A stretch of 64,000 nucleotides of DNA. It comes from Acetivibrionales bacterium (lineage in GTDB: Bacteria; Bacillota; Clostridia; Acetivibrionales; DTU013). Shown one piece after another: positions 1 to 64,000 of the stretch. The stretch is taken from the NCBI GenBank assembly GCA_050952225.1, contig JBMNKL010000001.1:494589-558588 (forward strand), in the 5' to 3' direction. The number at the start of each line of letters is the position of its first letter. Positions within the stretch are counted from its first letter, which is position 1. The notes under the pieces were generated by a model. That model was not told the origin of the DNA and made no database searches. It was given only the letters and a program-made list of their open reading frames with translations. Both the position numbers and the translations under genes were made by a program.

Positions 1-2
1 TA

Positions 3-1535
3 ATGGTGAAGGGGAAGATGTTCAACGAAATACAAGCTTACAAGCAAATAGGATATACAATTAGAAAATGTGCTCGAGTACCGGAATTGACAGAAAAACA
101 GTCCGTAAGTATTGGAATATGAGTGCAGAGGAATATTTAAAATATCTGGCTGCGAGTCGTGAACGGACTAAAATACTTGACCCGTATCGTGAGGAAATTG
201 TTTCAGAGCTTGAAACCTACCGCTAATATCACTTCAGCGATAATTTATGACCATCTGTGTGAGCGGCATGAGGCTTTTGCACCATCATACAGAAGTGTTC
301 GACTTTATGTAATGACCCTGCGTGAAGAGCTTGGTATACCTACAGAGGTAAAAGTCCGCGCAATATACAGAGGTTTCAGACACCCGCCCGGATTTCAGGC
401 TCAGGTGGATATGGGGCAGAAGGTCATGACCGACCCCTTTGGGAGCAAAACAAAAATCTACATATTCGCCATGGTCATGAGTATGTCACGCAAGAAATTC
501 GTGTACTTTCAGGAGCATCCGTTCAGCGCATCAGAATTTGTAGAGGCTCATGATTTGGCATTTAAATATTATGGTGGCCGGACTCAGGAAATTGTCTATG
601 ACCAGGACCGTGTTATGGCGGTTTCAGAGAACGCCGGAGATCTGATTTGACTGAAAACATTTGAAAAACTACAAAAAGTATGCCGGTTTTCAGATCGGCT
701 CTGCCGAGGTTTTGACCCTGAAAGCAAGGGTAAAATCGAAAGTGTTGTTAAATATGTTAAGAACAACTTCTATCCTGCAGGATATATCATGGCATATCTG
801 TATTAAACAGTGAGGGTCTGGCATGGCTTGACCGTACGGCAACGCTAAGGTTCACGAGACAACTAGAATGGTACCAGACAGACTGTTTACGGAAGAAATC
901 AAGCACTTAAAACCAGTACCTACACTGTCGAAGCCTATCGAGCCAAAGTTGGCGATTATTCGCAGACCAATGTGGTGCATTATCGCAGAATCGCTATGAG
1001 GTCCCTAAAGGCACATACTTCCCCGGAAGGCAAGCCAGGATTGAGGCTGACACCCAAAAGGACATGGTTTCTTTTTATGACAAGGAAACCGGGGAATTAC
1101 TGGCGACACACTACCTTGCCCAAGGAGTTGGTAAACTCATTCGACTTTCAAAGAATATGCAGCGTTTCAAGAGACCAAATATGATGAGCTTAAAGATACA
1201 GTATTAAAAAGAATGGACGGGCTAACCTTCGCTGAAGATTACATAGACGCCCTCATAAAAGCGTATCCAGATATGCCCGTGATCAGCTCCGCATAATGAA
1301 TAGCTGCATTGAACAGTACGGGAAGGATGAACTGGAGAATGCCTTAAATTATTGCGTGGAGAGAGATCTGGTAAGCGCAAATGACTTTCGGGACACCTTG
1401 GCATTCTTCAGGGTGGACGAGCCGAAGATTATTCCAAAGCAGTTTACTTTGCCGGAAAAATATCAGATGGTGAAACCTAAAGTTAGAAGCGTTGAAAACT
1501 ATATACAATCCGGGAAGGGAGGCAGAAGCATATGA
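3..1535 (+). pseudogene. istA: IS21-family transposase IstA, split over several frames
   Basis: Pieces in three frames: N-terminal HTH (MFNEIQAYKQIGYTIRKCA), the DDE region (QVDMGQK...IYIFAMVMSMSRKKFVYF, ORF 159-650), a middle part (YEVPKGTYFPGRQARIEADTQKDMVSFYDKETGELLATH) and the C-terminus (ORF 1296-1535). At least 3 frameshifts or stops. Confidence 0.8.
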
Positions 1536-2253
1536 ACTCGGAAATCATATCGCTGGCAAAGCAGTTTCATATTGGCATATTATCGCACGGGAAATTCATG
1601 CCTCAGCAAGGGTTAAGTAATGAAGAATATTTGCTTGAGCTATTCCGCGCGGAAGCAGAGTCAAGACAAAAAGGCCGAGGCTGAACGCATAAAGCAGGCA
1701 CGATTGCCAACATACAAGGGCTTTGATGAATTCGATACAAATTTTCAAAAAGGGATAACCCGAGAGCAGCTTAACACCCCTGGCAAAGCTGGAATGGATT
1801 GACGGAATGTTCAACCTTGTACTTATAGGACCACCGGGAACGGGCAAAACCCACATAGCTTTGGCGATTGGAAACAAAGCGTGCATGAAGGCTACAAGGT
1901 GTTTTTTGCGACCATGGATACTATGATGCACATCCTAAAGACGCAGGAAATATCACTGAAAAGTGCTGCAAGAGTGAGATGGAATAAACAAGTGCGACCT
2001 TGTGATAATCGACGAAGTTGGGTACTTGCCTGTCAGCAAAACGGAAGCCAATTTATTTTTCGGCTTAATATCACAGCTCTACGAATCAGCTTCTGTAGTG
2101 ATTACGTCAAACAAAGGCTTTGAAGGCTGGGCGGAACTTCTTGGCGACGCTATCCTTGCAACAGCTCTGCTAGATAGGCTGACACATAAGTGCCAGGTGC
2201 TGGACTTTGCTGATGAGAGTTGGCGCCTTGCTCATAGGAAACAGATTTTTTAA
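1532..2253 (+). pseudogene. istB: IS21-family helper ATPase IstB, frameshifted
   Basis: Walker A (LIGPPGTGKTHIALAIGNKA) read across 1800-1870 and Walker B (DLVIIDEVGYLP) in ORF 2002-2253. The fragments lie in different frames (1620-1802, 1881-2123, 2002-2253). Confidence 0.8.
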
Positions 2254-2306
2254 TAGAAAAGTGGTGGGAAAATTGTTTGCCAAAAATGGCCCAATTTTGC
2301 TTGACA

Positions 2307-3448
2307 GTAACACTAAGCCTGGAGGCAATATTTTAACGAAGACGAGATCGAATGGAGATATACTATTTTATAATAAAGCAAACAATGAATTTGCTGTAAA
2401 AGCCTCCGATGAAACAATAAGAACTTATTTTAAACCGACTGATGGCGTTGACGGCAACCCGGTATTAACCATAGAGACAGCCGCATGCAATATACGGTAT
2501 GCGGGAGAGTACCTTGACAAAGAAACGGGCCTGTATTACCTCAGGGCGAGGTATTACAACCCGTACATAGGGAGATTCATATCCGAGGACAGCTACTGGG
2601 GCGAGGACGACAACCCCTTGAGCCTGAACCTGTACACATACTGCTTCAATGACCCCATCCGCTTCATCGACCCGACAGGACATGATCCTTATGACGAAAT
2701 TATCGCAAATGCAAGAACACAGAGCCAGATTAACTGGATTGTAAATGAGATTAATAAACAAAAAGAGATCTGGTTTGTGGAAGAACAGGGCGCAGGGAAG
2801 AACCAGGCAGCATGGACAGACGCCCAGACAGAAGCCAACAGGAGGGCGGAAACATTCAGGCAGCAACTGATACAGCTTGAATCAGGCAATGCGGACACAC
2901 AGAGGCTGATTAAGGATGATTCAAGAGGAATCGCCGGGGCATGGGAAGGCTATCAGCTATCTGTCACTGCAAGATTGGCGGAAGCAAATCCCGGTAGGGA
3001 TTACAGCGATATGATAAGACGGCAGGCACAGGATTATGCACTGGCAGAGAAATATGGCAGGAATGTGATAGGCATTGATGCAAGTATGATTACAGAAGAG
3101 ACCAGGACAGCTGTAGAAAGGTTTGCTGAAGATATAGTTGCAATTTACCGAATAAGTATGGCTGTAAATTCATTATTAGCAGAAGGATATGGAGACTTCG
3201 AGAGCGTACTTGTAACTGCGGATAGTGGTAGAATTGTTTTCCCAGGACCGATTTTTGCATACAGAGGAAATGATTTTCTTCTGTTATCTTATACAGATAC
3301 AAAAACGAGTACCGAACAGGTTAAATCAGCAGAAGAACTGTTGATTGATTTGATAAAGTGTATAGAAAGCTATCCGAAGGCTAAAAAGCACATATTGGGG
3401 TTTTTGGGAATCAGATCAAAAGAGCGGGCGAGGACGACAACCCCTTAA
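2307..3448 (+). pseudogene. RHS repeat-associated core plus C-terminal tip 1; the 5' body is removed or displaced by the IS21 element
   Basis: YAGEYLDKETGLYYLRARYYNPYIGRFISEDS...NLYTYCFNDPIRFIDPTGH is the canonical RHS core end (DPxGH/L). About 255 aa follow it. The reading frame runs directly out of the IS end, so no native start is present. Confidence 0.75.
2599..3025 (+). repeat. 427-bp direct repeat, copy 1 (RHS core end plus 125-codon conserved post-core segment)
   Basis: Aligns without gaps to 3426-3852 at a constant offset of 827 nt. Most columns are identical, with one more divergent patch near 2799-2835. Confidence 0.9.
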
Positions 3449-3852
3449 GCCTGAACCTGTACACATACTGCTTCAATGACCCCATCCGCTTCATCGACCC
3501 GACAGGACATGATCCTTATGACAAAATTATCGCAAATGCAAGAACACAGAGTCAGATTAACTGGATTATAAATGAGATTAATAAACAAAAAGAGATCTGG
3601 TTTGTGGAAGAACAGGGCGCAGGGAAGGATCAAACATCATGGACGGGTGCCCAGACGGAAGCGAACAGGAGGGCGGAAACACTCAGGCAGCAACTGATAC
3701 AGCTTGAATCAGGCAATGCGGACACACAGAGGCTGATCAAGGACGATTCAAAGGGAATAGCCGGGGCATGGGAAGGCTATCAGCTATCTGTCACTGCAAG
3801 ATTGGCGGAAGCAAATCCCGGTAGGGATTACAGCGATATGATAAGACGGCAG
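3426..3852 (+). repeat. 427-bp direct repeat, copy 2
   Basis: Same as above. It starts 20 nt before the stop codon of the first cassette and lies in a different reading frame. Confidence 0.9.
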
Positions 3853-5139
3853 TCCATTGGTTATGCGCTTGCTATTGCTTTAGGACGAAATGCTGTTGGT
3901 ATACACGCAAGCGATATTGTGGAGATTAACAAGACAAAAGAAGAGACATTTGTGAGTATAATAAACTGTGATCTGGAAAGATACTTTGCTCCTAAAGTAG
4001 AGCAAAAAGATTTGCTGGCATCAACTAAGCCTAATACAGGGAATCTCAACTTGTTTATTGATGGAATGAGAATAGAAGGGGCAGAAGTAATAAATGGTTC
4101 TGCATATGCAGATATCAAAAAAATAGCTAAGGCATTAAGATATAAGATTTCTGAAGATGATGATCAAATATCATTATATTATTTTGATGAAAATGGAGCT
4201 AAATTCACAATATCATACAAAAAGGAAGGCTGGCTTAAAAGAAATGGAAGTCTAATTGTTAAGGTAAGAGAGCTTGCTGAGTTTAGAGGTTACGGAGATA
4301 CTATAAGTTGGTGGCATGACAAAACGAATAAGCTTAATGTTACTGTTAATCCAAGCATGAAGTATGCACCAATAAAAGTTATAAGACAAGAAAACGTTGT
4401 AGAAATAGCCGCATACATAAATTTTATAGGCGATTCAAAAGAGTTAATGCCTTCAACAGCATTCTCTTACGCAGAAATTGCTGCTGCAGGTATTGAAGTA
4501 GATTGGGCTGGGAACTATTCGGTAGACGGAAAGAGGATTAGCTTAACTACAAAAGTTTATAGCCACAATGCTAGTCAGAATAATATAATACAGAAAGCTG
4601 AATTAGGTTCTTCTACAAAACAAAAGTATATAGACTTCGAAATAAAAGATGAAGTTGGTAGGTCGCGTCAAATGGACGGGAATTTGATTTCTATAGTAGG
4701 GGATTATCTTATAGGAGATAGATATAAGTCTGGTGATCCAATATATGATAACTGGTCAATTGCAAATCCCGGTAAGGTAACACTCTATACAAAGACAAAA
4801 TATAGTAATGTCAAGTATGATCCTAATGATCCTTCGACATATAAAACATATACGCAAAGGGAACTTAGTAATGTTGCTTCTCATGAATTTGGGCACTTAC
4901 TAGGACTTGGTGATGCTTATGGAGAAAAAGGATATCGGTATGCTGCACCAGAATATTATATCTTGCAAGATGGAAGTATTTTGTGGATGCCGTCCGACGA
5001 TAAAATGAGAAGTTCACAAGGAAATGTTAGCGATATAGATATAATGTTCATGCTTAAAGCTTGGGAGATGAATATATTTCAGCCATTCCCAGAGACATCC
5101 AGTTACCAATTTTCGCCGGGTTCTACAAGTACCCAATAA
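3427..5139 (+). CDS. Orphan RHS C-terminal cassette 2 with a metzincin-like zinc-metallopeptidase domain (putative toxin)
   Basis: Frame is open from 3385. It encodes GEDDNPLSLNLYTYCFNDPIRFIDPTGH (a partial core end only), then a payload containing HEFGHLLGLGD at 4882-4914. There is no ATG or RBS upstream; the ORF track start at 3604 is an internal GTG. The region from about 3900 onward is visibly AT-rich. Confidence 0.7.
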   Translation, partial: GEDDNPLSLNLYTYCFNDPIRFIDPTGHDPYDKIIANARTQSQINWIINEINKQKEIWFVEEQGAGKDQTSWTGAQTEANRRAETLRQQLIQLESGNADTQRLIKDDSKGIAGAWEGYQLSVTARLAEANPGRDYSDMIRRQSIGYALAIALGRNAVGIHASDIVEINKTKEETFVSIINCDLERYFAPKVEQKDLLASTKPNTGNLNLFIDGMRIEGAEVINGSAYADIKKIAKALRYKISEDDDQISLYYFDENGAKFTISYKKEGWLKRNGSLIVKVRELAEFRGYGDTISWWHDKTNKLNVTVNPSMKYAPIKVIRQENVVEIAAYINFIGDSKELMPSTAFSYAEIAAAGIEVDWAGNYSVDGKRISLTTKVYSHNASQNNIIQKAELGSSTKQKYIDFEIKDEVGRSRQMDGNLISIVGDYLIGDRYKSGDPIYDNWSIANPGKVTLYTKTKYSNVKYDPNDPSTYKTYTQRELSNVASHEFGHLLGLGDAYGEKGYRYAAPEYYILQDGSILWMPSDDKMRSSQGNVSDIDIMFMLKAWEMNIFQPFPETSSYQFSPGSTSTQ

Positions 5140-5198
5140 TTGTTTATAAAAATATTGAATATATTTGTAAAGTATTTCTTACATGGAGGGATAAATAA

Positions 5199-5708
5199 GT
5201 GAATAAAAGGACCGTAGTATTAATTCTAATTATAATATCTATTTTGGCAGTGGCATTGGCAAATAGTATTGTGGGGGTTTACAATCTAGTATCATATAAG
5301 TACTTAATGCGTGTATTGCCGGTAATCGGGATAATATTTCTGATCCTTGGCGTGATATTATTTGTATTAAAAAAAGTGAAATATATTATGATTATTTCTG
5401 CATTTTTTATTTTGGCATTATATATCTCAGACATTATTAGTGTAATGTTTATTAATAACCAACGTCAAAATATTTTTAACGATGGTACTCTAATTGCCGG
5501 TGCAATTGAAAGATATTATGAAGATAACAATAAGTATCCAAAGGATTTAGATGAGTTAATTCCAAAATATATTGACAGTATCCCTAAGATAAAAACTACA
5601 TACGATGAGGGAGACTTCACATATTACATTACTGAGGGCGGAAAATCCTACTTTTTAGGTTTTGAAAACTATTATTATGATGGAATTGGTTGGATTGAGG
5701 CAGAATAA
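5199..5708 (+). CDS. Small multi-pass membrane protein; candidate cognate immunity protein for cassette 2
   Basis: 169 aa with three hydrophobic helices, then a soluble tail (GAIERYYEDNNKYPKDLDELIPKYIDSIP). GTG start preceded by GGAGGG. It sits immediately downstream of the toxin cassette and shares its low GC. Confidence 0.45.
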   Translation: MNKRTVVLILIIISILAVALANSIVGVYNLVSYKYLMRVLPVIGIIFLILGVILFVLKKVKYIMIISAFFILALYISDIISVMFINNQRQNIFNDGTLIAGAIERYYEDNNKYPKDLDELIPKYIDSIPKIKTTYDEGDFTYYITEGGKSYFLGFENYYYDGIGWIEAE

Positions 5709-5803
5709 TAGTTAAAAAGCTATTTAAAATTATATTGATACGGTGACGATACATAGGGAGGTTCATTGGTGAGAATAAACAAATAGTGGAATGAACTTTG
5801 CTA

Positions 5804-5832
5804 TTGACTTTATGTTCATTCACTGCTACAAT
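5804..5832 (+). promoter_or_regulatory. Sigma-A-type promoter candidate for the tRNA-Met/tRNA-Glu pair
   Basis: TTGACT (5804-5809), 17-nt spacer, TACAAT (5827-5832), about 60 nt upstream of the tRNA. Confidence 0.5.
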
Positions 5833-5895
5833 AGAAAAGCGCGCGGCGGCGTCTTTATAATGCATGAGCGAAACGGGCGCTTTCTCGCGATAGAT

Positions 5896-5972
5896 GGCGG
5901 CGTAGCTCAGGTGGCTAGAGCATGCGGTTCATACCCGCAGTGTCGTTGGTTCAAATCCGACCGCCGCTACCA
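5896..5972 (+). tRNA. tRNA-Met (anticodon CAT), elongator-like, CCA encoded
   Basis: Cloverleaf read by eye: GGCGGCG acceptor stem, TAGCTCAGGTGGCTAGAGC D-arm, TTCATAC anticodon loop, GGTTCAAATCC T-arm, 3' CCA. Confidence 0.9.
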
Positions 5973-5985
5973 TAACGAATTATCT

Positions 5986-6060
5986 GGCCCATTGGTCAAG
6001 CGGTTAAGACACCGCCCTTTCACGGCGGCGACAGGGGTTCGATTCCCCTATGGGTCACCA
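5986..6060 (+). tRNA. tRNA-Glu (anticodon TTC), CCA encoded
   Basis: GGCCCAT acceptor stem, CTTTCAC anticodon loop, GGTTCGATTCC T-arm, CCA. Confidence 0.9.
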
Positions 6061-6116
6061 CATTCTGTGCGGATACCCCTGCTATGTAGGGGTTTCCGGC
6101 AGTATGGCCACTGGAG

Positions 6117-6153
6117 CAGGAGGACGCAAGGCATACTTCGGCCTCCTGTTTCA
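6117..6153 (+). terminator. Hairpin terminator candidate after the tRNA pair
   Basis: CAGGAGG ... CCTCCTG stem followed by TTTCAATAAAA. The U-tract is weak. Confidence 0.4.
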
Positions 6154-6392
6154 ATAAAACAATACGGATAAATGGCTGAATGCTTCATAGTTAATGGAGC
6201 GTTTTTTATTTTCCTATCAGGCCTTTCTATTAAAGATTTTTGTCCTGCAGGAATAATCCTGTCAAGCTGACGGTTTTAACCCTGGGAACAACAGGATAAT
6301 TATTATCGTCAATACAGTTAGTGTTTTCCATTATCAAAATTAATAAGAGCCGGATATCCTGCTGCGATGCCGGGCTTGTTAATTGTGTCTGA

Positions 6393-8961
6393 ATGGAGGG
6401 AACGAGTGTGGGCAGACGTGTAAAGATAACAGTTATTCTTGCCGTTGTGGCGATAATAGCCTTGGCTATTCCCCTTGGAGTATTCTCCCGGGAAACCGTA
6501 CCGGGTATCATGACTGCCGCAGACGAAGGACCGGAAGATCAGAACTGCGGCATAAACAATGACGGGAGCGGCAGAAGCGGCGATACGGACATTATACGCG
6601 AAAGGCTTAATGAAAGCGTCATTTTATACGTTGGAAGCCCGGTCGCGTATGTAAAAGGAGTCGAAACACGTATAGACCCGGGCAATATCGAAGTCACCCC
6701 TGTTATTAGCGATAATGTGGAGATGGTGCCTGTCAGGTTTATTGCGGAAAGCCTGGGAGGCAGCGTCCGGTGGGATCAGGACAGCCTTTCCGCCACTGTC
6801 ATTCTGGACGGCAGGAGCTATAAATTTACGCAGGGCAGCAGCATTATGCTGGCGGGCGGTTCAAGTTATCCCCTCGGCGCAGAGGTATGGGCGTACAAGG
6901 GAAGGACTTTTGTACCGCTGGATAAATTCGTTAAGGCGCTTGGCAAAAAGGTTTTTTACGACAGGGGCCTTATTATTATAAGTGATGATGAAGTTGCTCT
7001 CGACACTGAAAAAGACAAGGAACTTATAAGCGAGTGGATTGCGAAATTGAGTTATCTCCCCGCAGTGGGCTCCCGCGATAAACTGCTGAGCCTGCTGGAA
7101 GAGGGGCAGAAAAGAGGAACTGGTGATTATATAGAGATAATATTGCCCCAGGTGGATACGGGTATATCCGTGGAGAAAGAAATAGCAGCCTGGGAAGCGG
7201 AAGGTTCATCGACGCCGGGCATTGCAAACCAGGCGGCTAAGGTTGCGGAAAGTCCGGCTGCGGATATGGCGGTGGCAGATCCATCCGGTCGGGAGCAGGA
7301 TTATTCCACAACCAATGTCCAGGTTCAAGGCGTTGATGAGGGAGATATAGTAAAGACGGACGGCAATTATATATACCAGGTCAGCAAAAGAAGGGTGGTT
7401 ATCGCAAAAGTCGATAATCCGGACAACATGGAAATTGCCGGTATCCTGGATTACACCGATAAAAACCTGACTCCGCAGGAGCTGTACCTGCACGATGAGA
7501 AGTTGGTTGTCATAGGTTCTTCGAAAGCGTATTTCCCAATATATAAAACGAAAGACGGCGTCCGGACCGAAATATATCCTTCGCCGCGTTATTCGCAAAA
7601 CAGCGTTAAGTTATTGATATATGACATTTCGGACAAGAAAAATGCCAGGCTGGTCCGGGAGGTTGAACTGGAGGGGAAGTTACGTATCGTCAAGAAAGAT
7701 CGGTCCGGCGGTTTATCTTGTAGCCAATGATTATATTAACTATTACCGCATTCAGGACAACGTTCCGGATGATGAGCCGAATATTACGCCATACTACCGG
7801 GATACTGCGGAAAAGGATGAATATAAAAGCATAGGCTACGATTCGATACGCTATTTCCCTGGAGCGATACATGATAATTACATGATTGTTGCCGGAATTG
7901 ATGTTGACGGGAACGAGCCTGCCAATGTTTCCACGTACTTGGGGGCAGGCCAGAATATCTATGCGTCGCCGGAAAACCTGTATGTGGCTGTGACAAGCTA
8001 TTCCCGGATTTATTCCAAAAGGGGCTATGAAGAAAAAACACAAATATATAAATTCGGCATGAAAGATGCGAAACTTACATACTTATGCAAGGGCGAGGTG
8101 CCCGGCATCATACTTAACCAGTTTTCCATGGATGAGTACGGCGGTAGCTTCCGCATGGCGACTACAAAGGGCAGCATATGGGCTGCGGATGAGAGAATTT
8201 CCAAGAACTGCTTATACGTAACGGACAGCATGCTTTCCATTACGGGCAGTATAGAAGACATGGCGCCCGGCGAAAGGATTTACTCTGTCCGCTTCATGGG
8301 CGACAGGGCATATGTAGTGACATTCAAGACGGTAGACCCGCTCTTTGTGATTGACCTGAAAGACCCGAAAAAGCCGGCTATCCTGGGAGCTTTAAAGATA
8401 CCGGGGTACAGCGATTACCTCCATCCTTACGACGAAAACCACATTATAGGCTTCGGGAAGGATACTGTTGAGATAAAAGGCCAGGCTTATTACCAGGGTA
8501 TGAAGGCTGCGCTGTTTGATGTGACCGATGTAAGCAACCCGGTGCAAAAGTTTGCCGAAATAATCGGAGACAGGGGTACGGATTCCGAGCTTCTCAGCAA
8601 CCACAAGGCGCTTCTTTTCTCGAAAGAGAAGAACCTGCTGGCATTCCCCGTGACATTGATGGAAATCAAGGACGCCGGTGAAACGGGAATGAATGCACTT
8701 GAATACGGAGAATTCACGTTCCAGGGCGCCCTGGTGTATAGCCTGGATCTTGAAAACGGGTTCAAGTTAAGGGGCAGGATAACCCACCTTTCCGGCGATG
8801 ATTATTTAAAAGCTGGAAGGTACTGGTACGACAGTGACAAGAATATCAGGAGAATCATCTATATAGGCGATAATTTGTTTACCCTTTCAAATAGCATGAT
8901 CAAGGCAAATGCATTGGAGGATTTGGCAGAGAAGGGCAGCGTTGCGATACCGCAGGCTTGA
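6393..8961 (+). pseudogene. Secreted beta-propeller-domain protein (COG4880-like) with a copper-amine-oxidase-N-like domain; one frameshift near 7675
   Basis: Signal anchor (ILAVVAIIALAI). A VPVRFIAESLGGSVRWDQDSLSATVILDG stalk-type domain. ORFs 6393-7730 and 7621-8961 overlap in adjacent frames, and the sense reading ...VELEG/SYVSSRKIGPAVYLVANDY joins at a GGGGAA run. Confidence 0.7.
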
Positions 8962-9044
8962 TTGTATCGGATATACAATATATACTTAATATGGATAATG
9001 ATTATGCGCCCTGTTCGCGGGCGCGGTGAGATGCGGGGTCGATT

Positions 9045-9912
9045 ATGAGAAAAAGGCCCAGTCGCGGTATGACTGCCATTGCCGTAATATTGATCATACT
9101 TAACCTTTCCCAGGTTGCCCTGATTGCCGCAATATTGCTGTATATAACAGGAATGGGCGATGATCCGGGCCTGCTTGCGAATCCATGGGTAATTGCTTTA
9201 CTGCTGGTTATACTCGCGGTTGTTATCATAAACAGCCTGGCGGCCCTTAGGAGCAGGAGCAGCACGCTGCGCTCAATCTACCGGTTCCGGATGCTTGAAG
9301 ACACTCTTTCAAGGCTGGAAACGCTAAACAACACCTTGCGGGCGCAAAGGCATGATTTTCTGAATCACCTGCAGGTTGTTTACTCTCTCATGGAAATGGA
9401 AGAATACCACGTGGCTGCCGAGTATATTGAAAAAGTATACGAGGATATACAGAAGGTCAGCAGAATCCTGAAGACATCAAATGCCGCCGTAAACGCGCTG
9501 CTCCAGGCAAAGCTGCTGACTTGCGAAGACCGTGGCATCGAGGTCGGGTTAAACGTGACGACCCAATTGAAAAACCTGAAGATACCCTCATGGGAGTTCT
9601 GCAGGGTTTTGGGAAACCTGATTGACAACGCAATTTACGCACTTCGGGATAAAGAAGGCGTTAAATCGGTTAAAATCGATCTTTATGAAGACTTAAAATA
9701 TTATTATTTCAGGATATCTGATAATGGTGTCCCGATTCCTGAAGAGCTTCAATAAAAAGATATTCGAAGCCGGGTTTACCACCAAGGGCGGCGAAGGAGA
9801 AGGGATGGGATTGCCGATAAGCGCCGGGATTATGGAAAAATACGGGGGAAGCATTACTTTATCGTGCGAAGGAGAGTACAAGGTTTTTGAAGGAAAGGTG
9901 CCGCGGTGTTGA
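9045..9912 (+). pseudogene. Small membrane sensor histidine kinase (SpoOB-type helical H-box plus GHKL ATPase), frameshift near 9750
   Basis: Two or three N-terminal TM helices, H-box RAQRHDFLNHLQVV, N-box LGNLIDNAIYA. The G-boxes (GFTTKGGEGEGMGL) lie in the next frame (ORF 9724-9912). Confidence 0.75.
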
Positions 9913-10155
9913 TGGTTTTACAGGCGGATGAGGGAGCCGGGCAGTTAATAAATCCCTGGGATGATGATTTAACAGTCAGTTAAAAAGACATTTCAGCGCT
10001 GCAAGTGTATAATATGCGTTATGTGCATTTAATTTAGGCCTTAGCAATTATATAATATCATTGGATAGATATTGTTCAAGGCAGCATCCTTGAAGCACAA
10101 GGTGATGGATTTAGCCTTAAGCGAAACGGATTTTCCTGAACGGGAGGTGCTATGA

Positions 10156-10659
10156 GTGAATATAGGAGCGTTATTTGTCGGTTATAACTGGATACCGATA
10201 CTTTTCCTGATCGCGGGGATTGTATTTATCGTAATTGAAATGTTGCAACCGGGTTTCGGAGCGCCGGGGATTATCGGAATAGTGTTGCTGTTGCTGGGGA
10301 TTGTCCTGTATGCCAGGAGTTTGCTCGAGGCCCTGATAATGATTATTATATTGCTTGCGATACTGGGGGTGGCGCTTACGCTGATCCTGCAGTCGGCTTC
10401 AAAGGGGCGCCTGGCCAGAAGCCTTGTTTTAAATGATACACTGGACAACAATGTTAGTTATCCGGCGATAGACGACATGAGCTACTTCCTGGGAAGCGAA
10501 GGGGAAACCATTACTGCCCTGAGGCCTTCCGGGGTTGCGGATTTCAGCGGTGTGAAGCTGGATGTCGTCTCGGAAGGGGAATACATTCCTAAAAATACTA
10601 CGGTTATTATCAGCAAGATTGAAGGAACCAAGATCATTGTAAGGCAAAAACCGGAATAA
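10156..10659 (+). CDS. NfeD-family membrane protein
   Basis: Hydrophobic N-terminal half and a C-terminal OB-like tail (ITALRPSGVADFSGVKLDVVSEGEYIPKNTTVIISKIEG). Sits in the classic position upstream of floA. Confidence 0.8.
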   Translation: MNIGALFVGYNWIPILFLIAGIVFIVIEMLQPGFGAPGIIGIVLLLLGIVLYARSLLEALIMIIILLAILGVALTLILQSASKGRLARSLVLNDTLDNNVSYPAIDDMSYFLGSEGETITALRPSGVADFSGVKLDVVSEGEYIPKNTTVIISKIEGTKIIVRQKPE

Positions 10660-10702
10660 GCGCGTATAAAGGTCAAATACCTTATGAAAGGAGACTTTTT
10701 CA

Positions 10703-11698
10703 ATGGAAATTTTAATACCTGTGTTTATTGTAATCCTGGCATTTATTTTCGTTATATTGTTTTTCACATTTATACCGGTGGGGCTATGGATATCGGCTTT
10801 TGCGGCGGGAGTGCGCGTCGGCATTTTCACGCTGGTGGGCATGAGACTAAGGAGGGTCAGCCCCAGCAAGATTATTCTCCCGCTCATAAAAGCGTCAAAA
10901 GCGGGACTGGACGTCAATGTCAACCAACTGGAGGCGCATCATCTCGCCGGGGGCAATGTTGACAAGGTTGTAAATGCGTTAATTGCGGCACATAGGGCAA
11001 ACATGGATTTGCAGTTTGTCAGGGCCGCGGCGATAGACCTGGCGGGAAGGGATGTCCTTGAAGCAGTTAAGATGAGCGTAAATCCAAGGGTGATAGAAAC
11101 ACCTAATATCTCGGCGGTTGCTAAAGACGGGATTGAGCTTTTGGTCAAAGCGAGGGTTACGGTCAGGGCAAACCTGGACAGGTTGATTGGCGGAGCAGGA
11201 GAGGCTACTGTTATTGCCAGGGTCGGGGAAGGCATCGTAACGACCGTGGGGAGTTCGGAATCACACACAGATGTGCTTGAAAACCCTGACATGATATCCC
11301 AGACAGTCCTTAACAAGGGACTTGATTCAGGGACTGCATTTGAAATATTGTCCATAGACATAGCGGATGTGGATGTGGGAAGGAACATCGGCGCTCAACT
11401 TATGACCCTGCAGGCGGAGGCCGACAAAAATATAGCCCAGGCAAAAGCCGAAGAAAGGCGCGCCATGGCAGTGGCGAAAGAGCAGGAAATGAAAGCGCTT
11501 GTGCAGGAGATGCGCGCGAGGGTCGTGGAAGCGGAAGCGGAGGTGCCGAAGGCTATGGCGGCCGCTCTCAGGGAAGGAAAGCTTGGCGTGATGGATTATT
11601 ACGGCATGCAGAATTTGAATGCCGACACCCAGATGCGCAGCACCATATCAAAAATTGGCGGCAAAGCGGATAATGACGAAAATATTATAAAGAAGTAG
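10703..11698 (+). CDS. floA: Flotillin-like protein FloA (YqfA/UPF0365 family, SPFH domain)
   Basis: N-terminal hairpin anchor, then [23 protein letters not shown]..., the [19 protein letters not shown] motif block and an Ala/Glu-rich coiled-coil tail. Confidence 0.85.
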
Positions 11699-12199
11699 AA
11701 TAGAAAGGATATTATCATGCCTAAAGATAGTTTTGGTTATTCCGGGTTTAATCCGGCGCCGTGGCCGATGCCGGTAAGTCCGCCGCAAGGGCAGGGGCAA
11801 AAGCACGGCAGGGGTTGTCGCAGGAGTCAAGGCCGAGGATGGCGGCAAATCCGGCGCCGAGGTCGGGGCCTAATATGACGGCAGGGCAGGCGAAAAGATG
11901 CCAATAGGGACGGCGCCAATGGTGCGGGGTCCATGAAGGCATCGGGGATACCTCCGGGATGACAGCATCCGGGATATCTTCAAGGATCGTCGGTGGGCCG
12001 GATGGCGCCGGGAACGGCAGCGGAACCGGCGCCGGGATATGTCACGGAAGTTGCGCAAAAAAGTACGGCAGGAAGCAAAATGACGGGGCCTGTGCTTGAT
12101 TTCTCCCCAGGCAGCCTGCTTAACGGCATTATATTATCTGAAATACTTGGAAAGCCCAAGTGTTTGCAAAAAACGTTCGGAAAACGATGGTGATGGCTG

Positions 12200-12940
12200 T
12201 TGGATATTAAAGTACTGATAGCTGACGATGATAGCGGCATGCGGACGGTATTAAAAAAAGCTGTTGAGAAAGTAGAAGGCTTCAAGGTGACAGGAGAAGC
12301 GGAGGACGGCGAAGCTGTCCTTCTTTTATTTGAGAGGCACCGCCCGGACGTGGTGTTCCTGGACGTGGAAATGCCGCATGTTACAGGTATAGAATGCGCA
12401 AAAAGCATTGTGGATATTGAGCCAAAAACTATCATTATTTTTGTAACCGCCCATGAAGAGTACATGCCGGAGGCATTTGACGTTTACGCTTTCGATTACC
12501 TGGTAAAGCCTTTCAAGGTAAGCAGGCTTATCAAAACGCTTGAACGGATAAAAAGGACCAGCGCCGAAAAACCGCGTGGCAACGGCGCAAGTTCCGCCGA
12601 AACACAAGGAACTCTTAACAAGCTTATGGTCCGTAACAAGGAAGGGGTAAGCCTTGTAGATATGTACGAAATCATATTGATACAACGCGAGGACAGGAGT
12701 ACGGTCATATATACAAAAAATGAGCGTTTTGTAACATCCGAAAGCCTCGGCAGTCTTGAAAAAAGGCTTGACGGCAGATCATTCTTCAGGTGCCACAAAT
12801 CCTATATCATTAACCTTAACGCTGTCAGCAAAATATACCCTTACGGCCGGTGGACATACATCGTGAAACTGAAAGGTATCGATAAAGACGCCCTCATAAC
12901 ACAAGACAAATATGATGAATTAAAAAGGATTTTCTCATAA
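12200..12940 (+). CDS. LytTR-family response regulator (REC plus LytTR DNA-binding domain)
   Basis: VLIADDD...VVFLDVEMP...YLVKP receiver motifs. C-terminal LytTR block (FFRCHKSYIINLNAVSKI). TTG start 6 nt after the upstream segment. Confidence 0.85.
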   Translation: MDIKVLIADDDSGMRTVLKKAVEKVEGFKVTGEAEDGEAVLLLFERHRPDVVFLDVEMPHVTGIECAKSIVDIEPKTIIIFVTAHEEYMPEAFDVYAFDYLVKPFKVSRLIKTLERIKRTSAEKPRGNGASSAETQGTLNKLMVRNKEGVSLVDMYEIILIQREDRSTVIYTKNERFVTSESLGSLEKRLDGRSFFRCHKSYIINLNAVSKIYPYGRWTYIVKLKGIDKDALITQDKYDELKRIFS

Positions 12941-12989
12941 AAGGAATATGGTGAAGCGGCAACCGGGAATTTTGCAAAATGCCCGGCTC

Positions 12990-14060
12990 TCACAGCTTTA
13001 TTGCTGCCTCAAGCCCGCCAATTTCGGATGCAATCTCACCAGGAGTCTTTCCTGAATCTAAAAGAGGCTGCACAACATCAATAAAAAGGTTCGGAACGTA
13101 AGTTTTTAACGCGGTAAAATTTCCGCTTAACGAGTATTCCCCGAGGGCTGCCGGGACCAGGACAGAATCGCCGGTCTTTACACCGGTTTTGCCGCCGTTC
13201 CAGGCGATTGTTCCGCTGCCGGAGATTAATACGTAAATGTAGAACCTGCTGCCGTCGGCGATTTCATGGATTTCACCGTTAATGTTAATATCATATATTT
13301 CGGTGCAGAAATATTGATTGGCAACTACGGTTTTCTTAGAGCAGCCGGCGCCCAGGCTGAGCTCAATGCCACGGTATTTTTCCTTCCGGCCTTCCGATTT
13401 AAAATCGATGACTTGAAGCGCCTTTTCGATATGAAGCTCCCTGCCGGTGCGGCCGTAATCATATATCCTGTATGTTGTATCAGAGTTTTGCTGTATTTCG
13501 GCGAGGATAATACCCTTACCGATGGCGTGGACAATTCCCGCGGGTATGTTGATTACATCTCCCGGGAATACTTGTATGGACTTCAGGCAGCTTTCAACGT
13601 TATTTTTTTCAATGGTTTCGGCGAATTTCTCACGAGTTGTGCCGGGAACTACATCGTAAACGAGCCTGGCGCCGGGCTTGGCGCTTATTATATACCACAT
13701 TTCATTTTTGCCATATTCCCCGTTTTCGTACGTTTGCACAAATGCATCGTCGGGATGGACCTGGACGGATAAATTGTTTTCTGCGTCTATGAATTTAACC
13801 AGCAGCGGGAATTTTTCGATATCCTTGTCAGGGAGGGCATTCCCGATGATTTTCCTGCCGTATCGCATGATGAGGTCCGCAAGTGACATACCCTCGTACT
13901 CACCGTTGGCTACGATGCTTGTGCCGTTTTTATGGCATGCTATTTCCCAGCTTTCGGCGACAATTCCTGAGGGAGGAAGTTTTTTGCCTAAAGACGCCAG
14001 GTTTCTTCCGCCCCATACGTAGTCCTTGTACAACGGCTTGAATTTAAGCGGATAAAGCAT
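12990..14060 (-). CDS. manA: Class I mannose-6-phosphate isomerase
   Basis: LYPLKFKPLYKDYVWGG N-terminus, cupin core with QVHPDD and GIVHAIG. The start at 14060 has a GAGGAGG RBS; the ORF track start at 14087 is probably too long. Confidence 0.8.
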   Translation of the reverse strand: MLYPLKFKPLYKDYVWGGRNLASLGKKLPPSGIVAESWEIACHKNGTSIVANGEYEGMSLADLIMRYGRKIIGNALPDKDIEKFPLLVKFIDAENNLSVQVHPDDAFVQTYENGEYGKNEMWYIISAKPGARLVYDVVPGTTREKFAETIEKNNVESCLKSIQVFPGDVINIPAGIVHAIGKGIILAEIQQNSDTTYRIYDYGRTGRELHIEKALQVIDFKSEGRKEKYRGIELSLGAGCSKKTVVANQYFCTEIYDININGEIHEIADGSRFYIYVLISGSGTIAWNGGKTGVKTGDSVLVPAALGEYSLSGNFTALKTYVPNLFIDVVQPLLDSGKTPGEIASEIGGLEAAIKL

Positions 14061-14170
14061 AAAACCCCTCCTCACCATGAAATTCATGGCGTTTACTTCA
14101 GTTCATTGACTTAACCGATATTATCCATTACTGAAATAAGTATACAGCATAGAGCTTTATTATTCAACAT

Positions 14171-14449
14171 TTAACGGGATGCGATATTGTTGAGAGTTGC
14201 GAAAAAAGCCCGGCGGCTTGCTATTTCGGCTACCTTTTCCTCACCGGGTAATAGCTCTACCTTGGCAAAACCCTTAAGTTCCTTTTCAGGCATAATTGCT
14301 GAAACTCCGGGTGCTTTCACATATAACTGTATGATTTCCTTTCCTTTTACAGGACCGATGTTCTGGAATTTAGCCACGGCATCGATAATTGTATTCTGGT
14401 TAGACGGCAGGTTAAGATTAACGCGATCAGAACCTTCATTTTTGTTCAC
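14171..14449 (-). pseudogene. Remnant of a GH3 beta-glucosidase C-terminal (FnIII-like) domain
   Basis: EIIQLYVKAPG...PEKELKGFAKVELLPGEEKV is the conserved GH3 C-terminal block. Only about 90 codons are left and no catalytic domains are present. Confidence 0.6.
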
Positions 14450-14662
14450 ATAATTGCTCCGCTAGATGACATAATAATATGGTTTATCCAGTTATGTCCA
14501 CATTTCGCGCCCTGAAGCTGAATTGCCAATAGAGGGGTCGGCAGGAATCGACAATAGGGGAGAAGGCAAAAATATCATTGATTTTAATACCGGTAAGTTA
14601 TATTATTATAATAAATATCCAGCTTCTGCGCGGATGAATTCCAAATAGATTGTGAGATAAAC

Positions 14663-15374
14663 ATGGACAAACTAAAAAACAAGCTTGCAGATTTATTAGC
14701 ATACCCTGTCAGGTTTTATCAGAGCCTTTCCGATAAGAGGGCTACGCTGTTTGCGGGGATAATCCTGGTTGGCGCCATTGATCTTCTTCTGCCGGACATA
14801 GCCGCGGTATTTGACACCTTTTTTTCAGGCAAGCCGACGGATGATATTCTCTTTAACGCCTTTATGATGGTTTTCGTCATATTGGCGGCGGGAATAATTG
14901 ACGTTGTCTTTCTCAGTGTGCCGCTTTTTGATTTTTTTAAGTTTTTGAAGAAGAGGGAGATAGCAATGGAGACATTCCGGAGACGGCGCGTTTCATTCGC
15001 TTACGTCTTCGCTCCCGCCAGGGCCGGACAGCTGGGAAAGCTGGGACCAAAAGCCTTCTCTTGTGAAAGTAATGAAGGTGTATATTGTTTCACACTTCAT
15101 CATTATCCCTGTTACAACATTCGTTTATTTCGCTTTTGCCCGCAATATTACCGAGAGCAGCCCTGCCTGGATGCAAAACCTGTACCTGCTTATTTTTGTA
15201 CTGACTTTCATATGGGCCGCGGCGATAATTACGAGAGGCATAAACGCCGTCTTCCGCTTCAACCCTTTGTTTAAAAGGCTGACATATATTATAGTGCTGA
15301 TATGGAACTTTATCTTTTCAATGGTGTTTAGCATGCAAATCATGAAATGGCTGCTGATGCTCTTCAGGCGATAG
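14663..15374 (+). pseudogene. Polytopic membrane protein (Yip1-like topology), frameshift around 14960-15060
   Basis: ORFs 14663-15274 and 15063-15374 overlap in different frames. The hydrophobic-helix reading switches frame; the second half of ORF 1 is Arg/Cys-rich nonsense. Confidence 0.5.
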
Positions 15375-15649
15375 GGAATTTAACAAAGATATTGATGAGT
15401 CGGGCGGCTATATGCTATAATCTACAAAGTAATTGTTCGTAATTATACCATGAAGGTATACGACCTCTCGAAAGAGGTATTTTGAAGAGGCGGTACCGGC
15501 GTGGTTTTTTATTTTTTAACTGCTCCAATCCGGTCACGGATGATTGACCCTGGCCGTGACAGCCGGGCAGGACTCGCCGCAAGCTGCCTGTTCAGGAAAT
15601 TTCATGATTTATGAATCAACTTATGAATTAACGAGAGGAGAATTACCTA

Positions 15650-16192
15650 ATGAAGACATCATCAACTAGGAGGCTTGTGCTGGCCGGATTGTTTATCGCA
15701 CTCGGCCTGTTTTTACCATTTTTAACGGGACAGATCCCAAGAGTGGGAAGCATGTTATTGCCGATGCATATCCCGGTCCTGATAGCCGGTTTTGTATGCG
15801 GATGGCCATACGGCCTGATAGTTGGTTTTATTACGCCGCTGCTCAGAACCGTGCTGTTCGGAATGCCGCCGTTGTACCCGACCGCGGTTGCAATGGCTTT
15901 TGAACTGGCGGTTTATGGCTTTGCAACGGGCTTTTTCTACAATGTGCTGCCGAAAAAGAATATTTTTGTATATGGAGCGTTGATTATTTCAATGGTTTGC
16001 GGTAGAATCGCCTGGGGCATTGTAAGCTGGGTTTTATACGGGCTGCGCGGAACGGCGTTCACATGGCAGATGTTTGCCGCGGGCTCCGTAATTAACGCCA
16101 TTCCGGGGATAATAGTTCAAATCGTTATTATTCCCGTGATAATACTTGCCCTGAAAAAAGGAAACCTGATTGAGAGTGGAGCAAGTGCATAA
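15650..16192 (+). CDS. ECF-transporter substrate-specific (S) component, substrate unknown
   Basis: 180 aa with 5-6 TM helices and a typical S-component N-terminus (LVLAGLFIALGLFLPFLTGQIP...LPMHIPVLIAGF). Confidence 0.7.
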   Translation: MKTSSTRRLVLAGLFIALGLFLPFLTGQIPRVGSMLLPMHIPVLIAGFVCGWPYGLIVGFITPLLRTVLFGMPPLYPTAVAMAFELAVYGFATGFFYNVLPKKNIFVYGALIISMVCGRIAWGIVSWVLYGLRGTAFTWQMFAAGSVINAIPGIIVQIVIIPVIILALKKGNLIESGASA

Positions 16193-17276
16193 CCTGGAAG
16201 AAATACTGGTTAGCCATTATAAAAAATATCCCTGCATGCAGTTGCAGGATGCGGTGAAACTTGTTTACCAGAATGAGTTTGCAGGAGGCCATTTCATTGA
16301 GGATGAAGGCAGAAGCCTTGAGATTCTCAGGGAAGAATTGCGTCGTGTCAATAGTCATGATACGGGCGGAGACGCAAATCACAGGTTTCAGTTGTTCGAA
16401 GATATAGGAAACGGCCTGTGCAGGCTCCACCTGAAGGGCCTTAAGGATTACGCCGTTGACGTCGGGACGGTAAACAAGTTCTTCGTTTACACGGCCAATT
16501 CCAACGCCGGAAGTGTGCGGGGCTTCGAAGAAAAGCTTGATGTTTTGAGGAAATGCTGCAAGGAGGGCAGCCTGCCTTTCCCGCCAGGGGAACTGGAGGA
16601 ATGCCTGCAATCCTGCAAAAGGCATGGCTACCCTCCAGTAAGCCACAGCGGGAAATACCGTGAAACATATTTCCCGGCTTACCGCGTCGTGAGTTCAATG
16701 TTCCGTGACTATTTCGAGGTGTTTTGCAGCATAGATTGCCTGCTGAAAAAGAAAAACAGCATCATTGCGGCAATTGACGGAAACAGCGGAGCGGGGAAAA
16801 GCTCGCTGGCGTCGCTGTTGGAAGAAATCTACGACTGCAACGTGTTTCACATGGACCACTTTTTCCTGCCTTCCAGGCTCAGAACCAGGGAAAGGCTGGC
16901 GGAAACGGGCGGCAATGTTGATTATGCCAGGTTTAAAGATGAAATCATAAAAGGTTTGCTAAGCGGGCGTGAATTCAGCTATCACATGTATGATTGCGCC
17001 AGCGACACAATGGACCGGTCAATAACGGTAACCCCCAAGAGGCTGAATATTGCTGAGGGCAGCTACAGCATGCATCCGACCCTTATACAGTATTATGACC
17101 TGAAGGTTTTCCTTGGTATCGACAAGGAGACGCAAAGCCACCGCATCCTTGAAAGAAACGGTCTCGCCATGCATGAAAGGTTTATGTCGGACTGGGTTCC
17201 GATGGAGGACAGGTATTTCTCGGAAATGGACATCCCGGCAAAAAGTGATATTGTTATTTATGGTCCACAGGCTTGA
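16170..17276 (+). CDS. Two-domain protein: unknown N-terminal domain (about 190 aa) plus a uridine-kinase/PRK-family P-loop kinase domain
   Basis: Walker A AIDGNSGAGKSSLASLL followed by HMDHFF. Overlaps the S-component gene by 23 nt. Confidence 0.6.
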   Translation: MRVEQVHNLEEILVSHYKKYPCMQLQDAVKLVYQNEFAGGHFIEDEGRSLEILREELRRVNSHDTGGDANHRFQLFEDIGNGLCRLHLKGLKDYAVDVGTVNKFFVYTANSNAGSVRGFEEKLDVLRKCCKEGSLPFPPGELEECLQSCKRHGYPPVSHSGKYRETYFPAYRVVSSMFRDYFEVFCSIDCLLKKKNSIIAAIDGNSGAGKSSLASLLEEIYDCNVFHMDHFFLPSRLRTRERLAETGGNVDYARFKDEIIKGLLSGREFSYHMYDCASDTMDRSITVTPKRLNIAEGSYSMHPTLIQYYDLKVFLGIDKETQSHRILERNGLAMHERFMSDWVPMEDRYFSEMDIPAKSDIVIYGPQA

Positions 17277-17347
17277 AGCATGGCTGTGTTATGTTATAAT
17301 ATAATAGTCCTTAGTAATGAGGACGATTTCGTCTTATAATTTTTTAC

Positions 17348-17422
17348 GCCCCGGTGGCCTAATGGATAAGGTAGCGGATTCCGGTTCCGCGGATGCGGGT
17401 TCGATTCCTGCCCGGGGTACCA
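17348..17422 (+). tRNA. tRNA-Arg (anticodon CCG), CCA encoded
   Basis: GCCCCGG acceptor stem (G1-U72 wobble), TTCCGGT anticodon loop, GGTTCGATTCC T-arm. Confidence 0.85.
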
Positions 17423-17597
17423 GGAAAATGACCACATATTCGTGGTCTTTTTTATATATGTATCCGATGAAGTAATGTTTTAAATAAAAGTGTTATAATA
17501 TACTTGTATGCATAAATTGGCAGGCGTACAAACAGTTCGGCAGATAAATCATGGTTTATAAGAATAAGATAAAATAACCAGGGAGGTTGGATGAGTT

Positions 17598-18074
17598 ATG
17601 CCGAAAGCTTTGATAATTTATTACTCAAGAACCGGAAATACAAAAAAGATGGCTGAACTTGTTGCAGAGGGCATGCGTAGTGAAAATGTGGATGTGGAGG
17701 TCCGGGACGTCAATAATGTAAAGGCGGATGACCTCCCGGAATATGACGCGATTATTGCCGGCTCACCTACTTATTACGGAGGCATGGCGGGTGAAATGAA
17801 AAAACTGTTTGACGAATCCGTCAAGTTTCATGGAAAGCTGGACGGAAAAGTCGGTGCGGCGTTTTCTTCCAGCGCGCAGGTAGGAGGCGGTAATGAGACG
17901 ACTATACTGAACATCCTGAACGTAATGCTTATCCATGGCATGATTGTCCAGGGAGACGCCAAGGGAGACCATTATGGCCCTGTTTCAATAGGGTCACCGG
18001 ATAACAGGGCTAAGGAAATGTGCATTCGCATGGGGAAAAGGACAGCGCAGCTCGTAAAAAAATTGAAAGGGTAA
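17598..18074 (+). CDS. Flavodoxin-family protein
   Basis: ALIIYYSRTGNTKKMAE FMN-binding loop, GSPTYYG motif, 158 aa. Confidence 0.8.
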   Translation: MPKALIIYYSRTGNTKKMAELVAEGMRSENVDVEVRDVNNVKADDLPEYDAIIAGSPTYYGGMAGEMKKLFDESVKFHGKLDGKVGAAFSSSAQVGGGNETTILNILNVMLIHGMIVQGDAKGDHYGPVSIGSPDNRAKEMCIRMGKRTAQLVKKLKG

Positions 18075-18130
18075 TATTCACGGGCGCTTTTCCGCTATTT
18101 ACATTGCCTGCAGATTATATTCCCTATAGG

Positions 18131-18160
18131 GCATCCGCTGCTTTATGGGCGGATGCTTTA
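18131..18160 (+). terminator. Rho-independent terminator candidate after the flavodoxin gene
   Basis: GCATCCGC / GCGGATGC stem followed by TTTA. Confidence 0.5.
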
Positions 18161-18231
18161 TAATATTATTGATTTGTTGTACAATCGTAAAAAGTGTGAC
18201 ATAAAAACGAGCGGTATAAATGGTGCATTGT

Positions 18232-19188
18232 ATGAAGATAGGACCGGTTGCATTAAAAAACAACGTATTCCTTGCGCCGATGGCAGGAGTGACCGACCAG
18301 GCTTTCAGGATACTTTGCAAGGAGCAGGGCTGCGGGCTTGTCTGCACTGAGATGATCAGCGCAAAGGGAATGTACTATAAAGACGAAAAGAGCTGGAAGC
18401 TGGCGGAGTTAAGCGGGCTGGAACTGCCGGCTGTGGTCCAGATTTTTGGCTCTGACCCCGGCATAATGGCTTATGCCGCGGAAAAGCTAAACGATTCGGC
18501 TGCCGCAATCATCGATATCAATATGGGCTGCCCTACGCCAAAAATCACCAAGAACGGCGAGGGAAGCGCGTTGATGCTGAAGCCGGAGCTTGCGGGCGAC
18601 CTGGTTAAGGCCGTTGTTTCCTCCACTAATAAACCGGTGACCGTGAAGATACGCAAAGGATGGGATGAGGAGCGCATCAACGCAGTTGAAATAGCCGGTA
18701 TCGCAGAAAAAAACGGGGCTTCGGCCGTAACCGTGCACGGCAGGACACGGAATCAATTTTATAGCGGCAAGGCGGATTGGGATATAATTAAGAAAGTAAA
18801 AGAGGCTGTTTCAATACCGGTAATAGGAAACGGCGATATTTATAAGCCCGAGGACGCGGCGGGGATGCTGGAATATACGGGTTGTGACGCAGTAATGGTA
18901 GGGAGGGGGGCGCAGGGCAACCCGTGGATATTTAGAAGAATCATTCATTACCTGGAAACGGGTGAACTGTTGCCGGAGCCTGAAATGGACGAAAAACGGG
19001 CTATGGTCAAGCGTCACCTTAAAATGCTCGTGGAGCTGAAGGGTGAACGCACGGGTGTGCTGGAAATGCGGAAACATATTGCGTGGTATGTCAAGGGATG
19101 CAGGAATTCATCCCAATTCAAGGACCGTGTTTTTAAGGCGGTATCTTATGAAGAAATGATGGACCTGGTTTGCGGGTTCTTCCGGTGA
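18232..19188 (+). CDS. dusB: tRNA-dihydrouridine synthase
   Basis: [20 protein letters not shown] and [10 protein letters not shown] motifs. The start may be 18220 or 18232. Confidence 0.85.
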
Positions 19189-19305
19189 ATCACGGCCGTG
19201 TAAACGTTCAAATAATTAAACAATTCAAATATATTGAATACTAAAACAAAATAAGGTATACTTTTTCTTGGCAGAACACTAGTTCTTATCCTTGGAGGGC
19301 TTTTT

Positions 19306-21585
19306 ATGAACCTGGAGCAAGTGCTGGATTATTTCAAATCCTCGGAAAAAATAATGAGGAATGTTACCTCGTGGGTGGAACTGCCCGCCAGGGAACCGGT
19401 ATACGCGGAATTTCCGGATTTTTTGGATAGCCGTATCAGGGAGGCGCTTCAAAGGAGAGGCGTAAGGCAGCTTTACTCTCACCAGGCTTCTGCCATCCAG
19501 GCTGTACGTGAGGGCGAAAACGTGGTGGTTGTGACGCCCACGGCTTCAGGTAAAACCCTGTGCTATAACGTGCCGGTGCTGGATGCGATCCTGAAGGACG
19601 AAGAGTCCAGGGCGCTTTTCCTGTTTCCCACCAAGGCGCTGTCGCAGGACCAGGTGTCGGAGCTCCATGAACTGATCACGGAAGCGGGCGTGGACGTAAA
19701 AACATACACCTATGACGGAGATACATCGCAAACAGCCAGGAAGGCCATCAGGCAGGCAGGACACATTGTCGTTACAAACCCTGACATGCTGCACAGCGGC
19801 ATCCTGCCCCACCACACAAAGTGGGTGAAGCTTTTTGAAAACCTCAAGTTTGTTGTAATCGACGAAATCCATCATTACAGGGGCGTATTCGGAAGCCACC
19901 TGGCGAATGTTATCAGGAGGCTTGCAAGAATATGCAGGTTTTATGGTTCAAACCCCCGTTTTATCTGCTGTTCCGCCACTATTGCCAACCCCGTCGAGCT
20001 TGCTTCAAGAATTATCGGCAAGGACGTAAAGCTTATCGATAACAACGGCGCGCCCTCGTCAAAAAAGCACATTATTTTCTATAACCCTCCGGTGGTCAAT
20101 AAAGAGCTTGGCATCAGGAGGAGCAACATGCTGGAGACCGAGGGGCTTGCGAGGACGCTTATACGCAACGGCGTTCAAACTATCGTGTTTACCAGGAGCA
20201 GGCTGAGCGTGGAGGTGCTGGTTACCTACCTCAGGGAAATGTTCAGTGGAAGCGGGGACGGAGAGAAGAAGGTGCGAGGTTACAGGGGAGGATATCTCCC
20301 GGGGCTGCGGCGCGAGATAGAGAGAGGCTTGAGGGAAGGGAGCATAACAGGCGTAGTGTCGACTAACGCGCTTGAACTGGGGATCGATATTGGGGCGCTG
20401 GAAGCATGCGTTATCTGCGGCTACCCGGGCACCATAGCCAGCACCTGGCAGCAGGCCGGGCGCGCAGGACGCAGGAGTGGTGTTTCTGCCGCTTTTCTTG
20501 TAGCGAGCAGCAGTCCTCTCGACCAGTACATTATAAACAACCCGGAATATTTCTTCGGCAAAAGCCCGGAGAACGGGATGATAAACCCGGACAACCTTGT
20601 TATCCTTTACAACCACATGAAATGCGCCGCTTTTGAGCTTCCGTTCGAAGACGGCGAAAAATTCGGAGTGGAGACTACGGAGGAAATTTTATCATACATG
20701 GAAGAGGCACGGCTGGTACGACACGTGGGCAACAGGTGGCACTGGATGTCCGACGCGTTTCCTGCCGAGAATATAAGCCTTAGGAGCGCGTCAAACGAAA
20801 ATATCATTATTATAGATATAACTGAGCCGAAGCCAGTCGTCATCGGTGAGGTGGACAGGTTCAGCGCGCCGATGCTGCTTCACGAGGAAGCGATTTATAT
20901 GCACGAGAGCGTGCAGTACCAGGTGGAAGAGCTGGACTTTGACGATAAGAAGGCTTACGTGCGCAGGGTGAATGTCGATTACTATACGGACGCAAACCTT
21001 GCCGTAGACCTGAAAGTACTGGATGTTTTCAGGGAGGGCGACGACGGGCGCGTGCATAAGAGCAGTGGTGAGGTATCGGTTACTTCACTGGTAACGATGT
21101 TTAAGAAAATAAAGCTACACACCCATGAGAATATTGGTTCAGGCCCCGTAACGCTGCCCGAGCTTGAGATGCATACAACGGCGTACTGGGTGAGCCTGCC
21201 CGGGGAAGTACCCGGTATGTCCCAGTCGGATGTGCAGAACGGTCTTCTCGGCATTTCAAATGTCCTGGCAAATGCGGCACCGATTTACCTTATGTGCGAC
21301 CCGAGGGACATACGGGTGGTGCACCAGGTCCGGGCCCCGTTCACGCAGCGACCGACGGTGTACATTTACGACAATTACCCGGGAGGCGTCGGGTTTAGCG
21401 ATAAACTGTACGAGCTTCACGGTGAGCTTTTTAAGACGGCGACGGACATGATCGGGCAATGCGGCTGCAGCAGTGGGTGCCCGTCATGTGTAGGGCCGCT
21501 GAATGAATTTACGGGGACGGATAATCCGAAGGAGTTGACGCTAAAGCTTATGAGGGCAGCCAGCGGGATGAGCCGGGAAGGATAA
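19306..21585 (+). CDS. mrfA: DEAD/DEAH-box helicase with a C-terminal DUF1998 Zn-finger domain (YprA/MrfA-like)
   Basis: Motif I VTPTASGKT, motif II VIDEIHHY, motif VI QQAGRAGRR, C-terminal CGCSSGCPSCVGP cysteine cluster. Confidence 0.8.
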   Translation: MNLEQVLDYFKSSEKIMRNVTSWVELPAREPVYAEFPDFLDSRIREALQRRGVRQLYSHQASAIQAVREGENVVVVTPTASGKTLCYNVPVLDAILKDEESRALFLFPTKALSQDQVSELHELITEAGVDVKTYTYDGDTSQTARKAIRQAGHIVVTNPDMLHSGILPHHTKWVKLFENLKFVVIDEIHHYRGVFGSHLANVIRRLARICRFYGSNPRFICCSATIANPVELASRIIGKDVKLIDNNGAPSSKKHIIFYNPPVVNKELGIRRSNMLETEGLARTLIRNGVQTIVFTRSRLSVEVLVTYLREMFSGSGDGEKKVRGYRGGYLPGLRREIERGLREGSITGVVSTNALELGIDIGALEACVICGYPGTIASTWQQAGRAGRRSGVSAAFLVASSSPLDQYIINNPEYFFGKSPENGMINPDNLVILYNHMKCAAFELPFEDGEKFGVETTEEILSYMEEARLVRHVGNRWHWMSDAFPAENISLRSASNENIIIIDITEPKPVVIGEVDRFSAPMLLHEEAIYMHESVQYQVEELDFDDKKAYVRRVNVDYYTDANLAVDLKVLDVFREGDDGRVHKSSGEVSVTSLVTMFKKIKLHTHENIGSGPVTLPELEMHTTAYWVSLPGEVPGMSQSDVQNGLLGISNVLANAAPIYLMCDPRDIRVVHQVRAPFTQRPTVYIYDNYPGGVGFSDKLYELHGELFKTATDMIGQCGCSSGCPSCVGPLNEFTGTDNPKELTLKLMRAASGMSREG

Positions 21586-21644
21586 GCCGGCGCGTCGGGC
21601 TGGGACAGGGTATTGCGTGACATATCGGATAGGAGTTTGTCCAG

Positions 21645-22880
21645 ATGGATTTGAGAAGCAAACTTCAACTATATAAAGAGAGCGCGAGCCGTGCGCCATT
21701 ACCACGGGCGCGGCATGGCGAGCGGGATATGGACGTGCTTGTGCCCGGTACCGTGCTGGAAAACGAGCATGGCACATGCTATGTTATTGAAAATAAGTAC
21801 CCGCTGTCGTACCTGTACGGGGGATGCAGCATCGGGGATGCGCTGGATATCGGGGAAGATACTGTCGCCACGCTGGGAGGAGCCGGCTGCAAGGCGGTGC
21901 GGCCAGAAAAACTGCTTTACCTTGATACGGAGACGACAGGCCTTTCCGGCGGCGCCGGTACGGTGGCTTTCCTGGTTGGTGCCGGTTTCTTCGAAAAGGA
22001 GGCTTTTGTTATCCGGCAGTATTTTATGCGGGACTATGATGAAGAAGCTGCAATGCTGCAGGAATTGCAGCAGCTTTTTGCTGAATGCCAGGGGTTTGTG
22101 ACATTCAACGGAAAAGCGTTCGACATGAATTTACTGCAAAGCAGGTTCATATCCAACCGCTTTAAGCCTTTCTTCAAAGATATGCCCAACCTGGACCTGC
22201 TTTACCCGGCGCGTAGAACCTGGGGATTGAAGCTGGAAAGCTGCAGGCTTGTCTCCCTTGAGGAGAACATACTTGGCGAAACCAGGAGCGGCGATATACC
22301 GGGGGAGCTGATCCCTGCCGTATATTTCAAATACCTCGACGACAGGGACGCAAGCGAAATCAAGAGGGTTGTAAAGCATAATGAGCAGGATATCCTTTCG
22401 ATGGTCTCACTTCTTTGCAGGCTGGCGGAGATGATAGCAAACCCGATTTCGGAGACCGACGGCGGCTTTGAGCTTCTCGGCATGAGCAGGCTTTTTGAAG
22501 CTGACGGGAGAATTGACGACATGCTTGAATGCCTTGAAGCCTTAACGGCATCAGAGCATTTCAACATCCGCATGAACGCTGTGAAACGCCTGACAAGGGT
22601 GTACAAGAGAAACGGAAGATATGACCGCGCGCTGGAGCATTGGAAGGCTGTCGAAGCCGAAAACCCGGGTTTCGAATGCTTCCACCTGGTAGAGTTGGCC
22701 AAGTATTACGAACATAAGGCAAAAGACTATAACATGGCTTTGCACGCGACAAACAAGGCCATGGAAAGCTGTATCCGCGCGGGATTTGCAGGCGGCAGGC
22801 AATTGGAAGAATTGAGGAAGCGCAAGGACAGGCTGATAAAAAAGCTAAACCGCAGTGGCGCCTTGAGCCGGGAATCCTGA
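21645..22880 (+). CDS. mrfB: RNase-H-fold exonuclease with a TPR-like tail (YprB/MrfB-like)
   Basis: LYLDTETTGLSGGAGTVAFLVG DEDD exonuclease motif I and HNEQDILS motif III. Immediately downstream of the helicase. Confidence 0.7.
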   Translation: MDLRSKLQLYKESASRAPLPRARHGERDMDVLVPGTVLENEHGTCYVIENKYPLSYLYGGCSIGDALDIGEDTVATLGGAGCKAVRPEKLLYLDTETTGLSGGAGTVAFLVGAGFFEKEAFVIRQYFMRDYDEEAAMLQELQQLFAECQGFVTFNGKAFDMNLLQSRFISNRFKPFFKDMPNLDLLYPARRTWGLKLESCRLVSLEENILGETRSGDIPGELIPAVYFKYLDDRDASEIKRVVKHNEQDILSMVSLLCRLAEMIANPISETDGGFELLGMSRLFEADGRIDDMLECLEALTASEHFNIRMNAVKRLTRVYKRNGRYDRALEHWKAVEAENPGFECFHLVELAKYYEHKAKDYNMALHATNKAMESCIRAGFAGGRQLEELRKRKDRLIKKLNRSGALSRES

Positions 22881-22983
22881 ACGAAACCCCTGCAAAGAAA
22901 TCGAAATGAAATTGGCATTTAACTGTCATATTAATTTATTCCTCTAATAAAAATTAACAAGAGAATTTACTTGGAGCAATCAT

Positions 22984-24528
22984 GTGCGAAAATCTTTTAT
23001 AAGCGGCGTGGTGATACTTGCGGCGGCAGGATTGGTAGCCAGGCTTTTTGGATTTTTTTCAAGGATTTACCTGTCAAATCTCGCAGGGGCTGAAGGAATC
23101 GGGCTTTATGAACTGGTGTTGCCGGTATATACCGCGGTTGTGCTTACCATAACTTCGGGAATTATCATTGCGGTATCAAAAATGGTCGCCGAGCAGAACG
23201 CGCGGCGAAACCGGTTTGAAACGGGAAGGATTACAATGTGCGCCCTGGCGCTTGTTACCGCTGCCGGTGCGCTTGTTTCCCTGTTTATTTTTGCAAATGC
23301 AGGTGTAATCAGCAAGTACGTTCTGGGTGATGCGAGGACCCGTAATGCGCTTTTGGTCCTTGCGGTATGCTTGCCGGCAGTCGTCGCCGGAGCTGCCCTG
23401 AAGGGGTATTTTTACGGTATGCAGCTAGTTATGCCTGCTGCATTTTCACAGGTAGCCGAGCAGGCAGTAAAACTTAGCGTATTGATTGCCCTGTCGAAAG
23501 GAGTTGCTGAAAGCGGGGCGGAGTACGCATGCTCCATTGCCACGCTGGCGGCGCTGTTGGGCGAGATGGCAAACCTTGCTGTCCTCTCGGTTGTTTTTGC
23601 TATAAGACAAAAGCGTATTTCCAGGGAAAGAGGCGTTGGAAAGCCCCAAAGGAAAAGAAAAATCATTGCCTGCCTGCTGAAGTCGGCGGTTCCTGTTTCG
23701 GCAAACAGGCTGGTTGTTTCGACCCTGTCGGCAGCCGAGCTTATCCTTATACCCGTAATGCTTGCGGCCGGCGGGCTTGACGGCAAGAGCAGCATGGAAA
23801 TGTTCGGCCGGCTGACCGGCATGGCGATGCCGCTTATAATGTTTCCCTCGCTGGTCACAAATTCGCTGGCCACTTCGCTAGTGCCGGCAATCTCCGAATC
23901 GGTAACGCTCAGAAACCGGAAATCTGTCGGTTACCAGGTTTCGAAGGCCATACAAGCTACGTTTATCCTCGGAATATTTTTCTCCTCGTTGTTTCTATGT
24001 TATCCGGATGACATTGGTTCGCTTATCTACAGGCGCGAGAGTATCGGGGATCTTTTATTTATGCTGTCTTTTTCATGTGCGTTTGTCTACTTGCAGCAGA
24101 CAATGGCAGGCATTATGAACGGCCTGGGCAAGCAGGGCGTTCTCCTGGTAAATACCGTTATCGGACTGTCGATGAGAATAGGGGCTATTTATTTCCTGGT
24201 GCCAGTCATGGGTGTCAAAGGTTATATCATCGGTTTTATCATTAGCCTGGTAGTAGCTGAAATCCTCAATCTTTCAGCAATTCACAAGATAACCGGAATG
24301 GTGTTTGACTTGCGGAACTGGCTGATTAAACCGGGGCTTGTTGGATTCGTAGTAGTCATTACGGGTAAATGCATTCGTTGGCTTTTTGATATGTTTCACG
24401 TTGGGGCGCCGCTGGCCACGTTATTATCATTGTCTGCAAGCGCGATGACAGCAGCCTTTCTAATGGTGACAGCCGGCGTTTTGAAGCCGCAGGAAATTCT
24501 AAGAACAGCCGGTTTAAAAAAAGGCTGA
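22984..24528 (+). CDS. MOP-superfamily polysaccharide/lipid-II flippase-like protein (SpoVB-like)
   Basis: 514 aa, about 14 TM helices, N-terminus GVVILAAAGLVARLFGFFSRIYLSNLAGAEGIGLY typical of SpoVB/MurJ-type proteins. Confidence 0.65.
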   Translation: MRKSFISGVVILAAAGLVARLFGFFSRIYLSNLAGAEGIGLYELVLPVYTAVVLTITSGIIIAVSKMVAEQNARRNRFETGRITMCALALVTAAGALVSLFIFANAGVISKYVLGDARTRNALLVLAVCLPAVVAGAALKGYFYGMQLVMPAAFSQVAEQAVKLSVLIALSKGVAESGAEYACSIATLAALLGEMANLAVLSVVFAIRQKRISRERGVGKPQRKRKIIACLLKSAVPVSANRLVVSTLSAAELILIPVMLAAGGLDGKSSMEMFGRLTGMAMPLIMFPSLVTNSLATSLVPAISESVTLRNRKSVGYQVSKAIQATFILGIFFSSLFLCYPDDIGSLIYRRESIGDLLFMLSFSCAFVYLQQTMAGIMNGLGKQGVLLVNTVIGLSMRIGAIYFLVPVMGVKGYIIGFIISLVVAEILNLSAIHKITGMVFDLRNWLIKPGLVGFVVVITGKCIRWLFDMFHVGAPLATLLSLSASAMTAAFLMVTAGVLKPQEILRTAGLKKG

Positions 24529-24592
24529 AATTTCGAGAAAAACTGAAAGATCTGCATGTATTTCACAATAATGACTTTACGCGGGATTAAAT

Positions 24593-24609
24593 GGTCAAAG
24601 ATAGTCAAA
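24593..24609 (+). promoter_or_regulatory. CtsR operator candidate 1
   Basis: GGTCAAAGATAGTCAAA matches the heptad direct repeat consensus (A/G)GTCAAA-NAN-(A/G)GTCAAA exactly. Confidence 0.7.
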
Positions 24610-24617
24610 ATCAAACA

Positions 24618-24646
24618 TTGCTACATAGGCAATAATGGTTTACAAT
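24618..24646 (+). promoter_or_regulatory. Sigma-A-type promoter candidate for hsp20
   Basis: TTGCTA, 17 nt, TACAAT, bracketed by the two CtsR boxes. Confidence 0.5.
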
Positions 24647-24654
24647 AAAGCCAA

Positions 24655-24671
24655 GGTCAAAGAAAGTCAAA
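24655..24671 (+). promoter_or_regulatory. CtsR operator candidate 2
   Basis: GGTCAAAGAAAGTCAAA is a second exact match, just downstream of the -10 element. Both boxes sit in 27-nt near-identical repeats (...CAAACATT). Confidence 0.7.
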
Positions 24672-24753
24672 GACAAACATTAAGTAACACGTACGAATGC
24701 TGACTTGATTATCCTGGAAATAGTATGAATTTAAAATTGCGGAGGTGTTGTGT

Positions 24754-25206
24754 ATGTTCGGATTGGTTCCATTTAGAAGAAAGGTAAATGATTTGGCTGC
24801 GAGGAGGGACTTCTTTGATTTGGAGAATTTCTTTGAGGACTTCTGGAGCTGGCCGTTTACGACAGGATTCGTTGCTGCGCCGCACCCGATCAAGGCGGAT
24901 ATAAAGGAGACAGACAAAGAGTACATCATAGAGGCTGACCTTCCGGGTGTAAGAAAAGAAGACATCAGGCTGGAGCTGAAAAACGACGTGCTTACAATCG
25001 GAGTAGAACATAATGAACAGATTGACGAGAAGAGGGAGAATTACATCAGGAAAGAGAGAAGGTACGGGTCATATTGCAGGAGTTTCCGGGTTGACGGCGT
25101 AAAGCATGAAAATGTTAAGGCAAAATACAATGACGGAGTGCTTACCGTGCATTTGCCCAAGACGGAAGAGGATAAACCGAAGACACACAGGATAGACATC
25201 AACTGA
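24754..25206 (+). CDS. Hsp20/alpha-crystallin small heat-shock protein
   Basis: Alpha-crystallin core (ADIKETDKEYIIEADLPGVRKEDIRLELKNDVLTI ... YGSYCRSFRV ... GVLTVHLPK). GGAGGTG RBS before the ATG at 24754. Confidence 0.9.
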   Translation: MFGLVPFRRKVNDLAARRDFFDLENFFEDFWSWPFTTGFVAAPHPIKADIKETDKEYIIEADLPGVRKEDIRLELKNDVLTIGVEHNEQIDEKRENYIRKERRYGSYCRSFRVDGVKHENVKAKYNDGVLTVHLPKTEEDKPKTHRIDIN

Positions 25207-25354
25207 TAAGCCCTGTCTTAGAAAGCTACAGATGAGAACCAACTTATTATACTCAATATATATCCTCTTTTCGTTAATAGCTTTGACATCAGTGCGCTTT
25301 GATAAAGTACCGGCATATGTAAAAATCCAAAGAGACAGGGCTTTTAAATAGAAT

Positions 25355-25385
25355 GAAGCTGCTTTAGGGCAGCTTCTTTATTTTA
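25355..25385. terminator. Hairpin terminator between the convergent hsp20 and O-antigen-ligase genes
   Basis: GAAGCTGC / GCAGCTTC stem followed by TTTATTTTA on the plus strand. Confidence 0.6.
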
Positions 25386-26852
25386 TTGTCTTATTCCGGC
25401 AGGTACGTTCGTGCCTTCGAATGCGGTTTCATTTTGTTCTTTTCTTGCCAGGTTAAGCGCTGCATACAGTATTGCCGCTATAATCCAGAACAGCAGGAGG
25501 ATTCTTTTGAAAAACCATACATGCTCGACAAATCCGATTACAAGGAGGCCTGATATGGCGGCCAGTGATGCTGCCAGTATGTTGTTTAAGCCGGCATTTC
25601 CTTTTTCGCGCATTGCGGTAAAAGTATTTTTAAGCATTCTCACCAACATGGCCAGAAAACTCAAAACACCAAGCAATCCCGTTTCAAGCCACAACTGTAT
25701 GTAAAAAATGTGTGTGTGCGCCACTACTGACAAGCCGGGAACTTTATACCTGTTAAATATCAGGTTTACCGCATTATTGCCAAGCCCGACCCCCGTAACC
25801 CAATAATCCCTTAACACGGATACGGCGGTATCGAATATTTTCTTTCTGAATTCCAGGGAGGAATCGTTCGGGTTGAATATGGTCAGTATCCTGTTATAGA
25901 TGGGAGCGGGCAAAAATGGCAGCGCGACCAGGCCGATAATCATAAATACGGGCACGAGCCTTATATTCCAGAAAAGCAAAAATACAAGCACGGATATGGC
26001 AAACGCGCCCCAGGCCGCCCTGGAACCGGTTTTTAACAGTACTAGAACCATGGGTAACATCAAAAGTGCCCACAGGATTTTCTTCAGCCAGGTTTTTTCG
26101 TTTATGATAAGTGCGAAAAAAAAAGGTATCGTCATAACCAGGAATTCGCCGTAAACGTTGGCGTTGCCCATTGTAGAATACACCCTCCCGCCGAGGTCCT
26201 GGCTTAGCGCCAGGTCTGTTTCAAGGGGGTTTACCGGGATGCCGACAATTTTCCACTGGTAAATGCCATAAATCGCCGTCAGAAAAGCAGCAGCCGAAAT
26301 CATTTTTATAAACGTGTCCAGCTGCTTTGCGGAGTTAATTGAGCTTACAGTAACTACAAGAGTTAAAAAGCATATGAAGTAAAAGATGATGAAACTCAGG
26401 CTTTCGGATAAAAACATCGATGTCGCTCCCGCCATGAATACGACCAGGAAAAACAACACGGCGGAGTGGTCCGCTGCAGCCAGGTTAAAGCCGTCCCCGG
26501 CAGACGTCATTGTTTTTAACAGGAAAACGGCAAAGAGCAGGATGGTCAGGTATACGCTATATTCGTTGTGCCACAGGTGATGGGGGACCAGCATGGTCAC
26601 GGCCAGGCACAATCCGACCATGATGTGCATCTTATCGGCCAGGTATTCCATGACTTTTATAAAAAAGCTGCCGTCAAATGCATGCTTCCATTTTGCAAAC
26701 AAACGATTAAGGAAACTATAGAGAGCATTGAACAGGAAATTCAAAACAGAGAAAAATATGCTTTCGTTCCAGGAATCCCGCGAATAATCCGGGCTGGCGA
26801 AGTAGTTTAATATTCTGCTGTTATTTACCGCGTTTTTTAAGAAATTTGCCAT
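25383..26852 (-). CDS. O-antigen ligase / Wzy_C-family polytopic membrane protein
   Basis: 489 aa with at least 10 TM helices and a central loop with the LLKTGSRAAWGAFAI motif typical of the Wzy_C family. Confidence 0.65.
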   Translation of the reverse strand: MANFLKNAVNNSRILNYFASPDYSRDSWNESIFFSVLNFLFNALYSFLNRLFAKWKHAFDGSFFIKVMEYLADKMHIMVGLCLAVTMLVPHHLWHNEYSVYLTILLFAVFLLKTMTSAGDGFNLAAADHSAVLFFLVVFMAGATSMFLSESLSFIIFYFICFLTLVVTVSSINSAKQLDTFIKMISAAAFLTAIYGIYQWKIVGIPVNPLETDLALSQDLGGRVYSTMGNANVYGEFLVMTIPFFFALIINEKTWLKKILWALLMLPMVLVLLKTGSRAAWGAFAISVLVFLLFWNIRLVPVFMIIGLVALPFLPAPIYNRILTIFNPNDSSLEFRKKIFDTAVSVLRDYWVTGVGLGNNAVNLIFNRYKVPGLSVVAHTHIFYIQLWLETGLLGVLSFLAMLVRMLKNTFTAMREKGNAGLNNILAASLAAISGLLVIGFVEHVWFFKRILLLFWIIAAILYAALNLARKEQNETAFEGTNVPAGIRQ

Positions 26853-26880
26853 ATGTCCACCTGTCTATTTATTCACCTTA

Positions 26881-27354
26881 CTATTCAGCCTTGGCAATCT
26901 TAGATATTCTTCCGTCTTTCAGCGTGCATTTTCCGACATTAAGCGTTACCGTCAGGCCCACGTGATATACCGAGTTTCCTATGGTTACGCCGTTTTTGCC
27001 GATTATGCCCTCGGCTTCCATTGTCAACACCAGCGAAGAGTACCCTTCCCTGCTGGAAGATACGAGCTGCCCGTCGTCCCCGCTGCTCCAGAAGATCGAA
27101 TCACCGGTGGTGATTTCCGTTACCTTGCCGAAGCTGGAATTTTGGACTGATTCTATCACCGGGTCTCCTGTTTTTATTGCCTTGACAATATTATCTTGAA
27201 CGTTTTCCATGTAAAAGGAAACCAGTATTTTTTCCTTGGGAGTTACCGGAGCGGCTACGCTTGCCTTTGAAAATTTGTACACCGTCCCGGCGATGCATAC
27301 AAGCAGAATTATGATGATTACCAGGTCTATCCACGTAAATTTCCTTTTTGCCAT
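26881..27354 (-). CDS. Single-pass membrane-anchored protein, DUF4330-like (paralog A)
   Basis: N-terminal anchor (WIDLVIIIILLVCIAGTVY) plus a beta-rich ectodomain. Paralogous to the adjacent gene (shared ...GDP...S...FG.V........W......G.......GYSS...T.EA... pattern). Confidence 0.5.
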   Translation of the reverse strand: MAKRKFTWIDLVIIIILLVCIAGTVYKFSKASVAAPVTPKEKILVSFYMENVQDNIVKAIKTGDPVIESVQNSSFGKVTEITTGDSIFWSSGDDGQLVSSSREGYSSLVLTMEAEGIIGKNGVTIGNSVYHVGLTVTLNVGKCTLKDGRISKIAKAE

Positions 27355-27355
27355 G

Positions 27356-27853
27356 TCAATCCTCCTCGACTTTAACAGCGTCGTAAATCCTGCACCATAT
27401 TACGGAGGTGCCGAACCTGACATTTAGAGCCTGCCCGATATAAAACCTTGAACCGCCTGTTATTATGCCGTTTGAATCGAGCAGGGCATTCGCCTCGGTT
27501 GTTATAAATACGGATGAATACCCCGCTTTCGTGGATTTTACCTGTTTCCCGTCTTTATCCACTCCCCAGGAAACAGACTTGTCCGATTTTATATCGACTA
27601 CATTACCCAGGTTCGCGTTTTTGAGAGAATCGCTTGCAGGGTCGCCGATTTTTATATTTTCAACCGTGAATGTGCTGACTTCTTCCTGGTAAAAGGTTAT
27701 CCTGATTTTTTCGGTGTTTACCGTTACCGCCTGTTTTGGCGAAAATATCCCCAGCCTTGCGGCTGCAAACAGCAGGACCGCCAGCAATACTATAACGATT
27801 ATTATATCAATTATACTGATTTTGCCAAACAGCTTGCCGTTTTTTATAATCAT
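27356..27853 (-). CDS. Single-pass membrane-anchored protein, DUF4330-like (paralog B)
   Basis: MIIKNGKLFGKISIIDIIIVIVLL N-terminus. The start at 27853 has a GGAAGTG RBS (ORF track start 27901). One nucleotide separates it from paralog A. Confidence 0.5.
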   Translation of the reverse strand: MIIKNGKLFGKISIIDIIIVIVLLAVLLFAAARLGIFSPKQAVTVNTEKIRITFYQEEVSTFTVENIKIGDPASDSLKNANLGNVVDIKSDKSVSWGVDKDGKQVKSTKAGYSSVFITTEANALLDSNGIITGGSRFYIGQALNVRFGTSVIWCRIYDAVKVEED

Positions 27854-27990
27854 AAAAGAATCACTTCCTTTGCATCCTTTGCAAGAGCCCTGTATTGTCA
27901 CGCAATAAGTTTTTTATACGCTTTTCGCAGGGCGATAAGGCAGTTTGGCCGGCGGTTCCGCGCATACATGGCTTTGCTGCCCGTGTAACC

Positions 27991-29095
27991 CTAATGTTTA
28001 TATAAATTATAAGTTTCTTCGGCTGCTTTATCAAGGCAAAAGTGTTCCCTGATAATCCTGGATCCGTTTTCCACGTATAGGTTTCTCAATTCCTTTTCCC
28101 GGGCCAGCTTGGCGAGGCTTTCGGCCAATGCCTTTTTGTCGCCGTAATTTATCAATATGCCGTTTTCAAAGCGGCTATTTACAATTTCCGCCGCACCGCC
28201 GCTGTCCGTGGATATTACGGGAATACCCGCCGCCATGGCTTCCAGTATCGATATGCCCAGCGACTCGCTTTTCGAGTGGGAAATAAAAATATCGGAGCTT
28301 TTCAGTAAGTTTTTAATATCATCGATATAGCCGGTAAATATGATGTCGTTTTGCAGCCCAAGCGCCCCGGCCTTTTTCACTATTTCCCCGCGCAATTCAC
28401 CGTCGCCTGCCAGGACGAACCTGAATTTGCCCGATGCGACGCCGAGCTCTTCCATATGTTCTTTAAAGTAACCTATGGCGTCGATGAAAAATTCATGCCC
28501 TTTTTCCTCGGAGAACCTTGCAATCGATGTTACCAGTATTTCATCCGCGGAAATGCCATGCTCCTTCCTGAAAGTGGGCGTGACCGGAATGCTCCATTCT
28601 TCAAGGTCTATCCCGGTATATATCAACTCGACCTTGCCGGGATTGATCCCTTCGCTGATAAGCTGCTCCCTCACGCTGTTGCTGACGGCGATAATTTTAC
28701 TGTTAAACCTGGTAAAAAAGCGGTTTGCGGCGATGACCCGCTTCGTGTTTTTAAAAAGCATATGCCTGGTATTGATGATCTTTACCTTGTTTCCAAGTAT
28801 TTTTGAAAGGACGGCGATATAGTTTTCCCTCAAAAAATGCGTATGAACCACGTCTATCGACAGCCTGGCGCACAATGCCTTAAGCCCGGCGGCTGCCCTG
28901 ATATCAAGCGGATTTCTCATTTCTAACCTTAGCAGGTCAATCCCGCTTCTTCGAAAAGCTCCCTTCCGCCGCCTTCCTCCGAATACGCGGATAAAACCTG
29001 CATAGCCTGTTGTGGAGCTTTTTTGCCAGCAGGCATATGTATTTTTCGGACCCGCCGCGGCCGAGGTGGTTAATCAGGTGCAGAATATTCAGCAT
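27991..29095 (-). pseudogene. GT4-family glycosyltransferase, single-nucleotide frameshift near 29015
   Basis: N-terminus MLNILHLINHLGRGGSEKY (ORF 28937-29179 frame) joins ...GYAGFIRVFGG...DVVHTHFLREN and the C-terminal EX7E-type region (SESLGISILEAMAAGIPVIST) in the adjacent frame. Confidence 0.7.
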
Positions 29096-29289
29096 CTTCG
29101 TACCTTCCGTAATTTTATATGGAAATATTATACCATATAATTTCTTGCGAAAAAGATAAATCAAACTTATAATTATCACGAGCGGATTTACAAGGCAACA
29201 TACGATTTACGGTGCAGCACGGAAATTCCGCGTGAGAATCGCAAGGTGAACCGCAAGGTTGAAACCGGCGAAACAGGATGTGACCATTA

Positions 29290-30489
29290 GTGCGGACAAT
29301 ATGTGAGAGCGTGCTTTGCACGGGGTGTGCTGCGTGCAGCCAGGTTTGTCCCCAGGGTGCAATAGCGATGACGGCAAACTCCGAGGGTTTTCTTTACCCT
29401 CGCATAAACGAGGATATATGTAGTGACTGCGGATTATGCATAAGGACATGCCCTGTTAACAAGGCCCTGGAAACCGGCAGTGAAGGTGATACCGTTACCG
29501 GCGCGGGTGCAGGCCATAAACAGGATGCCGGCAGCAGGTTTTATGCCTGCTGTTCTGTAGATGAGGCTATAAGGACTGCGAGTTCCTCGGGCGGTGTTTT
29601 TTCCCACCTTGCAAAGAGCGTTCTTTCGGAAGGCGGGGTTGTGTTTGGGGCCGGATTTGATGAAAAATTCAAGGTGAGGCATGCCTGTATAGAGGACGTA
29701 AAGAAGCTTGACAGTCTCAGGCGTTCCAAGTATGTGCAGAGTGAAATCGGGGATTCTTTCAGGCAAGCCAGGGGCTTCCTGGACGAGGGAAGAAAAGTGC
29801 TCTTCTGCGGGACACCGTGCCAGATAGCCGGATTGAGGGCTTTCCTGGGCAGGGAATATGGCGGATTGCTTGCGTGTGACCTGGCGTGCCACGGGGTTCC
29901 ATCGCCTAAAGTCTGGGACATGTATCTTGAGTATCTCAGGGATAAGTACAAGAGCGAAATCAAGGCGGTTTCGTTCCGGGACAAATCCACCGGGTGGAAT
30001 AACAGCAGCATGAGGATTGATTTTAAAAACGGCAGTAAATACATGGATTCGGTAAAAAGGGAGATTTTCTTCATCGGCTTCGGGAAAAGCATATTCAACA
30101 GGAGATCATGCTTCAACTGCCTGTTTCGCATTAATAATACAAAGGCGGACATAACCCTGGCCGATTTCTGGGGCATAGACAAAATCAGCCCCGGCGAGTT
30201 TACGGACAACAGGGGAGTATCGCTTGTAATAACCCACACTCCTGCCGGGGAAGAAGCGTTTTTGCGGATAAAGGATGATGTCCGGGCAGAGGAGAAGGCA
30301 TATAACGCGGCCGTAAAGTACAACCCGAGACTTGTTTCTTCAGTGCCGGAGCCGCCGGCACGCAAAAGCTTTTTTGGAGATTTGGTGTCCGGGTATGATT
30401 TTGACCGCCTTGTTGAAAAATACATGGATAATAAGAGCCTTAAATATAGGGTGAAATGCATAATAAAAAGAATACTGGGCAGGGGATAG
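29290..30489 (+). CDS. FrhB-family (coenzyme F420 hydrogenase/dehydrogenase beta-like) protein with an N-terminal 2x[4Fe-4S] ferredoxin domain
   Basis: CTGCAACSQVCP and CSDCGLCIRTCP clusters plus an FrhB-like C-terminal region. This family commonly pairs with polysaccharide pyruvyl transferases. Confidence 0.65.
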   Translation: MRTICESVLCTGCAACSQVCPQGAIAMTANSEGFLYPRINEDICSDCGLCIRTCPVNKALETGSEGDTVTGAGAGHKQDAGSRFYACCSVDEAIRTASSSGGVFSHLAKSVLSEGGVVFGAGFDEKFKVRHACIEDVKKLDSLRRSKYVQSEIGDSFRQARGFLDEGRKVLFCGTPCQIAGLRAFLGREYGGLLACDLACHGVPSPKVWDMYLEYLRDKYKSEIKAVSFRDKSTGWNNSSMRIDFKNGSKYMDSVKREIFFIGFGKSIFNRRSCFNCLFRINNTKADITLADFWGIDKISPGEFTDNRGVSLVITHTPAGEEAFLRIKDDVRAEEKAYNAAVKYNPRLVSSVPEPPARKSFFGDLVSGYDFDRLVEKYMDNKSLKYRVKCIIKRILGRG

Positions 30490-30638
30490 AGCGATAAATG
30501 ATTGGCTGCGGAGCAAGCAGCCCGGCACATGGGAAAGATTGCGAGGACGTACGTTGTTGTATTGAATGCGGATAACACAATGCGGAGATAACGGGTGATG
30601 ACACGTATGGTGCGGAAAATACGCTTTGAAAGGAGCGG

Positions 30639-31781
30639 GTGCTTGACGTGAAGGCCGGAATACTGACATTTCACTATGCGCACCATTACGGGGCGCAGCT
30701 CCAGGCCTACGCGCTGATGAAAGCTATTATGCGGCTTGGAGTGGATTGCGAAATAATAGATTATGTCAGGAGAGATACCGTCGAGGGCAGCAGCCTTTTT
30801 AAGAAAGGATTTTCTGCAAGGGCTTTGCTCTCAAATGCCAATACACTGATAAACTATGGAAAGCTTAAAAAGAGGCATGCCCGCTTTGACAGCTTTGTGC
30901 GTGATGACATGCGGCTTTCCGTGAAGCATTACTCGTCATACGACGAGTTAAAGGCGGACGCTCCCGAATACGATGTCTATGTGTGCGGGAGTGACCAGAT
31001 CTGGAACCCGTTGATATTTGAAGAAAAAACGTTTGATCCTGCTTTTTTTGCAGATTTTGCGAAATCCGGAAAGCGTATCGCGTATGCGCCCAGCTTTGGC
31101 ATAAGCTCCATACCTGGAAACTTGAGGGACACGCTTAAAGAATACCTTGACAAATTTGACTGCCTTTCCGCCCGGGAAAAGCAGGGAGAGGATATAATAC
31201 GTGAGATTGCCGGAAGGGAATCTGTAACGGTCCTGGACCCGACCCTGCTGCCGGGGAGAGAGGAATGGGCTGCACTTGCGTCTGCGCCGGATTTCAAAGA
31301 CCCGTACCTGCTATGCTATTTTATAACCGACGGCAGGAAATATGGGGAAGCCGTGAAAATGCTGTCAGATAAATACGGACTGCCGGTTGTCTCGCTTTGT
31401 GGGTCAAGAAGGGTTGTCCCCTCCACGCGGTTTTCTGTGATGGATGCCGGGCCGAAAGAGTTCCTGGGTTTGTTCGCAAACGCCGGGGCTGTTTGCACGG
31501 ATTCATTTCACGGTACGGTTTTTTCTATTATTTTCGAAAAAGCTTTCGTTTGCTTCGAATCAGGTAAAAAGGCGGAAAAAGCTGTCAATTCCAGGCTTTA
31601 CAACATACTTGGCAAGCTAGGACTTCTTTCGCACATCTATTCGCATACGATTGATGCAAAAGAATTCGAAAAACGCGTTGAGGAAACCGGGATGCCTGAT
31701 TACGGGCGGGTTGCCAGGAATCTTAAAGACGAGCGTGAAAAATCTTTCCATTATCTTGAAGCCGCGTTGCGCGGCTGCTAA
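30639..31781 (+). CDS. Polysaccharide pyruvyl transferase family protein
   Basis: GILTFHYAHHYGAQLQAYAL N-terminus and the later GSDQIWNP motif are typical of the PS_pyruv_trans family. Confidence 0.75.
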   Translation: MLDVKAGILTFHYAHHYGAQLQAYALMKAIMRLGVDCEIIDYVRRDTVEGSSLFKKGFSARALLSNANTLINYGKLKKRHARFDSFVRDDMRLSVKHYSSYDELKADAPEYDVYVCGSDQIWNPLIFEEKTFDPAFFADFAKSGKRIAYAPSFGISSIPGNLRDTLKEYLDKFDCLSAREKQGEDIIREIAGRESVTVLDPTLLPGREEWAALASAPDFKDPYLLCYFITDGRKYGEAVKMLSDKYGLPVVSLCGSRRVVPSTRFSVMDAGPKEFLGLFANAGAVCTDSFHGTVFSIIFEKAFVCFESGKKAEKAVNSRLYNILGKLGLLSHIYSHTIDAKEFEKRVEETGMPDYGRVARNLKDEREKSFHYLEAALRGC

Positions 31782-31845
31782 GAATATGGTTGTGAATATC
31801 CGATAATAGAAATATAATAAATTTATCGGAAACGGGGATGGCAAC

Positions 31846-32511
31846 ATGAAGCTATTGCCCTGGAAACTGCGCTTCGGCAGGAAGCTTGACGTAAAAGCGC
31901 TAAGAGACAATGATATCCCGCTGCTTATACTGGATGAGCGCTGGAACGGGCTTTTTAGCAGCACCCAAAAGACGTCGGCCATAGAACGCCTGGAAGAAAA
32001 GCTGAGGAAACTGCTGAAGGAGGAAGCCAGGCTGGCTGCCGAAAAGAAAGATATCGATGCGCAAAAAAGGCGTCATATGAATAGAATTATTTCGCTTACT
32101 CCGGATGTATTTGAGAAGAGTGATGAGGATGCCAGGAAGATAATGCAGGAATCTGAGCGCGAAATAAACAGGATTAACCGGCAGGCTGCGCAAATCGAGA
32201 AACAGCTTGAGAGATTGCCTGGAAGATTGAAACAGGCTAATCTTGAGCTGCTGGCCGTGACAGTAGGCACTGTTTACCGCAAAATCAAGTCAGGCAGAAA
32301 AAGAATCGAAAAACTGGAAAAGCTAATTGAAGAAACCAGGGAAAAACTGAGAGCTTGCATAGATGAAAAAGAGACGCTTGCAAAAGAAAACGCCGATGTT
32401 TATTCCTGCTTGCATAATCTGCTGGGCGGGGAGAGACTGGAGAAACTGGACGGGGTATTTCTAAACAGGAATATGAACGAAATGGAAAATAGTCTGAATA
32501 AGGAAGGATAG
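31846..32511 (+). CDS. Coiled-coil hypothetical protein
   Basis: 221 aa, Lys/Glu/Arg-rich heptad-like sequence. No recognisable catalytic motif. Confidence 0.4.
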   Translation: MKLLPWKLRFGRKLDVKALRDNDIPLLILDERWNGLFSSTQKTSAIERLEEKLRKLLKEEARLAAEKKDIDAQKRRHMNRIISLTPDVFEKSDEDARKIMQESEREINRINRQAAQIEKQLERLPGRLKQANLELLAVTVGTVYRKIKSGRKRIEKLEKLIEETREKLRACIDEKETLAKENADVYSCLHNLLGGERLEKLDGVFLNRNMNEMENSLNKEG

Positions 32512-32522
32512 GAGCAGTTAAT

Positions 32523-34103
32523 ATGAAAGTAGTTACTCCGGCACAAATGAACGCAATCGACTCATGCGCAATAAATGAATACGGGATACCCTCATTGCTG
32601 CTTATGGAAAATGCTGCCGCTGCCGTGGCTAATGAGGCTTCGTCAATGATGGGCGGCGCTTTTGGAAAAACGGTAACAATAATTGCCGGCAGGGGAAACA
32701 ACGGGGGCGACGCGTTTGCTGCAGCCAGGCTTCTTTATTCTAAAGGCGCCCATGTACGTGTGTACCTGGTGGGCACGAAAGACGGCATATCGGGAGATGC
32801 TTTAGTTAATATGGGGATCCTTGAAAGGATTGGCATACATGTCGAGGAACTTTCGGAAGCGGGCGGCCCGGATGAAGAGAGCGGTTTTGGAAAGCTTTCG
32901 GCAGATATAAGAAGTTCCTGCATGATTATAGACGGTATTTTCGGTACCGGCCTCAGCCGTAATATTGACGGGATTGCCGGGACGGCCGTGGAAATGATGA
33001 ACATTTCCGGGAAACCTATACTGTCTGTTGATATTCCTTCCGGCATTAACGGAGCTGACGGCAATATCATGGGTGTCTGTGTGAAGGCGGATGCGACCGT
33101 TACTTTTTGCATGCCCAAGCTGGGGCTCGTTTTGCATCCGGGATGCGAATACACGGGCAGGCTGAAAATCGCTGATATTGGAATACCTCCGGGTGCAATA
33201 GCCAAGCAGCGCATTTTAACCGAACTGACCGACCGGGTGACGGTTTTGCGTCTGATTCCGGCCAGGAAACCGGAAAGCAATAAAGGTGATTATGGAAGAG
33301 TTTTCATAGTAACAGGCTCCACCGGCATGACAGGCTCCGGATGCCTTGCATCGCTGGCCGCGCTTCGTACGGGAGCAGGACTTGTTTATGCGGGAGTGCC
33401 TGAAAGCCTTGCAGGCATATATGGTTCGGCGCTTGCCGAGCCAGTGCTTTTGCCGCTGAGAGATGCCGGCACCGGTATATTGTCTGAAGAGTGTGCGGAG
33501 CAGGTAATCACGCACATGGAAAAAATGGATGTAGTGGCGGTTGGACCGGGGTTGACGGCTTCGGAATCAATAAGGCGGATCGTGGAGAAAATCGTGGCAA
33601 ACAGCAAGGTCCCCCTGGTGCTGGATGCCGATGCGCTGAATGCAATTTCAGGCAATACGGAAATCCTGGAGAAACTTAAAACGGATGCCGTTATCACTCC
33701 GCATCCCGGTGAGATGGCAAGGCTGACCGGCCTTGACACGGCCGGCGTGCAGCGTGACAGGTTGGGTGTTGCCGCGAAGTTTGCCGCCAAGTATGGCGTT
33801 ACGGTAGTACTAAAGGGAAACAGGACCGTTATCGCACAGCCTGACGGGCGTATCCATGTCAACCCGACCGGCAACGCGGGAATGGCTACCGCCGGTTCCG
33901 GCGATGTATTGACAGGCGTCATAGCGGGACTGATTGCGCAAGGCGTACCTGCTGCGGATGCCGCGGTCGCAGGTGTTTACCTGCACGGCTTGGCCGGGGA
34001 CAAGGCAGCCGGTGAAACAGGCATGCACGGAATGTTGGCAGGCGATATACTGGGGTGCTTACCGCCTGTGATTAAGGAATTGGCTGAGCAAAATGCAGAA
34101 TAA
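32523..34103 (+). CDS. nnr: Bifunctional NAD(P)H-hydrate repair enzyme (epimerase plus ADP-dependent dehydratase)
   Basis: N-terminal YjeF_N (IIAGRGNNGGDAF) and a C-terminal carbohydrate-kinase domain (GTGMTGSG ... ATAGSGDVLTG). Confidence 0.85.
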   Translation: MKVVTPAQMNAIDSCAINEYGIPSLLLMENAAAAVANEASSMMGGAFGKTVTIIAGRGNNGGDAFAAARLLYSKGAHVRVYLVGTKDGISGDALVNMGILERIGIHVEELSEAGGPDEESGFGKLSADIRSSCMIIDGIFGTGLSRNIDGIAGTAVEMMNISGKPILSVDIPSGINGADGNIMGVCVKADATVTFCMPKLGLVLHPGCEYTGRLKIADIGIPPGAIAKQRILTELTDRVTVLRLIPARKPESNKGDYGRVFIVTGSTGMTGSGCLASLAALRTGAGLVYAGVPESLAGIYGSALAEPVLLPLRDAGTGILSEECAEQVITHMEKMDVVAVGPGLTASESIRRIVEKIVANSKVPLVLDADALNAISGNTEILEKLKTDAVITPHPGEMARLTGLDTAGVQRDRLGVAAKFAAKYGVTVVLKGNRTVIAQPDGRIHVNPTGNAGMATAGSGDVLTGVIAGLIAQGVPAADAAVAGVYLHGLAGDKAAGETGMHGMLAGDILGCLPPVIKELAEQNAE

Positions 34104-34389
34104 GCAACAGGGCGGACGCCGGGACGGGTTACAACCAGGATGTCCAGGTATGCCCAAGGGCAATAATGTGCAGAAATAAAAAATGAATGAATAAACAAAT
34201 TCGGTATTATATATAAATATAGGGGTGCTTTTTGGAGGATGCGGAAATAGCAAATATTTGATTTGACCGGCATATACTTTTGGATATATAATTATATATA
34301 TCTATCTCATAATTTCAACCCGGTCAGCAAAAATTATAATATTCGCTGCCTGACTGAACCATGAATTCTTTATAAATGGGGGATTTATT

Positions 34390-34671
34390 TTGGCGGAATT
34401 GAAAAAAATACTGATAAGCCTTCCTGATAACTTGCTGAAAGAAATTGATTACATCGTTTCTGTTGAGAAGACAAACAGGAGCGAATTTGTCAGGGAAGCC
34501 ATGAGGTTGTATTTGCGCGAAAAGAGAAAGATACAGTTGAGAGAAAGGCTGAAGAAGGGTTACCTGGAAATGGCCGAGATTAATATCAGTTGGGCGGAAA
34601 TGTGTATGAATGCTGATTCCGAGCAGCAGCAAATATATGAGGTACGGCTTGGGGAGTTGGAGAAAACGTGA
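34390..34671 (+). CDS. mazE: Ribbon-helix-helix antitoxin of the MazE/EndoAI type
   Basis: [18 protein letters not shown]...[16 protein letters not shown] motif. 4-nt overlap with the toxin gene. Confidence 0.85.
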
Positions 34672-35018
34672 TTATAAAGCGCGGTGATATATTTTATACC
34701 GATTTAAGCCCGGTCATTGGCTCGGAGCAGGGAGGAGTCAGGCCGGTTTTGATAGTACAGAATGATATAGGGAACAAGTACAGCCCGACCGTTATAGCGG
34801 CGGCAATTACATCGCAGATTAATAAGGCGAAGCTTCCTACACATATAGAAATAAGCGCGCAGGATTACGGCTTGCAGAAGGATTCCGTGATACTGCTTGA
34901 ACAAATAAGGACCATAGATAAGAAAAGGCTTAGGGAAAAAGTCGGGCATCTTGACGATGAACTCATGGAAAAGGTAAATGAAGCGCTGAGCATTAGCTTC
35001 GGGTTGACGGATATATAA
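34668..35018 (+). CDS. mazF: MazF/EndoA-type mRNA interferase toxin
   Basis: [48 protein letters not shown] is a near-canonical EndoA (NdoA) sequence. Confidence 0.9.
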
Positions 35019-35748
35019 AAGTTTTTATTGCAGCAAACAGGACACGAAGCATAAAGCGCGGCAGATTAAGCATTCTAACGGCACGTTTTGGTTCCATGCA
35101 CAGCCTGTAAAACCATTCGAGGCCGTTTCTCCTGAAGAAATCCGGGGCAAGGCGTGTCCTGCCCGAGAGAACGTCAAGCGTTCCGCCGACACCAATGCAT
35201 ACCCTGGAATTCAGTTTATCCTTATGGCCGGAAATCCAATACTCCTGCTTCGGCGCTCCAAGCGCTACCAGCAGGATGTCTGCATTGGCGGCGTTTATTT
35301 CGCTGATAATTTCTTCTTCCTGGTCCGCGGTAAAGTAACCGTTCCTGCAGCCTGCAATAACAATGCCGGGGTAATCCCTTGCGATATTTTCCGCCGCTTC
35401 TTCAGCAACGCCTGGTTTTGATCCGAACAAAAATACCCTGATGCCTTTTTTTGCATAAGCCTTGAAAATGTTTATGACCAGGTCTACACCCGATACTTTT
35501 TCCGGAACCCGGCAACCTAGTATCCCGGAGGCCAGTACAACGCCGGCGCCATCGGCTGTGAGCATGTCAGCGTTTAGCAGGATATCTTTTAGCACGGGAT
35601 CCTTCAAGGCGGCCATCATTATTTCGGAATTAGGCGTATAGACAGCATGAACGCCGCCTTCCTTGATAAATTTGCCGATTCGTTTAACGGCTTCGTGCAT
35701 TGTTACACAATCTACGGGTATACCAAGAATATTGGCTGTTTTTCTCAT
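34993..35748 (-). CDS. tagA: WecB/TagA/CpsF-family glycosyltransferase (UDP-ManNAc transferase-like)
   Basis: [16 protein letters not shown]-terminus, ...PNSEIMM..., GAPKQEYWI motif. Its 3' end overlaps mazF by 26 nt (convergent). Confidence 0.75.
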
Positions 35749-35920
35749 AGCTTTACCTGCATTATTTTGCGATAAGGGTTTTTCATAATATCCAGGATAA
35801 CTTTCGCATTATATACAGATGATAATATAACCGCGGTATTTTGTAAAGAATTTGAATATCAAGGCTCCACTTGGGTATAAAATATATGGAATGGAGACCC
35901 GGGCAAGGTGGTGTTATCTG

Positions 35921-36820
35921 TTGAAACCGGCCGGTAAGCTTAGAGATATTCGTAATGACTATATACTGATTATCATGGGAGCCGTAATTACGGCTTGCGC
36001 CATCAATGTTTTTCTTGTTCCGTACAGGCTTGCGCCGGGCGGGGTGGCCGGGATTGCCACGGTTATCTATTACCTGGCCGGCAAAAGCTTGCCTGTAGGC
36101 ACTATCATGCTGATTCTAAACATACCGTTGTTCATTTTCGGGCTCAAGTTTATAGGACGCAAGTTTATTGCCAGGACAATTTTCAGTACTATCTTCCTTT
36201 CCATAGCAGTAGATATCTCGGAACCATATACAAGGCAGTTTATACAGCAGCTCGAATCTGAAAATCCTGCCGGAAGCCCTGACCTCCTCCTGTATGCAAT
36301 ATTTGGCGGTTTCTTTATGGGTATCGGTCTTGGACTGGTTTTCAGGTCGGGAGCAACGACGGGCGGTACAGACCTGGCTGTCAGGATTGTGCATCATTTT
36401 AACCCGGGACTTTCAATAGGCAAAACGCTCCTTGCCATTGATACCGCTGTCATCATCCTTGCAGCGATCGTGTTCAAAAGCTTTTTGATTGCTCTTTATT
36501 CGGTACTGTCGCTTTACATCTCCTCAAAAATTATTGATATCATGCTGGAAGGCATTAATTTTGCCAAGGCGGTATACATTATTTCAGATCGTGCCGACGA
36601 CATTGCAAAAGATATCATGAAAGAACTGGACAGGGGCGTTACCGCATTGAAAGGGACGGGGATGTACACGGGAAAGGAAAAGAAAGTCCTTTTTTGTGTT
36701 CTTCATAGAGGACAGCTGACACAGCTAAAGTCGATAGTGAAAAAGATTGACCCTTCGGCGTTTATCATACTGGGCGAGGTTACCGAAGTGCTTGGAGAGG
36801 GATTTAAAACGTACGAATAA
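35921..36820 (+). CDS. YitT-family membrane protein with a C-terminal DUF2179 domain
   Basis: INVFLVPYRLAPGGVAGIA repeat motif and GATTGGTDL second-half motif. A TTG at 35921 has an AAGGTGGTG RBS (ORF track start 35852). Confidence 0.7.
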   Translation: MKPAGKLRDIRNDYILIIMGAVITACAINVFLVPYRLAPGGVAGIATVIYYLAGKSLPVGTIMLILNIPLFIFGLKFIGRKFIARTIFSTIFLSIAVDISEPYTRQFIQQLESENPAGSPDLLLYAIFGGFFMGIGLGLVFRSGATTGGTDLAVRIVHHFNPGLSIGKTLLAIDTAVIILAAIVFKSFLIALYSVLSLYISSKIIDIMLEGINFAKAVYIISDRADDIAKDIMKELDRGVTALKGTGMYTGKEKKVLFCVLHRGQLTQLKSIVKKIDPSAFIILGEVTEVLGEGFKTYE

Positions 36821-36934
36821 AGGCTTGGATATAAATGCCGTTGAAAATGAAGTGAAAATATCCACGCAAAAATTTGTCCATGGTATTGACATGGACAGTG
36901 ATTTGATGCTAGTATGTGTGCAGTAACTGAATAT

Positions 36935-37117
36935 AATCTTCAGGGCAGGGTGAAATTCCCGACCGGCGGTGATGCGGCAAATGAGCCGTTAGCCCGCGAG
37001 CGTAAGCAGACCCGGTGAGATTCCGGGGCCGACAGTATAGTCTGGATGGGAGAAGATTTTTATTTGCTTTTGGGTAGCATCTATTCCCTGGGATTATATT
37101 CCGGGGAATTTTATTTT
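36935..37117 (+). promoter_or_regulatory. FMN riboswitch (RFN element) with terminator expression platform
   Basis: Aptamer 36935-37058: CTTCAGGGCAGGGTGAAATTCCCGACCGGCGGT...AGCCCGCGAGC...GGTGAGATTCCGGGGCCGACAGTATAGTCTGGATGGGAGAAGAT matches the RFN consensus. Terminator ATTCCCTGG/CCGGGGAAT plus TTTTATTTT at 37083-37117. TTGACA-N18-TAGTAT promoter lies upstream. Confidence 0.95.
37083..37117 (+). terminator. Terminator stem of the FMN riboswitch expression platform
   Basis: ATTCCCTGG / CCGGGGAAT (9 bp including one G-U pair), 9-nt loop, then TTTTATTTT. Confidence 0.8.
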
Positions 37118-37135
37118 ACAGGGGGGTTTTTATCA

Positions 37136-37711
37136 ATGAAGTTTGGCGTAAAAAAATTGGCGACGATGGCAGTACTGTCAGCACTTTCAATCGCACTGAT
37201 GCTGCTTATCAAGTTTCCGCTCATACCGGCTGCTCCTTACTTAATTTATGAGCCGGCCGATGTGCCCATTTTTATCGGCGCATTCTTATTCGGACCCATG
37301 GCAGGCCTTTTGATTACAGTTGTTGTATCAGCTATTCAGGCTTCAATGAGTCCCGACGGATGGGTTGGCTTTGTCATGCACGTATTGGCTACCGGCACAT
37401 TTGTTGTTTTGGCGGGACTGATATACAGGAAGCTGCATAATATTAAAGGGGCAATTATTGCCCTGGTATCCGGAACGATAGCAATGACGTTAATCATGAT
37501 ACCGGCTAATTTAGTGATTCAGACACTTTTCCGTGACATGGAATTTGCCGCAGTTGCCAAATTGCTTATCCCGGTTATCATACCTTTTAACCTTTTAAAG
37601 GCGGGACTCAACTCAATAATAACTTTTGTAGTATATAAAAGAATAAGCAACATATTCCACAGGCTGCTGAAAGATACTGCTGCGCCGGCAACTTCTTCCT
37701 GTGAAGAATGA
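37136..37711 (+). CDS. ribU: ECF S-component of the riboflavin-transporter (RibU) type
   Basis: Directly controlled by the FMN riboswitch. S-component topology. The ATG at 37136 lies after the terminator, while the ORF track start at 37046 lies inside the aptamer. Confidence 0.8.
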   Translation: MKFGVKKLATMAVLSALSIALMLLIKFPLIPAAPYLIYEPADVPIFIGAFLFGPMAGLLITVVVSAIQASMSPDGWVGFVMHVLATGTFVVLAGLIYRKLHNIKGAIIALVSGTIAMTLIMIPANLVIQTLFRDMEFAAVAKLLIPVIIPFNLLKAGLNSIITFVVYKRISNIFHRLLKDTAAPATSSCEE

Positions 37712-37878
37712 TATGTTAAAAATCGGGTTCTTTATACTTTAAGCTTCTTGGATCAAACCGATGCACTGCGCTTATAACAGACGGGCGTTTTCCCGGCGCC
37801 AGCAACGGATGTTTTGAATATTGTCTCCGGGGCGGGTTGAAAGCCCCTGCCTCATTATAATTTTAGGGAGGGATTGTC

Positions 37879-38424
37879 ATGGTTGCGAGGAAAACAAGAT
37901 TGGTTGTAATTGTCGGAGTGATGTCAGCCCTGGCGTGGGTCCTGATGGCATTGGATTTCCCGCTTTTCATTTATTTTCCTTCGTATCTGAAGATAGATTT
38001 CAGTGATATACCGGCAATATTCGGAGGTATGCTCGCGGGACCTGTTGTGGGAATAATCATAGAATTTATTAAAAATGTTCTTCATTTCTTTACCATGTCC
38101 AGGCATGGCGGTATTGGAGAGATAGCGAACTTTTGCACCGGGGCAGGCTTGGTTTTGCCACTGACGATAATAGTGCGAAGAGATGAAAAGAAGATGATTC
38201 ATGGGTTTGTCGCAGGTATCATTACAATGACTATTACGGCAAACCTGGCCAATTATTTTATAACGCTGCCGCTTTATATGAAAAATCCGCCGGCTGAAGT
38301 ATTGCTGAGCGTCATCCTGGCATACACGCTGCCGTTTAACATAATAAAGGGCGTAATAATCTGTACAACATCGTATTTTCTTTACAAGGCACTTAGAAAT
38401 ATCATTAACAAGCATAAGATTTAA
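37879..38424 (+). CDS. Second RibU/FmnP-like ECF S-component (paralog)
   Basis: FPSYLKIDFSDIPAIFGGMLAGPVVGIIIEFIKNVLHF closely resembles the YpaA/FmnP signature region. Confidence 0.7.
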   Translation: MVARKTRLVVIVGVMSALAWVLMALDFPLFIYFPSYLKIDFSDIPAIFGGMLAGPVVGIIIEFIKNVLHFFTMSRHGGIGEIANFCTGAGLVLPLTIIVRRDEKKMIHGFVAGIITMTITANLANYFITLPLYMKNPPAEVLLSVILAYTLPFNIIKGVIICTTSYFLYKALRNIINKHKI

Positions 38425-38631
38425 AACGTGTAGCATATCGGCGAATAAGGGCGCCTTACTTTGAGTGGCGCCCAGGGATGTAAAAAAAATCTAGTATAAG
38501 CACATAAAATATAACAAAAATATATTGACATTATTCCAGGCTTGTACTAAAATCAAATAAAAATGTAATAATTTACCTTATCTATATGTTGTAATGGATG
38601 CGAGAAAAAGTCAACGCGGAGGATTATACTT

Positions 38632-38841
38632 ATGGAGGTAAACAGGAATAAAATCCGTGACCTTATGAATACCAACTGCGCAGGAAATTACAACCGGTTT
38701 GCAAGGGAACTTGGTGTTGACCCGTCGCACTTATACAGGTTTTTGAAAACAGGGGTCGGCGGCGGTAAAAAGATACTGATGTCGGTAATTAAGTATTGTA
38801 AAACTAATGGCCTGGATTTCGAAGATTACATATCCATCTGA
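38632..38841 (+). CDS. Small helix-turn-helix protein (69 aa)
   Basis: NYNRFARELGVDPSHLYRFLK HTH-like segment. AT-rich upstream region with TTGACA-N17-TACTAAAAT. Confidence 0.5.
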   Translation: MEVNRNKIRDLMNTNCAGNYNRFARELGVDPSHLYRFLKTGVGGGKKILMSVIKYCKTNGLDFEDYISI

Positions 38842-38901
38842 TGCTGAGGCGGGAGATATGCCGTCCGTTGATAGCATGATGTAAAAGGCCCGAGACATGA
38901 T

Positions 38902-38978
38902 CTGCATGGAGGCAGGAAGCCTTATGCGTGGATAATTTACCCCGCGGAGTCACATAAAAGTGGCTTCTGCGGTTTTTT
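38902..38978 (+). repeat. 77-nt duplicated element, copy A (ends in a hairpin plus T-run)
   Basis: CTGCATGGAGGCAGGAAGCCTTATGCGTGGATAATTTACCCCGCGGAGTCACATAAAAGTGGCTTCTGCGGTTTTTT aligns gap-free to 41294-41370. Confidence 0.8.
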
Positions 38979-39070
38979 CATTATAAAGGTCAATGATGCG
39001 GATTAATAAAAGGATGTTATGTTCGCGATCCGATTGTTCCAAGCGATGCCGGGACTTGCAAAGAGACGTG

Positions 39071-39119
39071 AAAAGAACGAGGTATCCCCGCTTAAATGCG
39101 TGGTGCCTCGTTCTTTTTT
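39071..39119. terminator. Bidirectional hairpin terminator downstream of the AraC-family gene
   Basis: AAAAGAACGAGG ... CCTCGTTCTTTT, a 12-bp stem with A/T runs on both sides. Confidence 0.65.
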
Positions 39120-39187
39120 CTGAGCAGAAAGAAGCGCCTGGAAAAACTGCCCGCCATTTTTGTGGAAGCGTCCTGGTAACCGTATAA

Positions 39188-40046
39188 TTACTTTTTCTTA
39201 ACAGGAATCCAAATTTCACTGTAATAATTCTCGTCTTGGGTACCCTTGGGATAATCACACGCTGCAGTGTACATTTCAATGTTATAACTTGCCGCAATAT
39301 CATAATCCTTGCAATTTGGCAACCATTCCGAGTATATTTTGCTGTGCATATCTTGCAGGGCCTTCGGCATTGCGCCTCTGCAGGCAAAAACAGCCCAAGT
39401 GTGTTTCGGGATGGTCTTCGTGACGAAACCTTCCGGTACTTCCGCGGATGGGTCATAATTGTCCGCAATCAAATATTCAAATTTGTCCGGATCGGCGCCC
39501 TCATCAAGGCATATGCCGTACATTCCGCAGATAATGCTTCCTTTCCCTGTCTGGAAATGCTCCGTCCAAAACTGAGGAATCTCATCTTTTGCCGTGTCAT
39601 GCCTGAACATCCTCGAGACGCCAATGACTGTAAACTGATCCTTTTCAACAATTTTGTAATCCATAAGATAACCGCCTTCCAATCTGAATTTTATCTTTAA
39701 CGGCGCAAACGATTTAATCATAGCTCCATCCTTGCGCACGGCGGTAGGAGTGACACCGTGAAACCGGGTGAAAGCTTTCGTAAAGCTATCCGGTGAATCA
39801 TAACCATACTTCAGGGCTATATCAATGATTTTCTTATCGGTTGAAACAAGCTCACTGCCGGCAAGTGCGAGCCTGCGTTGCCTGATATACTCACCAACCG
39901 AAAAGCCGCAGAGCATGGCAAAACCTTTTTGAAAATAAAACGGGGAAACAAATGCACGCTTTGCGATGTCTTCTCATATCCAGTTCTTCCGTTATATTTT
40001 CTTCGATATACCTGATAGCTTCGGAAATCCCTTCAATCCACCTCAC
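39188..40046 (-). pseudogene. AraC-family regulator with a GyrI-like effector-binding domain, 1-nt frameshift near 39975
   Basis: GTG start at 40046 with a GGAGG RBS. WIEGISEAIRYIEENITEELD reads on as EDIAKRAFVSPFYFQKGFAMLCGFSVGEY only after skipping one base. Total length is 859 nt (3n+1). Confidence 0.75.
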
Positions 40047-40402
40047 ATCACTGCCTCCTCTCCGCATTCACATCTTATCAGAACACATGCGCCCACACCC
40101 GATTTTTTATGTCCTGTTTTGTCCGGAAATGTTACCAGGCCCGGGAATTATGAAATATAGAAAATCTTTCCATGTAACCTTAATTATATATTATTAAAAT
40201 ACTAATTTCCAATTATAATCATAGGCAACTAAATGGACTGTTCTATTGATTAAGCAAAAGCAGAATGTTATATTTAGGTAAAGAATGGGAAGTTTGTTGG
40301 TATGACAATAGTGACCTGCGTGTTAAGATAGATTATAGCGGTTTGGCAGATATCGACAGTAAGACTAAGATAAAACGAATAATAAGGTAAGGTGATTGTA
40401 CC

Positions 40403-41041
40403 ATGATGAAGCAAAACGCTGTTGTATTGTTCCAAGGAGACAGCATAACGGATTGGGGGCGTGACCGCAACGATTACTACAGCCTGGGCACGGGATACGC
40501 AATGATGTGCGGGGCCTGGATAAACTCATTGTATCCCGAGTTGAACATAACATTCCTTAACAGGGGTATCGGCGGAAACAGGGTTAAAGACCTGGAAAGC
40601 CGGTGGCAGAGGGATTGTATTGATCTTAAGCCGGATGTTGTTTCCATATTGATTGGTATAAATGACACATGGAGAAGGTTCGACAATAATGATCCTACGC
40701 CGGTCGAAAACTTTGAAGCGTCATACAGGAGCATTCTCACCGAAGTGAAGGAGAAAACCAGTGCGCAACTTATCATCTGCGAACCGTTTCTGCTTCCCGT
40801 CACGGAGGAGCAGAAGAAGTTCTGGCGCGAAGACCTTGACCCGAAGATTAACGCGGCAAGAACCCTTGCAATGGAGTTCGGAGCCATTTATATACCGTTC
40901 GACGGAGTATTCGCCGCAGCATGCATGAAGCAGCCGCCATCCTACTGGGCGGCAGACGGCGTACATCCTACACCAGCGGGCTTCGCCCTGATGAGCAGGC
41001 ACTGGATCGCTGCTTTTGAGGAGCTGTTGCGGAGAGATTAA
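40403..41041 (+). CDS. SGNH/GDSL-family hydrolase
   Basis: Block I FQGDSITD, block II GIGGN, block III LIGINDTW, block V DGVHPT. Confidence 0.8.
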   Translation: MMKQNAVVLFQGDSITDWGRDRNDYYSLGTGYAMMCGAWINSLYPELNITFLNRGIGGNRVKDLESRWQRDCIDLKPDVVSILIGINDTWRRFDNNDPTPVENFEASYRSILTEVKEKTSAQLIICEPFLLPVTEEQKKFWREDLDPKINAARTLAMEFGAIYIPFDGVFAAACMKQPPSYWAADGVHPTPAGFALMSRHWIAAFEELLRRD

Positions 41042-41293
41042 GGGACAATGAACAAGGAGAGATGAGTTTATGGAAAAAGCGATGGAATACATAAAGAAAG
41101 ACGGTGCCAAGGCAAAAGTCATTAAAATTGATATTGAGCATTTGACAGGAAAGGCGAGAAAGCCCTTGTGTCATTTTATCGAGCTTTTCTGGTCCTGTTT
41201 CTACGTGTGCCAACTTTTAATTCTATTGACAAATTGGAAAACATATGGAAGAATACTATACAAGTGAGCATGCATAAGAGCCTGAGGCTTGAG

Positions 41294-41370
41294 CTGCATG
41301 GAGGCATGAAGCCTTACACGTGGATGTTATACCCCGCGGAGTCACGAAAAAGTGATTTCCGTGGGGTTTT
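41294..41370 (+). repeat. 77-nt duplicated element, copy B
   Basis: CTGCATGGAGGCATGAAGCCTTACACGTGGATGTTATACCCCGCGGAGTCACGAAAAAGTGATTTCCGTGGGGTTTT. Preceded by TTGACA at 41226 and followed 45 nt later by the GNAT reading frame. Confidence 0.8.
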
Positions 41371-41414
41371 GCATTTAAAGGGCATGCCGGAGTACGGCAA
41401 CAGGTCGGATTAAG

Positions 41415-41873
41415 ATGATAAGGACGGCGATGAAAATTATGAAAACTCTGGAAACAGAGCGCTTGATTTTGCGGCCATTTGAGGAAACAGATTTTGAAGC
41501 GGTCCACGCTTATGCAAGCGTTGTCGGGAATGTTCGGTATGTGTTTTGGGGGCCGCATGATAAATCTCAAACCAGGGCATTTATTTCGCAGGCTATTGCG
41601 AGATCAAAGGAAAACCCATGTAAAGATTATCAATTTGCTGCTGTTCTAAAATCAGGCAAAAAGCTTATAGGCGCATGCAATTTAACGATTGCGGGAGAGG
41701 ATGAAGCGGTAATCGGCTGGATTTTACACAGGGACTACTGCCTGCCGGCTTCTTGCGCCGGTCATTCGTGCGCATGGGATGAAAAAGGTATTGATAACCA
41801 ACGATCCAGCCAACATAGCTTCCAGGCGCACATGTGAAAAGCTTGGCGCAAGGTTCATCCGTATGGCGCGCTT
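41415..41873 (+). pseudogene. RimJ/RimL-type GNAT acetyltransferase, internally deleted or frameshifted
   Basis: LETERLILRPFEETDFEAVHAYAS N-terminus. The acetyl-CoA-binding core is missing or out of frame after GWILHRDY. The C-terminal NIASRRTCEKLGARF lies in another frame (ORF 41779...). Confidence 0.65.
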
Positions 41874-42408
41874 GCCCGGGGGGCATGACCTTTCAGACAA
41901 ACAAAAGCGTGTTCAATCAATAATGGCAGAAAAACCTTCAAACCTCCATTATATACCCGTGGATTTTACAGAAGATGGTTGGGAGCTTAAATTAACTGCT
42001 TGCCCGGTATTTGAGCAAAATAAAATCAGTTTCTGCAGTTTGCTTGGGATGTGTTACTATTTACCCAAACAGACCTTTACCAGGATGATTAGTATTATTT
42101 TAAATATTGTTCCAAAAGGCAGCAGCATTGTTTTTGATTACCCGGATGAAGATACCTATACCTCAAAAGCAGGAGAACGGATCAAAAAGCAAGTAGCAAT
42201 GGCTGCCGCGGCAAATGAAAAGATGCTTGCGGGTTACTCTTATTTGGAGCTGGAGCAATTATTGGGTGATAGTAATTTCCTGATTTATGAACACTTAACG
42301 CCAAAACAGATAACAGAGCAATTCTTTGAGAAATATAATCAATCCAATCCACAGCATCCCATAACAGCTTTTGATAATGTGAATTATTGTCTGGCGGTGA
42401 AGGGATAG
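41874..42408 (+). pseudogene. C-terminal fragment of a class I SAM-dependent (LCMT/O-methyltransferase-like) methyltransferase, fused in frame to the GNAT remnant
   Basis: HYIPVDFTEDGW...SLLGMCYYLPKQTF...GSSIVFDYP resembles the distal half of the family. The SAM-binding N-terminal half is absent. Confidence 0.5.
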
Positions 42409-42704
42409 GGGTGGTTAATTCTCTTAAGGTATTTGTATTCTAGGGGGAAACACTGAATGAATAATGTGGAGGAGTACTGCAATTTCGAGTATGATGAATG
42501 TTTTCGGGGTTTCCGGTGAAAACTGTACGTATTATGGCCACTGAAGGCTTGGGAGCCATGTGTGAAGATTCATTAATGCAGTTGCCGGAGAAAGATTTCA
42601 TGGAATGGGTGGATCTTCTCTATAAAATATCTGAAAATAAAGTAATTTGGGGTTCGTGTGAACACTTGCTGTATGTTGGAATTAAGGCTCCCTGGTTTTA
42701 AGAA

Positions 42705-42932
42705 ATGATGACCCTGACTATACAATTCCCGGCAAGCGGATATATCTTTCCCGGCCGGTTGATTGTTAAAGCCGAATACCGAAACCGTGGTATAGGCGGC
42801 ATTATTACAAGTTATTTGATTGATTACGCAAAACGGCTCGGATACGAAGAAATATCCGAAGGCTTTACAAATGTGATTTTAGAGGGGGAGGATGAATACG
42901 GCAAATATGTGAAACTATTGAGGAAGTTATGA
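42705..42932 (+). pseudogene. GNAT acetyltransferase fragment (75 codons)
   Basis: VKAEYRNRGIGGIITSYLIDYAKRLGYEEI is the motif A (R/Q-x-x-G-x-G/A) region only. Confidence 0.5.
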
Positions 42933-43038
42933 TAATAAGCTTAAAATATATGATATTTGTTTAATTTGTTGTAAAATAGAGGTATATTGCACGGATTAGC
43001 AGATACTATGAATAATACGGCAAGAGAGGATTTGTCTA

Positions 43039-43257
43039 ATGAAATCCAATAAGAGAATTTGGATTGACATATTAATTTTAGTTGTACCAGTGATTATAAT
43101 GATTTTGCTGACGCCTGTTTTACCGGAAAAGGTCCCTATTCAATGGAATTTCAGCGGCGGCGTAAACAGGTATATTGACAGGAAGTATGCGTTTCTTTTA
43201 GGATTAATACCATTTGTGTTATACGAACTTTTTAAATTCAGGTATGGAAAAAGATAA
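43039..43257 (+). CDS. Small DUF1648/SdpI-N-terminal-like membrane protein (possibly truncated)
   Basis: TM helix, then LPEKVPIQWNFSGGVNRY, then a second TM helix. 72 aa. Confidence 0.4.
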   Translation: MKSNKRIWIDILILVVPVIIMILLTPVLPEKVPIQWNFSGGVNRYIDRKYAFLLGLIPFVLYELFKFRYGKR

Positions 43258-43353
43258 ATAATCACAGACCTATGTGATTATAAAACAAACTCTTTCCCTC
43301 CCCGGCTCCGCTTACCCTTACCCTTAAACCTTACCCCTTGAACCTGTTTAAGC

Positions 43354-43413
43354 GGAACATGTTTATTTGCAAAGGAACGACTTTATTTGCAATGGAACGA
43401 GTTTATTTGATGT
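43354..43413 (+). repeat. 3 x 20-nt tandem direct repeat
   Basis: GGAACATGTTTATTTGCAAA / GGAACGACTTTATTTGCAAT / GGAACGAGTTTATTTGATGT, head to tail, between convergent genes. Confidence 0.85.
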
Positions 43414-43434
43414 TTACAACCTTAACGGCGGTGG

Positions 43435-43917
43435 TCAAGGGTTTGTGTAGTCCTTGACCATAAGCGCCCTGACGTAGCCCCTGTCCTTGGTGGTGGAGTC
43501 TATGTAGAATCCCCTGTCGTAGTAGAACCTTACCAGGTCACGGTACTTGGAAGCGGTATGCAGGGTTGCCTTTTTAACGCCCTTTTCGATTAGCAGTTTA
43601 TCAACCAGGCTCATGATTGATTTTCCGACACCTATATTGCGGTAGCCGGGTATAACGCCGAAACGGCTGATGTAGGCCGTATTATCAGGTAATATCCTGA
43701 CCCTGACACTGCCCACGGCAATGCCGTCTATGAGCGCTATGTATACCTCGCTGTTTTTTATGTCATCGACAATGTCTTCACTTGTTTCTTCAAGGGCTTC
43801 CATGGAACCTGTAATGCCCGTATCTTTCTTGTATTTTTTAAACGCTTCCCGCATGATTTCCTGGATGGCGGGAGCGTCTTCAGGCACTGCTTTCCTTATT
43901 ATAAATGAATAATTCAA
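43435..43917 (-). CDS. GNAT-family N-acetyltransferase (intact, 160 aa)
   Basis: Motif A PGYRNIGVGKSIMSLV and overall GNAT length. Confidence 0.8.
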   Translation of the reverse strand: MNYSFIIRKAVPEDAPAIQEIMREAFKKYKKDTGITGSMEALEETSEDIVDDIKNSEVYIALIDGIAVGSVRVRILPDNTAYISRFGVIPGYRNIGVGKSIMSLVDKLLIEKGVKKATLHTASKYRDLVRFYYDRGFYIDSTTKDRGYVRALMVKDYTNP

Positions 43918-43944
43918 GTTTCTTCACCCTACTTCCGTGTATCA

Positions 43945-44862
43945 TTATCCCATAAGCGTGACCATGATAGCTTTTTGGACATGCAGCCTGTTTTCGGCCT
44001 CATCAAATACGTATGAATTGGGGCCGTCAATTACGCCTTCCGTAACTTCCATATCCCTGTAAGCCGGCAGGCAATGCAGGAACATTGCATCTTCTTTAGC
44101 CAATGAGAACAGCTTCTCATTTACCTGGTACGGTAAAAATGTCTTCAGGCGTACTTCTTTTTCGCCTTCCTGTCCCATACTTACCCATGTATCGGTATAA
44201 ACAACATCCGCGTCTTTAACGGCTTCTTCAGGATCGGTTGTAATAACCACCTTACTGCCCGTTTTTTTCGCGGCGGATTTCGCCTGTTCGATAATTGTGC
44301 CGTCACAGCCGTAATTTTCGGGTGTGGCTACATATATATCAACGCCTGTTTTCGCACAGCCTTGCAGCAGCGAGTTGGCCACATTGTTGCCGTCACCGGT
44401 ATAGGCAAGCTTCAAGCCTTTAAGCTTTCCTTTTATCTCGTACACCGTAAACAAATCCGCGAGCACCTGGCACGGATGCATCAGGTCTGTAAGCCCGTTT
44501 ATTACCGGAACGTCACCGTACCTGGCGAGGTCTGCCACATCACTGTGTTTGAATGTCCTGATCATTATGCCATCGATATAACGCGAGAGCGTCTTTGCCG
44601 TGTCATGTATGGTTTCTCCGCGTCCCAGCTGGATGTCATTGGAGTTTAGATATATTGCGTATCCTCCGAGTTGATATATTCCTGTTTCAAAGGAAACTCT
44701 TGTCCTTGTGGATGACTTTGTAAAAATCATACCAAGCACTTTTCCTTTTAACAGGTGGTGTTCGATGCCTGCTTTCAATTCTTTCTTGAGCTTTGCCGCA
44801 AGAGTGAACAGGTCCTCTATTTCCTCAGGCGTCACATCGTTAAGGTCTATAAAATGTTTCAT
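43945..44862 (-). CDS. argF: Ornithine carbamoyltransferase
   Basis: STRTR, HPCQ and HCLP motifs. The start MKHFIDL at 44862 has a GGAAGGAG RBS (ORF track start 44943 would overlap carB). Confidence 0.9.
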   Translation of the reverse strand: MKHFIDLNDVTPEEIEDLFTLAAKLKKELKAGIEHHLLKGKVLGMIFTKSSTRTRVSFETGIYQLGGYAIYLNSNDIQLGRGETIHDTAKTLSRYIDGIMIRTFKHSDVADLARYGDVPVINGLTDLMHPCQVLADLFTVYEIKGKLKGLKLAYTGDGNNVANSLLQGCAKTGVDIYVATPENYGCDGTIIEQAKSAAKKTGSKVVITTDPEEAVKDADVVYTDTWVSMGQEGEKEVRLKTFLPYQVNEKLFSLAKEDAMFLHCLPAYRDMEVTEGVIDGPNSYVFDEAENRLHVQKAIMVTLMG

Positions 44863-44887
44863 TATTAGCAACTCCTTCCGATCCCAT

Positions 44888-47800
44888 TTAGTGGCTTTGC
44901 AAGCCTGCACTGTTTGAGTATTCGTCAAGCGCATATATTTCAAGGTCCGTATTCCCGGCCATGTGTTCCAGGACGTCTATAATCGCATTAATCGTGTCCA
45001 GCGACGTGATGCATGGAACGTTGTATTCCATGGAAGCCCTCCTGATATAGAATCCCAGCCTGCCCGGAACGCCGGTTTTTGCCGGCGTGCTTATGACCAG
45101 CGATACCTTGTCGCCCTTGATATGGTCGAGCACGCTATTTTCAGGCACCAATACGACAGGCAGTCCCGCATCTCTCAGGTAGTTATATGAGTCTTCAACG
45201 GCCATCAGCCGGAAGCCAAGCTTGTTAAGCCTTGATGATATTGCAATGCAATCCTCCCGGTCCCTCTCGCCTGTCGCAATCAATACGTTTCCACCTGAAG
45301 GAATCGATATACCGGATGCAAGAATGGCCTTGTACAACGCATGGCGAAAATCCCTGTCCACGCCCATTACCTCGCCCGTGGATTTCATTTCCGGCCCCAG
45401 GAAAGTATCAAGGGTTGTGAGCTTCGAGAATGAGAAAACCGGAGCTTTCACCGCGGTAAACGCGGGTTCCTTTGCCAGGCCCGGTTTATAGCCGAGATCC
45501 CGGAGCGTTTGGCCCATAATAAGCTTTGTTGCGACATTGACCATGGGAATGCCCGTTATTTTGCTCATGATGGGAATTGTCCGGCTCGCGCGCGGGTTGA
45601 CCTCGATAACGTATACCTTGTTGTTGGAATCTATAACGAACTGTATATTGAACAGTCCGACTATTTTAAGCGCTTTTGCCAGCCGGACGGCATAATCGGC
45701 AATCGTTTCCTTGATTTCCTGCGGGAGGGTATGGGGAGGATATACCGCTATGCTGTCGCCCGAATGCACGCCTGCCCTCTCTATATGCTCGAATATGCCG
45801 GGTATAAGCACCTCTTCACCGTCGCATATGCCATCCACTTCGGCTTCCTTGCCTTTTACATACTTGTCTATCAATACCGGGTGCCCGGTGGACAAGTCCA
45901 CCGCAATTTTCATATATTCTTCAAGCGCACTGTCATTGTAAACAATCTCCATGGCCCTTCCCCCGAGTACGTAGGAAGGCCTGACCAATACCGGGTACCC
46001 TATTTGGTTGGCGATAGCCTTGGCTTGTTCCACCGAGTACACAGCGCTACCTTCAGGTATCGGTATATTCAAGTCTTCGAGGAGCTTCAGGAATCTATCC
46101 CTGTCCTCGGCTATATCGATGCTCTCCACGGAAGTCCCCAATATCCTGACGCCTTCTTTTTGGAGATGGCCTGCAAGGTTTATGGCAGTCTGCCCGCCAA
46201 ACTGCACTACGACGCCCTCCGGGTTCTCCTTCTTTACTATATCCAGGACGCACTCCACGGTAAGAGGCTCAAAATAGAGCTTGTCGGCCGTGTCGAAGTC
46301 GGTGCTTACCGTCTCGGGATTGTTATTTATAATGATGGATTCTATGCCAAGCTCTTTCAGCGTTCTGACCGAGTGCACGCTGCAGTAGTCGAATTCTATG
46401 CCCTGGCCTATCCGTATCGGGCCGGAGCCGATGACCAGCACTTTCCTCCTGTCCGATACGACAACATCGTCCCGTTCTTCGTACGTGGAGTAATAGTAAG
46501 GAGTGGCAGCCTCAAATTCTCCGGCGCAGGTATCAACTATTTTATAAACGGGCTTTACGGGGTATTTTTCCCTGAGGTCAAGTATCGTGTCCAGCGGCAC
46601 GTTTACGAGGTTCGCAATGTAGGAGTCTCCGAACCCGATCTTTTTTGCGCGGATATAGAGGTCATAATCCAGCCATGCAATGCCGGCGTTTTTTATTTCC
46701 TCCGCAAGAAGCACGATATTTTGCAGCTTGCGGATAAAAAAGCTGTCTACCTTTGTCAGTTCGACTATTTTTTCAACCGAAACCCCTTTCTGAAGAGCCT
46801 TGAAAATGGCGAAAATCCTTTCATCCCGGGGGGATTTCAGTATTTCAAGCAACTCGTCGGTGGTCTTGTTGTCGAACAACTCGAGGCCAAGCTGATAGTT
46901 GAACTTGACGTCAAGCGAATCGATTGCTTTGAGCAGCGATTCCTCGAAAGTCCTGCCGATGGCCATTACTTCTCCCGTTGCTTTCATTTGCGTGCCAAGT
47001 GAACGGTCTGCCGAGGAAAACTTGTCAAAAGGCCAGCGGGGAACCTTCGTGACGACGTAGTCCACCGTAGGCTCAAAGCAGGCATATGTGCTCTGAGTGA
47101 CGGAATTGCGTATTTCGTCGAGGTTGAGGCCGATTGCTATTTTGGCTGCCACCCGGGCAATCGGATAGCCTGTGGCCTTGGAAGCAAGCGCACTTGAACG
47201 GCTGACCCTTGGATTTACCTCGATGACAACGTACTCCAGGCTGCTGGGGTTTAGTGCGAATTGAATATTGCAGCCGCCCTTTATTTCAAGAGCCCTGATT
47301 ATCTTGATGGAAGCGGTCCGAAGCATTTGATACTCAATGTCGGATAATGTCTGGCAGGGTGCCACTACAATACTGTCACCTGTATGGACGCCTACCGGAT
47401 CAAGATTTTCCATGCTGCAAATAATCAGGCAATTGTCGGCCCCGTCCCGCATCACTTCAAACTCTATTTCCTTCCAGCCCGCAACGCTTTGTTCGAGCAA
47501 GACCTGGTTTATCATGCTGAGCTTTAATCCCTTGCCGCAAATATATTTGAATTCTTCCATGTTGTTTGCGATTCCTCCGCCGGTCCCTCCAAGCGTATAC
47601 GCCGGGCGGATTATTACCGGGAAGCCCACTTTCTCCGCAAATGCGACGGCATCGTCAAGTTTATTGACTATGGTACTATGGGGCACTTTCTCGCCAATAC
47701 TTTTCATCGTTTCCTTAAATAGCTCCCTGTCCTCGGCCTTTCTTATGGACGTCCGGGAAGTGCCCAGAAGCTCAATTCCGGCGCGGTCAAGTATCCCGTC

Positions 47801-48112
47801 GTCGGACAACTGCATCGCCATATTCAGGCCTGTCTGCCCTCCAAGGGAAGCGAGTATGCCGTCCGGTTTTTCCCTTTCGATTATTTTTTTTAAAAAGTCC
47901 AGCGTAATCGGCTCGATATATATTCTATCCGCTGTTTCGCCGTCCGTCATGATGGTTGCAGGATTGCTGTTGACGAGAATGACCTCTATGCCTTCCTTTT
48001 TCAGCGATCTGCACGCCTGTGACCCCGAATAGTCAAATTCTGCCGCCTGCCCGATTATTATGGGGCCCGAACCGATTACGAGCACCTTTTTTATATCATT
48101 TCTTTTTGGCAT
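44888..48112 (-). CDS. carB: Carbamoyl-phosphate synthase large subunit
   Basis: [22 protein letters not shown], duplicated ATP-grasp halves, about 1074 aa. GGAGG RBS before the ATG at 48112. Confidence 0.95.
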
Positions 48113-48145
48113 ATGATCCTCCATGGCTGTATGCTTAGTACATTG

Positions 48146-49201
48146 TCACATCGTTTCTATAAACCCGTCGAAAATATAATTTGCATCTCCCGGCCCTGCC
48201 GCTGTTTCTGGGTGGTACTGCACACCAAGCACGGGATATAATGTATGCCTGAAAGCTTCGACGGTGCCATCGTTGACGTTAACCTGCGTAATTTCCACAT
48301 CTCTGCATGTTTCTTTTTCAAGCACGTAATTATGGCTTTGGGATGTAATATAGCACCTGCCGGTGGTGTAATCCCTGACCGGGTGGTTTGCGCCATGATG
48401 TCCGAACTTTAGCTTGCAGGTATTACCCCCAAGAGCCAGTCCAAGGAGCAAATGTCCCAGACATATACCCAAAATAGGGAATTTGCCAATCAGTCTCTGA
48501 AGCAAGAGCTTTACTTCGGGCAAATCCTTGGGGTCGCCGGGCCCGTTGGATACCAGGATGCCGTCCGGTCTGCAGGAGATTATATCCTCATAGGACGATG
48601 TGGCCGGAAGTATATATATATCACAGTTTTTCATTTCCAGGTACCTTATGATTGAATACTTTACGCCCAAGTCAAGCAGAGCCACCCTTTTTCCGGTGCC
48701 TTTTATGTGTATCGGCTCCCTGGTGGTTACCTCCATTACAAGATTGCGAGGTTCCTGTTTCTTTGCCCTGAGCCTTTCCAGCAATACATCGACGTTGCCG
48801 CACTCGGTGGAAATAATACCGTACATACTTCCGTGCTCACGTATATGCTGAGTCAGCGCCCGCGTATCTATGCCCTTCAGTCCGACTATCTTGTTTTTCC
48901 TGAAGTACTCGTCCGTTCCAATCGAACAACGCCAGTTATTGGGGTGCTCACAAAGCTCTTTTACAATAAAGCCCTGCACATGTGTTTTATATGATTCAAC
49001 ATCCTCATCGTTGAACCCGTAGTTCCCTATAAGAGGGTATGTCATTGCAACTATCAGTCCGTTGTATGACGGGTCGGTGATTATTTCCTGGTAACCTGTC
49101 ATGCAAGTATTGAAAACTACCTCGCCGACGGTCTCCCCTTCGTGTCCGAAACCTTCTCCCGGGAAATATGTCCCGTCCTCAAGCACCAATACTGATTTCA
49201 T
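48146..49201 (-). CDS. carA: Carbamoyl-phosphate synthase small (glutaminase) subunit
   Basis: LVLEDGTYFPGEGFG N-terminus, GICLGHLLL catalytic Cys region, HP.E triad end. Confidence 0.9.
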   Translation of the reverse strand: MKSVLVLEDGTYFPGEGFGHEGETVGEVVFNTCMTGYQEIITDPSYNGLIVAMTYPLIGNYGFNDEDVESYKTHVQGFIVKELCEHPNNWRCSIGTDEYFRKNKIVGLKGIDTRALTQHIREHGSMYGIISTECGNVDVLLERLRAKKQEPRNLVMEVTTREPIHIKGTGKRVALLDLGVKYSIIRYLEMKNCDIYILPATSSYEDIISCRPDGILVSNGPGDPKDLPEVKLLLQRLIGKFPILGICLGHLLLGLALGGNTCKLKFGHHGANHPVRDYTTGRCYITSQSHNYVLEKETCRDVEITQVNVNDGTVEAFRHTLYPVLGVQYHPETAAGPGDANYIFDGFIETM

Positions 49202-49224
49202 CTCTTTACTCCTAACCTAAAGCT

Positions 49225-50433
49225 TTATGATTTATCCTGGAAATATCCCAGTACTTCATCGAATATCCCTACAAACTTGTCAATGTCTTCTTTTGTTATA
49301 ATCAGGGGAGGAAGGAGCCTGATTATGTCCAAACCAACACTGCCAACCAGGATACCCTTTGCGAGCAGCTTATTTTTCAGTTCGGAAGCTTTATCTTCGC
49401 GTAATTGAATGCCTACCATCATGCCGGTGCCGCGCACTTCGGAAATAATCCGGTGTTTTCCGGCAAGCCGGTTAAGGCTGTCCATTAAATATTTCCCCAT
49501 TTTTTCGGCATGCCCGGGAAGATTATTCTCAAGGATTTCAGTCAATACGGCAACTCCGGCCGCGCATGCGAGCGGGTTGCCTCCGAACGTGGAGCCATGG
49601 TCACCGGGCTCAAATGCCGAAGCTACTTCTTCTTTTGCGCACAGGGCTCCAATGGGAAAACCTCCGCCCAGGGCTTTTGCCAGTGTGAATATGTCCGGCT
49701 CGACCCCGTAATTTTCATACGCGAATAATTTACCCGTCCTGCCCAGGCCTGTCTGAATTTCATCAAGTATTAGCAATATACCGTTTTCGTCGCATATCTT
49801 CCTGACTGTTTTCACGTACCCGGCATCCACAGGGTGGACACCACTTTCACCCTGTACAAGCTCCAGCATGATGGCGCATGTCTCTTTGCTTATGTTTGCT
49901 TTCAGCTCATCGATGTCATTGATCGTGACATGCCTGAACCCTGGTGTAAGCGGCATATAGGCTTCCTGGTATTTTTTCTGCCCGGTTGCAGCCACGGTGG
50001 CCAGTGTTCTGCCATGAAATGAGTTTTTAAGAGTTATGATGGAGTATTTGTCCGGCATCCCTTTTTTCTTAAAATAAATTCTTGCAAGCTTTATTGCTCC
50101 TTCATTGGCTTCCGCTCCGCTGTTTGCAAAAAAGACACGGTCGGCGCACGAATTTTCGACAAGCATCTTTGCAAGCTTTGCCTGGCTTTCTATATAGTAT
50201 AGGTTTGAACAATGAATGAGCCTGGCAGCTTGTGACCCGATAGCCTCAACAAGCGCCGGATGGCCGTGACCCAAGGCATTAACGGCAATACCCGCTAAAA
50301 GATCCATGTACTCGCGGCCCTCATTGTCGTAAAGCATTATCCCCTTTCCGTATTCGAAGCACACAGGAGTCCTTTTGCCGAAAGTATTCATGAAGTACTT
50401 GGAATCCATCTCCATAATTTCATGTAGTTTCAC
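49225..50433 (-). CDS. argD: Acetylornithine aminotransferase
   Basis: Class III PLP aminotransferase blocks (SGAEANEGAIKLAR, DEIQTGLGRTGK, FTLAKALGGGFP). A GTG at 50433 has an AAGGGGG RBS (ORF track start 50520). Confidence 0.85.
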   Translation of the reverse strand: MKLHEIMEMDSKYFMNTFGKRTPVCFEYGKGIMLYDNEGREYMDLLAGIAVNALGHGHPALVEAIGSQAARLIHCSNLYYIESQAKLAKMLVENSCADRVFFANSGAEANEGAIKLARIYFKKKGMPDKYSIITLKNSFHGRTLATVAATGQKKYQEAYMPLTPGFRHVTINDIDELKANISKETCAIMLELVQGESGVHPVDAGYVKTVRKICDENGILLILDEIQTGLGRTGKLFAYENYGVEPDIFTLAKALGGGFPIGALCAKEEVASAFEPGDHGSTFGGNPLACAAGVAVLTEILENNLPGHAEKMGKYLMDSLNRLAGKHRIISEVRGTGMMVGIQLREDKASELKNKLLAKGILVGSVGLDIIRLLPPLIITKEDIDKFVGIFDEVLGYFQDKS

Positions 50434-50485
50434 CGGTTGCCGCCCCCTTTTTATATTTATTGGTTTTACCCGGTTAATAATATTC

Positions 50486-50518
50486 ATAATTATACACGCA
50501 TATGCATAATAATGCAAC
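50486..50518. promoter_or_regulatory. ArgR/AhrC operator candidate upstream of argD
   Basis: ATAATTATACA-N4-TATGCATAATAATGCAAC. The second box matches the ARG-box consensus TNTGAATWWWWATTCANW at 16 of 18 positions. The architecture matches that upstream of argC. Confidence 0.6.
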
Positions 50519-50589
50519 ATAAATTTAAAATAAATATGAAAAGTTGCTGCAGGAAGGGCGAGGGCGCAAATTGGACATATTATTTTGTT

Positions 50590-51266
50590 TTACTTTTTGC
50601 TTTTTTCGGATTTGGACTTGTACCGATGATATATTTCGGCGATTTCATCCTCGAGACGCGCAAAATATTCGGACAAATACTTGCTGCTCATACTGTCGCA
50701 TTCTATGAATTGCGCGGCATGGTTAGCCGTGTTATCCCAGGAATATCTTCTCCTGACTATTTTCCCGGTTAGATTTGAAACAGAGCCATTTGGAAGGTAT
50801 AAAGACATTTCTATATGTTCATTGGTATCGAATTTTTTTTGCATATGAAAGCTGCTCCACCGTAAGAGATGTCTGTCACGAGACATTCATACGGCGTGTC
50901 ATCCCAGATTGGCCTTATAAATGCTTTCAGCCTGACATCATAGCGTGGATACATCCGGTTGTTTATAAATTCGACAACGCTGTTCATTGCGAGCGTGATA
51001 CTTTCGGGGAATTCCGTGCCGATGCTTTTTACTTCGCCGCAGAAATAATACATGAAATAGTCGTTTGAGTATTTTACCCACACGGGAGTACCGGGCTCCA
51101 CGGGTTTATTTACGGATTTTTTTACGGATTTGTCTATGTATGCTATCTTTATTTCGTTATCTGTTACTTCATATATTATGTTGCCGTGCCACGGAGCATC
51201 ATGCCCGATACGTACCCCTATCATCATGCCCTCGCTCAATATGGAGGGAACAACAGAGGCGTTCAC
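50590..51266 (-). pseudogene. PilZ-domain protein (c-di-GMP receptor-like), frameshift in a T8/A8 homopolymer at 50833-50840
   Basis: RMYPRYD (RxxxR) and DISYGGAAF (DxSxxG) motifs in ORF 50811-51266. The reading continues as KFDTNEHIEMSLYLPNG... in ORF 50590-50886 if the A-run is 9 instead of 8. Confidence 0.65.
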
Positions 51267-51363
51267 AATACCACCTCCATAAAAAAATTGGACTCATACG
51301 TATTATATCATAATTTAGGATGATTTTGCCAATATAAGTATATAAGCGGGTAAGCGGGGGCAT

Positions 51364-51414
51364 GTGAGTGGGGTCAGGCCTGAATTATTTACTTGCAAGC
51401 CTGACCCCACTTAC
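51364..51414. repeat. 16-bp-stem inverted repeat (hairpin) between argB and the PilZ gene
   Basis: GTGAGTGGGGTCAGGC - 19-nt loop - GCCTGACCCCACTTAC. No U-tract on either strand. The loop (TGAATTATTTACTTGCAA) resembles the 20-nt repeat family at 53.5-54.1 kb. Confidence 0.7.
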
Positions 51415-51428
51415 TTACCATCCTTAAG

Positions 51429-52331
51429 CTACAGTTGCTCATTTTTATGATAAAGCACTTTTTCTTTCATAATCATGGTACCGATGCCCTTGTTGGTGAA
51501 AATCTCCAATAATATGCTGTGCGGGATCCTGCCGTCTATGATATGTGTCCTTCCCACACCTTTTTCCACCGCCTTGAGGCAGCCGAGGACTTTGGGAATC
51601 ATGCCGCCGGTAATGATGTTTCTGTCAATAAGTTCGTTTACTTCCGCGGCTGTTAGCGCATGCAGGATTCTCGGGTTTTCATCTGCTGTTTTGACTCCTT
51701 CCACGTCCGTCAGAAGCATAAGCTTTTCCGCTTTAAGCGCAATTGCAATTTCGCTGGCAACCGTATCGGCGTTTATGTTGTAGCTGTGGCCGTCTTTTCC
51801 TATCCCGATGGGGGCGACTACCGGTATGTACTCATCCTTTGCTATCAATTCGAGAACCTTGGAATTTATATTAACGATATTGCCGACATAACCTAAATCT
51901 TTTTCTATACCGTCCATTTTGGTTTTATACTGCTCGCATTCGATCAAGTTGCCGTCAATGCCGCACAGACCGATTGCCTTGCCGCCTTTCTTGTTCAGCA
52001 TTGAGACAATCTGCTTGTTTATTTTTCCGACCAGGACCATTTGCGCGATTTCCATCGTATTATGATCGGTAACCCTGAGGCCGTTTAAAAACTCGCTTTT
52101 TATGCCGAGTTTATCCAGCATTGAGTTTATATCGGGACCTCCGCCATGTACGACTATCGGATTCATTCCGACAAATTTCAGCAACGTGATATCTTCCATG
52201 ACTGAATTCCTGAGTTCGTCATTAATCATTGCGTTGCCGCCATATTTAATAACAATGGTTTTACCGTGAAGCGCCTGTATATAGGGAAGAGCTTCTATGA
52301 GTATTTCTGCCCTTTTTATAAGATTTTCCAT
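51429..52331 (-). CDS. argB: Acetylglutamate kinase
   Basis: [20 protein letters not shown] and GGMIPK motifs. GGAGG RBS before the ATG at 52331. Confidence 0.9.
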
Positions 52332-52361
52332 CGTATACCTCCAACTATCCAATTACATCAA

Positions 52362-53315
52362 TTATTCCTCTAAACCGGTGGCTTCGTCAATACCCAGCAT
52401 TATGTTCATGCACTGCACGGCTGCGCCCGATGCTCCTTTGCCGAGGTTATCAAGCCTTGCGATGAGCAGGATATGCTTATCATTGCCCCTGACATAGATT
52501 TCAAGGTTATTGGTTCCATTGCATCCTGTAGCGCATAGAAACCCGTCCTTGATTCCGCCTTCCGATTCGTAATCGATTACCTTTATGAAACGTTCGCCTT
52601 CATAATATTGCGACAGAAAGTCACATACCGATCCGGCGGTGTTTTTGTGAGGAAGCATGGCCGAATAAAGCGGTATTGCAACTGTCATCCCTTTATAATA
52701 CGGGCCGATTATCGGGGTAAATAACGGCGGATGTGCAAGTCCGCATGTTTTCTGCATTTCGGGAAGATGCTTATGCTGAAGTGTCAATGCATAAAATCGG
52801 GGGCTTTTCATGGATTCATCATCCGGGTCGGCAGATGCATACTCGCTTATACGCTTTTTCCCACCGCCGCTATAGCCAGACACGGCATGGCACGTTACAG
52901 GGTAATCACGGGGAAGAATGCCTTCCTTGACTAAAGGATAGACAAGCGCGCTAAACCCGGTGGCATAGCATCCGGGTACCGAAATGCGGGAAGACTTCCT
53001 GATTTTTTCCCTGTATTCCGGGCCGAGTTCGGGAAAGCCGTAGGCCCATGCTTCATTGGTACGGTGCGCCGTACTGGCGTCAATCAGCCTTGTATTGCTG
53101 TTTTCAACGAGAGAAGCGGATTCAATGGCCGCCTTGTCGGGCAAGCACAAAAACGTGATATCCGACTCGTTTATTATATTTTTTCTTTCACGGACGTCTT
53201 TCCTCTTCCCGGGGTCTATAACAAGAAGCTCGATGTCATCACGACCGCGTAAGCGTTCATTAATTTTGAGCCCGGTTGTTCCTTCCTGACCGTCGACGAA
53301 AACTTTATACGCCAT
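52362..53315 (-). CDS. argC: N-acetyl-gamma-glutamyl-phosphate reductase (short, type-2-like form)
   Basis: GQEGTTGL NAD-binding N-terminus, catalytic PGCYATG motif, about 317 aa. Confidence 0.85.
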   Translation of the reverse strand: MAYKVFVDGQEGTTGLKINERLRGRDDIELLVIDPGKRKDVRERKNIINESDITFLCLPDKAAIESASLVENSNTRLIDASTAHRTNEAWAYGFPELGPEYREKIRKSSRISVPGCYATGFSALVYPLVKEGILPRDYPVTCHAVSGYSGGGKKRISEYASADPDDESMKSPRFYALTLQHKHLPEMQKTCGLAHPPLFTPIIGPYYKGMTVAIPLYSAMLPHKNTAGSVCDFLSQYYEGERFIKVIDYESEGGIKDGFLCATGCNGTNNLEIYVRGNDKHILLIARLDNLGKGASGAAVQCMNIMLGIDEATGLEE

Positions 53316-53370
53316 GCCATACACCATTCCTTTAAATATTTACTGTTTTTATTTTGTTTCATCATTATAA

Positions 53371-53408
53371 TGTTTATAATTATACATTATAACGAATAAA
53401 AATGCAAT
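53371..53408. promoter_or_regulatory. Tandem ArgR/AhrC operator candidate upstream of argC
   Basis: TGTTTATAATTATACATT (15/18 to the ARG box), 2 nt, then AACGAATAAAAATGCAAT (15/18, close to the B. subtilis-type CATGAATAAAAATGCAAG). Confidence 0.6.
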
Positions 53409-53484
53409 ATCTAAATTGCCATATTAAATATTAAGACAAAATTCGTTAATTGAAAAAGTTATTTCGACCCCAATTTCATAAGCA

Positions 53485-53504
53485 GTGGAAGTTAGTTTTG
53501 CAAA
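53485..53504 (+). repeat. 20-nt repeat family, copy 1
   Basis: GTGGAAGTTAGTTTTGCAAA. Confidence 0.8.
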
Positions 53505-53522
53505 TCAAGAGAAATTAGGAGA

Positions 53523-53542
53523 GTGGAAGTTACTTCTGCAAA
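53523..53542 (+). repeat. 20-nt repeat family, copy 2
   Basis: GTGGAAGTTACTTCTGCAAA. Confidence 0.8.
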
Positions 53543-53837
53543 AATCAGCACTCTGTTGTTATCCGTCCACGACACTCGGGGGGTGTAAAGGGCGGGCAGC
53601 TTTTGCCCGTTCATCGTAGGCGAAGCCGAAGACCCTTTACATCCATCGCACATATATCCTTGTGTTCCCCGGTCTGTTTTTATGACAGACCGGCTAGCTT
53701 CCGGCGAGGACAGGGTTTGGGACAGAGTCCCAAGATTATATTTTAATCCACATGCGAAAACTGGAAGCTTGTAAATTATGTTTCAAAAATCTATTATATA
53801 TCTATAGTGGTTACTACATAAATGGAATACAAACAGG

Positions 53838-53857
53838 GTGGAAATTACTCTTGCAAA
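53838..53857 (+). repeat. 20-nt repeat family, copy 3
   Basis: GTGGAAATTACTCTTGCAAA. Confidence 0.8.
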
Positions 53858-54026
53858 AAGTTAGATAATTTTCACACCTCTGGTTTGTTATACCCGAAAA
53901 TTGACTGGCTTTGCTTCTCTATCCTATATTTTAACCTATTATTGCATATAAAGCACTAAAAATATGTTTAAATAAACTAATTTGAAACTGGTCAAAACGC
54001 TGATTCAATCTGAAACTGCAGCCTAT

Positions 54027-54066
54027 GTGGAATTTACTTTTGCAAAGTGGAATTTACCTTTTCAAT
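54027..54066 (+). repeat. 20-nt repeat family, copies 4 and 5 (head-to-tail tandem)
   Basis: GTGGAATTTACTTTTGCAAA followed by GTGGAATTTACCTTTTCAAT. Confidence 0.8.
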
Positions 54067-54211
54067 TGACCTTAAGACAAAATTATGCATAGTTACTAAA
54101 TATAAATTTTTATTTTTGTTAAAAAGTTTACTAGTTGAAAAGAATTGAGCGTGCTATATTTATATTAAATCAATACGGCAGGGACCGTATACTTGTTTAT
54201 GGAGGGTTAAA

Positions 54212-55350
54212 ATGGCAAGTGTTAAGTTGAAAAACGTTTATAAGAGATTTGAGGGCGGCGTTGTTGCTGTCAGCGATTTCAACCTGGACATTGAAGACAA
54301 GGAGTTTGTCATTCTTGTGGGGCCTTCCGGCTGCGGTAAGACGACGACACTGAGAATGGTTGCCGGCCTTGAGGAGGTTACGGAGGGCGAAATCTACATA
54401 GGTGACAGGCTTGTCAATGATGTCCAGCCGAAAGACAGGGACATTGCGATGGTTTTCCAGAACTACGCCCTGTATCCTCACATGACCGTGTTCGACAACA
54501 TGGCATTTGGGCTGAAACTCCGCAAGACTCCGAAAGATGAAATCAGGAGAAGGGTTCACGAAGCGGCCAAAATACTTGAAATAGAACATCTGCTCGACAG
54601 AAGGCCGAAGGCGCTTTCAGGCGGTCAGCGGCAGAGGGTCGCTCTTGGCCGTGCCATAGTGCGTGATCCAAAGGTATTCCTCATGGATGAGCCCCTGTCC
54701 AACCTTGACGCAAAGCTAAGGGTACAGATGAGGCTTGAAATCACAAAGCTTCATCAGAGGCTCAATACCACGTTCATATACGTTACTCATGACCAGACGG
54801 AAGCCATGACCATGGGCACAAGGATTGTCGTTATGAAGGATGGATTTATCCAGCAGGTGGATACTCCGACTGCGCTTTATGACAAGCCGGCGAATATGTT
54901 CGTCGCAGGATTTATCGGCAGTCCGCAGATGAACTTCATCAATGCTGCAATAGAAAAACGCGGAAGATAGACATTTTCCTGAAATTTGGCGAGAATAATG
55001 AGATAAAACTTCCCGAAGCGAAAGCGAAAAAACTCGAAGGAACCGATTATGTCGGCAGAGAAGTTGTTATGGGCATCAGGCCTGAAAGCATCCACGACGA
55101 GGAGGCTTTCATCGAGTCCATGCCCGACAGCGTTGTGACAGCCAACGTGGAGGTTGTCGAAATGCTCGGCTCCGAAACATTGCTGCATATGCATATCGGC
55201 GATATCCCAATCACGGCGAGGGTCAATCCCAGAACGAAGACAAGGACCGGCGACGTGATAAAAGTTGCGTTCGACGCCAACAGGATACATCTTTTCGACA
55301 AGGATACCGAAAAAACACATGGTATAAACTGCATATATACTGACGATTAA
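54212..55350 (+). pseudogene. MsmX/UgpC/MalK-type sugar ABC transporter ATPase, frameshift at an A5 run (54954-54958)
   Basis: Walker [10 protein letters not shown], signature LSGGQRQR, Walker [10 protein letters not shown]. The C-terminal regulatory domain (DIFLKFGENNEIKLPEAK...VMGIRPE) continues in another frame, and one extra A restores it. Confidence 0.8.
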
Positions 55351-55601
55351 AAGAGAGGCGGTCCTTTTCCCTTGACGCGCTCTCTTTTGCATTTAATTTT
55401 TCTCCCTTTTTATGTATTCCATAAAATATTCCGATATAGTATAATAAAGTTTACAGTTGGTACCGCAGCAAAGCATTATCAATTTGCCGGGCAATGTTCC
55501 TTGCAATAGCAAACGCTTCAGCGGGCTGTTACGGCGAGGATAGTTTATGGTTGTCAAAAAGTATCGGTAAATTGTATGGTTTGATATAAACGGAGGAAAA
55601 A

Positions 55602-56693
55602 GTGAAGCTGTTTCAGAGACTGATATGCCAATTTCACGAGTTTGTAGACGGATACTACGGTGTGATGGATGAAACAGGCCTGATCCTGGGATGTACGGAC
55701 GAGTCGGTTACGGGCACTATTCACCCGTCTATTGAAGCTGTTATTGGCAATAACGGGATTTATCACGAGGAAAACGGGCAGCTTTTTCAAAAGATTTATA
55801 TCAAAAACAGACTCGAGTATATTGTGTTTATAAATGCTGAGGATGGGCACAGCAAGAGCCTTCTTGCAATGCTTGCGGTTAATGTTGCGAATTTAAGGAA
55901 TTACCATGAGGAGAAATTCGACAAGAGTAATTTTTTCAAAAATATAATAACAGACAATATTCTTCCCGGCGATATCCAGTTCAGGGCTAAAGAACTCCAT
56001 ATACCATATAGCGCATTTAGGGCCGTATTATTGATAAAAACCGGGAAGGTCAAAGATATACAGTTATATGAAGTAATCCAGAGTCTTTTTCCAAAAAGGG
56101 GGAAAGACTTTGTAATTTCGCTGGATGACAGCAGCACCGTGTTAATAAAGGAATTAAAGAGCGCCGATGATAACGAGGAGGTTGACAAAACCGCCAAGGC
56201 GATCATTGATACATTGAATACCGAGGTGATGGTAAAGGCGCAGGCCGGAATTGGTTCCATCGTGGATAATATAAGGGATATAAGGCGTTCATACATGGAA
56301 GCGCAGACGGCTCTCCAGATAGGAAGCATCTTCGAAAACGACAAGGAAATCAACAATTACAACAATCTCGGTATAGGGAGGCTGATTTATCAACTTCCCA
56401 CCACAATGTGCAAGTTATTTTTAAAAGAAGTTTTTAAAGTAGGTTCACTGGATTTGTTTGACCAGGAAACAATCAGGACGGTTCAGAAGTTTTTTGAAAA
56501 CAACCTGAATGTCAGCGAAACGTCCAGGCAGCTTTATGTGCACCGCAATACGCTGGTGTACAGGCTGGATAAAATTCAAAAAATGACAGGACTTGACCTG
56601 AGAAATTTTGATGATGCCATTACGTTCAAGGTATCAATGCTTGTGAAAAAATACCTTGATAAAGCTGAAAGCGCAAGAAGCGATATTATATGA
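55602..56693 (+). CDS. PucR/CdaR-family transcriptional regulator
   Basis: C-terminal PucR HTH (LNVSETSRQLYVHRNTLVYRLDKIQKMTGLDLRNFDD). Confidence 0.75.
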   Translation: MKLFQRLICQFHEFVDGYYGVMDETGLILGCTDESVTGTIHPSIEAVIGNNGIYHEENGQLFQKIYIKNRLEYIVFINAEDGHSKSLLAMLAVNVANLRNYHEEKFDKSNFFKNIITDNILPGDIQFRAKELHIPYSAFRAVLLIKTGKVKDIQLYEVIQSLFPKRGKDFVISLDDSSTVLIKELKSADDNEEVDKTAKAIIDTLNTEVMVKAQAGIGSIVDNIRDIRRSYMEAQTALQIGSIFENDKEINNYNNLGIGRLIYQLPTTMCKLFLKEVFKVGSLDLFDQETIRTVQKFFENNLNVSETSRQLYVHRNTLVYRLDKIQKMTGLDLRNFDDAITFKVSMLVKKYLDKAESARSDII

Positions 56694-56715
56694 GACAGCG
56701 AAAATTCCTGAATAG

Positions 56716-57438
56716 TTGGGGAGTGTTGAAGTGGTCGAACTTAGGAATGTGTCAAAAACTTATCCCAACGGGACGGTGGCCTTGAGGGATGTAAGCTTGA
56801 AAATTGAAAAAGGCGAGTTCGTTTTTTTAGTCGGGCCAAGTGGTTCCGGAAAATCAACCCTTATAAAACTTTTACTTAAGGAAGAGGATGCAACGGAAGG
56901 AGAAGTCTACGTAAACGGGTACGATGTTACTTCCATGCCAAGGCAGGAAGTGCCGTACCTAAGGAGAAGCCTGGGAGTGGTATTCCAGGATTTCAGGCTG
57001 CTTCCGAACAAGACGGTGTATGAGAATGTGGCATATGCGATGGTTATTACCGAAGCGCTTCCGAAGGAGATAAGAAGACAGGTGCCAATGGCGCTTGCGC
57101 TTGTCGGTCTGAGCAGGAAAGCCAATATGTATCCGGGGCAGCTTTCCGGGGGCGAACAGCAAAGAGTGGCGATGGCCAGGGCTCTGGTCAATAATCCTGC
57201 GCTCCTGGTGGCAGACGAGCCTACCGGCAACCTGGACCCTGAAACATCATGGGAAATAATAAAGCTGCTCAGCGAGATTAACCATAGAGGGACTACGGTT
57301 ATCGTAGCCACACATGAAAAATCCATTGTAGATGAGATGAAGAAACGGGTCATCGCTATCAATAAGGGAATGATAGTGATGGACCAGGAGAAAGGACTAT
57401 ACCGCTATGAAGATAAGAACACTCAGGCATATAGTTAA
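56716..57438 (+). CDS. ftsE: Cell-division ABC ATPase FtsE
   Basis: VELRNVSKTY, GPSGSGKST, LSGGEQQRV, LLVADEPTGNLD. An alternative GTG start lies at 56731. Confidence 0.9.
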   Translation: MGSVEVVELRNVSKTYPNGTVALRDVSLKIEKGEFVFLVGPSGSGKSTLIKLLLKEEDATEGEVYVNGYDVTSMPRQEVPYLRRSLGVVFQDFRLLPNKTVYENVAYAMVITEALPKEIRRQVPMALALVGLSRKANMYPGQLSGGEQQRVAMARALVNNPALLVADEPTGNLDPETSWEIIKLLSEINHRGTTVIVATHEKSIVDEMKKRVIAINKGMIVMDQEKGLYRYEDKNTQAYS

Positions 57439-58303
57439 GGAGGGCATGGTAAATACATACAGGAATAAGCTCATGTCGCTGGCCTCCGTCATAATAGTCG
57501 TGGCGTCATTGATGGTCTTTGGCTTCTTTCTGTTGACGTCATATAATCTTGATGCAAATATAAGAATATGGAAAGAACAACCTCAAATCGAAGCATTTTG
57601 CTACGAGGGACTGGATGATACCCAGGTAAACCGTATTGAAGAAATTATAAAAAAGAATGATAAAATTGCCGAATATACAAAAATAACCGAGGAAGAGGCC
57701 TTTAAAAGAGCGCAGGAAAGGCTCGGAAAAGGCTCGAAGCTGTTGGAAGGGCTTAATGTGGTATTTCCCGTTTCCTTTATAATTAAGCTGAAAGATACGT
57801 CTTATAGCCAGGAAGTGGTTGAAGGACTGCAGAAAATCAGCGGTATTGATACCGTCAGCTATTCTCAAAACACAATAGACATAATTTCGCGGGTATCTTA
57901 CTGGCTGAAGCTGGCCAGCAGCCTGTTGGTGACGGTATTCCTGATTGTCTCGATATTTATTATTTCAAATACGATAAAGCTCACCGTATTTGCCAGGCGC
58001 AGAGAAATTAGCATTATGAAATATATCGGGGCAACAGATTGGTTTATACGCTGGCCTTTTATCGTGGAAGGTGTTATAATAAGTCTGATAGGAGCTTTGA
58101 TATCGTTTATATTGTCGGCCTATGGCTATAATACAATAGAGGAAAGGTTTTCACAGGATTTGTTTTTAGCTAATACGCAGCTGTTGGTGTTGGTAAAGAT
58201 CAGGGAAGTATGGTCACAGCTTGCGTTGTTCTATTTTGCCATAGCGACTGCAGTAGGAGCGATAGGGAGCCTGATTTCGCTCCGAAAGCATTTACGGGTA
58301 TAG
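57407..58303 (+). CDS. ftsX: Cell-division permease-like protein FtsX
   Basis: N-terminal TM helix, extracellular domain, and three C-terminal TM helices with REISIMKYIGATDWFIRWPF. Confidence 0.9.
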   Translation: MKIRTLRHIVKEGMVNTYRNKLMSLASVIIVVASLMVFGFFLLTSYNLDANIRIWKEQPQIEAFCYEGLDDTQVNRIEEIIKKNDKIAEYTKITEEEAFKRAQERLGKGSKLLEGLNVVFPVSFIIKLKDTSYSQEVVEGLQKISGIDTVSYSQNTIDIISRVSYWLKLASSLLVTVFLIVSIFIISNTIKLTVFARRREISIMKYIGATDWFIRWPFIVEGVIISLIGALISFILSAYGYNTIEERFSQDLFLANTQLLVLVKIREVWSQLALFYFAIATAVGAIGSLISLRKHLRV

Positions 58304-58368
58304 ATGAAAAACCTTAGGCTTTATGCATCTATGCACGGGATAAATCTGGTACCTGGAGGGTTTAATTC

Positions 58369-64000: not shown

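Follow-up and report, generated by a model that had tools for sequence, protein, structure and literature searches.

The window analysed here, a 64-kb stretch of DNA from a Clostridia-class bacterium from anaerobic digesters, begins approximately 108 nt inside an insertion sequence of the IS21 family, of which the 3′ 2.3 kb occupy positions 1–2312 on the forward strand, the strand that also carries the genes described below. Elements of the IS21 family are expected to contain istA (rve integrase core) followed by istB (IstB_IS21 ATPase), enclosed by terminal inverted repeats of the type TGT...ACA and a target-site duplication. The istA and istB order of the family was present, with both genes frameshifted and split into many reading frames, and profile searches detected IstB_IS21 (PF01695, 105 bits) at 2002–2250 and rve matches in the istA pieces, including a fragment at 24.8 bits, which is below the cut-off of 32.6. 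Positions 1–1446 were 98% identical to positions 3020–4471 of the sister strain L001, which is 95–99% identical to the window, with 14 single-base indels in this part of the IS. The right inverted repeat terminates in ...GACAGTAACA at 2312 (to 2314), with ...AACA at 2312 as the right IS end, and pairs with the left end (TGTAACTGG...) of the IS copy in L001 with a score of 47, compared to 14.9 ± 2.7 for shuffled sequences. Together with the IstB_IS21 match, this pairing confirmed the IS21-family right end that an earlier note on this DNA had described. The flanks of the IS differ, with TCATGAAG as the left flank in L001 and CTAAGCCT in the window; the left end of the window copy, and with it any target-site duplication, falls outside the 64 kb.

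Directly to the right of the IS, positions 2313–2452 contain 46 codons (KPGGNILTKTRSNGDILFYNKANNEFAVKASDETIRTYFKPTDGVD) with homology to the C-terminus of a small polymorphic-toxin domain, here termed tip 0, which is cut by the IS on its 5′ side and is missing the last approximately seven codons and the stop codon. Their matches comprise the end of a 175-aa ORF in a Lacrimispora MAG (L002) at 89% identity, a Thermaerobacillus lipoprotein (L005) at 78% and a sequence in an Ignavibacteriales MAG at 67%. The domain in L002 matches PDB entry 8ey4_A, a 'PT-VENN domain-containing protein' (E 2.8e-15), and the toxin ORF of L002 has a Cys_rich_CPCC gene (PF14206, 103 bits) downstream. Such CPCC immunity-type genes come after the tip 0 homologues, in line with tip 0 being the end of a real toxin of the PT-VENN/8EY4 type; it is the third tip in the array described here. 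Tip 0 is joined in frame to the RHS core that follows, and the RHS homology begins at a separate junction, 2452/2453. As judged from these homologies, the IS cuts tip 0 and not an RHS shell, whereas the RHS frame had earlier been thought to follow the IS directly.

The last 77 codons of an RHS-associated core (GNPVLT...DPIRFIDPTGH, core stub 1) are located at 2453–2683, and match the TIGR03696 Rhs_assc_core profile with 83.5 bits (E 1e-23, cut-off 32.5) over approximately 2477–2684, with the DPTGH motif at 2669–2683; this profile search agrees with the core end that the earlier note had recognised after the IS. Core stub 1 also matches the core ends of TccC3, YenC2 and Rhs in the PDB (E about 1e-8), and homology to L001 begins exactly here, with 2452–3425 corresponding to L001 6892–7865 at 99.5% identity. 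The 113 codons past the DPTGH cleavage motif (2684–3022, linker copy 1) had no match in Pfam and matched only 12 cluster representatives among 1.84 billion, and resemble the C-terminal part of a 3,293-aa RHS protein of L001 ahead of its own tip (57% identical over 60 aa). The last 27 core codons and these 113 codons together form a direct repeat of 424 nt (2599–3022 and 3426–3849), in which 404 of the 424 positions are identical (95%). A repeat had been noted before and is indeed present, but the unit does not stop at the core end as then supposed, and includes the 113 codons past DPTGH as well.

Linker copy 1 is followed at 3023–3425 by the first 134 codons of the region specific to tip 1, a stump without a toxin domain. 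Both P0004 (99% identical) and a 710-aa ORF of L001 are longer and run on past the ...GFLGIRSKE of tip 1, with the C-terminal end of P0004 matching Phage_lysozyme2 (PF18013, 61 bits). Mapping by blastn and comparison of the junction sequences with L001 located a deletion scar at 3425/3426, where 1,957 bp of L001 (7866–9822) are absent from the window and the junction lacks homology. In L001, the 1,957 bp complete tip 1 and include its lipoprotein gene as well as a further 168 nt of core stub, and contigs L082–L085 have retained the undeleted arrangement. To the right of the scar are core stub 2 at 3426–3510, which consists of the last 27–28 core codons (GEDDNPLSLNLYTYCFNDPIRFIDPTGH) as defined by the repeat alignment and a partial TIGR03696 match (profile positions 55–76, 24.5 bits), and linker copy 2 at 3511–3849, which is 95% identical to copy 1. 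As a consequence of the deletion, core stub 2 is in frame 1 and hence out of frame with ORF1 (frame 2), which due to the frame shift at the scar extends 20 nt further to the TAA at 3446–3448. The second core copy in another frame, starting 20 nt before the tip 1 stop codon, was thus correctly identified in the earlier note, while the proposed array of two cassettes has become one of three remnants, with tip 1 reduced to a stump. All of these sequence features are present at the coordinates given, far beyond what would be expected by chance.

The region specific to tip 2 (3850–5139) consists of 429 codons, is AT-rich and complete, and contains the sequence HEFGHLLGLGD at 4882–4914, which fits the zinc-binding motif HExxHxxGxx(H/D). 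The frame is open from 3385 to 5139, and the first ATG, GTG or TTG is a GTG at 3604, inside the repeated linker. Only five homologues were found among 5.8 billion proteins, and the C-terminus of tip 2 aligns end to end with a distant one (P0121). The pattern HEFGHxLGLxDAY...DxMR is conserved in P0007, P0121 and P0122, the homologues whose sequence reaches the motif. Tip 2 was below threshold in every Pfam and NCBIfam protease model, with Peptidase_M10 at 20.1 bits (cut-off 24), the M6 model TIGR03296 at 21.3 (cut-off 110.8) and TIGR03952 at 15.4 (cut-off 208). The best Foldseek matches of the tip 2 model (mean pLDDT 59) were ADAM17/TACE and ADAM10 (E 3e-4, TM about 0.25). The motif, the sub-threshold HMM matches and the low-confidence model suggest that tip 2 is probably a metzincin-like zinc protease toxin. 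The HEFGHLLGLGD sequence and a downstream D-x-M-R are shared with metzincins (adamalysin/ADAM, and the snapalysin type with HExxHxxGxxD) and with metallopeptidase domains of polymorphic toxins, and the top structural matches of the predicted model were to the catalytic domains of ADAM17 and ADAM10; unlike known metzincins, tip 2 falls under all curated family thresholds and belongs to a very rare family.

An open reading frame of 169 aa (ORF3, 5199–5708) begins 59 nt past tip 2 with a GTG, preceded by a GGAGGG Shine-Dalgarno sequence of its own. It encodes three N-terminal hydrophobic segments, as defined by hydropathy, and an 80-aa C-terminal domain, and had no family match among the Pfam and NCBIfam profiles. 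The linkage of ORF3 with tip 2 is kept in three strains, with 99% conservation of ORF3 across them: in L001 it adjoins tip 2 with an IS between the two, and in L160 it is 99% identical while tip 2 has lost 954 nt. The tip 2 homologue in Herbivorax is followed by an unrelated lipoprotein gene. Based on its position, ORF3 is probably the immunity gene for tip 2. The cassette 2 unit ends at about 5716, as judged from L160. The tRNA-Met (CAT, 5896–5972) and tRNA-Glu (TTC, 5986–6060) genes found by ARAGORN and Rfam are located 188 nt downstream of ORF3, and the same pair follows ORF3 in L001; these tRNA genes are context and are outside the array.

A tblastn search detected no RHS shell in the 64-kb window, which begins inside the IS. 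Read in order, L001 has the 3,293-aa RHS gene and a 130-aa gene downstream of it, then a truncated IS21 and a piece of shell that continues through the core into a full tip 1, and finally the 263-aa lipoprotein gene, cassette 2 and ORF3. The 3,293-aa RHS gene is intact, has the orientation of cassette 2 and ends about 8.3 kb upstream of it. Across the digester contigs, near-identical shell and core sequences (97–99% at the nucleotide level) are joined to different tips: tip 1 in L082–84 and L001, tip 2 in L160/P0001 and P0002, and a third tip in L161–164/P0005. This strain comparison, which the earlier note had proposed, demonstrated that tips are swapped in the population. Elsewhere, copies of the core-plus-linker repeat that are attached to a long shell show 94–97% identity to that of the window. 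The tip 2-specific region differs from L001 at 2 of 1,143 nt, compared to 22 of 423 in the adjacent core and linker. Since linker copy 2 thus differs from L001 yet is 99.8% identical to the cassette 1 copy of contig L084, the comparison indicates that the core/linker alleles are mosaic or gene-converted.

A full-length rhs gene encodes a YD-repeat shell that encloses the C-terminal toxin of the same protein; the core cleaves this toxin off past DPxG(H/L), and the next gene encodes the immunity protein. A new tip with its immunity gene can recombine onto the 3′ end of the main gene, whereby the old tip is displaced downstream, and such a displaced Rhs tip retains a core stub but lacks both a start codon and a secretion part. 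We consider it likely that 2313–5708 forms the distal end of a polymorphic-toxin locus of RHS type (YD-repeat, WapA-type), consisting of a partly decayed tandem array of displaced orphan tips. The earlier note had likewise read the sequence as start-less C-terminal RHS cassettes whose tips are AT-rich, arrayed behind an RHS locus in a genome of Clostridia type, and this part of its reading is supported. The core stubs of 77 and 27 codons carry no shell. In this array, the IS21-family insertion cuts tip 0 on the 5′ side, and a deletion on its 3′ side fuses it in frame to the 77-codon core stub. Cassette 1 comprises this stub, the 113-codon linker and 134 codons of tip 1, with the toxin domain and immunity gene lost in the non-homologous 1,957-bp deletion, and cassette 2, the only intact one, comprises the 27-codon stub, the linker and the complete 429-codon tip, followed by ORF3. 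From this arrangement we infer that none of the three tips is likely to be made or exported on its own, that ORF3 is probably still expressed and may shield the cell against neighbours that deploy tip 2, and that the core-plus-linker repeat could serve as substrate for moving tip 2 back onto a full-length gene. All strains examined show heavy decay, and instead of a usable reservoir the array may be debris.

The reading given in the earlier note was that IS21 decapitated the main RHS gene, leaving the shell end with tip 1 and tip 2 as a single silent orphan. An IS21 end only 140 nt upstream of the core stub and a single ORF running from inside the IS through tip 1 are what such a decapitation would produce, but this explanation is very improbable, as the 46 codons beside the IS are from an unrelated toxin domain of PT-VENN/8EY4 type, the RHS homology starts separately at 2453, tip 1 is without its toxin domain, and the sister strain has its 3,293-aa RHS gene intact upstream. 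A translation of tip 2 as a normal stand-alone gene from the GTG at 3604, as annotated by JGI in the sister strain, where the gene caller gave P0007 from the equivalent GTG, has even less in its favour and hardly any probability. The open frame has no start codon ahead of this GTG, and the GTG lacks a convincing Shine-Dalgarno sequence, in agreement with the earlier description of tip 2; as the same GTG with its upstream sequence recurs in linker copy 1 inside ORF1, it is not a dedicated start; the product would moreover be without shell, signal and half of the linker, while the homologues are RHS-core fusions.

It is unlikely, although clearly more plausible than either of these, that the whole stretch including ORF3 is non-functional wreckage that gives no protection and has no prospect of re-use. 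Two deletion scars and one IS within 3.4 kb, independent lesions in other strains (tip 2 carries an IS in L001 and has lost 954 nt in L160) and the shattered state of the IS21 copy itself fit such wreckage, whereas tip 2 is open over 571 codons at 36% GC with a C-terminus that still matches a distant homologue throughout and sits on a long shell in other contigs, and ORF3 retains its Shine-Dalgarno sequence and start codon, with its conservation extending to a strain in which the toxin is lost. The least credible of the alternatives, to the point of being almost negligible, is that the assembly wrongly joined repeated cassettes, giving the out-of-frame junction at 3425/3426. The region is repetitive and the 14 indels of the IS21 part relative to L001 hint at sequence-quality problems somewhere, but a collapsed repeat would join homologous positions, while here unique tip 1 sequence lies to the left and core to the right, and both 2452–3425 and 3426–4994 align to L001 without gaps.

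With the displaced-tip array as the preferred reading, the locus provides a clean and well-resolved case of polymorphic-toxin turnover, with displacement, trimming by deletion and IS, and swapping between strains of one digester population, in which an immunity gene would outlast its toxin. Two small leads follow from the locus, a metzincin-like RHS payload that is very rare and has a membrane protein as its partner, and a lineage-restricted linker inside the recombining repeat, neither of which alters the current understanding of Rhs systems. As a tentative and rather doubtful extension, the clostridial RHS toxins of this lineage might combine three exchangeable pieces (shell and core, the lineage-specific 113-aa post-cleavage linker, and toxin) that recombine at either boundary, with lysozyme-type and metzincin-like payloads acting on the outside of the target cell, a location suggested by the fact that all immunity candidates are membrane-anchored or lipoproteins. 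If true, the mode of delivery would differ from that of WapA or T6SS Rhs, whose nuclease tips have to reach the cytoplasm.

The array resembles the Rhs orphan modules of Enterobacteria (E. coli and Salmonella; Koskiniemi et al. 2014, PMC3967940; reviewed in PMC4436062), which likewise are start-less cassettes downstream of a full rhs gene, with a core stub that gives homology for recombination, AT-rich tips and immunity genes, and displaced modules that accumulate. It differs from these in that the host is Gram-positive and delivery would not be by T6SS, with the N-terminus of the main gene outside the sequence read, in that the repeat unit reaches 113 codons past DPxGH into a lineage-specific linker, and in that deletions have reduced two of the three cassettes to stumps. 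A truncated 'Rhs orphan' (CT2) has been described in a Gram-positive species at the wapA locus of Streptococcus suis (PMC12704120), where a downstream truncated duplicate without signal or complete core was read as a displaced former tip, and is of the same kind as the remnants described here; the tips in the window are different (metzincin-like, and lysozyme-type in the sister strains), and its array is longer, IS-interrupted and known from sequence alone. The orphan arrays of CdiA-CT and of Neisseria MafB-CT follow the same logic, with alternative C-terminal toxins and immunity genes stacked after the expressed gene, and proteins of the PT-VENN (CdiA) type also carry domains of the tip 0 family, although these arrays have another carrier protein and are demarcated by VENN instead of the DPxGH of the RHS core. 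The earlier note had considered such arrays less charted in Clostridia; together with the published Gram-positive orphan, the finding that 25 of the 157 RHS loci examined carry at least two co-oriented core ends, including Clostridiaceae and Paenibacillus cases with a full gene and orphans, contradicts this. Orphan-tip arrays are common in Bacillota genomes, and the array in the window is of a known type and an ordinary, though clearly mapped, example.

The GC content was 0.36 over 3850–5139 and 0.30 over 5199–5708, compared to 0.46 in the rest of the window. By part, the GC content was 0.52 for the shell, 0.49–0.50 for core and linker, 0.34–0.39 for the tips and 0.26–0.32 for the immunity genes, against a genome background of 0.46. 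Low-GC tips and immunity genes beside a GC-richer core are usual for Rhs loci, and are compatible with import of the tips.

The RHS locus in the window is a partly decayed orphan array with three C-terminal toxin ends (tips 0, 1 and 2), where two had been counted in the earlier note; upon re-examination every feature listed there was present. A single ORF (ORF1) runs from within the IS element at the left edge to a TAA at 3446–3448 and contains an RHS-associated core, confirmed by the TIGR03696 model (83.5 bits, E 1e-23), with the DPTGH motif at 2669–2683. A direct repeat (2599–3022 and 3426–3849, 404/424 identical) had been recognised as a repeated core end, and it does include the last 27 core codons, but it also extends past the DPTGH cleavage motif by 113 codons, which we call the linker. 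The second repeat copy begins 20 nt 5′ of the TAA and is in frame 1, versus frame 2 for ORF1, and the tip-2 frame stays open to 5139, with a GTG at 3604 as the first ATG, GTG or TTG codon. The linker is lineage-restricted: a search of 1.84 billion proteins gave 12 cluster representatives. A related segment (57% identity over 60 aa) occurs within the C-terminal portion of a full-length RHS protein from a sister strain. Pfam and NCBIfam scans gave nothing above threshold for tip 1, tip 2, the linker (which had no Pfam match) or ORF3, the small membrane-protein gene following tip 2, while the number of promoter-like sites (19, versus 12.8 ± 3.8 expected) was uninformative.

A homology search via the tip-2 homologue P0007 led to the sister-strain locus L001, on a JGI metagenome contig of 268 kb; window and L001 are syntenic, with a nucleotide identity of 95–99%. 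L001 contains, in this order, the end of a 3,293-aa RHS gene, a 130-aa gene with small ORFs, the same IS21 as the window in truncated form, an IS110 fragment, an RHS shell fragment of ~650 aa that runs on into core, linker and tip 1 (710-aa ORF), a 263-aa lipoprotein gene, cassette 2 starting at HYDYDIFGNPVLT, another IS21-family element, unrelated to the first and inserted in the 3′ part of tip 2 (11432–13821, with a 512-aa IstA, IstB, TGT...ACA ends and the 8-bp duplication ATACCGTC), the ORF3 homologue, and the tRNA-Met and tRNA-Glu genes, which are at 5896–6060 in the window. The site of this second element is uninterrupted in the window (ATGCCGTC at about 4987–4994). Window 2452–3425 aligned with L001 6892–7865 (99.5%) and window 3426–4994 with L001 9823–11391 (98.5%), both without gaps, so that L001 7866–9822 (1,957 bp) is missing from the window. 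The missing stretch comprises the remainder of tip 1, the lipoprotein gene that follows it, and 168 nt from the start of the cassette-2 core stub.

The junction at 3425/3426, where ...AAAAGAGC meets GGGCGAGG..., is without homology, and the "second copy in another frame" is thus a deletion scar: the frame difference itself is real, and the comparison with L001 explains it. The undeleted arrangement is kept in four other digester contigs (L082–L085). Programmed frameshifting across 3385–3448 was rejected as an explanation, as ORF1 itself lacks a legitimate start and the junction marks a deletion. In the 99% identical protein P0004, tip 1 runs on into a Phage_lysozyme2 domain (61 bits), so the tip 1 of the window is a stump, its toxin part having been deleted. 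The toxin domain of the L001 tip 1 was not adopted as a lysozyme, since it has no Pfam match and only the P0004 variant does.

An IS21-family element occupies the left 2.3 kb of the window (profile match to IstB_IS21 at 2002–2250, 105 bits, and rve matches in the istA pieces), with both istA and istB broken across many frames. Its right inverted repeat ends with ...GACAGTAACA at 2312 and pairs with the left end (TGTAACTGG...) of the L001 copy (score 47, versus 14.9 ± 2.7 when shuffled). A search of a plasmid collection had an istA from Niallia (67%) as sole match, of no use for the IS boundaries. The element was earlier proposed to have decapitated the main RHS gene; instead, RHS homology starts only at 2453 (GNPVLT...), and the 46 codons between it and the IS end (KPGGNILTKTRSNGDILFYNKANNEFAVKASDETIRTYFKPTDGVD) match a toxin domain: identity is 89% to the C-terminus of a 175-aa ORF from a Lacrimispora MAG (ending ...SDGIDYFYRQK and a stop) and 78% to a Thermaerobacillus caldiproteolyticus lipoprotein. 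The Lacrimispora domain matches PDB 8ey4_A, a "PT-VENN domain-containing protein" (E 2.8e-15). In the Lacrimispora MAG a PT-TG match just short of threshold (22.3 bits, cut-off 23.5) lies before the domain and a Cys_rich_CPCC gene after it, and the downstream gene in Thermaerobacillus gave a sub-threshold CPCC match only (15.6 versus 24.5 bits). These matches argue that the IS21 interrupted a small toxin tip (tip 0) and not an RHS shell. A second deletion joined tip 0 in frame to core stub 1, with the loss of ~7 codons and the immunity gene.

Between the IS21 copies of the window (1–1446) and L001 (3020–4471) there are 19 substitutions and 14 single-base indels, with homopolymers not the sole sites, and the window copy is shattered into >10 short ORFs, reflecting either a long-dead IS or local sequence-quality trouble in one assembly. 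The right flank of the IS (window 2313–2325, CTAAGCCTGGAGG) resembles 3351–3366 (CTAAAGAAGCCGGAGG) of the digester contig L161, which is the empty-site sequence past the L001 insertion point; beyond this, window and L161 are wholly divergent, and the likeness could be due to chance, target preference or microhomology-mediated deletion beside the IS. The L001 copy is located in the last codons of a 123-aa ORF. A 123–129-aa ORF lies 3′ of the main RHS module (L161 3380–3520, L001 2552–2923), with an additional small CxxC...CxxC zinc-ribbon ORF in L161, and neither had a family match above Pfam cut-offs.

A search of 5.8 billion proteins gave only five homologues of the tip-2-specific region (3850–5139), including one from Herbivorax sp., where the homologue directly follows an RHS core end. 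The motif HEFGHxLGLxDAY...DxMR is kept in the homologues long enough to include it (P0007, P0121 and P0122), and the tip-2 C-terminus aligns end-to-end with P0121. Protease HMMs gave sub-threshold matches only, and the AlphaFold model (mean pLDDT 59) had the catalytic domains of ADAM17/TACE and ADAM10 as first matches (E 3e-4). We propose with moderate confidence, from motif and model, that tip 2 is a putative metzincin-like zinc protease.

ORF3 (5199–5708), a candidate immunity gene for tip 2, starts at a GTG behind a GGAGGG Shine-Dalgarno sequence and encodes three hydrophobic segments and a C-terminal domain of 80 aa. It adjoins tip 2 in L001 as well, despite the IS between them, and follows it in the digester contig L160 (99% identical). 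Immunity genes outlasting a lost toxin are typical of polymorphic-toxin loci. In L160, shell, core and tip 2 are in one frame (111–2359), from which a 954-nt in-frame deletion takes the protease part, and after the intact ORF3 comes the RHS shell fragment, represented by its 5′ portion (L001 5050–5159), so that the cassette order differs from that in the window and L001. The gene beside the Herbivorax tip-2 homologue encodes an unrelated lipoprotein, with no similarity found to ORF3. All three immunity candidates (ORF3 and the L001 and Herbivorax lipoproteins) are extracytoplasmic, consistent with toxins that would act on the cell envelope. Window and L001 differ at two positions in tip 2 and one in ORF3, too few for dN/dS. 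Part of the ORF3 ectodomain (AIERYYEDNNKYPKDLDELIPKYIDSIPK, window 5500–5600, residues ~100–130) is reminiscent of the segment conserved among GspG-like pseudopilins of type II secretion, a likeness without supporting Pfam or NCBIfam match.

Strain comparison did reveal cassette swapping, as one shell-plus-core sequence (...YDYDIFGNPVLTIETAACNIRYAGEY...DPTGH, 97–99% nucleotide identity) carries tip 1 in L001 and L082–84, tip 2 in L160 (P0001), a diverged tip-2 relative in P0002, and a third tip in L161–164 (P0005). After the L161 module comes sequence that in L001 lies 3′ of the full-length gene (92% identical), so this module probably occupies the main-gene position. The tip-2-specific regions of window and L001 differ at 2/1,143 positions, versus 22/423 for the adjoining core and linker; those of the window instead match the cassette-1 copy of L084 at 99.8% identity, a mosaic that points to gene conversion inside the repeat.

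Published work treats orphan arrays as a defining trait of Rhs, CdiA and MafB loci (PMC4436062) and reports a Gram-positive Rhs/WapA orphan from Streptococcus suis (PMC12704120). In 25 of the 157 RHS loci fetched, at least two co-oriented core ends lie within 20 kb; these loci include those of a Clostridiaceae MAG (a gene of at least 2,972 aa and two orphans) and Paenibacillus sp. YN15 (a 3,398-aa gene and an orphan). The view that such arrays are less charted in Clostridia-type genomes is thus not supported; the type is already known, and the window adds one more example. The GC content decreases from the shell (0.52) via core and linker (0.49–0.50) to tips (0.34–0.39) and immunity genes (0.26–0.32), a pattern shared with classical Rhs loci, and the AT-rich stretch reported previously was confirmed (tip-2-specific part 0.36, next gene 0.30, rest of the window 0.46).

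Tips 0, 1 and 2 all lack a start codon, shell and secretion part and would therefore be silent, while ORF3 is probably expressed. Recombination via the core-plus-linker repeat could re-arm tip 2, as is documented for Salmonella orphans (PMC3967940). Lesions are frequent in all strains compared, which argues that much of the array is being lost.

Elsewhere in the window, a surface-protein gene with Cu_amine_oxidN1 and beta-propeller domains (6393–8961, ORFs 6393–7730 and 7621–8961) has a frameshift near 7672, and its L001 orthologue is split elsewhere (about 16907), representing either independent lesions or sequencing errors. An FMN riboswitch (RF00050, 124 bits) is located at 36932–37061, upstream of the ORF at 37046–37711, and five tRNA genes (Val, Asp, Phe, Gly and Cys) are clustered on the + strand at 61767–62419.

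Follow-up and report, generated by a model that had tools for sequence, protein, structure and literature searches.

An orphan RHS tip with a predicted metzincin-type metallopeptidase core and a linked candidate membrane immunity gene in an Acetivibrionales bacterium

The window analysed here, a stretch of 64,000 nucleotides from an Acetivibrionales bacterium, carries two detached or truncated RHS tips near its beginning (Table 1). Translation of 3853-5139 gives 428 codons and a stop, and the frame is intact to 5139. A reading made from the sequence alone had taken this region as one domain of about 430 aa, but it comprises a linker, an N-module of 100 aa and a catalytic core of 245 aa (4348-5085). 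The linker has a GC content of 0.39, and the model, of low confidence there (pLDDT <50, residues 1-63 of model 1), shows it as disordered or helical. The open frame begins further upstream, at about 3385, and takes in an RHS core remnant from 3426; the whole cassette, 3426-5139, is a 1.7-kb frame without stop or frameshift. Its GC content is 0.30-0.39 as compared to 0.46-0.49 in the flanks, which we count in favour of a probable foreign origin. The region that would remain C-terminal to the cleavage site is about 540 aa long, larger than the payloads known to fit in RHS/Tc cocoons, a point against the toxin reading set out below.

Table 1. Features of the orphan cassette and its surroundings (positions in the window).
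Feature	Position	Strand	Basis
Shared region, copy 1 (RHS core end and helical pre-toxin linker), in tip 1, ORF 2207-3448	2599-3025	+	Repeat
Start of the orphan cassette: in-frame RHS core remnant and pre-toxin linker of ~115 aa	3426-3852	+	Repeat, relatives
Tip-specific linker	3853-4041	+	Alignment; first ~30 aa still common to P0004
N-module, ~100 aa	4042-4347	+	AF2, pLDDT 91-98
Predicted metzincin-type zinc metallopeptidase core (to ~5085), short C-terminal tail, stop	4348-5139	+	Profile, AF2, Foldseek
Predicted zinc-binding/catalytic motif HEFGHLLGLGD	4882-4914	+	Translation; conservation in 102 sequences
Met468, predicted Met-turn methionine, in DDKMRSS	5005-5007	+	A4 column M322, at least 90% conserved
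Candidate immunity gene, 169 aa, GTG start	5199-5708	+	Homologous ORFs after related toxins

The beginning of the cassette is shared with tip 1. A direct repeat links 2599-2898 with 3426-3725 at 95% identity, and blastn carries the homology on to about 3025 and 3852, respectively. The upstream copy belongs to ORF 2207-3448, the other truncated tip, which lies behind an IS21 element, matches Rhs_assc_core (TIGR03696) with an E-value of 1.1e-23, and has lost both its end and its neighbour gene. In the downstream copy the core remnant includes …DDNPLSLNLYTYCFNDPIRFIDPTGH, with DPTGH at 3496-3510; the core stretch ending in DPxG(H/L), …NLYTYCFNDPIRFIDPTGH, occupies 3454-3510 in the same frame as the tip. 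The pre-toxin linker that follows is common to other cassettes, and in two full-length relatives, P0003 and P0004, the sequence of 3426-3852 is joined to RHS repeats. No RHS body is attached in the window. The cassette is described as an orphan because only the last ~25 core residues precede it, with no full RHS repeat body. The main rhs gene lies outside the window and, by comparison with the sister contig L001, is expected about 1.6 kb upstream of position 1.

The motif HEFGHLLGLGD reported by the sequence-only reading is present and in frame. With residues counted in the ORF from GTG 3604, it contains H427, E428, H431, G434 and D437, followed by A438 and Y439. Rough residue frequencies give a chance expectation for HExxHxxGxxD of about 0.01 per six-frame translation of 64 kb, so that, judged at the level of sequence, the motif is more than a chance occurrence. 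The 102-sequence alignment shows H, E, H, G and D without exception and F, G and Y in at least 90% of members, and a Met downstream of the motif is nearly invariant; here it is Met468, 31 residues past D437, and a helix (331-343) comes after it in the model. An earlier structure prediction from a 4-sequence alignment had left the catalytic part at pLDDT 39, which the depth of 102 sequences resolved: the AF2 model now reaches pLDDT 91.4 and pTM 0.90. It shows strands and three helices in an order that reads as metzincin-like, and its top Foldseek match is the TACE catalytic domain, with a probability of 0.96.

Profile comparisons point the same way. Against the PDB, the best match of the family profile is snapalysin (1c7k/4hx3, E 2.6e-5, ~54 columns), followed by myroilysin, MMPs, serralysins and IgA protease; each of the 60 matches listed is a metzincin. 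Matches below threshold go only to models of M10, M6, M43, reprolysin and snapalysin. Because no curated model reaches its cut-off, the metzincin assignment rests on the motif, the local profile matches and the predicted structure. Profiles, model and conservation together support the central proposal of the sequence-only reading, namely, a metzincin-type zinc peptidase at an RHS tip with a snapalysin-like Asp as third ligand and a downstream Met. Of the two points on which that proposal depended, the conservation of HExxH bears it out, and the predicted fold, through a confident model and uniformly metzincin profile matches, points the same way. By analogy with metzincins, we infer that catalysis by the core would be zinc-dependent: His427, His431 and Asp437 would hold the metal, Glu428 would serve as the catalytic base, Met468 would provide the Met-turn beneath the metal, and the C-terminal helix would close the domain.

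The N-module is modelled as two beta-beta-alpha-beta units with a conserved SWW motif at the end. It is optional in the family, being found in 36 of 139 members; in at least 25 members its place is taken by other sequence. The segment INGSAYADIKKIAKALRYKIS, for which a weak resemblance to Cu_amine_oxidN1 had been noticed, falls inside this module. The resemblance is distant, and the reading of the module as Cu_amine_oxidN1 or as wall-binding is a weak one: PF07833 gives the N-module 12.3 bits (E 0.17; gathering threshold 24.2 bits) and hhalign aligns it to the true Cu_amine_oxidN1 domain of the neighbouring protein with a probability of 16% over 24 columns. Seven of 18 N-modules in the family match PF07833 at E ≤ 1 (best 0.0039), and the family HMM touches the true Cu_amine_oxidN1 domain of one relative, P0106 (E 0.0056). 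The neighbour, 6393-8961, does carry a true Cu_amine_oxidN1 domain, as had been proposed (E 2.4e-21), together with Beta_propel; a frameshift splits this gene.

An exhaustive profile search recovered 199 related proteins at E ≤ 1e-3, corresponding to about 200 sequence clusters. It corrected the impression of a near-singleton left by a word-indexed search with the payload, which had returned only 4 proteins; a scan of contigs from 185,579 species genomes with the payload profile found no relative. In a second scan of these genomes, CarB had its best match, at 77% identity, in a Eubacterium sp. MAG, which places the uncultured bacterium in Clostridia, with no reference genome close to it. Of 153 collected relatives, 140 have the strict motif HExxHxxGxxD and four have His instead of Asp, as in the classical form of metzincins. 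The family has no model in Pfam or NCBIfam, and "hypothetical protein" is the sole source name found for its members. The family is unnamed and undescribed; what is new is the family only, and not the class of metallopeptidase tips.

Of 139 members, 137 have no more than 25 aa between the end of the domain and the C-terminus. Rhs_assc_core is present in 22 of the 102 aligned members, and the domain sits on RHS bodies in the relatives P0003, P0004, L004 and P0012. Other scaffolds include eCIS_core with LysM, and a weak WXG100-like head. Orphan cassettes in rhs arrays carry it as well (L001, L005, L006, L092). Some members have the appearance of ordinary secreted multidomain proteases: P0106 has TSP3 repeats, a C-type lectin domain and Cu_amine_oxidN1, and P0111 has an N-terminal hydrophobic segment as its only addition to the domain.

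The gene at 5199-5708 starts 59 nt after the stop of the tip and has GGAGG 9 nt before its GTG. Its product reads, from hydropathy and sequence, as three transmembrane helices followed by a C-terminal domain of 85 aa predicted to face outward, and it matches no Pfam or NCBIfam family. Homologues stand directly 3' of the two closest intact toxins, in L002 (43% identity, E 6e-37) and L004 (39-43% identity). The tightly linked small ORF varies along with the toxin: 43% identity for the former goes with 49% for the latter, and between the two copies in L092 the identity is 64%. Such an ORF follows the toxin within ~10-110 nt in all nine contexts, and all nine downstream ORFs examined encode membrane proteins. 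In seven of the nine (classes A and B), which have an N-terminal anchor or three transmembrane helices and then a soluble domain, the soluble part is predicted to face outward, the topology of the candidates being taken only from hydropathy and the positive-inside rule. The other two (L005, L089) are polytopic, without a soluble domain. The arrangement suggests that the 5199-5708 product is probably an immunity protein, which would block the protease by binding it.

We consider it likely that 3426-5139 is a displaced orphan RHS tip encoding a metzincin toxin with a membrane-bound immunity partner, and that the toxin would act outside the cytoplasm. The sequence-only reading had noted neither the orphan state, with its lack of an RHS body and of a good start, nor that the downstream ORF encodes a membrane protein, which bears on the site of action. 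The 95% identical repeat gives the cassette a possible route back to an RHS body: it is probably a silent reserve that recombination through the repeat could activate, and the immunity gene, which has its own ribosome-binding site, probably stays expressible while the cassette is silent.

Alternatively, the cassette could be decaying debris of an rhs array, neither expressed nor used in recombination. This is unlikely. The earliest possible start codon, GTG 3604, lacks a good Shine-Dalgarno sequence, and no promoter-like site was found on the + strand between 3300 and 3604; with the RHS body missing as well, these features are compatible with debris. The locus is also riddled with IS21 elements and deletions, and the nearest copies are impaired: an IS21 insertion splits that of L001, part of P0003 is deleted internally, and P0004 breaks off ahead of HExxH. 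Since the nearest copies are all damaged or detached, the copy in the window may never be expressed. Against decay, the 1.7-kb frame has remained intact although the nearby IS21 element and 6393-8961 are broken, the immunity gene is intact with its GGAGG site, and the repeat able to re-attach the cassette to an RHS core has been kept. Comparison with L001 weighs on neither side: 18 of 20 substitutions cluster in 3426-3852, and because the tip-specific part differs by a single substitution, neither decay nor selection is measurable by dN/dS against this contig.

Where the protease would act is suggested by the downstream proteins. Because the candidate immunity proteins are membrane-bound, with seven of nine facing outward by prediction, the toxin most likely acts outside the cytoplasm of the target cell. 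It would work on the outer face of the target cell membrane or in the wall, and the protein or peptide that it cleaves would be an exposed one, not one of the cytoplasm. The same metalloprotease toxin could instead act in the target cytoplasm after translocation, in which case the membrane protein encoded after it would counter it from the cytoplasmic side or keep it from entering. We regard this as quite improbable. In its favour, characterised RHS tips are nearly all cytoplasmic enzymes that hit nucleic acids, NAD or translation, and the polytopic ORFs of L005 and L089 could be entry blockers. The outward soluble domains of the other seven candidates speak against it, as does the fact that those metzincin families which come closest by profile consist of secreted enzymes. 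There is also a precedent, VgrG2b/Tpe1, for an envelope-acting metallopeptidase with envelope-anchored immunity (PMC6899460).

Very little probability attaches to the view that the tip is no interbacterial toxin but a protease secreted to obtain nutrients, to interact with a host or to process the RHS protein, and that the adjacent membrane protein has nothing to do with it or helps as a chaperone or in export: P0106 and P0111 do look like ordinary secreted proteases, and snapalysin and other families close by profile are generally held to be secreted proteases, but the domain stands at the extreme C-terminus, after the RHS core cleavage motif, in nearly all members, it occurs in orphan cassettes of rhs arrays, the tightly linked small ORF co-varies with it, and a releasing or processing role is at odds with its always being last, since in polymorphic toxins a releasing peptidase precedes the toxin on its N-terminal side and is not found at the tip (PMC3482391).

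The preferred reading, an orphan tip encoding a metzincin toxin that would act outside the cytoplasm, can be extended to the family, although we do so tentatively and put the extension at somewhat under an even chance. Its members would then be the first recognised metzincin interbacterial toxins of Gram-positive bacteria, delivered by RHS and other scaffolds, killing from outside the cytoplasm, and countered by at least three unrelated classes of membrane immunity protein. An essential surface-exposed protein or a wall component would be cut, and the N-module would serve in targeting or in keeping the enzyme latent. Little work has been done on polymorphic toxins of Gram-positive anaerobes, and the present family, so far without annotation, combines a clear catalytic motif and a confidently predicted structure with a putative toxin-immunity pair that can be put to the test. 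The family is new; the kind of toxin that it would represent is familiar, and no new principle is involved. If the reading is confirmed, the substrate of the protease would mark an exposed weak point of Firmicutes; the immunity proteins would be natural protein inhibitors of metzincins and could provide a new inhibitor fold. The alignment of the family can serve as a seed for a new toxin-domain annotation model.

Among known peptidases, the active site is most like that of snapalysin (M7; PDB 1c7k/1kuh/4hx3). In both, Asp is the third ligand and Tyr stands two residues later (HETGHVLGLPDHY vs. HEFGHLLGLGDAY), so that Tyr439 here fits the DxY of snapalysin, and a Met lies downstream of the motif. 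The likeness is limited to the region of the active-site helix, the core being ~245 aa here and ~130 aa in snapalysin, which is a free secreted enzyme, whereas the present domain is the tip of a delivery protein with a candidate immunity gene. The window protein matches neither PF02031 nor NF033628 and is thus not placed in M7; the snapalysin/Peptidase_M7 models are weakly touched by two of the 102 members (E 3.6e-4) and by P0028 (E 1.5e-3). The M6 peptidases (immune inhibitor A/thuringilysin) and IgA protease have the site HExxHxxGxxD in common with the family, but they differ in size, accessory domains and biological context. TIGR03296 is weakly matched by 63 of 102 members (best 2.5e-9) and PF05547 by six; membership in M6 was rejected, as TIGR03296 gives 21.7-22.9 bits (22.9 for the window protein) against a cut-off of 110.8, over the motif stretch only. 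M10 was likewise rejected: PF00413 gives 20.6-22.4 bits against 24, at profile positions 102-125, and the third ligand is Asp, not His.

Metallopeptidase tips on RHS proteins have already been catalogued as Tox-MPTase1-5, HopH1 and M91 (PMC3482391, PMC13556075), and for this reason the class is not unusual; the suggestion that a protease payload is exceptional for RHS tips was overstated. The present domain resembles them as a zinc metallopeptidase at an RHS C-terminus that can be swapped as a cassette. It does not belong to these families by profile, with no Pfam match at E ≤ 10 except Peptidase_M91 at E 0.16, off the HExxH motif, and none of their models found among the 102 members at E ≤ 1e-3. 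The Tox-MPTase families were described as small zincins, distant kin of Wss1, and the 2012 table gives no immunity protein for any of them or for HopH1 (PMC3482391). Unlike them, the family studied here consists of predicted metzincins that have a Met-turn, an N-module in some members, and a membrane protein encoded close by.

Orphan rhs/cdiA C-terminal cassette arrays consist of promoter-less pairs of tip and immunity gene downstream of the main gene. The present locus resembles them in keeping a conserved core stretch for recombination, in a GC content below that of the core and in the IS elements nearby, in line with the cassette concept for polymorphic toxins (PMC3482391). It differs in that the main rhs gene falls outside the window and tip 1 is left without its end and its neighbour gene.

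The closest functional analogue is the C-terminal domain of VgrG2b, or Tpe1-Tpi1, which is likewise an HExxH metallopeptidase on a delivery protein; the likeness drawn here is one of function. Among the papers listed by a literature search on metzincins and polymorphic toxins, none uses the word metzincin, and it is absent from the VgrG2b/Tpe1 study as well (PMC6899460). That system is Gram-negative and delivered by a T6SS, unlike the one considered here. The VgrG2b/Tpe1 toxins act in the periplasm, and their envelope-anchored immunity proteins reach the envelope by a signal peptide, a lipid anchor or an N-terminal transmembrane helix (PMC6899460). This mixed anchoring mirrors that of the candidate immunity proteins described here.

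Translation of the + strand at 3853-5139 yields 428 codons followed by a stop and bears out HEFGHLLGLGD, the motif reported in the sequence-only reading. The frame runs without stops from about 3385 onward, and its earliest candidate start codon is GTG 3604, which gives an ORF of 511 aa (3604-5139). Numbered from this start, the motif comprises H427, E428, H431, G434 and D437; A438 and Y439 come next.

No curated Pfam or NCBIfam model covers the metzincin domain. In Pfam, the window protein matches only Peptidase_M10, below threshold (20.6-22.4 bits vs. 24), and weak M10, M6, M43 and Reprolysin_4 matches appear across the members. NCBIfam gives a weak M6 match, far under the cut-off, in 63 of 102 members, along with weak matches to metallo_LGF, snapalysin and metzin_BF0631. 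When the family profile was compared with all PDB sequences, snapalysin turned out to be the top match (1c7k, 4hx3; E about 3e-5); the aligned stretch takes in HETGHVLGLPDHY and the strand that precedes the active-site helix. Next come myroilysin, MMPs, serralysins and an IgA protease, and metzincins make up 60 of the 60 PDB profile matches listed. AlphaFold2, supplied with the 102-sequence alignment, returned a model with pLDDT of 91.4 and pTM of 0.90. From about residue 103 of the model, a beta hairpin, a helix, a second beta hairpin, strands and an edge strand (245-253) are followed by helix 272-286, which bears HEFGH; the Met lies in the loop region between this helix and helix 331-343. 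We read the order of elements in this predicted structure as the metzincin order. A Foldseek search of the PDB placed the catalytic domain of TACE/ADAM17 in five of the first seven matches, the top four included; the best of these is modest (E 2e-3, probability 0.96, TM 0.28/0.38), because the extra module and the insertions dilute it. The earlier metallopeptidase assignment thus withstood both the HMM comparison and structure prediction, and from the profile matches and the predicted structure we conclude that the domain is probably a metzincin-clan peptidase. Its zinc site is nearest to those of the Asp-ligand families snapalysin M7 and InhA M6, yet the domain belongs to none of the curated families.

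A word-indexed search identified only four relatives of the payload. A metagenome scan added three loci, L004 with an RHS body, the N-module (a part of about 100 aa) and the metzincin, and L005 and L006 with orphan cassettes; all three keep (A/S)HEFGHx(L/M)G(L/I/V)xDAY, the downstream Met and the conserved C-terminal helix. An exhaustive profile search of 1.84 billion representatives gave 199 proteins at E ≤ 1e-3, of which 72 pass E ≤ 1e-10. The strict HExxHxxGxxD is present in 140 of the 153 collected sequences. Four (P0063, P0080, P0112 and P0145) carry His at the Asp position, as in the classical metzincin form HExxHxxGxxH, and the third ligand has therefore switched inside one family. The remaining sequences are mostly fragments or truncated copies, and three have other single motif substitutions. 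The sequence-only reading had been made to hinge on conservation of the HExxH residues in homologues: the 102-sequence alignment shows no substitution of H, E, H, G or D, and conservation reaches at least 90% at F, G, the Y in DAY, two Trp, the Met that lies 31 residues past Asp, and an Ala and a Gln of the final helix.

The payload had been described as a single domain of about 430 aa; profile envelopes and the AlphaFold model show a composite of three parts instead (table). The N-module was found in 36 of 139 members, and other sequence takes its place in at least 25; it is therefore accessory. Its proposed likeness to the copper-amine-oxidase N domain is visible by eye (xINGxxYxxxxxIAxALGxxV…, …VRELAExxGxxDTISWW) but statistically weak: Pfam Cu_amine_oxidN1 gives E 0.17 on the window's N-module, and hhalign gives 16% probability against the true domain of the neighbouring secreted protein. 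Among 18 family N-modules, seven match Cu_amine_oxidN1 at E ≤ 1 (best 0.0039), and the family HMM reaches the true Cu_amine_oxidN1 domain of the related protein P0106 with E 0.0056.

Coordinates of the payload parts and neighbouring features in the window
Feature	Position (nt)	Strand	Basis
IS21-like element (istA/istB-like), reading frames in many broken pieces	1-2250		
Linker	3853-4041	+	profile envelopes and model
N-module, two beta-beta-alpha-beta units, conserved SWW at end	4042-4347	+	profile envelopes and model
Metzincin core, then short tail	4348 to ~5085	+	profile envelopes and model
HEFGHLLGLGD	4882-4914	+	translation
Candidate immunity gene	5199-5708		
tRNA-Met (CAT)	5896-5972		
tRNA-Glu (TTC)	5986-6060		
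Terminator-like hairpin, past both tRNA genes	6178-6204		
Secreted-protein gene, Cu_amine_oxidN1 and Beta_propel	6393-8961		

The payload frame opens with …GEDDNPLSLNLYTYCFNDPIRFIDPTGHDPYDK…, the end of the RHS-associated core, and no RHS repeats stand ahead of this remnant in the frame. Positions 3426-3725 are a direct repeat (95% identity) of 2599-2898, which sits within the tip-1 ORF 2207-3448, where Rhs_assc_core is found (TIGR03696, E 1.1e-23). Because of the core remnant lacking RHS repeats and the repeat of the tip-1 copy, the payload is the tip-specific portion of a second cassette, which is detached. Neither a good ribosome-binding site for GTG 3604 nor a promoter-like site just upstream of it on the + strand was found. 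GC content is 0.32-0.39 in the payload and 0.30 in the downstream gene, against 0.49 in the core remnant and 0.46 over the window as a whole; this argues for a foreign origin, as is usual for rhs tips. By its CarB sequence the organism belongs to Clostridia, with a Eubacterium sp. MAG as the best match at 77% identity.

A 99% identical gene, that of P0001, lies on the sister contig L001 (269 kb, JGI metagenome), in which a 3,293-aa RHS protein is followed by a row of small genes and orphan tips and then the same cassette. There the gene is split, at the site of window 4987-4994, by a 2.4-kb IS21 element (L001 11392-13821) whose ends are TG…CA and whose target duplication, ATACCGTC, is 8 bp long, so that the window has the uninterrupted version. 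Window 1-1446 matches L001 3020-4471, and the main rhs gene is therefore expected some 1.6 kb before the window begins. Tip 1, itself truncated, corresponds at 2452-3425 to L001 6892-7865 (99.5% identity). At the junction 3425/3426 the window jumps to L001 9823 and the tip-2 cassette, skipping L001 7866-9822; the remainder of the tip-1 toxin and a 263-aa gene are therefore absent from the window, and tip 1 has no neighbour gene of its own. Over 4987-11987 the two contigs are 95.4% identical with many small indels; these may stem from faulty assembly or from true decay. A frameshift near 7621-7730 interrupts the secreted-protein gene, and its L001 copy is likewise split, elsewhere in the gene. 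In other strains two relatives, with the payload on the main RHS protein, are damaged. P0003 (ENA) has the same payload, disabled by an in-frame internal deletion that joins …AEVING to LKAWEMN…, and P0004 (L003 236-2179), with a 36% identical payload, ends ahead of HExxH, and the genes behind it (Zn_ribbon_2, TfoX_C, CMD) are unrelated.

In 137 of 139 members no more than 25 residues follow the domain before the protein ends, and the median length of this tail is 3 aa. An RHS core lies upstream in 22 of 102, with full RHS bodies in, for example, P0012 (2,389 aa) and P0156 (4,538 aa); other upstream partners include eCIS_core with LysM, a weak WXG100-like head, and TSP3/lectin/Cu_amine_oxidN1 arrays. 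This position and these partners are the pattern of a polymorphic-toxin domain (PMC3482391). In P0017, P0038, P0053, P0062 and P0081, a helical segment (…W(D/N)…AQI…AT…Y/W…A…GD..GM..AH..A…R) recurs just past DPxGH, between RHS core and toxin; it is unlike the window's pre-toxin linker and may be a separate pre-toxin domain. At L092 1-6588, a same-family tip sits on a 4,538-aa RHS protein that also contains Peptidase_S8 and RCC1 repeats, and an orphan copy follows downstream. Both copies come with a separate anchored partner of 149 aa, and these partners are 64% identical, a putative duplicated toxin-immunity pair in one array.

The candidate immunity gene has GGAGG 9 nt ahead of its GTG start. 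In its 169-aa product, three hydrophobic helices at about 6-26, 38-57 and 62-84, the second and third separated by KKVK, precede a C-terminal domain of 85 aa. A homologue follows each of the two closest intact toxins (L002, 43% identity; L004, 39-43%). In six more contexts a small ORF lies right behind the toxin, and all encode membrane proteins. Class A (window, L002, L004) has three TM helices and a C-terminal domain; in class B (L087, L090, L092, L093) a basic N-terminus leads into a single N-terminal anchor with about 125 aa behind it, the L087, L092 and L093 proteins being homologous to one another; class C (L005, L089) has four TM helices and no large soluble domain. The positive-inside rule predicts that in classes A and B the soluble domain faces outward. 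Since immunity proteins are normally located where the toxin acts, this topology points to a probable action outside the cytoplasm. The two tRNA genes come directly after the candidate immunity gene, and the rhs array ends beside them.

In the mechanism that we propose, the RHS protein bearing the metzincin tip would be exported, the tip would be freed past the DPxGH autocleavage site, and the metzincin would cut a protein or peptide that a neighbouring Gram-positive cell exposes at its membrane surface or wall; the producer would owe its protection to the membrane-anchored partner's ectodomain. The stretch of about 540 aa past the cleavage site is large for enclosure within the RHS shell. The detached cassette could become active only after recombination via the conserved 427-bp region, and its immunity gene could still protect against kin bearing the tip.

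Metallopeptidase tips on RHS proteins, namely Tox-MPTase1-5, HopH1 and M91, are already established (PMC3482391), so the kind is known and the earlier description of this payload as unusual for RHS tips was overstated. The metzincin-tip family matches none of these models and has no entry in Pfam or NCBIfam; its sole named instance (Herbivorax sp.) is labelled "hypothetical protein", and among the papers listed by a literature search combining "metzincin" with polymorphic-toxin terms, none uses the word "metzincin". A documented parallel is VgrG2b/Tpe1, an HExxH toxin acting in the periplasm, whose immunity proteins get to the envelope via a signal peptide, lipid anchor or TM helix (PMC6899460).

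Follow-up and report, generated by a model that had tools for sequence, protein, structure and literature searches.

A candidate two-component module around the nfeD-floA-yqfB flotillin operon of Clostridia

Introduction

In part of the Clostridia the flotillin operon nfeD-floA-yqfB lies between the gene of a small two-helix histidine kinase and that of a LytTR response regulator, and these two proteins probably form a dedicated two-component module that is autoregulated together with the operon. The purpose of bacterial flotillins and the stimuli to which they respond are still debated, and to our knowledge next to nothing has been reported on their regulation outside Bacillus, where sigma-W serves; a two-component pair tied to nfeD-floA-yqfB would give a direct experimental handle on which stimuli call for flotillin. 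The same work supplies a predicted regulon and binding site for two large protein families that have received no study, small kinases with more than 2,500 database clusters and LytTR regulators with more than 3,400, very abundant gut lineages included. Literature searches that combined flotillin or NfeD with LytTR or with response regulators for the Clostridia found no relevant paper.

Results

Organization of the locus

The window, by which we mean the whole 64-kb stretch of DNA analysed, carries five elements on the + strand at the positions given in an earlier note on this DNA: the gene of a sensor histidine kinase (9045-9912; Pfam SPOB_a and HATPase_c), nfeD (10156-10659; Pfam NfeD and NfeD_membrane), floA (10703-11698; flotillin-like, YqfA/SPFH5 type, Pfam FloA at 542 bits), a segment at 11717-12193, and the gene of a response regulator with REC and LytTR domains (12200-12940; Pfam). 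Spacing is also as described there, 18 nt from the floA stop to the segment and 6 nt from the segment to the regulator start, save that kinase stop and nfeD start are 243 nt apart rather than 244; nfeD and floA are separated by 43 nt.

The segment behind floA had been placed correctly and left unnamed, and it holds no intact gene. It is a homologue of yqfB (Pfam PF27722), broken in the middle and recognized by a profile of its C-terminal motif (63.6 bits). Stops occur in all three of its frames, and set against the 173-aa homologue in L001, the closest relative, it shows several frame changes: conservation covers the start codon and the C-terminal motif (LLNGIILSEILGKPKC, then a basic tail), and the N-terminal two thirds are frameshifted. 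The last 63-66 codons (from 11993 or 12002 to 12193), conserved motif included, are intact, and the ORF at 12002-12193 appears at NCBI as a hypothetical protein of 63 aa. The identity as YqfB/PF27722 comes from precomputed annotations only; local Pfam and NCBIfam scans of this middle gene gave no matches, because PF27722 postdates the local copy. Nor is the kinase gene the single ORF it had been taken for: an extra A at about 9751 (CTTCAATAAAAAG in the window, CTTC-ATAAAAAG in L001) introduces one +1 frameshift that splits it into ORFs 9045-9755 and 9724-9912 and breaks the reading frame between the G1 and G2 boxes. A nearby beta-propeller gene (6393-8961) likewise has its frame broken, by one additional G within a G-run.

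Homology and conserved order show the three central genes to correspond, in Clostridia, to yqeZ-yqfA-yqfB of Bacillus subtilis: the same three genes (NfeD family, FloA SPFH5, YqfB PF27722) stand in the same order. In Bacillus yqeZ-yqfA(floA)-yqfB is a membrane- and envelope-stress operon under the ECF factor sigma-W (PMC3498285, PMC2636767), whereas here we propose control by the flanking kinase and LytTR regulator. The proteins differ at one point, in that YqeZ is described with a ClpP-like protease domain (PMC2636767), whereas NfeD of the window is a short form, with a membrane domain and a C-terminal NfeD domain and without the protease domain. Among the 80 species loci closest by FloA, which is 73-93% identical across them, nfeD adjoins floA in nearly all, and the yqfB-motif profile matches the ORF directly after floA in about 65, as it does in the window. 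This core operon is widespread also where the kinase and regulator are lacking, and YqfB, a little-known protein, gains a firm place in the flotillin operon across the Bacillota.

The kinase and the regulator

Hydropathy places two hydrophobic helices in the kinase, at residues 10-34 and 43-67, and since they are joined by a loop of about 10 residues the earlier label of an intramembrane-type kinase was apt. The helices are followed by a SPOB_a-type DHp domain and then by HATPase_c. The H-box histidine and the N, G1 and G2 boxes are all present, and 24 relatives keep TLRaQRHDFmNHLQVV as H box, GNLIDNAIYA as N box, and GEGMGLAI. These relatives are about 285-290 aa long, and the gene is intact (about 285 aa) in all 19 related genome loci. 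The closest solved structure to the kinase core is the AgrC kinase module 6e52; in NCBIfam the core scores best against kinases of the DcuS/MalK type. No 5TM-Lyt, GAF or His_kinase (PF06580) domain was found in the kinase, so it is not of the LytS type. Its transmembrane part is poorly conserved among relatives and thus gives no clue to a specific ligand or partner. An accessory sensing gene of the LiaF or BceAB type is absent beside it, the neighbours being nfeD, floA and yqfB.

The regulator gene starts with TTG, 6 nt past the yqfB stop. Its product matches Pfam Response_reg at 95 bits, and 78 unique relatives without exception have the receiver-domain residues D9, D10, D55 and T83; the best NCBIfam models are BtsR and LytR, with scores under their cut-offs. 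In 17 of 19 loci the yqfB-regulator junction measures -19 to +18 nt, and such tight or overlapping junctions fit a predicted co-transcription of the regulator with floA-yqfB.

Conservation of the arrangement

Had the arrangement been unique to one genome, the case made in the earlier note would have fallen; in a survey of floA neighbourhoods some 20 of those 80 loci showed the complete order, kinase-nfeD-floA-yqfB-LytTR regulator, and among the carriers are Clostridium puniceum (cultured strain DSM 2619), C. thailandense, Ruminiclostridium papyrosolvens (cultured strain C7) and C. drakei. Look-ups starting from the kinase led to the full order in both complete genomes reached, one of them C. 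drakei (CP020953.1, 3841530-3852390). Starting from the regulator, its metagenome relatives (51-68% identity) lie downstream of floA in all loci but L093, counting loci with at least 1.7 kb of upstream sequence. In every one of the roughly 30 loci found with this kinase family a LytTR regulator closes the cluster, and no second regulator gene is present in these kinase-bearing clusters. Adjacency in those loci makes kinase and regulator predicted partners in phosphotransfer, and the AgrC-like kinase core, the conserved catalytic boxes and the phospho-acceptor residues suggest that they would be compatible.

In a large group associated with the gut, the regulator and the boxes described below are present with no kinase within 5-10 kb; regulator and boxes occur without an adjacent kinase in many genomes, so that the kinase-regulator pairing rests on adjacency in a subset. 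Two genes for DUF975 membrane proteins that follow the regulator in one kinase-less lineage were considered as substitute sensors and dropped, because the other kinase-less loci hold no relatives of them. Regulator-only genomes had gone unnoticed in the earlier note, as had the kinase frameshift, the identity of yqfB and the occurrence of the core operon without the system.

A conserved element upstream of nfeD

The earlier suggestion to look for LytTR repeats upstream of position 10156 proved fruitful: a two-box element was found there, and it tracks the presence of the regulator. Its boxes, GACAnTTCAG and GTATnnTTnAG, keep a 21-nt register, and a -10 box comes after them at a fixed distance. 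Box 1, the proposed distal LytTR half-site (GACATTTCAGCG; 9987-9998, + strand), could be aligned in all 20 kinase-carrying loci; box 2, the proposed proximal half-site (GTATAATATGCGT; 10007-10019, +), keeps the 21-nt register with it, and the GACA-N16-GTAT spacing is invariant in that alignment. A third conserved block (TTATGTGCATTTAAT; 10019-10033, +) falls in the -35 zone of the predicted promoter, and its conservation is limited to low-GC loci that carry the kinase. The predicted -10 hexamer of the nfeD promoter, TATAAT at 10051-10056 (+), stands in a fixed column from box 1 and has no good -35; of 36 non-redundant elements, 35 have TAnnnT at column 64-65 counted from box 1, and in all 8 high-GC loci the -10 reads TGnTAnnnT.

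Box 2 resembles box 1 weakly in the window and more strongly in relatives, and repeat identity at the 21-nt offset averages 4.97 of 11 positions against 3.0-3.5 at neighbouring offsets, a moderate signal. Published LytTR sites comprise two repeats of 9-11 nt lying 11-13 nt apart (PMC4847170), and those of ComE are 9-bp repeats with a 12-mer linker (PMC4005675); the two boxes follow the former repeat-and-spacing rule. As read from its letters, the geometry of the element is that of LytTR-activated promoters, with the regulator as its putative ligand.

A position-weight matrix of the element finds a single match in the 64-kb window, and in each of the 20 kinase-carrying loci exactly one, scoring 24.5-39 and lying 110-175 nt upstream of nfeD. 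Among 61 loci classed as being without the system, only L011, where a regulator is in fact present, and L017, where none is nearby, yielded it, so that it is missing upstream of nfeD in 59 of 60 regulator-less loci. The regulator-carrying loci that have it span GC contents from 0.33 to 0.66, and high-GC loci with a regulator and no kinase keep it, for example as GACAATTCAGAC-N8-GTATCTTTGAGAC with TGCTATACT 28 nt further on. The scan for further sites covered 64 kb in this genome and stretches of 10-20 kb in the others. Upstream of nfeD the window shows no sigma-W-type site (TGAAAC-N16-CGTA), and among the relatives only L069 has one; a general sigma-W promoter at this place in loci lacking the system was rejected, one candidate making no general pattern.

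Discussion

A proposed circuit

We propose that the phosphorylated regulator would bind the two imperfect direct repeats, at about -76 to -44, as a tandem dimer, which element geometry and co-occurrence suggest, and would there activate an nfeD promoter that has a -10 but no -35 box. Activation would raise the levels of NfeD, FloA, YqfB and the regulator itself, a positive feedback. The kinase gene lies outside the regulated promoter, its stop codon in most loci only 4-50 nt from box 1; it would thus probably supply basal read-through transcription and not itself be amplified. Having no extracellular domain, the kinase would most likely sense the state of the membrane or the assembly of NfeD, FloA and YqfB, the weakest step of the scheme, and if so the circuit would be a membrane-stress response, filling the role that sigma-W has at yqeZ-yqfA-yqfB in Bacillus. 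A narrower version, that the kinase reads assembly of the NfeD/FloA/YqfB complex and neither a free chemical nor a bulk membrane property, the kinase-less gut Clostridia being a variant with another input, is speculative and we think it unlikely; if true, it would close a loop in which the flotillin scaffold is both output and co-sensor of a dedicated pathway.

The boxes could also be read as the promoter itself. The best sigma-A-like site of a consensus scan of the region is formed by AAGACA (9985-9990) and TATAAT (10008-10013), 17 nt apart with 10 of 12 matches, at boxes 1 and 2; the boxes of L119 and L103 allow the same reading, and several distant loci have TTGTCA or TTGCCA 17 nt from TATAAT at this place. 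On this view the regulator acts as an autorepressor or promoter switch, and its binding would occlude the -35 and -10 of nfeD and turn the operon down. We hold this to be improbable, as conservation reaches beyond what sigma-A reads (GACA is followed by TTCAG and GTAT by TTnAGAC, repeated 21 nt apart), and as another conserved -10 box, which in high-GC genomes is of the extended TGn type, lies at a fixed distance downstream without a -35, the usual layout of activator-dependent LytTR promoters. It is quite unlikely that the regulator is a passenger, co-expressed with floA and controlling genes elsewhere, with the element a plain promoter of the operon or the site of another factor: the limited reach of the further-site scan and the element without a nearby regulator in L017 would allow it, but the near-absence of the element from regulator-less loci, its presence in carriers over the whole range of GC content given above and its agreement in form with LytTR sites speak against it. 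It is similarly hard to credit that the kinase and regulator are not cognate, the kinase serving another regulator or acting independently and the regulator being phosphorylated by a kinase encoded elsewhere, which has to be so in the genomes that lack the kinase. Such a view would accommodate the large group in which a regulator with conserved Asp residues has no kinase close by, and the DcuS/MalK-type affinity of the kinase core, the usual partners of such kinases not being LytTR proteins; against it, the same cluster ends in a LytTR regulator in every locus with the kinase family and offers no second regulator, and AgrC, the closest solved kinase, is itself a LytTR partner.

A different question is whether the circuit that we favour is being lost in the source organism, the frameshifts in kinase and yqfB being real and the regulator orphaned. 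One frameshift in the kinase and some six frame changes over 300 nt in yqfB amount to a density far above that seen elsewhere in the region, the genes for NfeD, FloA, the regulator and mannose-6-phosphate isomerase all being intact. The flanks of the frameshifts in the kinase and the beta-propeller gene are nevertheless 96-97% identical to L001, both being +1 changes at short base runs, and the C-terminal piece of the kinase is still 91% identical at the protein level; the intact 63-aa C-terminal ORF of yqfB matches the size of naturally short family members (54-67 aa), and other, unrelated genes nearby are split too. Since the source is a metagenome-assembled genome, here an 889-kb contig, assembly indels are the likely cause, and errors of assembly are more likely than real inactivation of the two genes; loss of the circuit we regard as somewhat unlikely.

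Relation to known systems

AgrC is the partner of the LytTR regulator AgrA, and the proposed module shares with AgrC/AgrA and ComD/ComE a REC-LytTR regulator, imperfect direct repeats of about 21 nt before a promoter with a weak -35, and a regulator gene inside the operon that would be induced; the kinase core is nearest the AgrC module. It differs from them in having two transmembrane helices rather than 6-7, a kinase gene upstream of and outside the regulated promoter, and a flotillin operon as its target. Agr-like quorum sensing was rejected: the kinase has two helices only, and both the window and the related loci lack genes for a pheromone precursor and for its processing or export.

In LiaFSR-liaIH of Bacillus, too, a minimal two-helix kinase is joined to an adjacent membrane-protection operon whose promoter reads into the regulatory genes. 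The two-helix input and the adjacent membrane-organising target are shared, as would be the promoter reading into a regulatory gene; however, the Lia proteins are of the HisKA_3 and NarL types where ours are SPOB_a/AgrC-like and LytTR, there is no LiaF-like or ABC-transporter accessory gene here, and the target is SPFH/NfeD, not PspA/LiaI. A link between flotillins and sensor kinases is known from B. subtilis, in which FloA and FloT scaffold PhoR and ResE (PMC4409396); flotillin there helps kinases encoded elsewhere, whereas here the genes of a kinase and a regulator are built into the flotillin locus, and their products appear to control the operon. HdrRM and BrsRM pair a LytTR protein that lacks a receiver with a membrane inhibitor, in contrast to the full receiver with conserved Asp seen here. 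As for BtsS/BtsR and YpdA/YpdB, our kinase is not of their LytS type and the targets are not carbon-starvation transporters, but the YpdB site GGCATTTCAT resembles box 1 GACATTTCAG.

Organization and conservation of the cluster

Five genes run in the same direction on the + strand of 9045-12940: a histidine kinase (9045-9912; domain matches to SPOB_a-type DHp and HATPase_c), nfeD (10156-10659), floA (10703-11698; Pfam FloA, 542 bits), a yqfB homologue (11717-12193) and a response regulator with REC and LytTR domains (12200-12940). The intergenic gaps, from kinase to regulator, are 243, 43, 18 and 6 nt; the last two are the spacings given in an earlier note on this DNA, and its 244 nt between kinase and nfeD becomes 243 nt on measurement. 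Two-component systems with LytTR regulators are known, as are intramembrane-sensing kinases; a flotillin operon with a kinase on one side and a LytTR regulator on the other, apparently under their control, turned up nowhere in the searchable literature. The link makes the signals that call for flotillin directly testable. The enclosed genes correspond to yqeZ-yqfA-yqfB of B. subtilis, an operon of the SPFH5-NfeD class (PMC2636767) and part of the sigma-W core (PMC3498285); in that species an interaction between FloA and the kinase PhoR has been reported (PMC4409396).

Among the 80 species loci closest by FloA (best matches, not a random sample), about 20 carry the full kinase-nfeD-floA-yqfB-regulator order, including those of Ruminiclostridium papyrosolvens, Clostridium puniceum, C. 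folliculivorans, C. thailandense, C. manihotivorum and several MAGs; the yqfB-regulator junction measures -19 to +18 nt in 17 of 19 complete loci. Seen from the regulator, in 80 metagenomic relatives at 51-68% identity (again best matches, not random), floA lies upstream in all that have at least 1.7 kb of upstream sequence, as does nfeD wherever the sequence extends that far, the locus L093 excepted in both cases. Both loci looked up through the kinase (Clostridium drakei; a 4.7-Mb genome) hold the whole five-gene cluster. Conservation seen from all three sides argues that the arrangement is old and maintained, and disposes of the earlier note's own refuting condition, an order unique to this genome. 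In a rough, quick neighbour-joining FloA tree the regulator-carrying loci fall in three clostridial clades, with none among its Negativicutes or Peptococcaceae-like lineages.

The kinase is found upstream only in the nine most similar of the 80 regulator relatives (complete in eight, cut by a contig end in the ninth). The others are mostly high-GC, many from human-gut assemblies, with the order UDG, nfeD, sometimes two extra secreted-protein genes, floA, yqfB, regulator; this group of gut-associated Clostridia is highly abundant, one 90%-identity cluster comprising 4,880 member sequences. Searches around these regulators found no kinase within 5 kb, nor, in one locus, within 10 kb. They retain D9, D10, D55 and T83, which leads us to expect a kinase gene elsewhere in these genomes. 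Loci of the L143 type have two paralogous secreted or lipoprotein-like genes between nfeD and floA, and another, L165, has two DUF975 membrane-protein genes immediately after the regulator.

The kinase

Hydropathy places two hydrophobic helices at the kinase N-terminus (residues 10-34 and 43-67) with a connection of about 10 residues, and we therefore take it to be an intramembrane-type sensor, as proposed earlier. The catalytic residues of the kinase and the phospho-acceptor residues of the regulator are intact on sequence comparison. The transmembrane region is poorly conserved among the relatives compared, which speaks neither for nor against sensing via NfeD, FloA or YqfB. By sequence, the solved structure nearest to the kinase core is the AgrC kinase module, consistent with a LytTR partner; among NCBIfam models the core scores higher against DcuS/MalK, yet far under their cut-offs. 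The family comprises 2,543 database clusters at E <= 1e-20, the best 120 all of about 285 aa. An Agr/Com quorum-sensing system was rejected on the two helices and the absence of peptide genes, and a LiaFSR or Bce system on its different domain families and the absence of the accessory gene.

A two-box element upstream of nfeD

The kinase-nfeD spacer (113-243 nt in 20 loci) is unalignable overall; all 20 spacers share, at invariant spacing, GACAnTTcag, about 9 nt, then (a/g)TGTATnnTTnag. LytTR repeats upstream of 10156 had been suggested as something to look for, and this two-box element, present in all 20 of these kinase-carrying loci, fits that suggestion. A 40-nt matrix made from 18 non-redundant sites gives one match per locus (score 24.5-39), 110-175 nt upstream of nfeD, and a single match in the 64-kb window (9981-10020, score 34). 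Of 61 loci initially scored as lacking kinase and regulator it matches only two: L011, where the regulator is present and the kinase is cut off by the contig end, and L017 (6292-8546, Clostridiales MAG), where the element lies upstream of nfeD-floA-yqfB, neither regulator nor kinase occurs in the 2 kb downstream, and a Fic-like gene on the opposite strand comes next.

The proposed half-sites in the window are box 1 (9987-9998) and box 2 (10007-10019), the latter degenerate. The element also precedes nfeD in kinase-less, regulator-carrying loci (in L094-L158; e.g. L143 1002-5744, L165 7749-10756), where the repeat is clearer, one example reading GACAATTCAGAC-GAAAAAAT-GTATCTTTGAGAC, then TGCTATACT 28 nt on. 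Over 36 non-redundant elements, identity between the boxes is highest at a 21-nt offset (4.97 of 11, against 3.0-3.5 at 19, 20, 22 and 23), a moderate repeat signal. The known signature of LytTR regulators is two repeats of 9-11 nt, 11-13 nt apart (PMC4847170); ComE sites have 9-bp repeats and a 12-mer linker (PMC4005675), and the YpdB motif GGCATTTCAT resembles box 1.

A TAnnnT hexamer stands at column 64-65 in 35 of the 36 elements, as TGnTAnnnT in all eight high-GC ones; in the window the predicted -10 box is 10051-10056. Between it and box 2 lies a third, TTATGTATTAC-like block (10019-10033), conserved only in kinase-carrying, low-GC loci, which might serve as a third half-site or as a -35/UP-like element. 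The predicted layout is of the activator-dependent type: the repeats fall at about -76 to -44, the -10 box is good or extended, and a -35 box is lacking. In a rival reading these bases form a TTGaCA-17-TATAAT promoter, at which the regulator would act as a repressor.

Gene order, its conservation, the intact residues and the co-occurrence of element and regulator are established at the level of sequence. Under activation, the phosphorylated regulator would bind both boxes and switch on nfeD-floA-yqfB and its own gene, creating positive feedback, with the kinase gene outside the induced promoter. The kinase stop codon is 4-130 nt from box 1 (median about 20), so that in most loci a terminator has no room, and none was detected in the window; basal expression would probably come from read-through of the kinase promoter. 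The weakest of these inferences concerns the stimulus. Membrane state is the most economical guess, given a kinase that lacks an extracellular domain, target genes for membrane-organizing proteins, and control of their Bacillus orthologues by a sigma factor for envelope stress.

The yqfB homologue and the frameshifts

The segment between floA and the regulator was correctly placed in the earlier note, where it went unnamed, but is not one continuous ORF: 11717-12193 has stop codons in all three frames. Its equivalent in L001, the closest relative (a Bacillota MAG, FloA identity 93%), is a single 173-aa ORF, and this position holds an ORF (67-204 aa) in all related loci. The N-terminal part of these proteins is variable and of low complexity; the conserved C-terminus has D-F-S, then LLxGIIxSEILGKPK, then a basic tail. 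A profile of this C-terminus matches the gene directly 3' of floA in about 65 of 80 loci, including Negativicutes, Desulfosporosinus and Acetivibrio without kinase and regulator, and a database search returned 108 small 'hypothetical' proteins, many labelled PF27722, which is YqfB by family name in genome-context annotation. These matches identify the segment as a yqfB homologue and the core unit, therefore, as nfeD-floA-yqfB.

The kinase, described earlier as a single gene, is broken in the window into ORFs 9045-9755 and 9724-9912 by one additional A in CTTCAATAAAAAG relative to L001, and is a single intact ORF in 19 of 19 complete related loci. Beside it, the gene at 6393-8961 encodes a large secreted protein that carries both a copper-amine-oxidase N-terminal domain and a beta-propeller. 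It too is split into two ORFs, by an extra G in a run of G near 7673; its L001 equivalent is one ORF of 847 aa. The sequence around both frameshifts is 96-97% identical to L001, and assembly indels are the more likely cause. They do not fully account for the yqfB homologue, where about six frame changes fall within 300 nt (11780-11990), far denser than in the flanking genes, each stretch remaining similar in its local frame to the L001 protein. Error-prone, GC-rich, low-complexity sequence could explain this cluster, as could real decay of a dispensable N-terminal part. The last 63-66 codons are intact, motif included, ORF 12002-12193 is identical to a 63-aa NCBI protein from an Acetivibrionales MAG, and the intact piece fits the natural size range of the family (members of 54-67 aa).

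Neighbouring features

In L001 a membrane GGDEF diguanylate cyclase gene (9330-10151) separates the regulator from the mannose-6-phosphate isomerase gene; in the window it is absent and the two genes converge across a 49-nt gap (12941-12989) holding an inverted repeat (CCGGG 12963-12967, CCCGG 12982-12986). A probable gene remnant at 14171-14449 (- strand) is an isolated 92-aa ORF whose sole match is to the Fn3-like C-terminal domain that GH3 beta-glucosidases typically have. Two same-strand ORFs at 14663-15374 (203 and 103 aa, overlapping by 210 nt), with hydrophobic products lacking any Pfam match, may be another frameshifted membrane-protein gene. The window also holds an FMN riboswitch (36932-37061, 124 bits), tRNA clusters Met-Glu (5896-6060) and Val-Asp-Phe-Gly-Cys (61767-62419), and a stretch of unusually low GC, 0.35, at 4001-6000.

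Follow-up and report, generated by a model that had tools for sequence, protein, structure and literature searches.

The spacer between the divergent genes argC and msmX in the 64,000-nucleotide stretch of Acetivibrionales DNA analyzed here (the window) raises the question of what an 884-bp region (53328-54211) that carries repeated 20-nt sites and a GC-rich island might be. Its composition is as the original prediction described it, AT-rich with a GC-rich island (GC 0.47-0.57 over 53500-53750 as compared with 0.17-0.35 in the surroundings), and three readings had been offered: an unannotated structured sRNA, the scar of a small mobile element with protein-binding end repeats, or a multi-site regulatory region for argC or msmX. 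A comparison of the argC-msmX junction with that of relatives had also been proposed, and it shows that the block is an insertion. Two related loci (L195 and L196, ArgC 85%) have the same synteny and a spacer of 252 bp that is collinear with that of the window minus the element, the flanking promoter regions being conserved; homology with L195 breaks off at 53409 and picks up again at 54082, and both loci carry one unbroken copy of the target site. The block has therefore been inserted into the argC-msmX spacer, at a site that is empty in the relative.

The inserted DNA is best described as a non-autonomous, MITE-like deletion derivative of an IS30-family insertion sequence (IS) of a Clostridia clade that landed between argC and msmX, a reading to which we assign a probability of about 0.85. 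Its basis is the combination of family-specific ends and duplication, the empty site, full-length relatives of IS30 type, and a deleted transposase gene. The prediction of a mobile element is upheld by the ends and the duplication, but the element is complete and non-autonomous rather than a scar. Its defining parts are as follows.

53444..54071, + strand: whole non-autonomous (MITE-like) IS30-family element, 628 bp, bounded by inverted repeat and duplication.
53431..53443, no strand: left copy of the 13-bp target-site duplication TTAAGACAAAATT, an exact direct repeat that abuts the left terminus.
54072..54084, no strand: right copy of the duplication, an exact direct repeat, also delimited by comparison with L195/L196.
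53445..53468, - strand: left terminal inverted repeat, a sixth, inverted and degenerate copy of the 20-nt repeat (GTCGAAATAACTTTTTCAATTAAC on the - strand), complementary to 54047-54070 at 19 of 24 positions.
54047..54071, + strand: repeat 5 and right terminus GTGGAATTTACCTTTTCAATTGACC; in dozens of loci the flanks diverge directly after ...ACC.
53806..53830, + strand: deletion junction where the transposase gene (~1.3 kb) is missing, read by eye against the full-length relative L166.

The exact repeat of TTAAGACAAAATT lies directly outside the terminal inverted repeats, and any exact 13-mer repeat occurs in only 2.8% of Markov-simulated 1-kb regions. The inverted repeats (53445-53468 and 54047-54070) are of the 20-30 bp that characterize the IS30 family; the left terminus is the same as TTAATTGAAAAAGTnAnTTCCAC of L021, L166, L185, and others, and the last letters of the element are ...CAATTGACC, at 54071. 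Contigs L002 and L003 either stop or diverge at precisely 54071/54072, a hint that more copies of the element exist. A second copy with the same deletion junction was not found, only the argC locus being recovered (L001-L004), so that the element may have moved as a MITE or may have lost its transposase gene in place, and a blastn comparison of the element with plasmid and phage collections gave no match.

Either a matching right end or a matching left end is carried by 88 loci, nearly all from Clostridia. The right end common to these relatives, ...TGCAAAGTGGAAnTTAnnTTTTCAATTsACC, is followed by unrelated flanks, and the common left end contains one inverted and two direct copies of the repeat. 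Full-length copies encode an IS30-family DDE transposase, annotated as such in RefSeq, that matches NCBIfam NF033563 (106 and 97 bits, cutoff 80) and Pfam HTH_38 and has a Cys-rich insert. The DDE transposase with an N-terminal helix-turn-helix that typifies the family is present in the full-length relatives sharing both ends but not in the window, in the whole 64 kb of which tblastn found no transposase homolog; because the window encodes no transposase, the element is regarded as a derivative and not as an autonomous IS30 member. In the closest full-length copy, L166 from Clostridium thermosuccinogenes, the left arm and a 250-bp 3' arm, which includes the repeat at 53838, are in common with the element. 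When the two are aligned by eye, the match on the left of the deletion junction extends up to GGTGGTGCC, just before the RBS, and that on the right begins from ...ACAAACAGG, ~50 nt past the stop codon. The element has the features of a MITE, namely no transposase gene, ends like those of the autonomous element, a target duplication, and an empty site in relatives, and the clade includes other transposase-less derivatives of ~100 bp (L086/L028) and ~300 bp (L016). The 13-bp duplication is matched by duplications of 12-14 bp, differing in sequence, in eight other insertions of the clade (L021, L166, L162 on an isolate plasmid, L075, L017, L047, L092, and L086, the last being a mini-element of ~100 bp with its own duplication), but this length is atypical for the IS30 family, in which target duplications are usually 2-3 bp; to our knowledge, long duplications within the family are otherwise found only in Mycoplasma IS1630. 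Nothing specific to IS30-derived MITEs or IS30-associated structured RNAs was found in the literature.

The repeats that first drew attention to the region, together with a promoter remnant, are distributed over both arms of the element.

53485..53504, + strand: subterminal direct repeat 1, GTGGAAGTTAGTTTTGCAAA, at a homologous position in L166, L021, and L110.
53523..53542, + strand: subterminal direct repeat 2, GTGGAAGTTACTTCTGCAAA, at a homologous position in the same three loci.
53755..53797, + strand: degenerate seventh repeat CTGGAAGCTTGTAAATTATGTTTCAAAAA, overlapped by a remnant of the transposase promoter, TTGTAA-17-TATTAT (53769-53797), that the promoter scan detects; aligns with L166/L110.
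53838..53857, + strand: subterminal direct repeat 3, internal in the right arm, with a counterpart at this position in the 3' non-coding region of L166.
54027..54046, + strand: subterminal direct repeat 4, within the conserved right end GTGGAAnTTAnnnnTGCAAAGTGGAAnTTAnnTTTTCAATTsACC.

As had been predicted, GTGGAAnTTACnTnTGCAAA is present in five copies of the same orientation, at 53485, 53523, 53838, 54027, and 54047, of which the last two are adjacent; the scan gave 5 matches at ≤3 mismatches as compared with 0.24 expected, and 5 was reached in none of 100 shuffles. Two details required correction: only two of the five copies have the core palindrome TTTGCAAA intact, and the copy starting with TGTGGAAT (54025), which had been taken as the terminal one, is not terminal, the fifth copy being the one at the end. 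The sixth, inverted copy and the 13-bp direct repeat had been missed previously, as had the seventh copy (~53755-53783), whose counterpart in L166 and L110 is CTGGAAnATTnTCTnTCAAnAAGCTATGATATATATGG, located upstream of the ATG of the transposase gene. No further copy of the 20-mer is present in the 64-kb window outside the element, and its recurrence beyond this locus, which the original prediction had considered for the same genome, is seen in other Clostridia genomes, where the repeats lie at IS ends in the 88 loci.

To judge from the sequences, it is likely that the 20-nt repeats are binding sites for the N-terminal helix-turn-helix domain of the transposase. Of the putative sites, a single inverted one occupies the left tip, another two or three, in direct orientation, belong to the left arm, and the right arm has three, including the abutting pair at its tip. 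If a full-length copy provided transposase in trans, they would assemble both ends into a transpososome. The internal copies of the left arm point the same way as those of the right arm and are not their mirror images, which is unusual for transposon ends. In full-length copies, the promoter scan places a -35 element, TGGAAA, inside a repeat upstream of the transposase gene; the overlap of the innermost left site with this element suggests autoregulation.

The remaining part of the element is the GC-rich island. On the transposase-sense strand it is predicted to form two three-way junctions, after which comes an intrinsic-terminator-like hairpin.

53567..53736, + strand: GC-rich island (~180 nt), a structured-RNA-like module carried by some but not all IS leaders, with 86% identity to those of L021/L092.
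53581..53644, + strand: domain 1, a three-way junction, with 93.8% of cells paired.
53656..53716, + strand: domain 2, a second three-way junction, 97.7% paired.
53716..53734, + strand: intrinsic-terminator-like hairpin TTTGGGAC-AGA-GTCCCAAG, then ATTATATTTT, from the terminator scan.

The island scores 79 bits with model R1 and 101 bits with model R2. In domain 1, P1 pairs 53581-53592 with 53633-53644, P2 pairs 53593-53598 with 53604-53609, and P3 pairs 53611-53615 with 53628-53632 and carries a GGC-GAA-GCC tip (53619-53627); covariation between sequence classes is seen in the outer part of P1. In domain 2, P4 is formed by AUCCU..G.UCC and GGA.C.AGGGU, P5 by 53669-53676 and 53686-53693, and P6 by 53695-53698 and 53703-53706, two of the four pairs of P6 being broken in the window copy. 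The predicted terminator, a GC-rich hairpin followed by a T-run (ATTATATTTT) that is interrupted, has matches at the homologous place in L021, L110, and the phage contig L164, making four sources with the window, and its stem covaries (A-U to G-C and G-C to A-U). The calculated energy of 53545-53745 is −81.3 kcal/mol on the + strand (z = −5.2), and z is −3.5 for the - strand. Of the 52 pairs in the consensus fold, 5 are compensatory, in alignments that are shallow (10-26 sequences) and in which domain 1 looks more conserved than it would otherwise, its set having been gathered by an exact 23-nt pattern. In domain 2, 5 pairs are changed on both sides, a number found in 1 of 500 shuffles, and slid controls gave 0-2. 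Invariant G-U pairs lie on the + strand in both domains and fix this as the structured strand of domain 1.

The hairpins named in the original prediction are all present, GGGTGTAAAGGG/CCCTTTACATCC being among the computed inverted-repeat pairs, and the suggested covariance analysis of homologs, within the limits of shallow alignments, revealed conserved pairing with compensatory changes, strand-specific G-U pairs, and no conserved ORF. The statement that no ORF, tRNA, or known riboswitch fits also stands: ARAGORN found no tRNA or tmRNA gene, and the Rfam 15 covariance models gave no relevant match over 52800-54800 even at E ≤ 10, none at the gathering score over six loci with the core, and only spurious miRNA and snoRNA matches around a class B copy. 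No frame is open across the homologs, in which indels shift the frames, and a remnant of the transposase gene was rejected for want of a tblastn match. The outermost helix of the minimum free energy fold of the window copy (CACUCUGU with ACAGGGU) was set aside, not being conserved in L021.

The island is missing from L166 and from more than 40 other copies, and it is dispensable for transposition since most copies of the IS are without it. About 11 distinct full-length copies are known. The module lies upstream of IS30-type transposase genes in six loci (L021, L092, L094, L108, L110, and L116), directly after the stop codon of an IS6/IS240-like transposase gene in three (L095, L136, and L141), and after an endolysin gene in the phage contig L164, where a -10-like box, TGTATAAT, was seen by eye ~30 nt upstream. 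The core of domain 1 also recurs in conjugative or integrative elements from peat metagenomes, and GUCAAGGG-CGGGC..GCCCG-UUCAUCG..GAGACCCUUGAC is nearly base-for-base alike in these and in the Clostridia IS. In the peat classes, a long imperfect hairpin has this core at its tip; it lies in divergent orientation 75-134 nt upstream of ardC-DUF6908-parB, with a TrwC-type relaxase nearby. A search of ~1.2 Mb of retrieved loci with R1 and R2 found partial duplicates of the module in L095 and L141 and no divergent extra copies except a weak match in L146 (2515-2594). Among viral contigs, two domain-1 patterns gave no match, and one domain-2 pattern matched one phage contig; the class B hairpin had no blastn match in the plasmid collection, and a full-text literature search for the core sequence returned nothing relevant.

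The suggestion of an unannotated structured sRNA is plausible for the island in that homologs support the structure, strand, and terminator, but the island is a module of mobile elements and not a host gene. It appears probable that the island acts as RNA, in which case it would be transcribed as a leader or small RNA and would stop transcription that comes in through the left end before the transposase promoter; a further role may exist. Such an insulator role is put forward tentatively, with low confidence. A candidate promoter upstream of the island, consisting of TTGCAA/CTGCAA inside repeat 2 followed by GATATT/TAATAC, is discernible by eye but is not called by the scan. With regard to a riboswitch or attenuator, a junction domain and terminator precede the transposase gene in the IS30-type copies; the module is also located downstream of genes, and the IS6-type copies do not preserve an alternative GUCCC/GGGAC pairing noticed by eye. 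It is conceivable, at somewhat less than even odds, that the island is an undescribed structured RNA of mobile elements whose core binds a widely conserved host or element factor; such an RNA could terminate or modify transcription, prime, or counter a defence system, and its retention in a transposase-less element would reflect a function of its own. Bridge RNAs are used by elements of the IS110 type, but RNA-guided target choice is not supported here, as RNAs that are 86% identical accompany unrelated duplicated targets and most copies of the IS have no RNA.

The best supported alternative to a cis-acting leader or insulator is that the island represents cargo, a small-RNA gene in its own right whose product would act in trans, on the host or against a defence system, for example. 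The occurrence of the same module in three unrelated settings (IS30-type, IS6/IS240-like, and phage), its retention in the transposase-less element of the window, the terminator-like hairpin in which it always ends, and the recurrence of the domain-1 core in the peat elements are all in keeping with this view. However, its promoters are weak or not called by the scan, lying behind a gene and ahead of a terminator would suit a 3'-end or terminator module just as well, and the distinct full-length copies number only ~11; cargo of this kind seems possible but less likely than not.

A function of the island as folded single-stranded DNA, either as a single-strand origin or as a Frpo-like single-strand promoter, is improbable. 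We know of no single-stranded stage in IS30- or IS6-family elements or in double-stranded-DNA phage, in the Clostridia copies a terminator and its U-tract close the module on the same strand, and the -10 is poor in most class B copies. The signatures of ssoA origins, RSB (TTATGCCGAGAAAATTT) and CS-6 (TAGCGT) (PMC4598088), are absent from the island, and a single-strand origin of this type was rejected. What recommends the idea is that the peat hairpins precede ardC-DUF6908-parB in the arrangement described for Frpo promoters, single-strand promoters in plasmid leading regions (PMC11541004), and that TTGACA, 17-18 nt, and CATAAA can be recognized by eye in the 3' arm of L100.

With respect to the element as a whole, long exact direct repeats flanking a block with sites mostly of one orientation, as in lambda-type arms, might suggest a small integrative element in which a site-specific recombinase acts on attL/attR cores of 13 bp and the 20-mers are arm-type integrase sites. 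This is very improbable, since the enzyme encoded by full-length copies is a DDE transposase of the IS30 family, with no recombinase alongside, and the 12-14-bp flanking repeats differ at every insertion, as is predicted for a target duplication but not for an att core. Still less credible is the regulatory region of the original prediction, here taken in the form of operator repeats through which a host transcription factor would control argC and/or msmX, with the island as a riboswitch or sRNA of the host. A position between divergent genes and the partly palindromic core of the 20-mers would suit operators, but this view is already contradicted by the absence of the whole block from the L195/L196 spacer, where the flanking promoter regions are conserved, and by the presence of the repeats at IS ends beside unrelated genes in 88 loci; there is, in addition, no other 20-mer in the 64-kb window and no Rfam riboswitch match. 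An end or remnant of a Tn7-like (or Mu-like) transposon, suggested by several transposase-site-like repeats per end, abutting at the right, and by the TGT that precedes one copy, can be dismissed, the likeness being superficial: a Tn7 end would call for a 5-bp duplication and TGT.../...ACA termini, as against the 13 bp and GGT.../...ACC seen here, the relatives have a single IS30-family transposase and no tnsABC or MuA/MuB, and both ends lie only 628 bp apart.

Identification of the block as a non-autonomous IS30-family element resolves an 880-bp annotation puzzle and bears on the genes to either side, since the puzzle is now a defined mobile element. The element points at msmX both the remnant transposase promoter and a hybrid promoter of consensus level (TTGACC-16-CATAGT, 54066-54093) that the promoter scan predicts at its right tip. 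The Clostridia clade of IS30 elements, with 13-bp duplications, asymmetric arrays of subterminal sites, and miniatures of ~100, ~300, and 628 bp, offers a convenient system for studying how multi-site ends assemble in this family. The element itself is ordinary, but the island module, which is found again in other mobile elements, has no counterpart among described RNA families; it is a compact, covarying two-junction module with a terminator, absent from Rfam, that moves between IS families and phage and has a core found also on distant conjugative elements. If functional, it would be a new and experimentally tractable RNA of mobile elements.

In comparison with known systems, the relatives of the element resemble the IS30 family in having one DDE transposase that passes the IS30 model, an HTH_38 domain, terminal inverted repeats, a target duplication, and a transposase promoter that overlaps end-proximal sites. 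They differ in duplications of 12-14 bp, in five to seven asymmetrically arranged 20-nt subterminal repeats, and in the Cys-rich insert of the transposase, and the window copy differs further in having no transposase. Like bacterial MITEs, the element is small, lacks coding capacity, and has inverted repeats and a duplication like those of the autonomous IS, but it is large for this group (628 bp), keeps all of its subterminal sites together with an accessory structured module, and is known from the argC locus. The ends of Mu, Tn7, and IS21 contain several transposase sites of ~20 bp, and the putative sites described here are similarly spaced and abut at one end; the transposase family, duplication length, and termini are different, and the internal sites of the left arm are not inverted relative to those of the right. 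A likeness to Frpo/ssi sequences is confined to the peat relatives of domain 1, in which a long hairpin lies directly upstream of an anti-restriction operon on a conjugative element (PMC11541004). These have no sequence similarity to Frpo/ssi and an unconvincing -10, and the window copy, in contrast, lies within an IS-derived element and ends in a terminator. The terminator at the left end of IS200 blocks impinging transcription, and the IS200 leader resembles the putative RNA of the island in being IS-borne and structured, at the transposase-proximal end with a terminator, which in the present case is predicted. The IS200 leader is reported to be processed into a small RNA with host targets (PMC12594629). 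The two have no sequence or structural similarity and go with different transposase families, and the module described here is optional and is also found outside this IS.

The spacer between argC and the msmX-like gene is 884 bp in length and is bounded by the following genes:
52362-53327, minus strand: argC
From 54212, plus strand: msmX-like gene

The original prediction that this spacer carries five same-orientation copies of GTGGAAnTTACnTnTGCAAA, at 53485, 53523, 53838, 54027 and 54047, holds at each of these positions (5 matches against 0.24 expected; 5 reached in 0 of 100 shuffles), and the GC-rich island that it described is likewise real, the GC content being 0.47-0.57 over 53500-53750 and 0.17-0.35 in the AT-rich flanks. 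Two features had been overlooked. A 24-nt inverted repeat detected with a repeat finder (53445-53468 versus 54047-54070, 19/24 identities) makes 53445-53468 a sixth, inverted copy of the repeat at the left edge of the element, and the 13-bp TTAAGACAAAATT is repeated exactly, in direct orientation, at both 53431-53443 and 54072-54084, one base beyond each inverted-repeat arm. Any exact 13-mer repeat is found in 2.8% of simulated 1-kb regions of the same composition, and this one is positioned precisely at both tips. The inverted repeat and the direct repeat at the tips therefore identify 53444-54071 as a transposable element flanked by a target-site duplication.

It had also been asked whether the island is an insertion relative to related genomes, and the comparison indicates that it is. 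The nearest other ArgC proteins have identities of 85% and 84%. In the 85% relatives (L195 and L196), which have the same gene order, regulator-msmX-argC-argB, the spacer is 252 bp and aligns end to end with the window spacer less the element and one copy of the duplication (243 bp); in blastn comparisons with the window, homology ends at 53409 and resumes at 54082. Since this spacer is collinear but lacks the element, the element was inserted in the lineage of the window. A different, unrelated insert of ∼330 bp is present in the same part of the spacer in the 84% relative (L199, ∼1990-2330), and L195 and L196 have neither insert. An identical ArgC protein is encoded on five JGI metagenome contigs, and the spacer of L001, from the same organism, is the same as that of the window. 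Exactly at 54071/54072, two contigs from other samples depart from the window: L002 stops (position 1, one base beyond the right tip of the element) and L003 passes into unrelated sequence, as assemblers behave where a repeated element ends. The 66 nt to the right of the tip in L003 (1-66) are AT-rich, differ from the window and contain the repeat-like AAATTTACGCTTTGCA; these right-hand junctions suggest further copies of the element or a rearrangement at its right end.

The conserved promoter regions next to argC and msmX have been pushed 641 bp apart by the insertion. Directed toward msmX, at the level of consensus matches only, are what is left of the transposase promoter (53769-53797) and, within the element, a promoter-like site at 53901-53930, and a consensus-level promoter scan also pairs a TTGACC -35 element in the right tip with CATAGT in the flank (54066-54093). 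Just upstream of argC, an AT-rich near-palindrome at 53357-53400 (TTTCATCATTATAATGTTTA / TATACATTATAACGAATAAA), conserved in L195 and L199 (TTTATAATTATACATTATAACGAATAA) and within a region that has a 22-bp deletion in L003, is probably the native argC promoter/operator region. The msmX-like ABC ATPase gene (54212-55340) is frameshifted near 54970, where a 252-residue ORF ends and the reading frame changes for the remainder; L001 has an intact gene of 371 residues but a split argB. An alignment of the window with L001 has 13 gap openings in 7 kb at 99.2% identity, which makes assembly indel errors a more likely source of the frameshift than a pseudogene.

The clade to which the element belongs was delineated by scanning a single genome from each species for two copies of the repeat close to each other, which returned 88 loci, nearly all from Clostridia, ∼20 of them contig ends of Clostridium psychrophilum. 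When these loci are aligned in register, the right end reads GTGGAAnTTAnnnnTGCAAAGTGGAAnTTAnnTTTTCAATTsACC, followed by unrelated sequence, and at the left end TTAATTGAAAAAGTAAATTCCACCC is followed after ∼14 nt by a direct copy and after a further 18-28 nt by a second one; both types of end are present in the window element. Full-length copies have a single gene for a protein of 430-490 residues between such ends. This gene scores 106 and 97 bits with the NCBIfam model of the IS30 family, above the cutoff of 80, and matches Pfam HTH_38; homologs from C. beijerinckii and Butyrivibrio are annotated in RefSeq as IS30 family transposases, and homologs number >7,000 at E ≤ 1e-60. A search of the window for a homolog of the transposase gene found none. 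Target duplications at independent insertions in the clade are as follows:
L021, island-bearing copy: TTGGAGGTTATAT
L166, from an isolate genome of C. thermosuccinogenes: TATCCACGCAATT
L162, from a C. beijerinckii plasmid: GAAAATTAGAAAT
L075, L017, L047 and L092: 12-14-bp repeats
L086, ∼100-bp mini-element: TAAATCAAAGAAA (13 bp)

The duplicated sequence differs at every insertion site, showing that it was made on insertion and ruling out a recombinase core site. The case that the repeats and island are real and are parts of one non-autonomous IS30-family element is well supported. Such an identity is ordinary biology; what is new is that this clade has 13-bp duplications and multi-site ends.

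The closest full-length copy, L166, shares with the window element the left arm and a 3' non-coding arm of 250 bp that extends from ACAAACAGGGTGGAAATTACTCTTGCAAAAAGTTAG to the right tip and includes the repeat at 53838 in the window. Relative to L166, the window lacks the whole segment that starts slightly 5' of the ribosome-binding site and ends ∼50 nt past the stop codon, with the deletion junction at:
∼53806-53830: deletion junction

Still present at 53755-53797 are a seventh repeat, in degenerate form, and the remnant transposase promoter; a promoter scan of L021 places the -35 element (TGGAAA) of this promoter inside the repeat. In full-length copies, exactly the segment absent from the window is bracketed by a perfect 13-nt inverted repeat, GGTGGTGCCTCTG / CAGAGGCACCACC (∼1475-1487, before the ribosome-binding site, and ∼2813-2825, after the stop codon, in L166; also in L021, L110, L026 and L031), which could allow the two ends of the mRNA to pair or could have favoured the deletion behind the miniature element. 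Miniature forms are common in the clade, as indicated by other transposase-less derivatives, the ∼100-bp form comprising both tips and a single direct repeat:
L086, 7728-7832: ∼100-bp derivative
L028, 1-95: ∼100-bp derivative
L016, ∼838-1135: ∼300-bp derivative

The island is located 3' of the second direct repeat and 5' of the promoter-proximal repeat. It shares 86% identity with the leaders of L021 and L092, the transposases of which look, by eye, much more divergent than this. Within this IS, in the collections searched, it occurs only in L021, L092, L094, L108, L110 and L116, and in truncated form in L026; it is absent from L166 and >40 other copies, which have leaders of 127-190 nt. Judged by this distribution, the island is an optional module of the IS. 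Many contigs encoding close transposase homologs (L200-L211) start 95-131 nt before the ATG, approximately where island-bearing and island-free leaders diverge, which fits assembly breaks arising from leader polymorphism or a multi-copy left arm.

The plus strand of 53545-53745 has a predicted folding energy of −81.3 kcal/mol (z = −5.2), and folding of the minus strand is weaker (z = −3.5). As originally proposed, no tRNA or known riboswitch is present (no Rfam family at E ≤ 10, no tRNA or tmRNA), and a search across homologs for a conserved reading frame in the island found none. The consensus from ten copies contains 52 pairs, 5 with compensatory changes, in the following elements:
53581-53644: domain 1, a three-way junction with hardly any unpaired junction bases
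Domain 1, helix P1: GGGUGUAAAGGG with CCCUUUACAUCC
Domain 1, helix P2: CGGGCA with UGCCCG
Domain 1, helix P3: UCAUC with GAAGA, having an A-A mismatch, a GNA bulge and the tip GGC-GAA-GCC
53656-53716: domain 2, a second junction

In domain 1, 93.8% of cells are paired (26 distinct sequences), and outer P1 pairs change between classes from G-C to U-G and C-G to A-U. In domain 2, 97.7% are paired, with both-side changes in 5 pairs, a number matched by 1 of 500 shuffles and compared with 0-2 in slid controls. The hairpin UUGGGAC-AGA-GUCCCAA, 3' of domain 2, covaries, has a U-rich tail and scans as terminator-like in the window, L021, L110 and the phage contig L164. Invariant G-U pairs, which would be A-C mismatches on the opposite strand, indicate that the folded strand is the transposase-sense strand. 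Hairpin P6 retains 2 of its 4 pairs in the window copy.

A metagenome search for the 23 bases specified in the domain-1 core gave 69 loci, the near-invariance of which is partly built in because they were selected with an exact pattern; 4 of the 69 are IS30-type copies. In L095, L136 and L141 the whole island begins right after the stop codon of a gene for a 486-residue IS6/IS240-like transposase, which has zinc-ribbon-like Cys motifs and a DDE_Tnp_IS240 / IS66-like DDE domain (466-1926 in L136); L095 and L141 have the last hairpin in two copies, on either side of an additional GC-rich hairpin. In L164 (IMGVR_UViG_3300022230_000143, 12030-12240), a variant directly 3' of an amidase/endolysin gene and abutting an IS3-family element has domain 2 and the terminator intact; its domain 1 lacks P3, leaving a hairpin with the loop GUAA. 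The core alone is found at ∼57 loci, many with contig-name series that we take to denote peat, bog or soil samples. In class B (L100, L119, L097, L148) and one class C variant (L101), the core tips a long imperfect hairpin; the class B core precedes the divergently oriented ardC-DUF6908-parB genes by 75-134 nt and has a TrwC-type relaxase in its vicinity, and class C (L105, L102, L137, L101) is near primase, XRE, integrase and ribbon-helix-helix genes. Both classes come from GC-rich contigs of metagenomes, where the loci belong to conjugative or integrative elements; the 3' arm of the metagenome core hairpins contains TTGACA/TTGACG, 17-18 nt, and CATAAA or TAnnnn. One 33-kb contig has three copies of the core (L106, L118, L154). 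Matches in L120 and L123 were rejected as chance matches within coding regions. This undescribed structured module, common to unrelated mobile elements, is new.

The predicted structured RNA, ending in a terminator-like hairpin, is placed inward of the outer IS end and ahead of the transposase promoter, and the simplest reading is that it would be a leader transcript or small RNA by which transcription entering from the flank is halted. Alternatively, the module may have a role of its own, as a small-RNA gene carried as cargo and acting in trans, since in two other elements it follows a gene and since a transposase-less one has kept it. Action as single-stranded DNA would fit the position of the peat hairpins (PMC11541004) but does not fit the Clostridia copies. 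Signatures of ssoA sought in the island were absent. With regard to the leader or terminator reading, the left-end terminator of IS200 stops transcription coming in from the flank. The IS200 leader also gives a structured small RNA (PMC12594629).

The 20-bp sites number several per arm, two of them abutting at the right tip, and it is unusual that the internal left-arm sites and the right-arm sites have the same polarity. Transposases of the IS30 type bind the ends through N-terminal helix-turn-helix domains, as established for IS30 itself. The putative sites would presumably load several transposase protomers and pair the ends, and overlap of the innermost left site with the promoter could result in autoregulation. 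In such loading of several protomers and pairing of ends, the presumed multi-site ends of the element would resemble those of Mu, Tn7 and IS21.
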